Shown: positions 1-40,721 of the stretch, in pieces
Layout of the letters: the number at the start of each line of letters is the position of its first letter
Numbering within the stretch: position 1 is the first letter of the stretch
Source of the DNA: a virus
Lineage: Duplodnaviria; Caudoviricetes
Length of the DNA stretch: 40,721 nt
IMG/VR virus record: IMGVR_UViG_3300016464_000318
Span: 1 to 40,721 of that record
Strand: one strand, 5' to 3'
Program-made: the position numbers and the translations under genes
Notes under the pieces: model-generated
Seen by the model: the letters and a program-made list of their open reading frames with translations, nothing else
Databases searched by the model: none
Told to the model about the DNA's origin: nothing

Positions 1-2135
1 TCGCGATCGGTGTCCAGGCCGCTGAGACCTACATCGACACGCTGATCACGCCGGTTCGCGTCCAGGCTGCGGAATACTATCGCGGCGCGCCGTTTGGCGA
101 CGAGGAGCAGGGTCGCTCGCAGGTCGTCCTGACTGAGGTCAGAGACACCATCCAGAGCATTTTGCCATCCCTCATGCGCATCTTCACATCCGGCCAGCGG
201 ATTGTTGAATATATGCCGCGCACGGCGGAAGACGTTTCTACTGCTGATCAAGCATCGGATGCGGTAAATTTCGTATTCAACGAAATGAACCCCGGCTTCC
301 AGATCCTCTACAGCGCATTCAAGGATGCGTTGCTTAAAAAGGTTGGCGTCGTCACCTGGTGGGCCGAGAGCGAAGACCGCGTCGTCGAGAGACATTTCTC
401 CGGCCTGCAGCGCGAAGAGCTGCTGCTGATGCTGCAGCAAAATCCGAATGCGCATCTGGTTTACGCTAACCCGGAGCCGCAGATTGATCCGATGCAGCCG
501 CCGACGTTCTCGGTGTGTGTGCGGCTCGTCGACCAGGAGAGAAAATATCGTGTTCGCGCATTGCCTCCTGAATGTTTTATCTGCGATCGGCGCGCTCGTG
601 ACACTGATAAGTTTTTTGATCTGGTCGGCTATCGCGACCTCGTTACGGTCTCAGAACTCATCGAGATGGGATACAACGAGGAAGACGTAATCGAACACGG
701 CTCACCCGGAGAAGACAATCTCTGGATCGCTCAGATGGAAGAATTTGAGCGCAACCGTGGCATGTATTTCCCGACAGACAACGACGACCCGTCGCTGCGT
801 CGCGTGAAATATATGAAAATCTTCATGCGCATCGACAAAGACGGCGATGGCGTTGCGGAACTGCGCTGCATTGAATGCATCGGTCGCGACTGCTTTATCC
901 TGAAAGATGAGATTGTCGATCACGTTCCGTTTGCGGTGTTCTGCCCCGACCCCGAGCCGCATGCGATCTTTGGACATTCTGTCGCTGACGTCACGATGGA
1001 TCTCCAGCGGATTAAATCGCACGTTATGCGCGCGACGCTGGACAGCCTGGCTCAGTCGATCTTCCCCCGCACGGTCGTCGTCGAGGGACAGGCCAATATT
1101 GATGACGTTCTGAACAAAGAGGTCGGCGCCGTCGTTCGCGTTCGCCAGGCCGGAGCTGTTCAGGACATGTCAACCCCGTTCGTCGGCCAGCCGGCGATGG
1201 GCATCATTGAGTATCTCGACGAGATCAAGGCTCAGCGCACGGGCGTCACGCCGGCGAGCCAGGGTCTGGATGCGGATCTCCTGCAGTCGACCACCAAGGC
1301 GGCTGTGACTGCGCAGATTTCCGCCTCTCAGGAGCGCATTGAGCTAATTGCCCGCACGTTTGCTGAAAACGGCATGAAGCAGCTGTTCGGCGGTCTGCTC
1401 AAGATGATCTGCCGCCACCAGGACAAGCCGCTCCTGGTGCGTCTGCGGGGCGAATACACGCAGGTCGACCCGACAACCTGGGATCCGAACATGGACTGCT
1501 CGGTCTCGGTTGCCCTTGGCCGTGGCGACGACGCGCAGCAGATGGCCTTCCTGACGACTGTCGCACAGAAGCAGGAGCAGATCCTGCAGCTGATGGGCGT
1601 CGGCAATCCTCTGGTGAAATTGAGCCAGTATCAGTCGACGCTGAGCCAGATCGTTCGCAAGGCGGGTTACAAGAACCCCGACGCCTTCTTCTCGCCGATT
1701 ACGCCCGAGCAGGAGGCTATGCTCGTCCAGCAGGCGGCAGCGGCCAAGGCGCAGCAGAAGGATCCAAACGTCCTCCTGGCCGAGGTCGAAATGGCGAAGG
1801 CGCAAGCTGAGACCTACGCCAAGCTCCAGCAGCTCGCGATTGATCGCGCGCAGCTCCAGCTGGATGCGGATCTCAAGCGCGACCAGATGGAGGCCGACAT
1901 CATCCTCAAGGCGGCTGATATTGCCGCAAAGAGCGGTGTGCAGGTGGATTGGCCCTCAATCATTGAGATGACCAGGAAGCCGCGTCAGGACATCCAGAAC
2001 CTCGCCCAGACGCTCATCGACAACGAGAAGCTCGCCTCCGCGCAGGTTCTCTCGCAGATCGGCATGGGTCAGCCCCAGCCGCAGGCACAGCCAATGCCGC
2101 AGCCTAATGCCCCCATGCCGCAGATGCCGCAATGA
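1..2135 (+). CDS. Portal protein, remainder (about 787 aa in total)
   Basis: Open frame from position 3; motifs YYRGAPFGDEEQGRSQVV, FKDALLKKVG, PEPHAIFGHS; directly after terL; Gln/Pro-rich C-terminus. Confidence 0.9.
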   Translation, partial: AIGVQAAETYIDTLITPVRVQAAEYYRGAPFGDEEQGRSQVVLTEVRDTIQSILPSLMRIFTSGQRIVEYMPRTAEDVSTADQASDAVNFVFNEMNPGFQILYSAFKDALLKKVGVVTWWAESEDRVVERHFSGLQREELLLMLQQNPNAHLVYANPEPQIDPMQPPTFSVCVRLVDQERKYRVRALPPECFICDRRARDTDKFFDLVGYRDLVTVSELIEMGYNEEDVIEHGSPGEDNLWIAQMEEFERNRGMYFPTDNDDPSLRRVKYMKIFMRIDKDGDGVAELRCIECIGRDCFILKDEIVDHVPFAVFCPDPEPHAIFGHSVADVTMDLQRIKSHVMRATLDSLAQSIFPRTVVVEGQANIDDVLNKEVGAVVRVRQAGAVQDMSTPFVGQPAMGIIEYLDEIKAQRTGVTPASQGLDADLLQSTTKAAVTAQISASQERIELIARTFAENGMKQLFGGLLKMICRHQDKPLLVRLRGEYTQVDPTTWDPNMDCSVSVALGRGDDAQQMAFLTTVAQKQEQILQLMGVGNPLVKLSQYQSTLSQIVRKAGYKNPDAFFSPITPEQEAMLVQQAAAAKAQQKDPNVLLAEVEMAKAQAETYAKLQQLAIDRAQLQLDADLKRDQMEADIILKAADIAAKSGVQVDWPSIIEMTRKPRQDIQNLAQTLIDNEKLASAQVLSQIGMGQPQPQAQPMPQPNAPMPQMPQ

Positions 2136-2416
2136 GCGATTTAGACGCTGAGCAACTCGCGCGTCAGGCGCAGAATATTCTCTCGTCCGACGCATACAAA
2201 ATCGCGATGGACAAGATTGAGGCCTACACGATCGAGATGTGGGCGAACGGGAACTTTAAGACGCCGCAAGAACGAGAAGAGGCCTACGGCCTCGTGCGCG
2301 GCGCACGGACGTTCCGAGCCAGGCTGAACGGCCTGCTTGAGGACGCGAAACTCAGCAAGGCACAAGCCGAGACGCGGGATCGATTGGCCCGTTCTCAAGG
2401 CATGCCTGCTCGCTGA
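2132..2416 (+). CDS. Small conserved head-module protein
   Basis: ATGA overlap with the portal stop; typical portal-scaffold spacer gene. Confidence 0.7.
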   Translation: MSDLDAEQLARQAQNILSSDAYKIAMDKIEAYTIEMWANGNFKTPQEREEAYGLVRGARTFRARLNGLLEDAKLSKAQAETRDRLARSQGMPAR

Positions 2417-2433
2417 GCAACCCAGGTAAATAA

Positions 2434-3453
2434 ATGTCTGAAGGAACTCAGGCGGCTCCGGCAAGCGAAAGCACCGGCACCGTAGAGGAAGCTGCGTCCA
2501 AAATCGAAGCGCTGCTGTCGGGCAAGAAGCCCGAGAAACGGCAAGCTGCTCCGGCAGCGGAAGCGGCAGAACCGGCGCCAGAGGCCATACAGGCCGACGA
2601 CGTCGCCACCGAGGATCTCCCGCCAGAGACGACGGCGCCCGATGAGGACGACGAGGCGGATGCTCCTCCCCCCGAAACCGATGATGAAGCTGAAGGCGAC
2701 CAAGAGCCGGAACCGCTCTACACCGTTAAAATTAACGGCAAGGAAGAGCAGGTTTCGCTCAAAGAAGCTCTCAACGGCTATCAACGGCAGCAGGATTACA
2801 CGCGAGCCAAGCAAGAGTTCGCCGCCGAGAAACGTGAATTTTCGTCAGAACTGGATGCGGCTCGACAGGAGCGTGAGATATACTCACAGCTGCTGCCGGC
2901 GCTGATCCAGCGGATGCAGTCGTCTATGCCGGCTGCGCCCGATCCGGCGCTGATTGACATGGATCCCTCGGCGTATCTTCGTCAAAAGGAAGCATACGAG
3001 CAGGCAATGGGTGATCTGCAGGCCGCTGTCTCTGAACAGTCGCGTCTGTCAGAACAAGGAAAGGTTGAGCAGCAGCGTCGCCTCCAAGCCTTTGTGGCAG
3101 AGAACGCAGCGAAGCTCCCGGAACTGATCCCAGAGTGGAAGGATCGCAAAGCCTACGAACGCGATCGCCCCAAGGTTCGGGAATATCTCGTGTCGCGTGG
3201 TTTCTCCGACGAGGAGATCAACCAGGCATACGACGCCCGGCTTGTCGCGATGGCGGCGGATGGAATGCGTTACCGGGAACTGCTGAAAGGCAAGATCCGG
3301 CCAGTGGCGCCAGCTCCGCAGAAGGCTTTGAAGCCTAACCCGCCAAGCTCTGCTCCTCCGAAGGTAAATCGCGACGCACAGGCTGCGCGCAATCGTCTCG
3401 CTAAATCTGGCCGCGTGGAAGATGCCGCTGCGGCCATTCGCGCACTCCTTTAA
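2434..3453 (+). CDS. Capsid scaffolding protein
   Basis: Acidic Pro/Ala-rich N-terminus, YTVKINGKEEQVSLKEALNGYQRQQDYTR motif, coiled coils, C-terminal helix RLAKSGRVEDAAAAIRALL; precedes the major capsid gene. Confidence 0.85.
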   Translation: MSEGTQAAPASESTGTVEEAASKIEALLSGKKPEKRQAAPAAEAAEPAPEAIQADDVATEDLPPETTAPDEDDEADAPPPETDDEAEGDQEPEPLYTVKINGKEEQVSLKEALNGYQRQQDYTRAKQEFAAEKREFSSELDAARQEREIYSQLLPALIQRMQSSMPAAPDPALIDMDPSAYLRQKEAYEQAMGDLQAAVSEQSRLSEQGKVEQQRRLQAFVAENAAKLPELIPEWKDRKAYERDRPKVREYLVSRGFSDEEINQAYDARLVAMAADGMRYRELLKGKIRPVAPAPQKALKPNPPSSAPPKVNRDAQAARNRLAKSGRVEDAAAAIRALL

Positions 3454-3465
3454 TGGACTAGAGAA

Positions 3466-4464
3466 ATGGCTACGGTAACTCGTTACGACTACTCTTCTTC
3501 GATCCGCGAGGATCTTGAGGACATCATCTATAATATCTCGCCGACCAAGACGGCGTTTATGAACAATGTTGGTCGCACGACTGCGGACAACACCTACCAT
3601 GAATGGCAGACCGATATTCTTGCCGATGCTAACGGTTCGAATGCGGCGGTCGAAGGCGCTGACGCCACCGATACGGCCTTTGTGGCCCCGTCGCGTTGCG
3701 GCAACTACACCCAGATCTCGACGAAGACGCTTAACGTCTCCGGCACCTCTGGCGCGGTTGACGCTGCGGGCATGAAGACGATTGAGGCTTACCTCATCGC
3801 CAAGCACGGCAAAGAGCTGAAGCGCGACATGGAGACGATCCTCCTGTCGAACCAGGCTGCGGTTGCTGGCGACGCCTCGACGGCTCGTAAGCTCGCGGGC
3901 TTCCCGACCTGGATCAAGACGACTGCTCAGACGCCTGCCGGTAACGGTATCGTCGTCGGCACCGTCACTGGCCCGGCGTATTCGGGTGGCGCTTCGACGG
4001 TCTCGGGCGCTCCGACGACCGCCTGGACGCTGACGAGCGGTTCGGCTGCTTTCACGGAAACGAACCTGAAAGACGCCATCCGCAATATGTATCAGAAGGG
4101 TGGCGAACCCAAGATGATGCTCGTTTCGCCGGTCAACAAAACCCGCGTGTCGGGCTTTGCTGGTCTGTCGCAGACGCGCGTCAACACTGAGGTGAAGAAC
4201 GGTCAGGCCACGATTGTTGGGTCTGCGGATCTTTATTTGAGCGATTTTGGCCCGCTCGACATCGTTCCGTCGCTCTTTTGCAACGGCAACTTTGCCTACT
4301 TTGTCGACCCGGACTACGCGAAGGTTGCGTATCTCCGTCCGTTCCAGCGCACTGAGCTGGCTCGCACGGGTGACGCGAAACGCTCGCAGCTCCTGGCCGA
4401 ATACACCCTGGTGGTCAATTCGCCCTACGCGCATGCCGTTGTAGCAAATATAACGAACACCTAA
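3466..4464 (+). CDS. Major capsid protein (DUF5309/SU10-like family)
   Basis: REDLEDIIYNISPTKT, HEWQTD, GNYTQI, KELKRDME, LARTGDAKRSQLLAEYTL motifs; followed by a terminator. Confidence 0.9.
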   Translation: MATVTRYDYSSSIREDLEDIIYNISPTKTAFMNNVGRTTADNTYHEWQTDILADANGSNAAVEGADATDTAFVAPSRCGNYTQISTKTLNVSGTSGAVDAAGMKTIEAYLIAKHGKELKRDMETILLSNQAAVAGDASTARKLAGFPTWIKTTAQTPAGNGIVVGTVTGPAYSGGASTVSGAPTTAWTLTSGSAAFTETNLKDAIRNMYQKGGEPKMMLVSPVNKTRVSGFAGLSQTRVNTEVKNGQATIVGSADLYLSDFGPLDIVPSLFCNGNFAYFVDPDYAKVAYLRPFQRTELARTGDAKRSQLLAEYTLVVNSPYAHAVVANITNT

Positions 4465-4487
4465 TCAGGGTTCTACATCATCAATCA

Positions 4488-4517
4488 GAGGGGTCGCTTT
4501 CGAGCGGCCCTTTTTTT
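4488..4517 (+). terminator. Rho-independent terminator after the capsid gene
   Basis: GGGTCGCT-TTCG-AGCGGCCC stem-loop followed by T7. Confidence 0.88.
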
Positions 4518-4529
4518 ATGGGCGGATAA

Positions 4530-4856
4530 ATGGCCGAGAATTATCGCAAGATCGACGATCCGAATTTCGATTACGACCCGCTCAACGGAGTGCGTCAAAG
4601 GCTTGTCATTGAGCAGGACGGCGGCGTCCATTTAGAGACAACGCAGGATGTTGATCACATCCTAAAGGCGGCGCACGAAAGTCGCATGAATTATTCCAAG
4701 CACGAAAAGCTCGGCGACGACGTCAAGATCGCGTCGATCCCCATGCTCATCCAGGCCGACCTGATGAAACAGGGCATCTGGCAGGACAAGAAGCGGCTTT
4801 TCGCGTGGCTTATGAATGAAGGCCGGCCCTTCCTGACGCGGGACATTTCGCTTTGA
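4530..4856 (+). CDS. Hypothetical conserved phage protein
   Basis: QDVDHILK...KIASIP motif typical of post-capsid genes in this phage group; coupled to the next gene. Confidence 0.7.
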   Translation: MAENYRKIDDPNFDYDPLNGVRQRLVIEQDGGVHLETTQDVDHILKAAHESRMNYSKHEKLGDDVKIASIPMLIQADLMKQGIWQDKKRLFAWLMNEGRPFLTRDISL

Positions 4857-5548
4857 CGACCTTCGCAAACCCGACATTTACCGCTGATTTTCAGGGTCTC
4901 TGCAATAAGATCGCAGACACCATGAACCGGCAGGATCTGACGTCGGTTATTCCTGATTTTGTGTCTCTCGCGACGACGCGGATCCAGAGGGATATGTCGC
5001 GGGTCAAGCACCCGATGATGATCAAGCGCGCCCAGGCGTCGGTGATCGATAACTATGTCCCGCTGCCGATCGATTTCATCTCGGCTTATCAGCTCGCCGA
5101 GCAGGACACGAATAATTTCATCGCCTACATCACGCCAGATCAGTCGATGACGGTGCAGTCGCAGGGCTGGAACCCTTCGCAATCGCCTGTGCCGATCCTG
5201 CCGCCGTATTGGTCTCCGACCGGCAGCGCGCTCTACTACACGATCATCGGCAACCGCATCCGCATGGTTCCAGCGCCGGGCCAGGCGGCTCCTGAACTGC
5301 TTGACCTTTGGTATTACGCCAAGATCGACCCGCTGAATAACACGACGACGACGAACTGGGTTCTGTCTCGTTATCCCGATCTCTACCTCTACGGCGCACT
5401 CGTTCACACGGCTCCTTATCTCAAGGATGACGAACGCATCGCCGTCTGGGACGGCCTGTATCAGGGCATCCTGCGCGACATTGAGGTCGAGGCTGATCGG
5501 GCAAACCGCCCGCAATCGAAACTGGTCGCGGCTCGCCGCAGCTTCTGA
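4853..5548 (+). CDS. Head-tail adaptor / tail tubular protein A-like
   Basis: TTG start overlapping the upstream TGA; LNRQDLTSVIPDF-like, LPIDF and TNWVLSRYPDLYLYGALVH motifs. Confidence 0.75.
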   Translation: MTTFANPTFTADFQGLCNKIADTMNRQDLTSVIPDFVSLATTRIQRDMSRVKHPMMIKRAQASVIDNYVPLPIDFISAYQLAEQDTNNFIAYITPDQSMTVQSQGWNPSQSPVPILPPYWSPTGSALYYTIIGNRIRMVPAPGQAAPELLDLWYYAKIDPLNNTTTTNWVLSRYPDLYLYGALVHTAPYLKDDERIAVWDGLYQGILRDIEVEADRANRPQSKLVAARRSF

Positions 5549-5558
5549 GGAAATATCT

Positions 5559-5801
5559 ATGCCCGCAACTCAGCTCTCCTCTCTTGTTCCTGACACGGCT
5601 GCGGCTGTGACGACGTCGGACACGGATCCGAATGTATTCACCCGCCTCTACATCGGCGGCGCCGGCAATGTGGCTGTCGTCACTGAGGCCGGAAATACGG
5701 TGACGTTCACCGCCGTCCCTGTCGGCACCTCGCTCGACATCCGCACGAAACAGGTTCTCGCGACCGGCACGACGGCGACGAACATCGTCGGTATGCTTTA
5801 A
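5559..5801 (+). CDS. Head spike base-like protein (resembles the RcGTA Rcc01079 family)
   Basis: GAGG RBS and ATG at 5559; AAAVTTSD...LYIGGAGNVAV...VTFTAVPVG...QVLATGTTATNIV pattern. Confidence 0.7.
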   Translation: MPATQLSSLVPDTAAAVTTSDTDPNVFTRLYIGGAGNVAVVTEAGNTVTFTAVPVGTSLDIRTKQVLATGTTATNIVGML

Positions 5802-5813
5802 GGATAATCGAAA

Positions 5814-6221
5814 ATGGCTGTTACCTACTCTGCCACACTTAAAACGAACCGTATGCAGCTGGTTGCCGACCTAATCGCCGGCAAAGTGGCTGCTTCCTCA
5901 ACCGGCACGGCCTCTGCTGGCTCAATCGTAGTCGGCACGTCGGCGCTTTCTGGTGCTACTGGTGTTCTCGTTACTTTCACGCTGAGCGCGACGCCTGGAA
6001 CGGTTGCTGGCTCCGTGTTCACGATCTCCGGCACGCCAATTACCGCTACTGCTACCGGAACAGGAACGGCAGCACTTGCTGAAATCCGTGACAATGCCGG
6101 CAACGTGATTGTTTCCGGTCTGACTGTCGGCACGAGCGCGACCGACATCATCATCAATGCGACATCTGTTTCTACGGGCCAGACGGTCACGCTTTCGAGC
6201 GGGACGATTACACACGGCTAA
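5814..6221 (+). CDS. Ser/Thr/Gly-rich virion structural protein
   Basis: ATGTAALAEIRDNAG...GLTVGTSATDIIIN...GQTVTLSSGTITHG pattern; located in the structural module. Confidence 0.65.
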   Translation: MAVTYSATLKTNRMQLVADLIAGKVAASSTGTASAGSIVVGTSALSGATGVLVTFTLSATPGTVAGSVFTISGTPITATATGTGTAALAEIRDNAGNVIVSGLTVGTSATDIIINATSVSTGQTVTLSSGTITHG

Positions 6222-6242
6222 TAGAAAAGCGGGCTATTCATC

Positions 6243-7745
6243 ATGGCAAAACTCTATAACCGAGCGAAGATGTCCACGGCCACTACCGGCACGGGAACCA
6301 TCACGCTCGGCTCTGCAGTCACCGGCTATCAGTCGTTCTCGGCTGCGGGCGTCTCTAACGGAGACGTAGTCAGTTACACCATTGAGGATGGCACCGCCTG
6401 GGAATACGGCACCGGCACGTACACGGCCTCTGGCACGACGCTTAGCCGCACTTTAGGTCAATCCAGCACTGGTTCGCTGTTGAGCCTTTCAGGCACGGCT
6501 GTTGTCTTTATATCTGCACTAGCAGCTGATGTCTGGACGTCAACCTATACGACCTCTGGCACCGGCTCCGTAATCGCTCTGACGACCTCTCCGACGCTGA
6601 CGACGCCGAACCTCGGAACGCCGTCTGCTGCTACACTGACCAATGCCACTGGCCTGCCGCTGTCTACCGGCGTGACGGGAACGCTGCCGGTCGCTAATGG
6701 CGGCACGGGGGCCACGACGCTCTCCGGTATCGTCAAGGGAAGCGGCACGAGCGCGTTTACGGCTGCGACGGCTGGCACGGATTACCTCGCGCCTCCTTCC
6801 GGCACGGCTATTCTGAAAGCCAATTCTGGCGGCGCGTTGGCGAACGCTGCGGCTGGCACCGATTACGTCGCTCCGGGTGGCGCGCTCGGCACACCATCTA
6901 GCGGCACTCTCACGAACTGCACCGGATTACCCGTTTCTACGGGCGTCTCTGGCCTTGGCACTGGTGTCGCCACGGCGCTCGCGGTCAATGTTGGCTCGGC
7001 GGGTGCGCCTGTGGTCAACGGCGGCGCATTAGGAACGCCGTCCAGCGGAACTTTAACGAACGCCACCGGCCTTCCGATTAGTACAGGCGTCTCCGGCCTC
7101 GGAACCGGCGTTGCGACGGCTCTTGCGGTTGCTGTCGGCTCTGCTGGCGCTCCTGTCGTTAACGGCGGCGCGCTCGGCACTCCCTCGTCTGGAACGCTTA
7201 CGAACGCGACCGGCTTGCCTCTGTCCACTGGCGTCACCGGGACGCTGCCAGTAGCGAACGGCGGCACCGGCATAACCTCGCTCGGTTCTGGCGTGGCGAC
7301 CTTCCTAGGCACCCCTTCCTCTGCGAACCTCGCGGCGGCTGTAACGGACGAAACTGGCTCCGGCGCTCTCGTGTTTGGCACCAGCCCAAGCCTGACGACG
7401 CCGACGCTCACCAACCCGACTGTCACAAATTATCTGGAAAGCGTTGTAGCAATCGGTAACTCCGGCACGACACAGACGCTTTCTCTGACAAGCGGCACGG
7501 TGCAGACGATCACGATGACCGGCAACTGCACCTTCACGATGCCTACTGCAACGGCGGGTAAGTCATTCATCCTTATTCTGACGCAAGACGCTACTGGTTC
7601 GCGCACGGCTGTGTTCACCTCTGTTAAATGGCCTGCCGGAACCGCGCCGACGCTGACGACAACGGCCTCAACTGGCCGCGATATTATCGCTTTCGTCTCT
7701 GACGGGACGAACTGGTATGGCACCGCTGTGCAGGCTTTCGCTTAA
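6243..7745 (+). CDS. Fibre protein with internal repeats
   Basis: N-terminus [26 protein letters not shown]; [11 protein letters not shown] and [11 protein letters not shown] repeats; C-terminal QDATGSRT...[12 protein letters not shown] domain. Confidence 0.8.
6876..7271 (+). repeat. 144-nt (48-aa) tandem repeats in the fibre gene
   Basis: Units start at 6876, 7020 and 7164 (third partial); 45/48 aa identical between units 1 and 2; related unit near 6610. Confidence 0.9.
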
Positions 7746-10213
7746 TGTTTAGCGCCAAAGACATCTTTCTGACGAAGGCCAAGGGCGGCTACACCATCGC
7801 CAAGAGCCTGCGCTTTCGCTCGTCTGCGTCTGCTTATTTGAGCAGGACGAACGTAGCAACTCCAACAAACAATAAGATATTCACGGTTTCAAAATGGGTG
7901 AAGCGCGGAACAATTAACGACGCAACATCATTTGAAAACCTGCTTGGCGGAACTGCTACGCAAAGTGATACGTTTGGTTTCGGTTCAGTCACAAACAACG
8001 CTGGCGATAGCATACAGCTACGAGACGCGTCTGTTGGCAGCTATAATCTACTTACGACGCAAGTATTTCGTGACCCGTCTGCGTGGTATCATTTGGTTCT
8101 TTCCATTGATACAACGCAGGCCACGGCTGCAAATCGCGTTAAGCTGTATGTAAATGGTGTTCAAGTAACATCGTTTTCAACGGCTACATATCCGGCGCAA
8201 AACTATGTATTTGAATGGAATGCAGCGTCTACCGCGACTGTCATAGCTAGACGAAATAGCGTTTCCGCCACATATCTATTCGACGGCTACCTATCCGAAG
8301 CCTATTTCATCGACGGACAAGCGCTAGACCCGACCTATTTCGGCCAGACAGACACGGCTACCGGCGTCTGGATGCCGAAGGCTTACACCGGCTCGTATGG
8401 CACAAACGGCTTCTATCTTAAATTTGCTGACGCCAGCGCTGCGACGGCTGCGGCTATCGGCAAAGACAGCAGCCCGAACGGCAACAATTGGACGCCGAAT
8501 AATATCTCTGTGACGGCGGGCGTCACCTACGACAGCATGGTTGATACGCCGACAAACTACGATAACGGCGGGAATGGCGCGGGGAATTATGCGGTTCTTA
8601 ATCCGCTTGCTGTAAGCTCCAACGCAGCAACGATGTCAAATGCTAATCTTAGCTTCAGCCCAAGCCCAGCGACCAATACTAGGCGTCAAGGAACAATCGC
8701 CGTTTCTACAGGTAAATGGTACTTTGAAGTTTCACCAACCACCCTAGGCGGAAATTTTCCGGCCATAGGAGTTATGCTTGCGACGACAAACGATTTCAAT
8801 AACTACGTTGGCGCAGAAGCAGGAACATTTGGTTACTATTCTTCTGGGGGTGTAAATGGTGGCGGCGGTGGCAGGACGTATTCCTCATATACGACAACGG
8901 ATATAATCGGTGTAGCAATTGATTGTGATAATAGTCAGATAACGTTCTATAAAAATAATAGCAACGCTGTAACGTCAGGCACAACATATGAAAGCCTAAC
9001 GGCAGGCGCTTCGTATATACCGGCTGCATCTGGATATAATAGCGCCGTATTTGTATTTAACTTTGGGCAGCGAGGTTTTGATAATTCAACTGTATGGGCG
9101 ACATTAAAGGCCTCTGGCTTCAAAGCGCTCTGCACACAGAACCTACCCACGCCGACGATTGGCGCGACTAGCAGCACAAACGCCGCTAATTATATGGCCG
9201 TAACAACATGGAGCGGAAACAGCGGGACGCAGAACATTTCCAATGCTGTAAATGGCTATTCTTTCCAGCCAGATTTCATCTGGTCAAAATGTCGAAACTC
9301 CGCCAGAAGCCACAGATTGATTGACGCCGTTAGAGGGGCGTCTAAGCAACTATATTCGGATTATGTTGCGGTATCGGAAGCGACGCCGACTTCAATCACC
9401 GCCTTTCTATCCAATGGTTTCACGACATATAATGATCCGACCGATGCGTATAATGTTACCGGTGAGACATATGTTTCTTGGCAATGGAAGGGCGGCAACG
9501 GCACGTCAAACATCGCTGTAAACGCTTACGGCTCCACGCCATCAATCGCCAGCGCCGTCAGCGCGAATGTCACGGCGGGGTTTTCGGTTGTGACTTATAC
9601 CGGAAATCTTACCGCAGGAGCGACAATAGGACATGGGTTAGGTGTTGCACCAAAGATGGTAATTGTTAAAGACCGCGATACTGCGGCTACGGATTGGGCT
9701 GTTTACCACGCATCAATCGGGAATACTGGCGCTGTTAGGTTAAACCTGACAAACGCAACAGATACAGCAGTTCAGTATTGGAACAACACTTCACCGACAT
9801 CCACAGTATTTAGCGTTGGCGCTGGCGGTTTTACGAATGGAAGCGGAAAGAAAATCGTCGCCTACTGCTTTGCCGAAGTCGCTGGCTACTCGAAATTCGG
9901 CAGCTATACGGGTAACGGTTCGACTGATGGGCCGTTCGTGTATTGCGGGTTTAGGCCGCGCTTCATTATGCTGAAATGTTCTGGCGCTGCTGAAAACTGG
10001 CAAATCTACGACACGGCACGCGATACATATAACGTGGTGGGCTTGCAGTTGCTTCCTAATTCTAGCGCGGCGGAAGCCGCTTCGTCTGTTCTTGATGTTT
10101 TATCCAACGGTTTTAAGTTGCGAAACTCAGCGGCTGGCGGAAACCAAGCACAGACATACATATACGCGGCTTTTGCGGAAAGCCCATTTTCCGTGAATAA
10201 TAGGGCCAGATAA
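7745..10213 (+). CDS. Receptor-binding/fibre protein with LamG (ConA-like) and SPRY-like domains
   Basis: SLRFRSSASAYLSRT, FRDPSAWYHLV, GKWYFEV, FQPDFIWSKCR, GFRPRFIMLK, YIYAAFAESPF motifs. Confidence 0.8.
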   Translation: MFSAKDIFLTKAKGGYTIAKSLRFRSSASAYLSRTNVATPTNNKIFTVSKWVKRGTINDATSFENLLGGTATQSDTFGFGSVTNNAGDSIQLRDASVGSYNLLTTQVFRDPSAWYHLVLSIDTTQATAANRVKLYVNGVQVTSFSTATYPAQNYVFEWNAASTATVIARRNSVSATYLFDGYLSEAYFIDGQALDPTYFGQTDTATGVWMPKAYTGSYGTNGFYLKFADASAATAAAIGKDSSPNGNNWTPNNISVTAGVTYDSMVDTPTNYDNGGNGAGNYAVLNPLAVSSNAATMSNANLSFSPSPATNTRRQGTIAVSTGKWYFEVSPTTLGGNFPAIGVMLATTNDFNNYVGAEAGTFGYYSSGGVNGGGGGRTYSSYTTTDIIGVAIDCDNSQITFYKNNSNAVTSGTTYESLTAGASYIPAASGYNSAVFVFNFGQRGFDNSTVWATLKASGFKALCTQNLPTPTIGATSSTNAANYMAVTTWSGNSGTQNISNAVNGYSFQPDFIWSKCRNSARSHRLIDAVRGASKQLYSDYVAVSEATPTSITAFLSNGFTTYNDPTDAYNVTGETYVSWQWKGGNGTSNIAVNAYGSTPSIASAVSANVTAGFSVVTYTGNLTAGATIGHGLGVAPKMVIVKDRDTAATDWAVYHASIGNTGAVRLNLTNATDTAVQYWNNTSPTSTVFSVGAGGFTNGSGKKIVAYCFAEVAGYSKFGSYTGNGSTDGPFVYCGFRPRFIMLKCSGAAENWQIYDTARDTYNVVGLQLLPNSSAAEAASSVLDVLSNGFKLRNSAAGGNQAQTYIYAAFAESPFSVNNRAR

Positions 10214-10731
10214 TGCCAGCAGCGATTGACATATCTGGTCATAAGTTCGGGATGCTTACGGCAATCCGTAGAACTGATAAGCAAACACGCTCAAGACAAT
10301 GGATTTGGGAGTGCAAATGCGACTGTGGGAAAACTACTGAAACCCGCGCCGGAAATTTAAGATGCGGGCGCACAAAGTCGTGTGGTTGTTTGCAAAGGGC
10401 AAGCGGCGAGAAAAGCCATAATTTTAAGCATGGGTATTCAGATAAAAGCCATCCAGAATACAAACGGTATCAACGAGAAAATTATGACAAATGCCGATAC
10501 GGTTTAGAACCAGAGACAAAGGCCGCAATGATTGAGGCGCAGAATAACAAATGCGCTATTTGCGGCTACCAGTTTGGACAAAAAATAGGAGACATGCACG
10601 TTGACCATTGCCATACGACAGGCAAGGTTCGAGGGCTTCTCTGTGATTTATGCAATCGTGGGTTGGGTTATTTTTGCGATAGCCCGGATAACCTGAATAC
10701 TGCGGCGCAATATTTAACGAGGGCGCGATGA
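10213..10731 (+). CDS. Endonuclease VII-type (HNH-fold) homing endonuclease
   Basis: N-terminal GHKFGMLT...WECKCDCG...KSCGC; C-terminal QNNKCAIC...HVDHCHTTGKVRGLLCDLCNRGLG; lower GC than flanks. Confidence 0.85.
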   Translation: MPAAIDISGHKFGMLTAIRRTDKQTRSRQWIWECKCDCGKTTETRAGNLRCGRTKSCGCLQRASGEKSHNFKHGYSDKSHPEYKRYQRENYDKCRYGLEPETKAAMIEAQNNKCAICGYQFGQKIGDMHVDHCHTTGKVRGLLCDLCNRGLGYFCDSPDNLNTAAQYLTRAR

Positions 10732-11219
10732 CTTTTATTCTCGACGGTAAAATCCTCCCCCTCGACACGCCATTTGAGCATGATGGCACTAGCTATCCCG
10801 CCAACTGGCTTCGTCTCGCCACGCCGGAAGAACGTGAGGCGATTGGCATTACGGAACAGCCGGATTATCCGCGCCCGGATGATAGGTTTTTTTGGTGTAG
10901 CCAAAACCCGGATGGGACGTGGACGGCGATCCCGAAAGACCTTGCTGGCCTGAAAACCACATGGGCTGCTCAGACACGGCAGACTGCTTACACGCTGCTG
11001 CTCCCGTCTGACTGGATGATCGTCCGCAAACAAGAAACCAACGTAGACGTTCCCGCCGATTGGACGACGTATCGTGCAGCGGTTCGCACCAAGACGGCGG
11101 ACACGGTGACGGCGCTAGAAGCGGCTGCTGATATTGACGCTTTTATCGCGGTCGTCACGACGGTTGATTGGCCGGTCAGCCCGGATGCGCCGCAGATCGA
11201 ACAAGCGCCCGTCGTTTAA
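10728..11219 (+). CDS. Tail fibre assembly chaperone-like protein
   Basis: YPANWLRLATPEEREAIGI, LLLPSDWMIVR, YRAAVR...WP motifs. Confidence 0.7.
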   Translation: MTFILDGKILPLDTPFEHDGTSYPANWLRLATPEEREAIGITEQPDYPRPDDRFFWCSQNPDGTWTAIPKDLAGLKTTWAAQTRQTAYTLLLPSDWMIVRKQETNVDVPADWTTYRAAVRTKTADTVTALEAAADIDAFIAVVTTVDWPVSPDAPQIEQAPVV

Positions 11220-11229
11220 GGGATAACCA

Positions 11230-11685
11230 ATGCTCGGATTTTCCCCACTAGCAGGCGCGCCGCTCGCGTCGGCTGGTGACGCAAACACGCGCACACTAAT
11301 CCTTGCGGCTACGGACGCCCAAGATACTGTCGCCATCATCCTAGACGGTAGCGCGGCTCTGTATCTAGCAGCGACTGAGGCGCAGGACGTTGCGGCGCTT
11401 ACATCCGAGATACTCGCGTTCGCAGCTCTTGATGGCCTTGAATACCCGGACATCGCGTCATTTGTTGTCCAGAACACGAATGTCGAGCTTGTTGCGGTTG
11501 AGGCACAGGACGTTGCTGCGATTGTTGCGGCAATCAATGGCACCTTGGCGCTTGCCGCTACTGAAGCCCCGGATACCTATTCACAAAGCGCATACATTCT
11601 CTGGCTGACGCCTACGCAGCCGGACGATCCGACAATCTGGGTGCCTAAAAACGACCCTGCGCCTTACCTCACGACGGTGATCTAA
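11230..11685 (+). CDS. Virion protein with A(T/V)(D/E)AQD repeats
   Basis: MLGFSPLAGAPLAS N-terminus; about 5 short repeats of roughly 24 aa. Confidence 0.6.
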   Translation: MLGFSPLAGAPLASAGDANTRTLILAATDAQDTVAIILDGSAALYLAATEAQDVAALTSEILAFAALDGLEYPDIASFVVQNTNVELVAVEAQDVAAIVAAINGTLALAATEAPDTYSQSAYILWLTPTQPDDPTIWVPKNDPAPYLTTVI

Positions 11686-12711
11686 ATGGCAAATACCTAC
11701 ACCCCGACATACAATATTCTTAAGCCAGAGGTTGGCTCGGATACGAATGCCTGGGGAACGCATATCAACAACGATTTAGACATTGTTGATACGCACATGC
11801 TTTCTCGCGCTCTAACGACGAGCCAGACCGCAGTTGGCCCAATGGTATTCGGCCAGACATTCCGAGTTAATGGAGCGGTCACGTTTGACAGCACTCTGCT
11901 TGTTACGGGTGCGAGTAGCTTAAACTCACTGTCTACGACCGGCTCAGCATCGTTTGGCACGACTGTCTCGGTTACGGGCGCAACTACGCTGTCAGCGGTT
12001 AATATTACAGGCGCTGCCACGCTTGCCTCTAACGGGCTTAACGTAGGCTCCGGCCAGCTTAACGTCACCGGCGGCAATGTCAGCATGTCCGGCAATGTGT
12101 CTGCTGTGAACGCCTCATTTAGCGGGACGTTTGGCGCTAATGGAAACTCAACAATAGGTGGCACATTAGGCGTTACCGGCGCTGCCACGTTGTCCAGCAC
12201 TTTGGCTGTTTCTGGTGCGGCGTCGGTTAGTAATCCGGTCACGATTACCTACGCCGGTGCTGGTGCGCTCAATATTAATACGAGCGGTAATCTCAACGGC
12301 ATTCGCTTTTACAATGGCGCGTCAATTACTGGGCAGATTGGCTCTAATGCCACATACCCGTTGCTTGTCCAGAATAACTCTAGCTCTAACGTCATATACG
12401 CAGATAGCTCCGGTAACTTTACGGCGGTGGGCAATGTCACGGCCTATTCTGACATAAGCCAAAAAGCTGACATTGAGACGATCTACGGCGGCTTTGAGCT
12501 TGTGCGTCGTATGCGTGGCGTCCGCTATACCCGTGTCGGGACTATGGAGCGCGGGGTCGGTGTAATCGCCCAAGAGGTTCAGAAGGTTGTGCCGGAGGTT
12601 GTCCATGACAACAACGGTATCCTATCCGTTGCCTACGGCAATCTTGTAGGCGTCCTAATCGAAGCCATTAAAGACCTTGAGCAGCGCATTCGTGTTCTGG
12701 AGAGCAAATAA
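11686..12711 (+). CDS. Tail fibre/spike with C-terminal intramolecular chaperone (peptidase S74-like)
   Basis: N-terminal KPEVGSDTNAWG; GNVTAYSD...GVIAQEVQKVVPEVV...VAYGNLVGVLIEAIKDL. Confidence 0.85.
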   Translation: MANTYTPTYNILKPEVGSDTNAWGTHINNDLDIVDTHMLSRALTTSQTAVGPMVFGQTFRVNGAVTFDSTLLVTGASSLNSLSTTGSASFGTTVSVTGATTLSAVNITGAATLASNGLNVGSGQLNVTGGNVSMSGNVSAVNASFSGTFGANGNSTIGGTLGVTGAATLSSTLAVSGAASVSNPVTITYAGAGALNINTSGNLNGIRFYNGASITGQIGSNATYPLLVQNNSSSNVIYADSSGNFTAVGNVTAYSDISQKADIETIYGGFELVRRMRGVRYTRVGTMERGVGVIAQEVQKVVPEVVHDNNGILSVAYGNLVGVLIEAIKDLEQRIRVLESK

Positions 12712-13388
12712 TGGCTGTCCCTGCCAGCGGGCCTATATCCATCACAGACCTAAAAGCCGCGTTTCCGGCTATCAATAGCAACAGTCTTGCCGCATATCGT
12801 GGAGCGAAATGGTATCGCTCTAACAACTCTCGCGGCTTCTTTGGAAACCCGACAATCTCAATGTCGGAGAGCTATGACGCTAGGCCAAACAGCCCAGTAA
12901 CTCCAGGTTCGGTTACATATTACGGCTCAATTAGCTTCACAATCCCGCTGTTCAACACGCTGTCGATCACATGTAAAGGCGGCGACGGCGGGCAAGCTGG
13001 CGCTTATGGTTATTGGGTTAAAAATGGAAGTATTACTGCCGTGTCAGGATCAAGCAGTGGTGGTGCGGGAGGCACATCATATTTTGGCAGCTATTTAAGC
13101 GCCGGAGGCGGCGCAGGCGGTGGCGGTAATAGCGGTGGCGGTTCGCCAGGCGCAACGACAAGCACAAGCCTCACGATTACCGACAGCAACCAAACAAATG
13201 TCTCCATACAAGGAACGACAATTACTATCGGAGTAGGTGGTGGCGGTGGCGGTGGTCAGGGCGGTATGAATTATGCGTATAGAGATTTTCCATATCCTTA
13301 TGACTATCTTGATGGTTATTACGAAGACGGTAGGGCCGCAACCGGAGCATCAGGCGCAGGCGGATATGTCTCCGTATCTTGGAGCTAA
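12711..13388 (+). CDS. Glycine-rich tail-associated protein
   Basis: MAVPASGPISITDL N-terminus typical of genes after S74 fibres; poly-Gly tracts. Confidence 0.65.
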   Translation: MAVPASGPISITDLKAAFPAINSNSLAAYRGAKWYRSNNSRGFFGNPTISMSESYDARPNSPVTPGSVTYYGSISFTIPLFNTLSITCKGGDGGQAGAYGYWVKNGSITAVSGSSSGGAGGTSYFGSYLSAGGGAGGGGNSGGGSPGATTSTSLTITDSNQTNVSIQGTTITIGVGGGGGGGQGGMNYAYRDFPYPYDYLDGYYEDGRAATGASGAGGYVSVSWS

Positions 13389-13390
13389 TA

Positions 13391-13744
13391 ATGATTGAAC
13401 AGCTTGTCTCCCGCGTCTTCGCTACACGCAATGCAGCTCATTTAGCTCACTGGGCCACTAGCTCCTATGCAGAGCATGTCGCTCTAGGTGAGTTTTATGA
13501 CGGCGTCATTGACGGCATCGATGCGCTTATTGAAGCTCACCAAGGCGCTTTTGGTCTGATTGGCAAGGTCGACGTCGTGCCTGTCAGTAGCAAGAACATG
13601 GATGACCATTTAGCCGAGGAGGCTAAGTGGATTGAGCAGAACGCCGATAAAATAACCGGCGGTATTCGCGCTTTGCAAAACCTGCTTGACGCTATCACAG
13701 ACTTATATCTCACGACGCACTACAAGCTGACCAAGCTGTCGTAA
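13391..13744 (+). CDS. Dps/ferritin-like small protein (DUF5856-like)
   Basis: GGAG RBS; HLAHW..SSYAEHVALGEFYD...D.LIE..QG and terminal YKL..L pattern. Confidence 0.7.
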   Translation: MIEQLVSRVFATRNAAHLAHWATSSYAEHVALGEFYDGVIDGIDALIEAHQGAFGLIGKVDVVPVSSKNMDDHLAEEAKWIEQNADKITGGIRALQNLLDAITDLYLTTHYKLTKLS

Positions 13745-13754
13745 GGATCAAGCC

Positions 13755-15575
13755 TTGACATTTGTTCCGATCAAACTGCAGCCGGGTGTTATCCGCCAGG
13801 CCACGCCTTATGACGCGCCTAATACTTGGTGGGAGACGTCAAATGTGCGCTGGCTGTCCGGGGCCATTATGCCAATTGGCGGTAATACTCGTATTACCTC
13901 CGAGCCTCTCCCGTCAAAGGTGCGCGCTCTGTTTCAGTGGCGTGATAGTGCAGCCAGGCAATGGACGGCTATAGGTCACGAAGACGGTGTATCCGTGTTG
14001 TTTGGCTCGCTAACAGACGTAACACCGGCTAGCTTTGTGTCTATGAACGCTGTCAGCGGCGGCGGCTGGGGATCGTTAAACTGGGGAACCGATGTCGCTC
14101 CAATCTCTGATACGGCTGGAACGACAGTCGCATCTCAGGCGACAGTCACGATTACCATTGCAAGCCCTGCTGTGATCACATGGGCTAATCATGGTCTTAC
14201 AGAAGACGACGTCGTTAATTTCACGACTACTGGCGCGCTACCGACAGGAATTACGTCTGGCACCGATTACTACGTTCTGCCGGTCAATGCCAATGAGTTT
14301 CAAATATGCATAGCCTCTGGGGGCAAAGGTGGGACTGCTGTAAATACCTCTGGCACACAGTCAGGTATTCACACCGGCAAATGGATTGTCGGCCAAGATA
14401 ATTATGGCCGCCAACGTTCAACTAACCCGCCAATCTTCCGTAAGCCTGACCACTGGTCATTTGCTTCCTTTGGTCAAGACCTTCTGGCTGTCTGCACATC
14501 AGATGGCCGTCTGCTACATCTTGCTCCGACGACAGGTGTAGTGCCGGATATGGACATCCCGTCGAATGCCCCGACAGGTAATACGGCAGTTGCTGTGACT
14601 GCTGAGCGTGCTGTCGTTCTTATGGGTGCTGGTGGCAATCCCCGACGTGTGGCGTGGTCTGATCTTGAGGATTACAACGGGTGGACGTTCAACGTCTCGA
14701 CAGGGCAGGCGGGTTATATTGATATTGAAGCCTCGTCGCCGATTATCACTGGCGTCCGCGTCAAAGAAGGCATTCTAATCCTCACGCAGCATGAGTGCTT
14801 CCTGATGCGCTACGTTGGCGCTCCGTATTTTTATGGCGTTGAAAAGCTAGGCTCCACGACTTTCTCATCTCCGAATGCCATTGCCTCTGGCGGCCCATAT
14901 ACGGTGTGGTTTGGCGAGGAAGGCTTCTGGGTGTATTCCGGCGGCGCTATTCGCCTTCTTGATTGTCCGGTCTGGAATGACATTAAGCAAAACTACGACC
15001 CGCTCTATGGTAATTATCGTTCGCACATGCACGAGAACGGCGCATACCCAGAGTTCTGGTTTGATTACCCAGACACAAGCTCGCCCGACAACGAGTGCAA
15101 TAACTACGTAATCTGGAACTATGCCGAAAATATCTGGATGAAAGGGCAGCGAGCCGTAACTGCATCGATTGGCGCTATTACGGCCAGCTACCCGATTGGC
15201 GCAAAGACTGACGATAACGTCTACCAATTCGAAGATGGCTTCCTTGATAATGGTGCATCACGGGTTGGCAACGTCTGGGCTGAAACGGCTGTCTTAGACA
15301 TCGGCCAAGGCGACAATTACCTGGAGGTCAACCAGGCGCTTGTCTCTTCAGATCCAGACAGCGACGTCACTAACTATCAGATCAAGTTCATGTCCCGCTA
15401 TGCGCCGAACCAGAACGAGACCACGTTCGGGCCGTATGTCCCTCGGTCTGATGGCTACACCGACACGCGGGTATCTGGTCGCGATCTGCGCCTGCGCATT
15501 GAGGCGACAAACGATGATTATTGGAGCCTTGGCGTGATGCGTCTGGACATTCACAGAGGTGGAGGTCGCCGTTGA
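13755..15575 (+). CDS. Tail nozzle / head-stabilisation protein (P22 gp10-like)
   Basis: TTG start after an AGGA RBS; WSFASFGQDLLA, RRVAWSDLEDYNGW, MRYVGAPYFYG motifs; precedes the ejection genes. Confidence 0.75.
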   Translation: MTFVPIKLQPGVIRQATPYDAPNTWWETSNVRWLSGAIMPIGGNTRITSEPLPSKVRALFQWRDSAARQWTAIGHEDGVSVLFGSLTDVTPASFVSMNAVSGGGWGSLNWGTDVAPISDTAGTTVASQATVTITIASPAVITWANHGLTEDDVVNFTTTGALPTGITSGTDYYVLPVNANEFQICIASGGKGGTAVNTSGTQSGIHTGKWIVGQDNYGRQRSTNPPIFRKPDHWSFASFGQDLLAVCTSDGRLLHLAPTTGVVPDMDIPSNAPTGNTAVAVTAERAVVLMGAGGNPRRVAWSDLEDYNGWTFNVSTGQAGYIDIEASSPIITGVRVKEGILILTQHECFLMRYVGAPYFYGVEKLGSTTFSSPNAIASGGPYTVWFGEEGFWVYSGGAIRLLDCPVWNDIKQNYDPLYGNYRSHMHENGAYPEFWFDYPDTSSPDNECNNYVIWNYAENIWMKGQRAVTASIGAITASYPIGAKTDDNVYQFEDGFLDNGASRVGNVWAETAVLDIGQGDNYLEVNQALVSSDPDSDVTNYQIKFMSRYAPNQNETTFGPYVPRSDGYTDTRVSGRDLRLRIEATNDDYWSLGVMRLDIHRGGGRR

Positions 15576-15823
15576 CGACACCGACAAAGCCGACGCCGCT
15601 CCCGTCTTTTGGCGTCGTCCCGAGACAGTATGACGCCGGTTATTTTACCTCCTTCATGTCGATCCTGGCGCGTCGCCTTTCGACGCTTGCAGGGCCAAAC
15701 ACAGTCCAGCAGCAGATCCTACTGCAGGCTCCGAACGGGACTGTCTATGAGGTGACGGTCGATAATTCTGGCGTCCTGCACCAGGCTGTAGCAACTCGCG
15801 GCACGATCCAGCCGCCGATCTAA
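15572..15823 (+). CDS. Small tail-associated protein
   Basis: TTG overlapping the nozzle TGA; ILLQAPNGTVYEVTVDNSGVL motif. Confidence 0.6.
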   Translation: MTTPTKPTPLPSFGVVPRQYDAGYFTSFMSILARRLSTLAGPNTVQQQILLQAPNGTVYEVTVDNSGVLHQAVATRGTIQPPI

Positions 15824-15854
15824 TAAAACAATCAGCCAGTATAAGGTGGATAAA

Positions 15855-16877
15855 ATGGCTAACGAATGGATGTATATGCTGCCGGCGCTGCAGTCGAGCA
15901 ACAGCAACACAAGCACGACGCAGAAGACGTCAATCCCGCAATGGCTGACTGATGCTTCGCAGTATGGCGTCAACAACGCCAAGAACATTTTGTCTGCCGG
16001 AACCCCGCAATATAATGGGGCGCTGTCGGCTGGTCTGACGGGTGATCAGCAAAACGCCGGTCAGATGATACGCGGCAGCATGGGTCTCGCTCAGCCTTAT
16101 TATGATCAGGCCCAGGGCGCGATTGGCAGCTCCATGCAGGCGATCAACCCATCGACGCTGGCGCAGGGTCTGTCTGGCATCGGCCAGTATATGAACCCCT
16201 ACATCTCCAACGTCGTCGACAGCCTGAAGGCTCAGAGCGCGCAGAACCTTGATCAATCGCTGTCGCAGACGGCTGACCAGGCGATCGCCGCAAAAGCCTT
16301 TGGCGGATCCCGACACGGTGTGCAGGAAGGCGTCGCGACGGCGAACAATAATCTTGGTCTAAACAACCAGATCGCAAGCCTGCTGTCGGGTGGCTACAAC
16401 AACGCGCTGACGCAGCTCGGCAGCGATGTGAATACACAGAACGCTGCCGCTCAGCAAAATCGATCCAATGCTCTTGCTGGCGGTCAGGCAATGGCTGGCC
16501 TCGGAACAACGGCCCGCTCATCCAACAGCGCTGACATAAACAACCTGCTCACATACGGCGCTCTTGATCAGCAAAACCAGCAAAGCGCACTTGATCGCAA
16601 TTACAACCTTTGGAATTTCCAGTCGCAATATCCGCTGCAGGCGCAGCAAATGTATAACCAGACGCTATCCTCGGCCCCGCATGACACCTCGTCGTCAGGC
16701 ACCTCAAGCGGCAGCACGACATCGATCGGTTGGGCGCCGCAGCAGCAGACGTCTAGCAGCCCGCTGATGCAGGGTCTGGGCGGTCTGATGGGTCTCGGCT
16801 CTCTCTTCGCCTCTCCCGCCGGCGGCGTTAGCGCCATCACCGGCATGGGCAATGCTTTCCGGGGGCTGCTGCAATGA
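15855..16877 (+). CDS. Putative DNA ejection (internal virion) protein 1
   Basis: Gln/Asn/Ser/Gly-rich; YMNPY and AFGGSR motifs; ends RGLLQ. Confidence 0.75.
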   Translation: MANEWMYMLPALQSSNSNTSTTQKTSIPQWLTDASQYGVNNAKNILSAGTPQYNGALSAGLTGDQQNAGQMIRGSMGLAQPYYDQAQGAIGSSMQAINPSTLAQGLSGIGQYMNPYISNVVDSLKAQSAQNLDQSLSQTADQAIAAKAFGGSRHGVQEGVATANNNLGLNNQIASLLSGGYNNALTQLGSDVNTQNAAAQQNRSNALAGGQAMAGLGTTARSSNSADINNLLTYGALDQQNQQSALDRNYNLWNFQSQYPLQAQQMYNQTLSSAPHDTSSSGTSSGSTTSIGWAPQQQTSSSPLMQGLGGLMGLGSLFASPAGGVSAITGMGNAFRGLLQ

Positions 16878-17512
16878 CGCCGCAAGAGATCGCTTATCTC
16901 CGCTCAAAAGCCGGGCAGGCCGGGTACAACGCTGACGACCTTCTCAAGGTCATCAATTACGAAAGCTCTGGGCGTCCCGGCGCCTGGGGAGGCAAGGATG
17001 ACAAATATTTCGGTCTGATCCAGTTCGGCCCCGCCGAGCGCAAACAGTTCGGCGTTGACACGGCTCATCCGAATGCCCCGAACCAGATCGACGCCGCGAT
17101 CAAGTTCCTCGCGGCTCGCGGGTTCAAGCCTGGCATGGGCCTGCAGGATATGTATTCGACGGTGCTTGCCGGATCTCCTGGTCACTACAATCGATCGGAT
17201 GGAGCTGGCACGGTCGCGCAGCATGTCGCAAAGATGTCGGGTGGATATCCGCTTGCTTACAGCTCTAGCGCGAAGGCTGCGCCGACGAACATCGGAGAGC
17301 TGATCGGATTGCTGGAGGCTGATCGATTGGCCCCGGCGCCAGAGCCTGTTCCAATGCCCACTACGCCGACCGGCCTGGTCGGTATTCGCAAAGCCGCTAT
17401 GGGCCTCGCAGACGAGAGCCAGGACGAGCAGGACGATCTCCAGCAGCAGGCGATGCTCGATTTCCACAGATTGAACCACGCCAAGGCTATGGGCCTGCTG
17501 GGAGGTGAATAA
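16874..17512 (+). CDS. Virion lytic transglycosylase-like ejection protein
   Basis: VINYESSG...YFGLIQF...DMYSTVL lysozyme-like motifs; ends GLLGGE. Confidence 0.75.
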   Translation: MTPQEIAYLRSKAGQAGYNADDLLKVINYESSGRPGAWGGKDDKYFGLIQFGPAERKQFGVDTAHPNAPNQIDAAIKFLAARGFKPGMGLQDMYSTVLAGSPGHYNRSDGAGTVAQHVAKMSGGYPLAYSSSAKAAPTNIGELIGLLEADRLAPAPEPVPMPTTPTGLVGIRKAAMGLADESQDEQDDLQQQAMLDFHRLNHAKAMGLLGGE

Positions 17513-18939
17513 TGTCGCTGCCGCTTGAAGATTTTTTCCGTCGTCTCACCGGCCAGCCGATGCAGCTTCCTGGCGCGCCGCAGCCTGCCGGCCAGCCTGT
17601 GGCGGCTCCTTCTCCGTCTGTCGCCGCCGTCGCCGCTCCGACGCTGCAGCAGACCCAGCAGCAGGATTTCAACAACGCGGCTCTGCAGCGGATGGGCCAG
17701 CTCGGGATGATGTTGGTCGCCGCCGGTCAGCGGATGACGCCGAAAGAGCGCGCGACAATTCTGGCGCAGGCTCCGCAGTATATGAGCGGCATCCAGGGCG
17801 ACATGCAGACGGCGGCGCAGGCGCGTCTGATGAACACGCGCGCTCAGCAGGAGCAGAGCGAGCAGGATCGCCAAGCGGCGCTTGTGGAGCGCCTCAAGGA
17901 TCCGAAATTCGCGCAGAGCGTCGGCATCTCTCCTGAGATACTTTCAACGCTCGGCCCGCAGGGGGTAATCGACGCCCTGAAGGCTCGCGCGGCAAGAGAT
18001 CCGATTGATGAGGCTTACAAGCTCGCTCAGATCAATAGTCTCAGCAAGCCTAAATGGCAGATCACTGGCACGGACGAGTTCGGCAAAACTAAATATGACC
18101 TGGTCGGCCCCAACGGTGAGATTATGACGCCGGCGGGATCTCGCGGCCCCGGCGGCGGTCAGAACATCCTAGACCAGGTTGGCGATCTCACGGGTCAGGC
18201 AGCTCTCGACAAGCTCCGGCAGATCAGCCCCGCGATCGCATCCGAGGTCGCCGGCATCGCCACTTCGCAGCAGCCTTTCCCGTCGAAGAAAATGGGAACG
18301 CCAGAGGGCGCGCTGCTCAACGCGCTTGTCTCTCAGGTCGCCGGCCCTGAGTTCAACGCGATGGATTACGGCGCTAGGAAAGCGGCGTATGAGGCGCAGT
18401 CTTTGAATACGCCGAACTCCGCAGGCGGCATTCGCAAAAATGCTGAGACCGCTCTGCGCCATTTCAAAAATCTTTACGACAATTCCGATCTCCTTCCCGA
18501 GAACGACTACGGCATCGCTTCTCAGCTCGCGAACAAGGGCCAGATCCTGGCGGCTGGTCGCAAGGCTCAAGGCAACGATCCCTTCACAAAAAAGCTCGGC
18601 GTCTACGGCAACACGCTGGAGATTGGCGGCGACGAAATGGCGAAGGCTCTCGGTATTAACTCTGAGGGTGGCCGCGAAGCGATCAAGGCGATGTTCGACC
18701 CCAGCCAGGGCAAGAGCGTCGTCCAGCAAAAGATCAAAAACCAGATCAAGCTGCTCGGCGAGAAATTGCGCGGCCAGCAGGAAGACTGGAACCGCGTCAT
18801 GGGGCCGGTCGCATCTAAGCGCTTGCAGATCATCCAGCCTGACGTCGCTGAGATCCTGAAGCTCGGCGAGGATCAGCAGCCGGAAGCTCCCCAGAACAAT
18901 CTCCCGCACGGCGTTCGCTCGATTAAAAGGATCAACTGA
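17512..18939 (+). CDS. Putative DNA ejection protein 2
   Basis: Helical, Gln/Ala-rich; coupled between the other ejection genes. Confidence 0.65.
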   Translation: MSLPLEDFFRRLTGQPMQLPGAPQPAGQPVAAPSPSVAAVAAPTLQQTQQQDFNNAALQRMGQLGMMLVAAGQRMTPKERATILAQAPQYMSGIQGDMQTAAQARLMNTRAQQEQSEQDRQAALVERLKDPKFAQSVGISPEILSTLGPQGVIDALKARAARDPIDEAYKLAQINSLSKPKWQITGTDEFGKTKYDLVGPNGEIMTPAGSRGPGGGQNILDQVGDLTGQAALDKLRQISPAIASEVAGIATSQQPFPSKKMGTPEGALLNALVSQVAGPEFNAMDYGARKAAYEAQSLNTPNSAGGIRKNAETALRHFKNLYDNSDLLPENDYGIASQLANKGQILAAGRKAQGNDPFTKKLGVYGNTLEIGGDEMAKALGINSEGGREAIKAMFDPSQGKSVVQQKIKNQIKLLGEKLRGQQEDWNRVMGPVASKRLQIIQPDVAEILKLGEDQQPEAPQNNLPHGVRSIKRIN

Positions 18940-20627
18940 TGCCGACATTTGAGATCGTCGGGCCTGACGGCGGCACCTACCACATCGACGCCGACAACGA
19001 GGCGGCTGCTCTTTCCGCCTTTCACCCCGAGGCGAATACGATCGCAGGCCCGGCGGCTGATTTCACCGCCGGCATGATGCGCAAGTTCAAGCAGGGCGCT
19101 GCGCTTGGTTTTGGCGACGAGGCGTCTGCGGCTCTCAAGGGCGTCTTTGGAGGTCGTGGCGCCGAGGGCAATACCTTTGGCGAGCGATATGCCAATGCCC
19201 GCGATTATGAGCGCCGCGCACTGGAGCAGGCCGACAAGGACACCGGCTGGTATGGCACGGGCGCCGAGATCGCCGGATCCATCCCGGCGTCGATCGCAGG
19301 TGGTGAGATATTCTCCGCTCTGCGCGGTCTCCAGGCCGGCGGCAAAGCGGTCAAGACAGCCGTTCCGCTGCTCTCCAAGCCTGCAGCAGCTCTTCCGGTC
19401 ACAGCGGAGGCCGCTGGCGCGTCATTGCCGGCTCTTGCTGGATCTGTGACCCCGCGCACTGCGGTCGCTCCTGCGGCCACCAGAGCCAACTGGGAAGCGC
19501 TGAAGAACAGCATGGGCGCCGGCGCAATCACGGGCGCAGTTCAGGCTGGTGGCGATGCAGACACGGTCGCCGAGATGCCTGACCAGATGCTGAAAGGTTC
19601 GCTCGTCGGCGCTGTCGGCGGCGCGGCGGGTCACGGCCTGGGCGCAGCAGCCAATCGCCTAGCGGCTTACACCAACGCCGCTGAGCGGGTGGCGCGATCG
19701 CCGTCAACGCAATCGTTGAAAGATACGGCGCAGAAATTTTACGGCGCCTTCGAGAACTCCGGCGGCAGATACACGCCCGCATTCATCGACGACATGCGCA
19801 CGGCGCTTATGAAGAAGCTGCAGTCTGAGGGCTGGTCGTCATCTATAACGTCGAAACCTGTCGGCGTGATGCGCGAGCTGGACAAACTCCGGCAGATGGA
19901 GGCGATGGGTCTCGGCAAGCCGACCCCGACGCAGATCCAAAACGTCCGCAACATGATCCAAAACATCCGCCGCAGCGACGACGACAACGAAGCGCGGTTT
20001 GGCTCGCTGTTAATGGACGAGTTCGACAACCTCCTGACGAACCCGGCCAGCCACCATTTCGTCGGCGGCGACGGCAAGGTCTCGGCGGCAAACCTGGCAG
20101 AAGGCAACAAGCATTGGCGCCAATATTCCAAGGCCAATGAGCTGGACGACGCCATGTGGCGCGCTCAGAACCGCGCAGGCTCGACCTACTCAGGCGGCAA
20201 CATCAACAACGCCATGCGCCAGAACCTGCGCCAGGTCTGGGAACGCCACGGCATGGGCAACTATACGCCGGACGAAAACGCAGCGATGCAGGTCGGCGTT
20301 CGCGGCAATACGGCTGAGAACCTTGCGCGCAAGATCGGAAACTACTCTCCGCTGAAAGGCCCGGTGTCGGCTCTCGCTCTCGGCTCAATCCTCCACGATT
20401 ACCCGGAGATTGCGCTTGCGGTCACGGGCGTCACGCATGGCGCCAAAGTTCTTGGCGACCAGCTGACGAAACGCAACGTCAATGAGGCGATGCGGGTGGT
20501 TCGCGCTGGAGGAACGAGGCGACCCGTTCTTCCTCCTCCGAATGCGATCCAGAGAGGCGTCAGAACAATGACGCGACCTCTTGGTGGCATTGGCGGCGCG
20601 GCGGCTGTTCGAGGTCTCCTCGACTAG
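18939..20627 (+). CDS. Putative DNA ejection protein 3
   Basis: MPTFEIVGPDG N-terminus, QGAALGFGDE motif, Gly/Ala-rich hydrophobic segments; ends RGLLD. Confidence 0.7.
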   Translation: MPTFEIVGPDGGTYHIDADNEAAALSAFHPEANTIAGPAADFTAGMMRKFKQGAALGFGDEASAALKGVFGGRGAEGNTFGERYANARDYERRALEQADKDTGWYGTGAEIAGSIPASIAGGEIFSALRGLQAGGKAVKTAVPLLSKPAAALPVTAEAAGASLPALAGSVTPRTAVAPAATRANWEALKNSMGAGAITGAVQAGGDADTVAEMPDQMLKGSLVGAVGGAAGHGLGAAANRLAAYTNAAERVARSPSTQSLKDTAQKFYGAFENSGGRYTPAFIDDMRTALMKKLQSEGWSSSITSKPVGVMRELDKLRQMEAMGLGKPTPTQIQNVRNMIQNIRRSDDDNEARFGSLLMDEFDNLLTNPASHHFVGGDGKVSAANLAEGNKHWRQYSKANELDDAMWRAQNRAGSTYSGGNINNAMRQNLRQVWERHGMGNYTPDENAAMQVGVRGNTAENLARKIGNYSPLKGPVSALALGSILHDYPEIALAVTGVTHGAKVLGDQLTKRNVNEAMRVVRAGGTRRPVLPPPNAIQRGVRTMTRPLGGIGGAAAVRGLLD

Positions 20628-20659
20628 CGTCAATGCCGGACGACGAGATCCAATTCATC

Positions 20660-20694
20660 AAAGGGCTGTGCCTCGCTGGTGCGGCCCTTTTTTT
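20660..20694 (+). terminator. Terminator after the structural module
   Basis: AAAGGGCTGTGCC...GGTGCGGCCCTTT stem followed by a T-run. Confidence 0.8.
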
Positions 20695-20742
20695 ATTGCG
20701 CGTTTTCTACATCACGATGCGCATGCTTATGGCGGAACTCCC

Positions 20743-21171
20743 ATGATCAATTCGCGTAATCTCGCAGACCTCAATCCTGTCGTTCAGGACATGGCGAAGA
20801 AATTCATCGCCGCTGCGAAGAAGGAGGGCATCGATGTCCTGGTTACTAGCACTTATCGTGATGGTGAGAGCCAGAACGCTCTTTATGCGCAGGGCCGCAC
20901 AAAAGCAGGCCGTATTGTTACAAACGCGAAAGCGGGACAATCCTGGCACAACTACCGGCTCGCGTTTGACGTCGTCCCGCTCGTGAACGGCAAAGCGATG
21001 TGGAACGATCTGCGCACGTTCCAGCGCCTCGGCCAGATTGGCAAGAGCGTAGGCCTGGAATGGGCCGGCGATTGGAAGACGTTTCGTGAGTATCCGCATT
21101 TCCAGTGGACGGGCGGTCTGACGCTCGCCCAGCTCCGCGCTGGGAAACAACCTCCGACGAAGCTCGCATGA
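20743..21171 (+). CDS. Endolysin, M15 family (L-Ala-D-Glu type) peptidase
   Basis: R..E.QNALYAQGRT, VTNAKAGQSWHNYRLAFD, WAGDW..F.EYPHFQ; ATG at 20743 preferred over 20581. Confidence 0.92.
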   Translation: MINSRNLADLNPVVQDMAKKFIAAAKKEGIDVLVTSTYRDGESQNALYAQGRTKAGRIVTNAKAGQSWHNYRLAFDVVPLVNGKAMWNDLRTFQRLGQIGKSVGLEWAGDWKTFREYPHFQWTGGLTLAQLRAGKQPPTKLA

Positions 21172-21311
21172 TCAAAGAACTCGCTCACACAATCATCGCG
21201 CTTGCGATGCTTGCCTGCATCATTGTCGGCGCCGCGTTTCTAACCGGCTGCGAAACGGCAAAATACGCTGAGTGCATCGCTCGCGATCGAACCTCTAACC
21301 CCTGCAACTAG
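21168..21311 (+). CDS. Small putative lipoprotein in the lysis cassette
   Basis: ATGA-coupled to the endolysin; hydrophobic stretch then LTGC lipobox. Confidence 0.55.
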   Translation: MIKELAHTIIALAMLACIIVGAAFLTGCETAKYAECIARDRTSNPCN

Positions 21312-21320
21312 GAGATAAAT

Positions 21321-21494
21321 ATGCTTACCAGCTGGAAAACCACGATCCCCGGCATCCTCGCGCTGCTCGCGGTCGCCTGGAATGCTTGGCAGACGAAGAC
21401 GATCAACATCGATGATGTGGTCGCGGCACTCGTCGGCGTCGGCCTCGTCCAGGCGAAGGACTGGAACGTCACCGGCGGCAATAAGTCGCTGTGA
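21321..21494 (+). CDS. Putative holin (57 aa; absent from the ORF track)
   Basis: AGGAG RBS; MLTSWKTTIPGILALLAVAWNAW...VVAALVGVGLVQAKDWNVTGG, two hydrophobic segments. Confidence 0.7.
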   Translation: MLTSWKTTIPGILALLAVAWNAWQTKTINIDDVVAALVGVGLVQAKDWNVTGGNKSL

Positions 21495-21733
21495 TTGTCT
21501 GGATCCTTCAGCTTCTCGGCGGCCTGTTCTCGGTCGCCGGCAAGCTCTTCGATTATCTGAACCAGAAGCAGATGGTCGATCTCGCCAAGACCGCACAGCA
21601 GCTCGAAAATCTAAAGGCCCAGGTCGATGCCGCCCACAAATCCGTTGAGATCCGCGAAGCTGTTCGCGCTGCTCTTGAGCGCAATCCCGGCAGCGTCATG
21701 TCAGTCGACGAGTTTACCCGCCCCGACGACTAA
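21491..21733 (+). CDS. Putative i-spanin (Rz-like)
   Basis: N-terminal transmembrane segment plus coiled coil; overlapped by a lipoprotein gene. Confidence 0.7.
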   Translation: MIVWILQLLGGLFSVAGKLFDYLNQKQMVDLAKTAQQLENLKAQVDAAHKSVEIREAVRAALERNPGSVMSVDEFTRPDD

Positions 21734-21857
21734 TGCGCTCGCGTTTTGCGATGCCGCACGGCCAATCTACTGGTCAACGCGCGATACTCCCAAAACAGTG
21801 GCGCAGATCAAACAGCACAACGCGGTCGGCAAAATATGCGGGTGGGGCAAGAAATGA
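21627..21857 (+). CDS. Putative o-spanin (Rz1-like lipoprotein)
   Basis: Overlaps the i-spanin in another frame; LLLSAIPAASC lipobox; FCDAARPIYWS..DT...IKQHNAVG..CGW pattern. Confidence 0.75.
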   Translation: MPPTNPLRSAKLFALLLSAIPAASCQSTSLPAPTTNALAFCDAARPIYWSTRDTPKTVAQIKQHNAVGKICGWGKK

Positions 21858-22156
21858 TCTCAGAAGAGGGCCAGCGTCTGATTGACGCGATCCGCGAATA
21901 TGTGACGCCATACCTAGTCCCTGTCGCCGGTGGCGCCATTGGCTACATCGCAGGGCAAAAAAAGATGGCCGCAGAGGCAAACAAGCTAGAGATCGAAGCT
22001 GATGCCGCTCAGCTCGACAGTATAACCAGGCACTTTCAGGCTCTGATTGCTGGCTATGAGGCCAGGGTCAAAGACCTGACGAGCGAAATAGAAGATCTGC
22101 GGGAAGAGGTCATGGCGCTGCGGAAGGCGCTGGATCAGCGCCCCCGCCCTTACTGA
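21854..22156 (+). CDS. Membrane-anchored coiled-coil protein
   Basis: ATGA overlap; hydrophobic LVPVAGGAIGYIAG then heptad repeats. Confidence 0.6.
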   Translation: MISEEGQRLIDAIREYVTPYLVPVAGGAIGYIAGQKKMAAEANKLEIEADAAQLDSITRHFQALIAGYEARVKDLTSEIEDLREEVMALRKALDQRPRPY

Positions 22157-22348
22157 CTAACGCGCTAAACATTTCCCCTCGGCATTGAGGGGGCAGAGAT
22201 ACCCGGCTGGAGGAAACTCTAGCCGGGCTTTTTTTGTTTCTGGCGGGTCGAGAAACGTGTGAACTATAGCCGCCACGCCGAGGATGATGATCAGCCCGAT
22301 CACAAACACGATCGCCGCCGCCTCTATGATTTCGAGGGCTGCTTTCAT
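22157..22348 (-). CDS. Small membrane protein
   Basis: One long hydrophobic helix; ATGA-coupled to the upstream gene. Confidence 0.5.
   Translation of the reverse strand: MKAALEIIEAAAIVFVIGLIIILGVAAIVHTFLDPPETKKARLEFPPAGYLCPLNAEGKCLAR
22202..22235 (+). terminator. End-of-late-operon terminator
   Basis: CCCGGCTGGAG-GAAA-CTCTAGCCGGG followed by C and T7. Confidence 0.8.
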
Positions 22349-22665
22349 GCTGCAGCCTTACGCTTGGCAGGCTTCTCTTCGATCGTCTCCAGCTGGTCGG
22401 AGATGATCTTGCTGAGAGCTTCGAGCTTGGGGTTGGCCGGCGCCTGCGTCTCGCTCACCAGGCCGTAATGATCCCCGCCCTGCTGGGTAGGGGAGAGAGC
22501 CGCTAGGTCGAGGTTCCAGGCGACGCCGAGCATGCGCTGGGTGTCGTCGTAGATCCAGGGCTTGTTGGCCCGGCCATCGAAGACCTGCTGGGCCACGATT
22601 GAGTTAATGGCGACCGTCAGGCGAGAGATCGCGCGCTGGTCGTTGATAATCGCCTCAAAGCTCAT
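22345..22665 (-). CDS. Hypothetical protein
   Basis: AGGAG RBS 8 nt before the ATG; GC3-rich codon usage. Confidence 0.65.
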   Translation of the reverse strand: MSFEAIINDQRAISRLTVAINSIVAQQVFDGRANKPWIYDDTQRMLGVAWNLDLAALSPTQQGGDHYGLVSETQAPANPKLEALSKIISDQLETIEEKPAKRKAAA

Positions 22666-22953
22666 TCTGTCATCTCCTGGCCGCCCAGGGAGATGCGAAC
22701 CCTCACGCGCGGCGGGCGACCGGCCCGGCGGGGGTTATGGACGCCCGGCGAACCCCAGTGACGGGCGCCGGTGATTATCGGGATCGGGGAGAAGAGCCGG
22801 CGGATCTTGCGCAGAACAAACCACGCCCGGCTCCACCGTACTCCACGAGTTTTCCACCAGTTTGTTCCGCATTTGGGCGCTTTTGGCTGCGCCGGCCTGC
22901 GTTCGGCGATTTTTTTGTTCTCGCCGTAAGTATTGGTTTTGCTGGGGTTTTGA

Positions 22954-23000
22954 TGGTGGGCGGCACAGGGATTGAACCTGTGACCCCTCCCGTGTGAAGG
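22954..23000 (-). mobile_element. attP core: 3' 47 nt of tRNA-Val(CAC)
   Basis: Minus strand reads CCTTCACACGGGAGGGGTCACAGGTTCAATCCCTGTGCCGCCCACCA (anticodon loop CAC, T-arm GGTTCAATCC, CCA end); no 5' half; 35 nt downstream of the int stop. Confidence 0.9.
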
Positions 23001-23035
23001 CTCCAGTATTCCCAGCAATTCCAATAGCTTATGCA

Positions 23036-24046
23036 TCATTTTACGATATTTCCACATACGCTGATTATTGGGAACATATCTGACGCTCTCGCAGCGGCGC
23101 TTACATCAACGTGTTCGTATCTGCGCGCAGCGTCGTGACTGAGCCATGCGCCAGACGCGACGAGACCTGATGTGTCGAGGTTTCCGTAGCGACGCATATA
23201 AGCTCCGTAGGTGTGTCTGAATGCGTGAAAGCTGACGCCGTCAGGGATAAACACCTTTGCCTCACGCGCGGCCTCGTCTAGCCATCTGTATATCCGACCG
23301 CCTTTGCAGAACCGGAAAACCTTACCGATGCGATCCAACCCGCGCGGGTGCGCAGACAGGGCTGCAATTAGCGGCGCCGGCAAATGAACGGTTCTCGGCA
23401 AGCCATTCTTGGTCGTTTCAACGTAAGCCCGACCTTCCGACAGGCTGAGATGCCGAACCTGTAAATCAAGCCCCTCGGACAAGCGCAGGCCTGTGTAAAG
23501 CAAGAGCTGCAGGAATATGCCGAACTCCTGATTGTTCTTTGTCGCCGCAGTGATCAGGCGCTCAGCCTCTGCAGGCTCAAAGAAAAATGTCCTCGGCGTG
23601 CCTTTGCTGCCTTTGGGGCGATCGAACTGCGTTTTGACGCGCGAGGCCTTCAGGATCGCGCTGATCGGGGTGTAGACCTGACGATTGCGGGTAGCCGGCG
23701 TTGCTTTCGGTAATAAGGTGATAGCCGCATCGTCGACCATCTCCTGCGTGATTTCCGTAATCAACGTCGACCCGAAATAACCCACCAGCTGCTTCAAAAA
23801 CCGATCTTCGCCGCCGGTGTTCAGGTATCTATTCACCGCGTTGACGAATGTTGGGCCATTGGCTTTGGCAATGCGACCACATTTGATCCGGTCGTCGATG
23901 TCTCGCTCAATTTCTTTGAGCCGCTGTTTGGCGATTTTTTCGTTAGACGAGCCAGAAGTAAGGTCAATTCTGATGCCTCTGTAGGTGCCGCGTATTTGAT
24001 AGTTTGGCGTTTTGCCTTCTCTAGGCGGATGGAGCTTGAGGGGCAT
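23036..24046 (-). CDS. int: Tyrosine recombinase (integrase)
   Basis: LLLYTGLRLSE, TKNG, FHAFRHT, terminal RRY; GAW in place of the usual LGH. Confidence 0.92.
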   Translation of the reverse strand: MPLKLHPPREGKTPNYQIRGTYRGIRIDLTSGSSNEKIAKQRLKEIERDIDDRIKCGRIAKANGPTFVNAVNRYLNTGGEDRFLKQLVGYFGSTLITEITQEMVDDAAITLLPKATPATRNRQVYTPISAILKASRVKTQFDRPKGSKGTPRTFFFEPAEAERLITAATKNNQEFGIFLQLLLYTGLRLSEGLDLQVRHLSLSEGRAYVETTKNGLPRTVHLPAPLIAALSAHPRGLDRIGKVFRFCKGGRIYRWLDEAAREAKVFIPDGVSFHAFRHTYGAYMRRYGNLDTSGLVASGAWLSHDAARRYEHVDVSAAARASDMFPIISVCGNIVK

Positions 24047-24207
24047 TGAGGTAATCTCCGGTAGATTTCAATTACGTCGGCTTCTGTAAAAAGACGCTGT
24101 CTCCCGGCCTTTCGACCGATCGGCTGACCGCGCAGAAACTCTTGCAGCCAGCGCTTGGAAACGTGGATCTTCTCAGCGACCTCGCTCATTGTCAGAAAGT
24201 CGACCAT
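23833..24207 (-). CDS. Excisionase-like HTH protein with C-terminal extension overlapping int
   Basis: LTMSEVAEKIHVSKRWL...GRQRLFTEADV winged-helix pattern directly upstream of int. Confidence 0.7.
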   Translation of the reverse strand: MVDFLTMSEVAEKIHVSKRWLQEFLRGQPIGRKAGRQRLFTEADVIEIYRRLPQCPSSSIRLEKAKRQTIKYAAPTEASELTLLLARLTKKSPNSGSKKLSETSTTGSNVVALPKPMAQHSSTR

Positions 24208-24235
24208 CTTATTTATCCTGCTTGATACATTTGGT

Positions 24236-24544
24236 TCAATGCCCTTCCTTCTTATTGCAGGGCGCCATGAAATCATTGATGTCTACGACGTTGGTTTCCT
24301 TGATCTCGCCGCTGATTACGATCGCGCGGAAAACCTCCTCAGTCGCATCTTCTAGGTAGTCAATGATCTCCGAGATCTCGTAATCTCTGGCCGAACAGTT
24401 GGCGGCCATAAGGAGGGCAAAGGCGTTGAGAACATCCTGCCCTTTCGAGGAGCCAATAGCGGCGCCGATCTTCTCGTAGAGAGCGAACGCCGGCTTCAGC
24501 CTTTCGCGCTGCTCTTTGGTCAACATGAAGACGACCCCGTTCAT
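24236..24544 (-). CDS. Hypothetical protein
   Basis: Coupled ORF in the leftward early operon. Confidence 0.6.
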   Translation of the reverse strand: MNGVVFMLTKEQRERLKPAFALYEKIGAAIGSSKGQDVLNAFALLMAANCSARDYEISEIIDYLEDATEEVFRAIVISGEIKETNVVDINDFMAPCNKKEGH

Positions 24545-24924
24545 TTGTATAAGTTCCTTGGTGGTAGTTTTTGCTTCTCTACGCGCGCCTGTTTTTCAGC
24601 CCTTGGAAAGCCCCGCGACTGGATTTTTTGTCGATCGTCGCGCTTAATCCCCAAGGCAGCCATTTTCGAGCGTTTCGCTTTTGCGATGCGAGGGAGATCC
24701 TCTTCAACTGTCTTAGCCTTTGCACACGCCACATGAACTGGCGCCCGATTGTCGTCGTCGTTTGTTCCTCCGAGGCCGAGGGCGCGGAGGTGTTCGTCGA
24801 TCCATTTCTCTCCAGAACGGATTTGTAGACCGCATAAAGCGCAGATGCCTTTATGTCGCTCAAACAGCTTGAGACGTTGTGTAGGTGTAAGACGTTTGCG
24901 TTCTGTGGTTCCGACATCGCTCAC
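24541..24924 (-). CDS. HNH endonuclease-like protein
   Basis: GICALCG...EHLRALGLGGTN...N.APVH..C..KT..D..RIAKAKR. Confidence 0.8.
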   Translation of the reverse strand: MSDVGTTERKRLTPTQRLKLFERHKGICALCGLQIRSGEKWIDEHLRALGLGGTNDDDNRAPVHVACAKAKTVEEDLPRIAKAKRSKMAALGIKRDDRQKIQSRGFPRAEKQARVEKQKLPPRNLYK

Positions 24925-26063
24925 GCCACTGCCTTTGTGGTGTAATTTACCAGTTTGTTCGAGACCTCTTGCATGTCGACCATATCGTCATGAACGATTT
25001 CGTTTTCTTTGTAATCAACCGCAGAAAACGTCATTTCTGGCATAAAGGCTGCATAATCTTTTCCAGGCACGGTGATCGCTATGGAATAGCCATTCCATGT
25101 GAATTTACGCTCACCCCGAAAATGCATTTTTATAACCGCTCCATTGCTTCGGATGTGCGGCTTAACTGAGTGAAATATCTTCTTCTTGCGGTTGCCAACA
25201 ATTTCTCGATCCCTAAAAAGACCAGCGGTAACATCGCCTTTAATATTAAATCTGGCGCATATGTTTCCTTTTGTAGCTCTCACATCAATCATTTGATGTT
25301 GTGCGATTTCGAATAATTGAGCAGCAAAATAAAAGCTGCTTAACATTATCTCCTCTGGCGTCTTCTTTTTCTTTTTGGCCTCAATCAATGCCCATTCTGG
25401 TAGCGCCCACTTTGACCTGTGAACTGTATATGTGCCTTTATGGCCGCCGGGACGCTTACTGTTGATTACTAATCTGTCATTTTGTTTCATCAACAATATT
25501 TTGCATTGGTTGTCTTTTGTGATCAAAACAGGGAATTGGATTAAAGCATCACGCTCTTCCTTATCGTTTTTTAATTTGAAAGAATGAACCGTGCTGACAA
25601 TATATATGTCTCCATCAACTGGAACGGGCTGGACGTTTTCAACGTAGTTGGTGTGCTTTCTGAAATAAGCAAATCTCATATATGAGCTTTCTCGATAAGA
25701 AGCCGGATCCTCTTCAACCATTACGCATCCAAATGAAGGGCGCGTATAAAGCCAGCGGGTTGGTAAAGATGCCCATTGATGCAATGTTTGCTGCGCATCC
25801 TCTCCAACGATAAGTTGGCCGCCAAGTTTCCTGTAAAATTCATAAGATTTTGGATCTAATTTCCGCATTTGTTTTATGTATTTAAAATATGCATCAAGAT
25901 TGTCCAGCAAGTCCTTTTTTAGTGCTTTAGGCTGATTTGTTTCCGCTTCTTTAACAACGTCATTTGCAATAACCGCTACATGCGCCGGATTGAGGCTTTT
26001 ATGCTGATCAAAGAATGACAGGAAAGCATTCCAATATCTTTTTATTGATTTTATTATCATCAT
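24921..26063 (-). CDS. AT-rich hypothetical protein (380 aa)
   Basis: GGAGG RBS; long ORF with visibly low GC; basic IFHSVKPHIR...HFRGER segment. Confidence 0.75.
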   Translation of the reverse strand: MMIIKSIKRYWNAFLSFFDQHKSLNPAHVAVIANDVVKEAETNQPKALKKDLLDNLDAYFKYIKQMRKLDPKSYEFYRKLGGQLIVGEDAQQTLHQWASLPTRWLYTRPSFGCVMVEEDPASYRESSYMRFAYFRKHTNYVENVQPVPVDGDIYIVSTVHSFKLKNDKEERDALIQFPVLITKDNQCKILLMKQNDRLVINSKRPGGHKGTYTVHRSKWALPEWALIEAKKKKKTPEEIMLSSFYFAAQLFEIAQHQMIDVRATKGNICARFNIKGDVTAGLFRDREIVGNRKKKIFHSVKPHIRSNGAVIKMHFRGERKFTWNGYSIAITVPGKDYAAFMPEMTFSAVDYKENEIVHDDMVDMQEVSNKLVNYTTKAVA

Positions 26064-26070
26064 TGCCTCC

Positions 26071-26460
26071 TCAGTTATTTTCTTCGTCGCTCAGCTTGAT
26101 GTCATTGTTGACGGCGAAATGGCTGATCAGATCCAGCAGATCGCTGAACTCTTCTTTCGTCAGATCGCTGGAGCGCAGACCGACAGGCACGATGCCGCCG
26201 TCAATTCCCGGCAGCATGCGGCACTTGCGCAGAGCTGCGACAAACACATCCTTCCAGTCTTCCGCCGTCATCCGGTGGCCGTAATATTCAGGCTTCTGCC
26301 TGGCGACGTCTGTGAGACGCTGCCAGAGCAGATCGTTTTGCGGCAGAGACCGGCGCGGCGCCTTGAACTCCAGACGGGTGCCTGGCGGTGCTTTCTGCAC
26401 CCAGTTCGACGCGCGCAGCCGATCGTCTTTGGTGCGCAATGTCATTGACGCTCTCGTCAC
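26071..26460 (-). CDS. ninB: NinB/Orf family recombination protein
   Basis: RSLPQNDLLW..LTDVARQ, EDWKDVF, PGIDGG, SSDLTKEEFSDLLDLI..F. Confidence 0.85.
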   Translation of the reverse strand: MTRASMTLRTKDDRLRASNWVQKAPPGTRLEFKAPRRSLPQNDLLWQRLTDVARQKPEYYGHRMTAEDWKDVFVAALRKCRMLPGIDGGIVPVGLRSSDLTKEEFSDLLDLISHFAVNNDIKLSDEENN

Positions 26461-26490
26461 ATCATTCTCCGAAATGCATGCGCCTGCCGA

Positions 26491-26754
26491 TTAAAATGGA
26501 ACCTCGTCGTCCAGCTCCTGGGACAAAGGGCGAGCGTCATACTGCGGCGCAGCCTCCTTGCGGGCCTGTTTTGGCTTCACCCGGAACGAGAGAAACGTGC
26601 CGCCGGTCTTGCTGGATTTCTTGATCCAGGCGTCGCAGAAATATTCGCCGCCGACAGCGTCGTAGAAGGAGCCGGTGTAATCCGGGTGCTTCTCTTCAGT
26701 CTTGCGATCGTTCTTGAACAAAACGCCGGTGTTGGAGTTATCATAGTCTGACAT
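26491..26754 (-). CDS. Putative single-stranded DNA-binding protein
   Basis: GVLFKNDRK...HPDYTG pattern; acidic SSB-type tail DDEVPF; next to erf. Confidence 0.7.
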   Translation of the reverse strand: MSDYDNSNTGVLFKNDRKTEEKHPDYTGSFYDAVGGEYFCDAWIKKSSKTGGTFLSFRVKPKQARKEAAPQYDARPLSQELDDEVPF

Positions 26755-27383
26755 TACGCAGCCTTTCCTTTAAGTTCGGCTTGTTGATCCTTGAATGCGG
26801 ATTGAAGAACCTCGACGTCGGCGCGGTGCATGCGCTCGCGAAGCGCAGAGGTGCTGTTAGACCATTGCAGAAGAGCCTCGCGGGAGGCGCAGAGCGTCAG
26901 GCTGGCGAGCAACGTGTCTCGCTCGCGGGCGCTATCAGCGACCGACATCAGCTCAACGGTCTCGGCCTTGGCAGGGCGTTTTGGGGCAGCTGCCGGAGAC
27001 GTCGCAGCGTTAGCGTCGTCATCCTCTTCGCCGGCAATGCCAACCATTGAGAAGAGGCTATAGCGGCGGCTGTAGGTGAGGCCGCTGCCCATCTCCTGCT
27101 GCTTCACCGGGAATTGACAGACGGGATACTCCGACTGGATCCATTGCCCCTGGAAAGCGAGGCGGGTGTAGAGGATCAGGTATCCATCAGCGAAGGACGT
27201 CGGCTGCGTCACGGAGATCCCGTGCTTGGACAGGACGCCGCGCACAATGTTCAGCCCCGCATCCAGCGTGGCGTATTTGCTGCGGAAATGCGGATTGACC
27301 GCATCTTTGGTCGGGTTCTCCAGCTCGGCCTGCGCCTTTGCCAAGGCCGCATCGATCTTGTCGGTTTGCTCGCTGGTTTTCAT
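26754..27383 (-). CDS. erf: ERF family ssDNA-annealing protein
   Basis: KDAVNPHFRSKYATL, QEMGSGLTYSRRYSL...GIAGEEDDDAN. Confidence 0.9.
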   Translation of the reverse strand: MKTSEQTDKIDAALAKAQAELENPTKDAVNPHFRSKYATLDAGLNIVRGVLSKHGISVTQPTSFADGYLILYTRLAFQGQWIQSEYPVCQFPVKQQEMGSGLTYSRRYSLFSMVGIAGEEDDDANAATSPAAAPKRPAKAETVELMSVADSARERDTLLASLTLCASREALLQWSNSTSALRERMHRADVEVLQSAFKDQQAELKGKAA

Positions 27384-28165
27384 TATTTCATCTCCGAAAT
27401 TGTAATGCTGCCGCTCTTGCTTCGCTTGGCGCGGATGCCGGCGCCGTAAGCCTCGACGACGTCGTCCTCGACCAGCTTTTTCAGTTCAGCGGATGCGTCG
27501 GTGAATGCTTTCGCGGCAGTCTTGTTGCTGACCCAGCTGGTGGCGTGGAAAACCCAGCTATTGCTGCTGGACATATCCACCTTGCGGATCGCCTCAACGG
27601 GAGTTTTGATCTCGACGGCTACCGGAGGCTCGCCGCTCTGAACGCACTCCCAGAACCGGCGCTCAGCCTCGACAAGCTGCGCTTGGTAGATCGGCTCGGC
27701 GCTGACTTGAGCCAGCTCATATTTCAGCGTCCCGTAAAACACCGACAGGATCGCAAAATTTGCGCCTGTGACGAGCATGTTGTGCTGTAGCTGCGGGAAA
27801 TATCTGCCAAGGATCTCATCCTCCCTGGCGAATGCCGAGACATGCTTTGCCTCAAACACGCAGTCGTCGCCGACCATGCCATCCAATGTGCAGCGCATAA
27901 ATGGATGCTCGTCAGAAACGCGCTGGTCGCCGTTGTGAGTAACGACCTTGCCTGTCTGTTCCTCGAACCATTGGATGTTTAGCGGCTCGGTGAAGCTGCC
28001 CATGCGAACCGGAAGAACCTTCGACAGATCCTCCGGCTCAATATCGCCGCGCTTCTCTTTCCACAGGCGCAGGATCTTTTCAGGATCCCCGCCCATGATG
28101 GTGTTTGCGTCTGATCCGCCGATGCCCTGGCGCCGAAACGCATGCCATTCTTCTGAATGCTTCAT
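27383..28165 (-). CDS. YqaJ/lambda-exonuclease-like nuclease
   Basis: RRQGIGGSDA, CTLDG, FEAK, YFPQLQHNM. Confidence 0.9.
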   Translation of the reverse strand: MKHSEEWHAFRRQGIGGSDANTIMGGDPEKILRLWKEKRGDIEPEDLSKVLPVRMGSFTEPLNIQWFEEQTGKVVTHNGDQRVSDEHPFMRCTLDGMVGDDCVFEAKHVSAFAREDEILGRYFPQLQHNMLVTGANFAILSVFYGTLKYELAQVSAEPIYQAQLVEAERRFWECVQSGEPPVAVEIKTPVEAIRKVDMSSSNSWVFHATSWVSNKTAAKAFTDASAELKKLVEDDVVEAYGAGIRAKRSKSGSITISEMK

Positions 28166-28392
28166 GCGGCCTCCTTCGCGAGAGCCGCTGACAGTTTGAC
28201 GTTAAAGGCGCGAACAGCTTCCTCATAAGCTCTGACGATGTTTTCATCTGTCGTCGGGATACGAATGCTGACCTCGTCCAGAGAGGAGCCATCAGCATCG
28301 TAAAAGCAGATGGTCGGACCGTTTGCGGTGCGGTGAAAGCCGACGCGCATTTTGCCGCTGGCGATGAAGGGGAAGGGGCCGACGAGGCGCAT
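28162..28392 (-). CDS. Hypothetical protein
   Basis: Coupled ORF in the early left operon. Confidence 0.6.
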   Translation of the reverse strand: MRLVGPFPFIASGKMRVGFHRTANGPTICFYDADGSSLDEVSIRIPTTDENIVRAYEEAVRAFNVKLSAALAKEAA

Positions 28393-28502
28393 CAGCGCGC
28401 CTCGTCGATACGGGCCACGACAAAGAGGCCGATTGCATAAATGGCGCTAAGCGCCAGGAATGGGGCCGCGAATAGCAGCGTGGCAAGCTGGATGTCAGTC
28501 AT
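28392..28502 (-). CDS. 36-aa membrane peptide, first gene of the PL operon (absent from the ORF track)
   Basis: GGAG RBS; MTDIQLATLLFAAPFLALSAIYAIGLFVVARIDEAR; TGATG-coupled to the next gene. Confidence 0.6.
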   Translation of the reverse strand: MTDIQLATLLFAAPFLALSAIYAIGLFVVARIDEAR

Positions 28503-28528
28503 TACGCTCTCCGGTGATTTGTGAGCGT

Positions 28529-28557
28529 AGGGTCTAACAACTGAGTTGTTATGTCAA
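28529..28557 (-). promoter_or_regulatory. Leftward early promoter with operator OL
   Basis: TTGACA at 28557-28552 followed by the 17-bp palindrome TAACAAC-TCA-GTTGTTA (28535..28551), which fills the spacer. Confidence 0.75.
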
Positions 28558-28629
28558 TACAGAATAACAAAAGATTTGATTACTATTAACAATGCGTATA
28601 TGTTGCGCCTCCATCAGAAAACGTGTTAC

Positions 28630-28644
28630 GTTCTCGGATTGTTC
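28630..28644 (+). promoter_or_regulatory. Alphaproteobacterial LexA (SOS) box
   Basis: GTTC-TCGGATT-GTTC, an exact GTTC-N7-GTTC; overlaps a TGnTACGTT extended -10 with TTGCGC at 28603. Confidence 0.75.
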
Positions 28645-28664
28645 TATAGTGAGTGGAGGGCTGG

Positions 28665-28889
28665 ATGCTGGATAGAGATTTGAGAATGCAGGCAATGACG
28701 CTGGCAACCCAGCTGCCTGACGACGAGATGACGGCGCGCCGGGTCTACGCGATGCTGGGGGAACTTATTGACGGCTGGATCTTCAAAGACAGCGTTATTC
28801 AGGCGTCCGCGCTGGCGAGTAGGCCGGTTGGCGCCTCCGCCCACCTGGACGCCAGGTGCATCGGTAAAGACGAGACGTTGCCTATATAA
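28665..28889 (+). CDS. Candidate SOS-induced antirepressor (74 aa)
   Basis: GGAGGG RBS; LexA box upstream; convergent with the repressor and overlapping its 3' end. Confidence 0.55.
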   Translation: MLDRDLRMQAMTLATQLPDDEMTARRVYAMLGELIDGWIFKDSVIQASALASRPVGASAHLDARCIGKDETLPI

Positions 28890-29095
28890 ATGAAATCCAA
28901 CGTGGCCCCGGTGAGAGAGCAGATCTTAACTGCGAACTCCACCGGGATGACCCCGATGCCGTTCTCCCAGTTCGAATATCTGGATTGAGACGCCCCCACC
29001 ATCTTCGCCATCACCGTCTGGTGCTTGACGCCTTTTGCCTCCCGCAGGAAGCGCAGGCGGTTGCCGATCGCCTTGGGGCTAAACTCGTTACTCAT
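28799..29095 (-). CDS. XRE/CI-like repressor lacking an S24 autoprotease domain (about 98 aa)
   Basis: IGNRLRFLREAKG...MAKMVGASQSRYSNWENG...TLDFIY HTH_3 pattern; divergent from the cro-like gene. Confidence 0.85.
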   Translation of the reverse strand: MSNEFSPKAIGNRLRFLREAKGVKHQTVMAKMVGASQSRYSNWENGIGVIPVEFAVKICSLTGATLDFIYIGNVSSLPMHLASRWAEAPTGLLASADA

Positions 29096-29102
29096 GGGCT
29101 TG

Positions 29103-29118
29103 GTTAATAAATGGTAAA
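29103..29118 (-). promoter_or_regulatory. CtrA-like binding site upstream of the repressor
   Basis: Minus strand TTTA-CCATTTA-TTAAC, 8/9 match to TTAA-N7-TTAAC. Confidence 0.5.
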
Positions 29119-29129
29119 CGCCACCTCGT

Positions 29130-29194
29130 CCACAAAAATTTTGTTGAGGAAGAATACCTAGCCGCTTGCGAGATAACAACTAGCTTGTTATCTT
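29130..29194 (+). promoter_or_regulatory. Rightward promoter PR with operators OR
   Basis: TTGCGA(29166)-17 nt-TATCTT(29189); palindrome AGATAACAA-CTAGC-TTGTTATCT 29171..29193; degenerate copy CCACAA-AAATT-TTGTTG 29130..29146; shares TAACAA-N5-TTGTTA with OL. Confidence 0.75.
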
Positions 29195-29199
29195 GGGTT

Positions 29200-29430
29200 A
29201 TGGGCAAATCACTTTACACCGTTGCTGACGTCGTCGAGGCGCTGGGTGGCACTAGAGCCGCCTGCATGATCCTGGGTGTCGGTCAGTCAGCCATCGGGAA
29301 TTGGCGCGGAGCCAATCTCCTACCTCCTCACACTTTTCCGACGATCTCTCAGGAGCTGCTCAAGCGAGGCTTGGCGGCTGATCTCAGCCTGTGGCGCTGG
29401 GATCGGAAGAAGAAGGTCGTCAACGAATAG
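29200..29430 (+). CDS. Cro-like HTH protein
   Basis: DVVEALGGTRAACMILGVGQSAIGNWR pattern; divergent from the repressor. Confidence 0.8.
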   Translation: MGKSLYTVADVVEALGGTRAACMILGVGQSAIGNWRGANLLPPHTFPTISQELLKRGLAADLSLWRWDRKKKVVNE

Positions 29431-29475
29431 GGACACCTGCGCGGGTTTCGTTTCCTCCCTTTCTGCGCAGGCACT

Positions 29476-29517
29476 GGCGGGTATCGTTTGAACAGCACGA
29501 TACCCGCCCTTTTTCTT
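29476..29517 (+). terminator. tR1-like terminator after cro
   Basis: GGCGGGTATCGT...ACGATACCCGCC 12-bp stem followed by CTTTTTCTT. Confidence 0.8.
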
Positions 29518-29530
29518 CAAGGCGGCGTCA

Positions 29531-29920
29531 ATGATTGCACCACCGATCCACGGCAGAAACATCGCCACCGAGACGACGTTCTCGCTGCCACTGGCGCCGA
29601 CTGCCAATCGTTTGTTTGTCGCGTTTCTGCGTGGAGGCAAAGCAGCTAGGGCCAAGACTAAGGACTATCTCGCATGGTCGCGGGAGGCCTCTGAGCGTCT
29701 GTCTGAGCAGCGCGTCCCGCACATTCCTGGCTATTACGAGATGACGATCGTGATCCCGGCGGCAACGCGCGGCGACATCTCCAATCGAATTAAAGCAACC
29801 GAGGACATCGTCGTCGCCTGTGGCGTCGTCGTCGATGATCGCTACGCCGACAAGGTGTCGATCGAACGCGGCAACGTCGAGGAGATGCTGATCTCAATAA
29901 AATCACGGGGAGAAAAATAA
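29531..29920 (+). CDS. rusA: RusA-like Holliday junction resolvase
   Basis: PLAPTANRL, RGDISNRIKATED...GVVVDDR motif. Confidence 0.75.
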   Translation: MIAPPIHGRNIATETTFSLPLAPTANRLFVAFLRGGKAARAKTKDYLAWSREASERLSEQRVPHIPGYYEMTIVIPAATRGDISNRIKATEDIVVACGVVVDDRYADKVSIERGNVEEMLISIKSRGEK

Positions 29921-29921
29921 G

Positions 29922-30413
29922 ATGGTTTCCGCCGCTGTTCTGGAGATGCACAGACGCCACCAAGAGCGTCGCGCCCGGCTCAATGCGCAGGCGAAGCAGA
30001 AAGCTCGCCCTGTCTTGATGGCCGTGCCGGCTGAGCCTGCGGAGCCAGAACCGGAACAAGAACCTCTTGCGCCTATTCCCGGCGCCGAGAAGGCTTTTGT
30101 CGCGCTGAAGGTCAAGCAGATCGTTCAGGCGGTCGAGGCGCATTGCGGATTATTGCCGGGAGATCTCTACGGCTGTCGTCGCTGGAAGAAGCTCGCCATC
30201 CCGCGTCAGGTGGCGATGTTCCTGATCTACCGGCACACGAAACACGCGACGCCAGGCATCGGTAAGATCTTTAATCGCGATCACTCCACAGTCGTATACG
30301 CGGTTCACAAGATCCACGACCTCGTCCTCACCGGCAACGAAGAGGTGATAGGCATCATCCACGCGGTGAGCCTGCGCACGAACCTCCCGACCTACACCTA
30401 CTGGGGGGTTTGA
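29922..30413 (+). CDS. Protein with DnaA C-terminal (domain IV-like) HTH
   Basis: PRQVAMFLI...TPGIGKIFNRDHSTVVYAVHKI. Confidence 0.85.
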   Translation: MVSAAVLEMHRRHQERRARLNAQAKQKARPVLMAVPAEPAEPEPEQEPLAPIPGAEKAFVALKVKQIVQAVEAHCGLLPGDLYGCRRWKKLAIPRQVAMFLIYRHTKHATPGIGKIFNRDHSTVVYAVHKIHDLVLTGNEEVIGIIHAVSLRTNLPTYTYWGV

Positions 30414-30631
30414 TGGCGCGCTACTCCCTCCAGACACAGCTCGCGGCGCTCGACGCAGCAATCCACATTCTGCGCCGTCACCAGCTGCCACCAAGGTCGC
30501 AGGCTGATCTGATCGCAGAGCAGCTTGGATCGCAGCGCGATTATGTCGCCGAGAAAATAGCCGAGTTCAACAAGCAGGCCGAGAACCGGTTCCGGTCGAA
30601 GCTGCGCGAGCGCTTGAGGGACGACCTGTGA
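30413..30631 (+). CDS. Hypothetical protein
   Basis: Translationally coupled ORF. Confidence 0.6.
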   Translation: MARYSLQTQLAALDAAIHILRRHQLPPRSQADLIAEQLGSQRDYVAEKIAEFNKQAENRFRSKLRERLRDDL

Positions 30632-30858
30632 AGAAGCATCACGCAATCGCATTCGTCGCTCACCACGACCGCGCCGCCTGGGAGCGGCTGGGCTGGCAGT
30701 ATCTGCACGACGAAGACCGGAGCGCGGCTGTCGGCAGCGTCTACTGCTGGGCTGGGGCAGGGGATCCTGAGTATCCGACAGACGATCTGTTTCTGAAGAT
30801 GGATCGCGAGAAGCAGCTGCGGGATTTCGACCACGTTTGGCCTGGAGACGACGCATGA
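30628..30858 (+). CDS. Hypothetical protein
   Basis: GTGA overlap; GAGG RBS. Confidence 0.55.
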   Translation: MKKHHAIAFVAHHDRAAWERLGWQYLHDEDRSAAVGSVYCWAGAGDPEYPTDDLFLKMDREKQLRDFDHVWPGDDA

Positions 30859-31613
30859 GCCTCGCCGACACGATCATCGCTATGGCTGCAGCTGGCTGCT
30901 CCGCAGAGCAGATGGCCGAGGTCGCGCGTCAATTCAAACAGCAAGATCAAGATGGGTTAGCCGGTAGACGAGCGAATGACGCCGAGCGCCAGCGTCGTCG
31001 CAGGGCGAAAGCAAAGGAGGATGTCACGGAATGTCACGTGACGTCACGTGATGTCACGTTAGTCACGCGTGACCCTCCCCCTCCTCTTTCCCCCCTAAAA
31101 GAAAGGTCTCCCCCTATAACCCCCTCTAAAGAAAATAACCCCCCTATCTCCACCCCCACCGAAACCGCGCGCGATGCGCGCTCGCTCGCTGTCCGCGCCG
31201 CCTTCGATGCGTTTTGGCGTCGGTGGCCGCACAAGGTCGGCAAGCCGGCTGCGGAGAAAGCATTCGCGAAATGCTCCGGCGAGATCGAGGCGATCCTGCT
31301 CGGGATCGATCGCTACATCCGCGACAAACCACCGGATCGCCCGTGGCTGAACCCGGCGACGTTCCTGAACCAACGTCGCTGGGAGGATGCGCCGGCAGAG
31401 ATCTCCTCAACGCCGAGCCAAAACCAAAAGGGTGGGTTCGCTTCGCTGCTCGCAAAATCGATGGGACTTAAAAATGGACGAGAAAGCCGCAATTTTGATG
31501 AAGCTGTTCGTTTGCTTCCCCTCGACAATCGGGGCGAGCGAGGAGACGGCGGCTACGATGACAGCCGCTTACCTGGAGACGTTATCGACCTTCTCGCCGT
31601 CCGTTCTGGCTGA
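30855..31613 (+). CDS. Replication initiator protein
   Basis: RRANDAERQRRRR, internal iterons, FDAFWRRWPHKVGK..A.KAF, NPATFLNQRRWED. Confidence 0.85.
   Translation: MSLADTIIAMAAAGCSAEQMAEVARQFKQQDQDGLAGRRANDAERQRRRRAKAKEDVTECHVTSRDVTLVTRDPPPPLSPLKERSPPITPSKENNPPISTPTETARDARSLAVRAAFDAFWRRWPHKVGKPAAEKAFAKCSGEIEAILLGIDRYIRDKPPDRPWLNPATFLNQRRWEDAPAEISSTPSQNQKGGFASLLAKSMGLKNGRESRNFDEAVRLLPLDNRGERGDGGYDDSRLPGDVIDLLAVRSG
31021..31160 (+). repeat. Replication origin iterons
   Basis: GTCACG at 31023, 31033, 31043, 31053 and 31062 (about 10-bp phase), then C/T- and A-rich tracts inside the initiator gene. Confidence 0.75.
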
Positions 31614-31998
31614 AGCCTGCGACACGTTCCGCAAACGATCAACCAGGTTCGCGCCGAGCGCCGGCGAGATCTACGACCGCTGCGCCGAGATCCAGCATAA
31701 GCAGATCCAAAGCCGCAAACAGCTACCGCCTCCCGATCGATCTACCAGATCTCCCGAAGAGCGCGAGCGCATGCAGAAAAAATTCCAGGGTCTGCTCGCC
31801 GAGCTGAAGAGCAGCAACGGGACAGTCGACGCATACGTCCCGTCCGGTCGCACTAACCCTGTCGCCGAGCGCCGCCGCGCGTCTGGTTGGTTGGAGAAGC
31901 ACGGCCCTGGCAGCAATCACGAGGTTAAGCGCGTGATCGACGTCAGCCCCGAGCTTGAGGCGTATCTAGCTCGCGCATTCCCGCAGGCGGCTGAGTAA
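31474..31998 (+). CDS. Putative helicase loader (replication partner of the initiator)
   Basis: AYLETL...LAEACD.FRKRSTRFAPSAGEI pattern; overlaps the initiator 3' end. Confidence 0.6.
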   Translation: MDEKAAILMKLFVCFPSTIGASEETAATMTAAYLETLSTFSPSVLAEACDTFRKRSTRFAPSAGEIYDRCAEIQHKQIQSRKQLPPPDRSTRSPEERERMQKKFQGLLAELKSSNGTVDAYVPSGRTNPVAERRRASGWLEKHGPGSNHEVKRVIDVSPELEAYLARAFPQAAE

Positions 31999-32002
31999 GC
32001 GC

Positions 32003-33103
32003 ATGGCGAACTACTACAACGAGATTGATCCATTCGCCGCCGCATGGCTGCGCAAGCTGATTGAAGCAGGGCTGATACCGGAAGGCGATGTTGATGAGCG
32101 CTCAATTATCAATGTTAGAGCTGATGATCTCAGAGCCTATCGACAATGCCATTTTTTCGCTGGCATCGGCGGATGGAGCCACGCTCTTCGACTTGCTGGA
32201 TGGCCCGACGACAGGGAAATCTGGACAGGCTCATGTCCGTGTCAACCGTTCAGCGTCGCCGGCAAAGGCAAAGGCAAATCCGACGAGCGACACCTTTGGC
32301 CTATTTTCTTCCGCCTCATCTCCGAATGCCGACCTGATGTCGTCATGGGCGAACAGGTTGCGGGCAAAGCTGGATACGATTGGCTCGACGGAGTTGCCGC
32401 TGATCTGGAAGGAGAAGGCTACGCCGCAGGGGCGGTTGATATACCGGCTTGCGCCGTCGATGCGCCGCACATCCGACAGCGCCTCTACTGGTGCGCCGTG
32501 GGCCACCCCAACGCTATGCGGGAACTACAACCGCAAGGGATTATCAGCGACGAGCGGGGATGGATTGGCGACGCAGGCGCTGGCGACATGGTCAACGCCG
32601 ACTGTGCAGGACAGCGAGAACACGGCAGGGCCATCTCAATTTTTGAGGAACAGCCAAGCGCTCAACGTGCAAGCGGTGACGCATTCGACATGGCCGACGC
32701 CAACGGTGGCGGATGTGATGGGTGGCAGGAAACATCGCAGCGGAGCAAGGAGCGGGGAATTATTGTTGAACGGGTTGGCGGCTGCGACATGGCCGACGCC
32801 GACAGCCAATCAATTCGATGGGGGAGATCCGAAGAAGCTACTGGAGAGACGCGATGCCATGAAGGCGAAGCACAACAACGGAAACGGGTTTGGTCTGACG
32901 CTTGGTCAGATGGCAACAATTTCTGGACAGACCATCAATGGCTCACAGGCGCCGATGGAAAAACGCGGCGCGCTAAACCCGGAGTTCGTTTGCTGGTTGA
33001 TGGGGTTCCCGGCAGGGTGGGACGCTTGCGGGGTTATGGCAACGCCATCGTCCCGCCGCTCGCGGCAGAAATGATCAAGGCATTCATGGAGGTCGCGCCA
33101 TGA
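32003..33103 (+). CDS. C5 DNA cytosine methyltransferase, alpha polypeptide
   Basis: Motif I FFAGIGG, IV GSCPCQPFS, VI EQV, VIII PHIRQRLY, X LRGYGNAIVP. Confidence 0.9.
   Translation: MANYYNEIDPFAAAWLRKLIEAGLIPEGDVDERSIINVRADDLRAYRQCHFFAGIGGWSHALRLAGWPDDREIWTGSCPCQPFSVAGKGKGKSDERHLWPIFFRLISECRPDVVMGEQVAGKAGYDWLDGVAADLEGEGYAAGAVDIPACAVDAPHIRQRLYWCAVGHPNAMRELQPQGIISDERGWIGDAGAGDMVNADCAGQREHGRAISIFEEQPSAQRASGDAFDMADANGGGCDGWQETSQRSKERGIIVERVGGCDMADADSQSIRWGRSEEATGETRCHEGEAQQRKRVWSDAWSDGNNFWTDHQWLTGADGKTRRAKPGVRLLVDGVPGRVGRLRGYGNAIVPPLAAEMIKAFMEVAP
32094..33074 (+). CDS. Nested +1-frame methyltransferase beta polypeptide
   Basis: Stop-free for more than 320 codons inside the MTase gene; GGAAGG 8 nt before ATG 32094; W-x-T-P repeats; LNPEFVCWLMGFPAGW motif IX-like segment. 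Confidence 0.7.
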   Translation: MSAQLSMLELMISEPIDNAIFSLASADGATLFDLLDGPTTGKSGQAHVRVNRSASPAKAKANPTSDTFGLFSSASSPNADLMSSWANRLRAKLDTIGSTELPLIWKEKATPQGRLIYRLAPSMRRTSDSASTGAPWATPTLCGNYNRKGLSATSGDGLATQALATWSTPTVQDSENTAGPSQFLRNSQALNVQAVTHSTWPTPTVADVMGGRKHRSGARSGELLLNGLAAATWPTPTANQFDGGDPKKLLERRDAMKAKHNNGNGFGLTLGQMATISGQTINGSQAPMEKRGALNPEFVCWLMGFPAGWDACGVMATPSSRRSRQK

Positions 33104-33660
33104 GCCGACGCAAGCCGCCGCCAATCACGCTCGCCGGATCTCGTCAGCAGGTTCTGATCGCCGGCGAGGCTGTCGATCCGTTCGAGGGCGACAAAAAGAT
33201 CACCGTCGTCCGAAACGCTCGCGAGCATTCGATCAGCTACCTGCACCATCAGCGGGTGATCGACGACGACCAGTTGATCGCGGCGAACGAGTTCCGGCGC
33301 CGGTATGAGGCGGCAATGCTCGGATCCTCACAATCGATCGACTATTCGCGCATTCGCGTTGACGGCGGCTTGAGTGCTGAGCCGCTAACAGAGCGCATGC
33401 AGGAGGCCCATAAATGGCTCTCTGAGGCCTCAACCGTCGCAGGGGTGGGGATGATAGGTTACGCCATTCTCGTCAGCATCTGTGGTGAAAGCAAAAGTCT
33501 CAAGGATGTTGCCAGCAAATGGCGTGGAGTTCATGCGCCAGGAAGCTCGCGGACGCATGGATATTTGTCTGGCAGGCTTTGCGAAGCACTTGATGCAATC
33601 AACACACATTTTGGTCTGATCGCGGTCGGAAAGGGCCGTCAAAAAGGGCGTGGAGTGTGA
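33100..33660 (+). CDS. Conserved alphaproteobacterial phage protein, possible late regulator (DUF6456-like)
   Basis: DPFEG...LHHQRVIDDDQLIAANEFRRRYE..., C-terminal RLCEALDAI..HFG. Confidence 0.55.
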   Translation: MSRRKPPPITLAGSRQQVLIAGEAVDPFEGDKKITVVRNAREHSISYLHHQRVIDDDQLIAANEFRRRYEAAMLGSSQSIDYSRIRVDGGLSAEPLTERMQEAHKWLSEASTVAGVGMIGYAILVSICGESKSLKDVASKWRGVHAPGSSRTHGYLSGRLCEALDAINTHFGLIAVGKGRQKGRGV

Positions 33661-33661
33661 A

Positions 33662-33853
33662 ATGAATATTTCTATTGAAATGCTGCCTAATGGCGACAGG
33701 ATCGTAAAAAATCAATTCGGAACATTTCTGCAGCGAAGAACAAAAATGAACAACGGGTCACGAAGGCACAACGGGAAAATCGCTTGGTATGTTGTCGAAG
33801 CTGTTTTGAAAATTCAGCCTCGAAATCCAAAGTCTCAAGAGCAGGATCTGTGA
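33662..33853 (+). CDS. AT-rich hypothetical protein
   Basis: GGAG RBS before ATG 33662. Confidence 0.45.
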   Translation: MNISIEMLPNGDRIVKNQFGTFLQRRTKMNNGSRRHNGKIAWYVVEAVLKIQPRNPKSQEQDL

Positions 33854-33863
33854 GGGGACGATA

Positions 33864-34052
33864 ATGGCGAAGATAAATCACGACAGGCGCTACGCAGATC
33901 CGTCGGCCCTGACCGATTACGAAAAGCGGATCCTTGAGCTGAAGCAGCAGGGGCTGAGCTGGAAGGAGATCGCCGACACGATCGGCAACATTAACGCGCG
34001 ATCGATCGCCGTCCGGTTTCACATCATCAAAGAAAAGCTGGCGGCGCAATGA
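33864..34052 (+). CDS. Small LuxR/sigma region 4-like HTH protein
   Basis: LTDYEKRILELKQQGLSWKEIADTIG. Confidence 0.7.
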   Translation: MAKINHDRRYADPSALTDYEKRILELKQQGLSWKEIADTIGNINARSIAVRFHIIKEKLAAQ

Positions 34053-34336
34053 AGCCCATAGACATCGCATATCTGGGTGTCGGGGTATTCATCGGCGCTG
34101 GCGTGATCTTCTACCAGGTCGACACGCCCCGAGCGGATCGATGCGAGACCTACAAGGTCAGCCGCAAAATCGCGACCGCGTATGTCCTGAAGCCGCCGCC
34201 GGCAGAGGTCGTCTACCAGGCATGCCCGCAGACAACGCAAAAGATTGAGGAGGCGAGGGTCGAAGAGCCTGTCGCCGAGCCAGAGAAACCGCGCCGGCAT
34301 CGGCGTCACCACAGGGTCAGGAGATATTGGAGATGA
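34049..34336 (+). CDS. Hypothetical membrane-anchored protein with Arg/His-rich tail
   Basis: N-terminal hydrophobic segment; ATGA coupling on both sides. Confidence 0.55.
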   Translation: MKPIDIAYLGVGVFIGAGVIFYQVDTPRADRCETYKVSRKIATAYVLKPPPAEVVYQACPQTTQKIEEARVEEPVAEPEKPRRHRRHHRVRRYWR

Positions 34337-34524
34337 GCATCAAAACGGGCGCAAAGCTGAACACGAAGCCGCCGGTCGACCAGCTGACGCCAATCGAGGC
34401 GAAGGTCTGGGAGATGCATTCGGCTGGAAAGACGATCGCGGAGATAGGCGCAGAGCTGGGCATGAAAGAGGTCTCGGTTCGCCGGCGCATGCCGGTGATT
34501 AAAGAGAAGCTGGCTTGCCAGTAG
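34333..34524 (+). CDS. Small LuxR/sigma region 4-like HTH protein (paralog of 33864)
   Basis: LTPIEAKVWEMHSAGKTIAEIGAELG...IKEKLACQ. Confidence 0.7.
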   Translation: MSIKTGAKLNTKPPVDQLTPIEAKVWEMHSAGKTIAEIGAELGMKEVSVRRRMPVIKEKLACQ

Positions 34525-34535
34525 GGAGACGGTAG

Positions 34536-34751
34536 ATGAGTGACGACATTACCCACGACCTTGACCTGCTGGACGATTGGCTTGCAGGCAAGGGATATGG
34601 CGAAGAAGCGGGATTGGTTTTGCGGGCTTTGTCGTTGATCCATAAGCAGGCGCGGGAAATCGAGAAGCTACGGGCGAAGTTGATGGCCGCAACAGGCGAA
34701 CTTTGCGACCGCGCCGCCGCCGCAGCATTGAAGGAGACGGGGGATGAGTGA
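34536..34751 (+). CDS. Hypothetical protein
   Basis: GGAG RBS; QAREIEKLR coiled-coil motif. Confidence 0.6.
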   Translation: MSDDITHDLDLLDDWLAGKGYGEEAGLVLRALSLIHKQAREIEKLRAKLMAATGELCDRAAAAALKETGDE

Positions 34752-34974
34752 CGAGCATAAACAATATGCCTCTACGTCCGCAGCTACGTTAGAAGCTCAT
34801 ATTTTGAGCGTTCACAGTGCAAAAAGTGAAGCTGAATGGTGGGCGCAGCGTGAAATTGAGCGTCTCCGCGCCGAGAATGAGAAACTACGGGGGGAGCTAA
34901 GAGAAGCTGATGCCATGCTGTTGAAGCAGGCGAGAACGATCAGGGAGCTATCCAATGGCAGATATGGTCAATAG
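34744..34974 (+). CDS. Hypothetical coiled-coil protein
   Basis: AGGAG RBS; EIERLRAENEKLR. Confidence 0.6.
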   Translation: MSDEHKQYASTSAATLEAHILSVHSAKSEAEWWAQREIERLRAENEKLRGELREADAMLLKQARTIRELSNGRYGQ

Positions 34975-35209
34975 CCCGCCTCATTACATGGGCCACAACA
35001 GCGGTATTGAGTGCATCCAGATCACCGAACACATGGGGTTCTGTCTGGGCAATGCGGTAAAATACATTTGGCGGGCGGATCTCAAGGGCGACGCGGTTGA
35101 GGATCTCAGGAAGGCTGTCTGGTATATTCAGCGCGAGATCCGGCGCCGGGAGCTAATCGGCGACGCGAACGCCGGTCATGCCAAGAAAGATGACGCCGTT
35201 CGCCTCTAG
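34955..35209 (+). CDS. DUF3310 (SaV-like / T7 gp1.7-like) protein
   Basis: DMVNSPPHY...IECI...FCLGNAVKYIWRA..KG...EDLRKAVWY. Confidence 0.85.
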   Translation: MADMVNSPPHYMGHNSGIECIQITEHMGFCLGNAVKYIWRADLKGDAVEDLRKAVWYIQREIRRRELIGDANAGHAKKDDAVRL

Positions 35210-35374
35210 CGTCTCCTTGATCAGGTGGAGGGTCTCCTCGCTGATCGGCACCTCTCGCTCGCTCTCAGCGCGCTTGAGCGTGGCGATAGATACACCGGCC
35301 AGTTGGGCCAGCTCGTCCTGCTTCATAACGAGGAGATGCCTGGCGGCGCGGATCTGAGCGGGTGTAATCATCAT
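35153..35374 (-). CDS. XRE-family HTH regulator
   Basis: ITPAQIRAARHLL...QDELAQLAGVSIATLKRAE...LEANGVIF. Confidence 0.85.
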   Translation of the reverse strand: MMITPAQIRAARHLLVMKQDELAQLAGVSIATLKRAESEREVPISEETLHLIKETLEANGVIFLGMTGVRVAD

Positions 35375-35390
35375 TTGCTCTTGTTATCCT

Positions 35391-35414
35391 ATTGAGACAA
35401 TGGTATCAATACCA
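35391..35414. promoter_or_regulatory. Overlapping palindromes between the divergent XRE and secreted-protein genes
   Basis: ATTGAGAC-AATG-GTATCAAT and TGGTAT-CA-ATACCA. Confidence 0.5.
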
Positions 35415-35438
35415 CAGGTCAGAAACACGGGGAATAAC

Positions 35439-35687
35439 ATGCGCAAGTTAATCATTTTACTCACGTTTATCTCTACGCCGGCGCTGGCGCAGACCGCTCA
35501 ATTCTACGGCGCAGACGGCGACTACCTCGGCAATATGCAGCCGGCTGGTCAGAACAATTTCATCTATGGTCGGAACGGCGACTACATCGGCTCGACGGCT
35601 CCGGCTGGGCAGAACACGCTGATCTATGACGGCCAGGGCAATTACGTCGGCGCGGTTATTAACAGCGGCAGACGTCAGGGTAATTGA
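35439..35687 (+). CDS. Secreted protein with three 20-aa YxxxG(D/N)YxG repeats
   Basis: Sec signal MRKLIILLTFISTPALA-Q; 60-nt repeat period. Confidence 0.7.
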   Translation: MRKLIILLTFISTPALAQTAQFYGADGDYLGNMQPAGQNNFIYGRNGDYIGSTAPAGQNTLIYDGQGNYVGAVINSGRRQGN

Positions 35688-35776
35688 CGGCGGTCGGGCT
35701 TAATGAGACTTTATGCGAAGCGGCGCTCATGCGCCGTCAGCGTTTCCTCCAGAACGCGGCGTCCAATGTTAGTATC

Positions 35777-35806
35777 GGCCAGTGGGGGCAACCTCGCTGG
35801 TCTTTT
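35777..35806 (+). terminator. Putative terminator
   Basis: GGCCAGTGGGG-GCAA-CCTCGCTGGTC followed by TTTT. Confidence 0.6.
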
Positions 35807-35989
35807 ACATTTCTGGGCGCCTGTCTGATCTGCCTTCGCTGTCACAAAGGTGGCAATGATCTGAGGGCATACAGACACCGCTAGACATCTCCACCAGAGA
35901 ATACTGCGGCCTCGTTTGCGCGCCGATCTCCGGGCGCCTGACCTCGGCAGGCGGGGCCGCAACCAACCACTAGAGAACGGCAACAACGC

Positions 35990-36631
35990 ATGACTGAGCC
36001 AGCCAAAAAGCTGAGGGCAACCTCGGCGGGGCTAAGCCGGACTGAGCGACTGCTGGCAAAGGCGACGGCAAGCAAGCCGGCAGCAAAGCAGGCGCAAAGC
36101 CCCGGAAAGCCTAAGAGGACAGCCTCCTCAAATTTTCGGGCGCCTGAACACAACGCTACCCAGAACCAGATAGCTGTAGAGAAGAAGACAGGAAGACCGT
36201 CAGGCTTCACAGAGGAGCTGGGCAAGGAGATCTGCAACCGCATCGCAGGCGGCGCACATCTGAGCAAGCTCGTCGAAGAAGGCATCGTGCCAAGCACATC
36301 AGCCTTTGCGAGATGGACGAGAGGCGACACGGAGGAGAGCCAACGCTTCCGGGCCGAGGTCGCGCGCGCTCAGGAAGATCGCGCTGAACTCTGGGCTGAT
36401 CAGCTCATCGAGATCGCCGACACCGACGAGGACGCCAATCGCGCTCGCGTTCGCATCGATGCGCGCTGGAAGGTCATAGGAAGCCTGCTGTATCGCCGTT
36501 ACGGGGTGAAGACGCAGGTGGACATCAATCAGAACGTCAATGTGGCTGTGGCTCACGCTGACGCATTGCTGCGCCTGGCAGGACAGGCCAAGCAGATAGA
36601 GACAGACTACAAGGACGTCACACCGAGGTAA
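35990..36631 (+). CDS. terS: Terminase small subunit
   Basis: GRPSGFTEELGKEICNRIAGG, ADQLIEIAD, RARVRIDARWK. Confidence 0.85.
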   Translation: MTEPAKKLRATSAGLSRTERLLAKATASKPAAKQAQSPGKPKRTASSNFRAPEHNATQNQIAVEKKTGRPSGFTEELGKEICNRIAGGAHLSKLVEEGIVPSTSAFARWTRGDTEESQRFRAEVARAQEDRAELWADQLIEIADTDEDANRARVRIDARWKVIGSLLYRRYGVKTQVDINQNVNVAVAHADALLRLAGQAKQIETDYKDVTPR

Positions 36632-36937
36632 CTCCCTTGCGAGGGGAGTGCTTATGCAATGCGATCAATGCATTGCGATATACTCCACGAGATATGCGTC
36701 GGGCAGGCAGCCACCTGGACGACCGGGGCCGCTCGGCCCCCCTGGGGGCTGACCACCGGCGGGGGCGGCTGCAGGAGCATCCCTCCTCTCTGCTTCTTTA
36801 CCTTTAGCGAAAAAAATCAAATCGCTAAAAAATTACACAAAATTTGGACGAAAATGCCTGTTTTCCCGGTGTTTTATCCAAGAAATCTGTAACCGTACTC
36901 GCAGCGTTTGGGTTCCGTCAGATTGTCGTGGCTCTAA

Positions 36938-37252
36938 CTAGCAGCGACGACCACCTTGCCCTGCGCACACGAGAGCGAGGCCGGTGAGAGCTGTGGAGTT
37001 CTGCGCGTAGGCGTTGCCTTGGTTTGCGACGCCGTATGAGGCGGCGATGTTGCTTTCGCGCGCTCTCAAGGCTCCGGCGTATTGCTGGCGAGCGAGATCT
37101 GCCTCGGCGACGCTCATCTGCTTTTTTTCGACCTTCTCGGCCAGAACCCGGTCGTATGCTTTGAGTTCCAGCTCGGCTTGCGTTGGCTGGGATGTGCATC
37201 CGGCGAGCAGAAGCATGCCGGTGGCGATGGCGGCGAGCGCTTGGTTTTTCAT
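36938..37252 (-). CDS. Lipoprotein (moron-like)
   Basis: GGGAG RBS; MKNQALAAIATGMLLLAG-C lipobox; opposite to the late operon. Confidence 0.75.
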   Translation of the reverse strand: MKNQALAAIATGMLLLAGCTSQPTQAELELKAYDRVLAEKVEKKQMSVAEADLARQQYAGALRARESNIAASYGVANQGNAYAQNSTALTGLALVCAGQGGRRC

Positions 37253-37312
37253 GGTGGTCTCCCTCTGAGGGGATCTTTTCCATGAAATGTGGCTAATTTC
37301 TGAAGGCTGAAA

Positions 37313-38965
37313 ATGGACGCATCTGGCTTTATTCGCGGCTTACTGGACGACCAGGAAGACCCGCAGCAGCCGCAGTATGTGGCGTCCAATGATTTCGGGC
37401 CTCGGGCTTATGGTTTGCTCGACCAGCTCTTCCCAGACCCTTACAAGGCGTCTGGCGACGCTGTAGCGCAATATAAGAACGGCGATCTGCTCGGCGCGTT
37501 TGAGACGATGTTCGGCGCGATGCCGACGACGGGCGCTTTGAGTGCTGCCGAGAAACAGGCGAAGCTGCAGGCAAATTATCAGGCGCGTCTTCGTCAGCCT
37601 GGCGAGGTTGGCGGCCTTTTAGGAACGCCGCATATCCCGATCGCGCAGGGCGACATGCGCATTTCGACGCGTCAGCCGTCGTCGATAATGAAATCGATCG
37701 AAGACCCTTACACAGAGCATCTTTCTGTCGGGTTGCCTGAATTTCTTGCTGACGCAAATGCCGCGCACAACGCCAGTCTGTTGGCGGATTATCCTGGTTT
37801 TGAGCATTTGCGCGGGATGTCTCCTGCTGACGCAGCCGAGGGCTATGTCGAGCAGGCTCGCGGCAATATGAATTACCTTTACCGGAACACGCCGGAGATC
37901 ATGCGTCAGCGCTCTCCGCTCTGGTATGATGGCGCGCATGAGGTGTCGGACGCTTTGGCGAAACGCTGGGGTGTCGCCAGACCGCAGGTCTCTGCCGGCA
38001 TTGCCGCGCTCAGCCCGCAGAAAGATTGGTTCCAAAATGCCTCCCTCGCCGAGCGAGCCGGCGATATAATTTTCGGCCCGACGTCTAGCGTTAAGATGAC
38101 GCCGGAGATGATGGCGTTCGCCAACCGCCCGCACTCCAAACAGTCGCCCAATTTCATTACGTCCAACCAGGATGTCGCGGATCTCTATCGGGCCATCCAG
38201 GGAAAATCGTTTTCTCAGCTCAATGACCCGGATGCGCAGGCGCTGTGGATCCGCCTGTATGACGAGGCCCATAATCCGAAGGCCTATCGATCAATCACCC
38301 CCGAGGGTGAGTTCGGCGATTTCGTCAGGACGGGCAAAGGCAACACCCGGAATATGGCCTGGGGTTCGATCAACGAGATCTCGAAGGCTGTTCAGGCTCT
38401 GACGGGCAATGGAACGAATGCCGAGATCCAGGGTCTCCTCGGCGGGACGCACAAGGTTCCGAGCTTCTACAACAATATTGAGGTTCCGAACGACCCCCGG
38501 TTCGGCGATGTGACTGCTGATACGCACCAGGTTGCGGCTGCTCAGCTTCGCCCGCTCTCGGGCAAGTCGGCGGCGGTTTCTCATAATTTCGGCCCCGGCC
38601 TGGCAAAAAAGGATCAGCCGGAGGATTGGCGCCCAGCTAAATCATCCGCCATCACGGGCCTGAACGGGACATATGGATTAAATGCGGAGGCGACCCGCCG
38701 GTTTGCTTCTGATGTTGGATTATTGCCCAGAGCGGGGCAATCGGTCGGCTGGGAGCCGGTAAGAGAGTTATTCACTGACACCTTTAAGCGCAGTCCAGAA
38801 AGTGCTAAAATAGACGAAATCTGGAGAGCTAAAGATGCAGGAAAACTCACCCTCGACGAGGCCCGCGACGCCGTCCTCCGAGCTGCTGGAGGAATTGGAA
38901 ATCCTGCGTGGGCGAAATCCAGCGTTAAATCGATTGCTCCTCAACGGGGGTCAACTTACCGCTAA
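37313..38965 (+). CDS. 550-aa protein with GLL-repeat N-terminus and HhH-GPD glycosylase-like core
   Basis: WYDGAH, IAALSPQKDW..N, HKVPSFYNN...DVTADTH, LLPRAGQSVGW. Confidence 0.65.
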   Translation: MDASGFIRGLLDDQEDPQQPQYVASNDFGPRAYGLLDQLFPDPYKASGDAVAQYKNGDLLGAFETMFGAMPTTGALSAAEKQAKLQANYQARLRQPGEVGGLLGTPHIPIAQGDMRISTRQPSSIMKSIEDPYTEHLSVGLPEFLADANAAHNASLLADYPGFEHLRGMSPADAAEGYVEQARGNMNYLYRNTPEIMRQRSPLWYDGAHEVSDALAKRWGVARPQVSAGIAALSPQKDWFQNASLAERAGDIIFGPTSSVKMTPEMMAFANRPHSKQSPNFITSNQDVADLYRAIQGKSFSQLNDPDAQALWIRLYDEAHNPKAYRSITPEGEFGDFVRTGKGNTRNMAWGSINEISKAVQALTGNGTNAEIQGLLGGTHKVPSFYNNIEVPNDPRFGDVTADTHQVAAAQLRPLSGKSAAVSHNFGPGLAKKDQPEDWRPAKSSAITGLNGTYGLNAEATRRFASDVGLLPRAGQSVGWEPVRELFTDTFKRSPESAKIDEIWRAKDAGKLTLDEARDAVLRAAGGIGNPAWAKSSVKSIAPQRGSTYR

Positions 38966-39074
38966 GCGGTATATTGATTTCAATTGGTGCGGCGAGCCGC
39001 CGGACGAGTTCTCAGAAGACGAACAGCAGCTGATCGATCTGCTCCTCGAATATGAGGGCCAGCATCAGCCATAA
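38835..39074 (+). CDS. Small acidic protein overlapping the 3' end of the 550-aa gene
   Basis: GGAG RBS 8 nt before the ATG; 15 D/E versus 6 K/R in 79 aa; fills the gap to terL. Confidence 0.65.
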   Translation: MQENSPSTRPATPSSELLEELEILRGRNPALNRLLLNGGQLTAKRYIDFNWCGEPPDEFSEDEQQLIDLLLEYEGQHQP

Positions 39075-39089
39075 GGCATAAAAACACGC

Positions 39090-40481
39090 ATGGCAGATCT
39101 CTCCGAGGCTCTTGAGATCTTCATCGCCGCATACCGCGATGAGCCTGTAAAATTTGTCAGGAATGTCCTCGGCGCCGAGCCGATGCCCTGGCAAGAACAG
39201 TTCCTGATGCATGTCGCGAAGGGCGAGCGTCGGATCTCGGTTCGAGCTGGTCACGGTGTCGGAAAATCCACCGCCTGCGCCTGGCTACTCATCTGGCACA
39301 TGATCACCAGGCTCCCGCAGAAAAGCGTCTGCACGGCGCCGACTGCTGGACAGCTGTATGATGCGCTGTTCTCTGAGGTCAAGCATTGGGTGGGCCGACT
39401 GCCTGAACCGCTCAGAGAAAGCCTCGATGTTTTTTCCGATCGCATCGTGCAAAAAGCCTCGCCCGAGAGCAGCTTTATAACCGCGCGAACAAGTTCGGCG
39501 GAACGTCCCGAAGCCTTGGCCGGTGTCCATTCTGAGAATGTTCTCCTCATCTGCGACGAGGCGAGCGCTATTCCAGAGGCGGTGTTTGAGAGCGCTGCAG
39601 GTTCGATGTCCGGTCACGCCGCGACGACGATCCTGATCGGGAACCCGACGCGAAACACTGGGTTATTTTTTAGAACGCACCACCAGTTAAAGCACGACTG
39701 GAAAACGATGCATGTTTCGTGCGTCGATATTCCGCTCGTGAGTTCTGATTTCGTCGAGCAGATCAAAACGACATATGGCGAAAACTCGAATGCCTTCCGT
39801 GTTCGCGTTCTTGGTGAGTTTGCTCTGCGCGATGACGATAGCCTCATTGCAGCTGATCTTGTGGATGCTGCTATGTCGCGAGATGTTGCGCTCGACCCGA
39901 CGCAAGATCTGATCTTTGGTTGCGATATTGCCCGTTACGGCGCCGACAGGTCTGTGATCTGCAAGCGCAGAGGCAACGTCGTCATCGAGATGCGCCATTG
40001 GTCTGGCGAAGACTTGATGGGAACGGTGGGCAGGATTGTCCATGAAGCGAACATGGATAAACCCGCTGAGATTTGCGTGGACAGCATTGGCCTTGGTGGC
40101 GGTGTCGCCGATCGTCTGCGCGAACTGGGTTTTAATGTTCGCGATGTCAACGTCTCCGAGAGCAATGCGCTCAATCAGCAGGCGTATCGATTAAGAGACG
40201 AACTCTGGATCGCCACGAAAGATTGGCTGGAAAGCCGCGCGGTCAAGATCCCGAAAGATGATGATTTACGAGCTGAGCTAATCGCTCCCTCGTATAGCTT
40301 TGCATCGAACGGCAAGATCAAGGTCGAGAGTAAAGCTGAATTAAAGAAGCGCGGCATGCGGTCTCCTGACTTGGCCGACGCGCTGTGTCTGACGTTTGCA
40401 GGTCAAGGCGCGATGGTCGGAGGAAGATCCATGAAATGGATCTCCGGCAAGCCCCTGCAGCGCAACGTCGCAATTTGCTAG
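39090..40481 (+). CDS. terL: Terminase large subunit
   Basis: Walker A RAGHGVGKS, Walker B LLICDEAS, GNPTR coupling motif, nuclease GCDIARYGADRS and SPDLADAL. Confidence 0.95.
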   Translation: MADLSEALEIFIAAYRDEPVKFVRNVLGAEPMPWQEQFLMHVAKGERRISVRAGHGVGKSTACAWLLIWHMITRLPQKSVCTAPTAGQLYDALFSEVKHWVGRLPEPLRESLDVFSDRIVQKASPESSFITARTSSAERPEALAGVHSENVLLICDEASAIPEAVFESAAGSMSGHAATTILIGNPTRNTGLFFRTHHQLKHDWKTMHVSCVDIPLVSSDFVEQIKTTYGENSNAFRVRVLGEFALRDDDSLIAADLVDAAMSRDVALDPTQDLIFGCDIARYGADRSVICKRRGNVVIEMRHWSGEDLMGTVGRIVHEANMDKPAEICVDSIGLGGGVADRLRELGFNVRDVNVSESNALNQQAYRLRDELWIATKDWLESRAVKIPKDDDLRAELIAPSYSFASNGKIKVESKAELKKRGMRSPDLADALCLTFAGQGAMVGGRSMKWISGKPLQRNVAIC

Positions 40482-40492
40482 GAAAACACTGA

Positions 40493-40721
40493 ATGGCTCG
40501 TCGTAGACGCCGCCGCTCGTCTCCATCTCCGATGGATGCGGGCCAGGCCGCATATCTCGAAACGTCTGCTCCTGTTGCGGGAGATGAGGACTATGCAGAG
40601 GATGCCGGCGTAGAAGACGACGCTGACGAGGACGAGGAAGACAACAACTCCTACGGCCCCGGCAATGCCGACATGCGGCAGAAACTCAATCCGCTCGACG
40701 AGACTGAGTTCCAGAACCGCG
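40493..40721 (+). CDS. Portal protein, N-terminal part (continues at position 1)
   Basis: ATG at 40493, 11 nt after the terL stop; 76 codons plus G joins TC at positions 1-2 (GTC, Val) and stays in frame with ORF 162..2135; reads MARRRRRSSPSP...DETEFQNR|VAIGVQAAETY. Confidence 0.88.
   Translation, partial: MARRRRRRSSPSPMDAGQAAYLETSAPVAGDEDYAEDAGVEDDADEDEEDNNSYGPGNADMRQKLNPLDETEFQNR

Follow-up and report, generated by a model that had tools for sequence, protein, structure and literature searches.

An overlapping gene pair between terS and terL of an SU10-like podophage may encode an injected DNA glycosylase and its inhibitor

The window, that is, the whole 40.7-kb stretch of DNA analysed here, is a complete virus record and belongs to an SU10-like podophage. 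Family matches identify the SU10 portal, capsid and adaptor together with a DNA ejection protein, a C5 methylase and an integrase; the scaffold lies at 2434-3453. Since an integrase is encoded, the phage is temperate. The gap between its terminase genes holds an antisense lipoprotein ORF, a 550-aa ORF and a 79-aa ORF (Table 1). A previous reading made from the sequence alone had reported the latter two, the extent of their overlap and the motifs of the larger product, and each was found at the place it had given. The 550-aa gene is co-oriented with the late operon, and no sigma-70-like promoter was detected in the interval 35800-39200. No RNA dataset carrying this sequence was listed, and the one run marked as possible RNA was probably DNA. 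The lipoprotein ORF, which the sequence-only reading did not mention, has an 85% homolog in the related locus L134, and the joint that marks copies without it (36928 to 37313) is present in two sequencing runs.

Table 1. Features of the terS-terL slot and of the ejection-protein cluster, with positions in the window.
Feature	Position	Strand	Evidence or remark
Ejection-protein cluster	15846..20627	+	3/4 proteins end in Gly-Leu-Leu (RGLLQ, MGLLGGE, RGLLD)
terS, left border of slot	35990..36631	+	PF20901, E 6e-21
Lipoprotein ORF, antisense, separate moron	36938..37252	-	LAGC lipobox; absent from some relatives
Effector gene, 550 aa, DUF7178 (PF23802): swappable leader and predicted HhH-GPD glycosylase/lyase domain	37313..38965	+	Family match, alignment, model, pN/pS
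Leader, about residues 1-76; candidate head-loading tag	37313..37540	+	Recurs before other cargo domains in relatives
Conserved catalytic domain, about residues 110-535	37640..38920	+	Alignment; model pLDDT 95.3, pTM 0.93
S234-P235-Q236, cf. T-P-Q of Ogg2; part of predicted inhibitor interface	38012..38020	+	Alignment, complex model
Degenerate helix-hairpin-helix, G377..K381 (predicted catalytic Lys) to F385	38441..38467	+	Alignment, models
D403-T-H405: predicted catalytic Asp and phosphate-binding His	38519..38527	+	Alignment; D-R-H in Ogg2
Q476-xxx-W480: predicted guanine-face reader and stacking residue	38738..38752	+	Alignment; Ogg2 D205/W209 by non-significant local alignment
Shine-Dalgarno-like GGAG of small gene, within codons for enzyme W504-R505	38823..38826	+	Duplex energy -6.4
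79-aa acidic partner gene, +1 frame, 131-nt overlap with enzyme gene; predicted inhibitor	38835..39074	+	Profile, SD, selection, complex model
terL, right border of slot	39090..40481	+	Family match; homology to relatives starts again here

The 550-aa product matches DUF7178 (E 1.3e-12), its sole Pfam match. No MuF domain was found in the Pfam and PHROGs searches, the latter returning families of unknown function only. DUF7178 comprises 327 homologs in a word-index search and 4,880 clusters (50% identity) matched by its profile at E<=0.001, 1,828 at E<=1e-30; no description of it was found in the searched literature. An alignment of 121 sequences is variable over residues 1-100 and conserved over 110-535. 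Lys381, Phe385, Asp403, His405, Gln476 and Trp480 are each present in 121/121 sequences, Ser234 and Pro235 in 120 each, and Gln236 in 119. The window copy reads AALSPQ (230-236), K381-VPSFYNN, D403-T-H405 and Q476-xxx-W480. It carries Pro383 where 115 of the 121 have Arg; a pseudogene reading drawn from this residue was ruled out by the enzyme's pN/pS of 0.04-0.05 against loci L001 and L002, which indicates purifying selection. The hairpin consists of a helix, G377..K381 and a second helix, followed by P392/G398 and D403, and its second Gly is absent. The succession of HhH hairpin, Lys, Pro/Gly-rich loop and Asp, as arranged in the HhH-GPD superfamily, is found in DUF7178.

The structural model of residues 110-550 is confident and displays the two-domain helical fold of this superfamily, as the sequence-only reading had anticipated. 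In a VIA structure search over 48,161 chains, the top 20 rows were all base-excision glycosylases or QNG1/DUF2419 (Z 8.8-5.2, rmsd 3.4-5.3, 157-232 aligned residues), the first unrelated row appearing at Z 4.3. For an all-helical protein such Z-scores are of middling height, and the HhH-GPD assignment is based not on this height but on the single kind of enzyme that fills the list and on the agreement in motif order. Foldseek yielded no match in the PDB at E<=0.001 (AGOG at E 0.71), PDB sequence and profile searches gave nothing beyond chance for the enzyme, NCBIfam and PADLOC matched neither the enzyme nor its partner, and an Atlas search with the enzyme returned DUF7178 clusters alone. By protein, the VIA Z-scores are 8.8 and 8.7 for QNG1/DUF2419, 8.5 for Ogg2, 7.1 for AGOG and 6.6 for endonuclease III. 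The closest enzymes are Ogg2, AGOG and QNG1, which handle guanine derivatives, and not the endonuclease III named previously, making 5mC or 6mA less likely substrates.

The motifs of the two families can be laid side by side. The order conserved among 31 Ogg2 proteins runs TPQ, K139..F144..N147, D158-R-H160, Y183 and D205-xxx-W209, and its counterpart in DUF7178 is SPQ, K381..F385..N388, D403-T-H405, Y454 and Q476-xxx-W480; a profile alignment that is itself non-significant (E 0.25-0.7) sets Y454, Q476 and W480 on Y183, D205 and W209. The Gln or Asp at this site reads the guanine face in OGG1, OGG2 and AGOG while Phe or Trp stacks on the base, and OGG2 separates 8-oxoG from G via the carboxylate of its C-terminal lysine (PMC3397491). 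A sensor of this type is impossible in DUF7178, because the chain runs 70 residues past W480 in the window and >1,000 in relatives. We infer that the DUF7178 pocket is of the guanine type, with a discriminator other than the C-terminal lysine of Ogg2.

The 79-aa ORF is a real gene under purifying selection. Its product, described by the sequence-only reading as acidic and endowed with its own ribosome-binding site, contains 15 D/E versus 6 K/R (pI 4.3), and the GGAG precedes its start. In the comparison with L001, the part of the gene that lies outside the overlap accumulated 8 synonymous changes over 18.7 sites and 1 non-synonymous change over 77.3 sites (pN/pS 0.03), the ratio ranging from 0.03 to 0.07 in the lineage of the window. 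In the same comparison the enzyme frame shows about tenfold less synonymous change inside the overlap (2/35) than outside it (152/279.5), and the small protein is constrained in its N-terminal third by the frame of the enzyme. With a profile based on 80 viral loci plus the window, the small gene was detected in 58 of these 81 loci and in 25 of 42 further loci outside profile building. Across 123 loci, which form 86 clusters at 90% identity, the partner lies directly after the enzyme domain (QSxxW motif) in 79 (52 clusters) and escapes detection in 39 (31 clusters); the remaining 5 loci (3 clusters) could not be scored. The co-occurrence expected by the sequence-only reading is thus observed as linkage in most loci, but the pairing is not obligatory: about one in three enzyme clusters lacks the partner.

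Another feature that had escaped mention is that the partner can be nested wholly inside giant proteins. In 28 clusters it occupies the +1 frame while the host frame continues for 100 to >1,000 residues; the host proteins reach 3,300 residues, and many are phage polyvalent proteins. Over 22 nested copies, conservation follows the +1 frame (BLOSUM 1.96) and not the host frame, a Gly/Arg/Pro-rich linker (0.44), and nucleotide identity by codon position of the +1 frame is 0.51/0.62/0.39, lowest at the third. SD-like sites precede 67% of 61 candidate ATGs versus 19% of 344 control ATGs. When 355 kb of giant ORFs were screened without the profile, eight nested acidic ORFs with a strong SD emerged, and 8/8 were the partner gene. 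The codon-position and pN/pS tests exclude a shadow ORF. A frameshift tail of the enzyme is likewise excluded by own starts and SD and by copies that are antisense (L107), in frame 0 (L104) or in frame 2 (L055, L066, L091 and L119); because such copies exist, the partner is a separate protein. It matched no sequence family in Pfam, PHROGs, NCBIfam or PADLOC, an Atlas search with a homolog gave one weak unnamed viral cluster (0.81), and no nested antitoxin in a phage was found in the searched literature.

Enzyme and partner likely bind each other, in the predicted geometry of an active-site plug. The interaction, proposed by the sequence-only reading, is predicted with a complex score of 0.75 against 0.01 for the best control; the score mark used was reached by 116/157 solved versus 2/215 mismatched pairs, counts that apply roughly to the alignments used here. 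Contacts agree at least 85%, and the partner pLDDT is at least 73. On the enzyme side, the predicted interface involves P235-Q236, R314, residues 351-358, the hairpin at 377-379 and K381, most of them highly conserved, and on the partner side the acidic stretch 54-68. In the modelled 1:1 complex, the acidic partner docks on the basic cleft and covers the HhH hairpin, Lys381, Lys358, Arg314 and the SPQ loop.

The distribution of the partner was followed on a quick tree of 84 enzyme rows, from which 2 truncated or short clusters were left out. Sixty rows, spread over the tree, have the partner, including 7 weak in-place matches, and 24 do not, a pattern that needs 11 changes, at least 5 of them forced. 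The partner-less viral enzymes, among those listed, keep the Lys, Asp, His, Gln and Trp, suggesting that the partner is not always needed. No convincing candidate for another partner, besides the weak in-place homologs, was found in 34 distinct partner-less loci. Distances between enzymes track those between their partners only weakly (rho 0.13, Mantel p 0.07; 0.05 for distant pairs). Among 251 Bradyrhizobium genomes we found 4 partner genes, 2 beside an intact enzyme and 2 without. Next to one of these orphans only the last 50 enzyme codons remain, adjoining a resolvase and sbmA, and the other stands alone between DUF4167 and an esterase; no further orphan was found in 400 genomes drawn from the same order. 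These rare orphans are consistent with retained immunity, though they may be the debris of prophages.

The terS-terL slot is a polymorphic cassette in which cargo is swapped behind common leaders, as the sequence-only reading had envisaged for relatives. Cargo of eight types was found in 18 of 26 terL-related loci: 3 have DUF7178 with the same partner and 15 have other cargo, while 6 are empty (4 of them distant) and 2 end before the slot. The leader of the window opens several of the other cargo, at 76-80% identity across about 77 residues, and DNA homology to these relatives ends at 37533-37541 and starts again at the terL start. Reciprocally, L001 carries the window's enzyme behind a different leader. 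One of these cargo proteins is LPD23, which has an HExxH motif. Another, in L147, is a second HhH-GPD family (pLDDT 93.8), which prefers Ogg2 (Z 9.9, rmsd 3.8, 181 aligned) over QNG1 (Z 6.9) and, when an alignment is used for the profile, matches DUF7178 at E 8e-4 (3e-5 for the C-terminal part); single-sequence profile comparison of the L147 and L126 cargo with DUF7178 was not significant. The L126 and L125 cargo appear HhH-like and ART-like, respectively, by eye only, and have no family match. An acidic opposite-strand ORF of 54-60 aa with a strong SD comes after the cargo in L147/L123/L187, L134 and L126/L143; the one belonging to the second HhH-GPD family is 54-56 aa long. The L134 and L147 partners resemble each other while their cargo differ, so antisense partners need not be cargo-specific. 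Sense-strand ORFs of 59-78 aa after other cargo were dropped as partner candidates, the antisense ORFs having better SD. The slot also takes morons, namely lipoprotein and HNH genes.

The leader of the window's enzyme contains Gly-Leu-Leu at residues 9, 34 and 101, a motif on which the sequence-only reading was silent. In the window's ejection cluster, the same tripeptide ends three proteins and is missing from the fourth. In relatives, it lies within 15 residues of an end in 20/41 ejection-cluster homologs, 6/8 leader-bearing cargo and 14/350 other genes, most of these 14 again belonging to the slot or the ejection cluster. Since the 41 homologs represent four families, they do not amount to 41 independent cases of enrichment. 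Among DUF7178 homologs, GLL[DGE] occurs in the first 120 residues of only 19/120. Given this non-independence and the rarity of the early motif, Gly-Leu-Leu is best seen as a lineage-specific candidate tag, and its distribution suggests a role in head loading. Virion association is also suggested by the context of the family. Larger DUF7178 homologs carry LPD22/23/37/38, ART-PolyVal, InPase, GNAT or wall-hydrolase (SLT) domains, a further domain of those kinds being present in 13 of 25 scanned homologs, and neighbours with a family match are mostly terminase, portal, scaffold, head, connector, internal-virion or tail genes. In cultured phages, the DUF7178 gene follows the portal (Roseobacter phage CRP-738, where its product is gp40) or an internal virion protein (LS06-2018-MD07). 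Phage polyvalent proteins are thought to be packaged and are read as anti-defence cargo (PMC5512222). Head selection of P22/SU10-type ejection proteins depends on the scaffold (PMC8402733); no packaging signal of ejection proteins was found in the searched literature.

Taken together, these data lead us to propose, with a probability of about 0.5, that the overlapping genes form a phage effector-immunity pair, composed of a head-loaded and injected HhH-GPD glycosylase/lyase and a cleft-plugging acidic inhibitor. The Gly-Leu-Leu leader would load the enzyme into the phage head for injection with the genome. One late transcript would yield both proteins, in which case the inhibitor would shield the producing cell and the replicating phage DNA. 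The enzyme would then unfold through the portal, shed the inhibitor and be active in the next cell, where it would remove a guanine-type base from the DNA of the host or of a resident competitor and nick that DNA, a recipient already making the matching inhibitor being spared. As the base, a modified guanine marking non-self DNA is favoured over plain guanine, because the incoming genome would be spared and the loss of the partner explained. Placing the inhibitor in the +1 frame immediately behind the domain would allow the two to travel together as a single module and settle anywhere in a polyvalent protein. The proposal does not account for how a temperate phage would spare its own DNA and its new host.

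The injected enzyme could instead protect the phage itself, clearing guanine adducts such as 8-oxoG or ADP-ribosylated G from the incoming DNA, the partner merely restraining it during assembly. This agrees with the repair and salvage enzymes at the top of the structural matches, with the anti-defence reading of polyvalent proteins (PMC5512222) and with the many lineages that do without a partner. We nevertheless consider it unlikely: a lesion-specific repair enzyme would rarely need a dedicated inhibitor, the Ogg2-type 8-oxoG sensor is precluded by the length of the chain past the Trp, the cargo of the slot swaps as in a toxin cassette, and orphan partners reside in chromosomes. Injection itself would be dispensable if the genes were a moron, a toxin-antitoxin or abortive-infection pair acting in the lysogen or the producing cell. 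The phage is temperate, the slot does accept morons, and the antisense partners of other cargo would require their own promoter; the co-orientation of the gene with a late operon whose slot region lacks a sigma-70-like promoter, the presence of DUF7178 inside virion-type polyvalent proteins and the leader motif common to ejection proteins make this reading quite improbable. Slightly more doubtful still is an RNA or free-nucleotide substrate, with a QNG1-like hydrolase stripping queuine or another 7-deazaguanine from tRNA or nucleotides and the partner blocking it. QNG1/DUF2419 occupies the top two structural rows, tied with Ogg2, and the HhH hairpin is degenerate, with one Gly, but the Lys at the catalytic position is invariant as in DNA lyases, the sister cargo family is clearly Ogg2-like, and the partner, being acidic, is predicted to dock on a basic cleft. 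Finally, it is highly improbable that the small ORF encodes a chaperone for folding or assembly, or a +1 frameshift tail of the enzyme, rather than an inhibitor: its nearly constant position in the +1 frame directly after the domain and its weak co-divergence with the enzyme would fit, but its start and SD are its own and vary in position, and it exists in antisense, frame-0 and frame-2 copies and has a predicted interface spanning the catalytic Lys.

The proposed effector-immunity pair recalls several known systems. Ugi and other phage DNA-mimic glycosylase inhibitors are small and acidic, and Ugi blocks a host enzyme. The 79-aa protein is likewise small, acidic and predicted to fill the DNA-binding cleft of a glycosylase, but it would block the phage's own enzyme and matches no sequence family. 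Brig1 is reportedly a host-encoded anti-phage DNA glycosylase of a different fold; both would use a glycosylase as a weapon against modified DNA, with Brig1 in host defence and the phage as the carrier here. With Ogg2, AGOG and QNG1, DUF7178 shares the fold, the Lys/Asp pair, DxH and the Q/D-xxx-W/F stacking motif, in the same order, but it is about twice the size, 8-12% identical, phage-encoded, provided with a dedicated partner, and devoid of the C-terminal Lys sensor of Ogg2. Like phage polyvalent proteins, DUF7178 occurs within proteins of 800-3,700 aa with LPD22/37/38, ART-PolyVal, InPase and GNAT domains near virion genes, whereas the copy in the window stands alone behind its leader. 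The main text of the polyvalent-protein paper (Iyer et al. 2017, PMC5512222) contains neither 'glycosylase' nor 'overlap' (0 occurrences each). In the main texts of the searched literature, no polyvalent protein with a glycosylase was found beyond an unrelated mention, nor was a glycosylase toxin with immunity; the supplements of polyvalent-protein and polymorphic-toxin papers could list the domain.

The nearest parallel is provided by the MuF polymorphic toxins of temperate phages, e.g. Apk2/IapK, described in two papers as head-module genes whose products share an N-terminal part and vary in the C-terminal enzyme, with the gene for a small partner lying downstream (PMC12226406, PMC3482391). 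A shared N-terminus with swapped C-terminal domains in a head module is observed here too, as is the linkage of an adjacent partner gene, whose product is predicted to bind and would occlude the active site. By contrast, the window's pair has no MuF domain, its leader is short, Gly/Leu-rich and itself shuffled, the enzyme is of the HhH-GPD type, and the partner gene is overprinted and often wholly nested. Our verdict is that the pair would work like a MuF toxin with its immunity protein but is distinct from it: the enzyme class is new, the leader is not of the MuF type and the putative immunity gene is overprinted.

A more far-reaching version can be offered only tentatively and is rather doubtful: a large podophage group would load any protein with a terminal Gly-Leu-Leu into the head and use the terS-terL slot as a polymorphic weapon cassette, the weapons would include several new families of injected guanine-type glycosylases directed against non-self DNA, and overprinted immunity genes would lie hidden in thousands of giant injection proteins, some being kept by bacteria as orphans. 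At the level of the locus itself, a large unnamed phage family, DUF7178, gains a testable function. The candidate Gly-Leu-Leu tag makes the selection of P22/SU10-type ejection proteins for the head testable as well. A conserved out-of-frame gene inside giant phage proteins is invisible to gene callers that forbid nesting, which is why hidden immunity genes should be looked for in other polyvalent proteins. If the proposal is true, DNA glycosylases would join the enzymes injected by phages, as a mirror image of the glycosylases of host defence.

The slot between terS and terL that holds the DUF7178 enzyme in the window is occupied in other phages by a second family, whose predicted HhH-GPD fold matches the 8-oxoguanine glycosylase Ogg2 (Table) and for which a homolog search returned 444 members. 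Judging from its motifs, the 645-aa cargo protein is possibly a third HhH-GPD family. Further cargo lies behind Gly-Leu-Leu leaders; that of L125 looks by eye like an ADP-ribosyltransferase, and a family search gave no match for it. HNH-AP2 type endonuclease genes are inserted at or within the start of terL in L126, L129 and L133-L136.

Coordinates of features in the window and in comparison loci (L numbers; positions within each locus)
Feature	Location	Detail
Second phage family, predicted HhH-GPD fold, no Pfam family	L147:1953-3299; also L187, L188	Ogg2 Z 9.9
645-aa cargo	L126:3831-5768; also L143	motifs PGLSAK..AIDRH and Q..W
Other cargo, preceded by Gly-Leu-Leu leader	L125:4125-5144; L134:806-2107; L132:4047-4811; L137:5372-5848	
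Short acidic antisense ORFs between cargo and terL	L126:5768-5947 (-); L134:2097-2273 (-); L147:3283-3450 (-); L187:about 3968-4132 (-)	strong SD
Orphan partner-gene copies	L184 (G247:C2); L185 (G228:C399)	Bradyrhizobium chromosomal contexts
Lipoprotein moron	window 36938-37252 (-)	divergent from effector
Ejection-cluster proteins, terminal Gly-Leu-Leu	window 15846-16877, 16874-17512, 18939-20627; also L149-L177	
Endonuclease VII/HNH gene	window 10213-10731	amid tail-fibre genes
C5 cytosine methylase	window 32003-33103	

The lipoprotein moron is missing from some relatives, with other lipoproteins taking its place in L131, L132 and L137; its EexN-like match is weak (E 0.026), and it is a candidate exclusion protein. 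The portal ORF continues in frame over the window ends (40493-40721 into 1-2135), and the record is therefore a circularly permuted genome.

Gly-Leu-Leu forms the C-terminal end of the ejection-cluster proteins, and the N-terminal start instead in distant relatives. Terminal Gly-Leu-Leu is a candidate capsid-targeting tag of this phage group. Since the short acidic, SD-led ORFs run antisense, an antisense promoter is implied near the start of terL, and these ORFs are candidates for immunity expressed in the lysogen.
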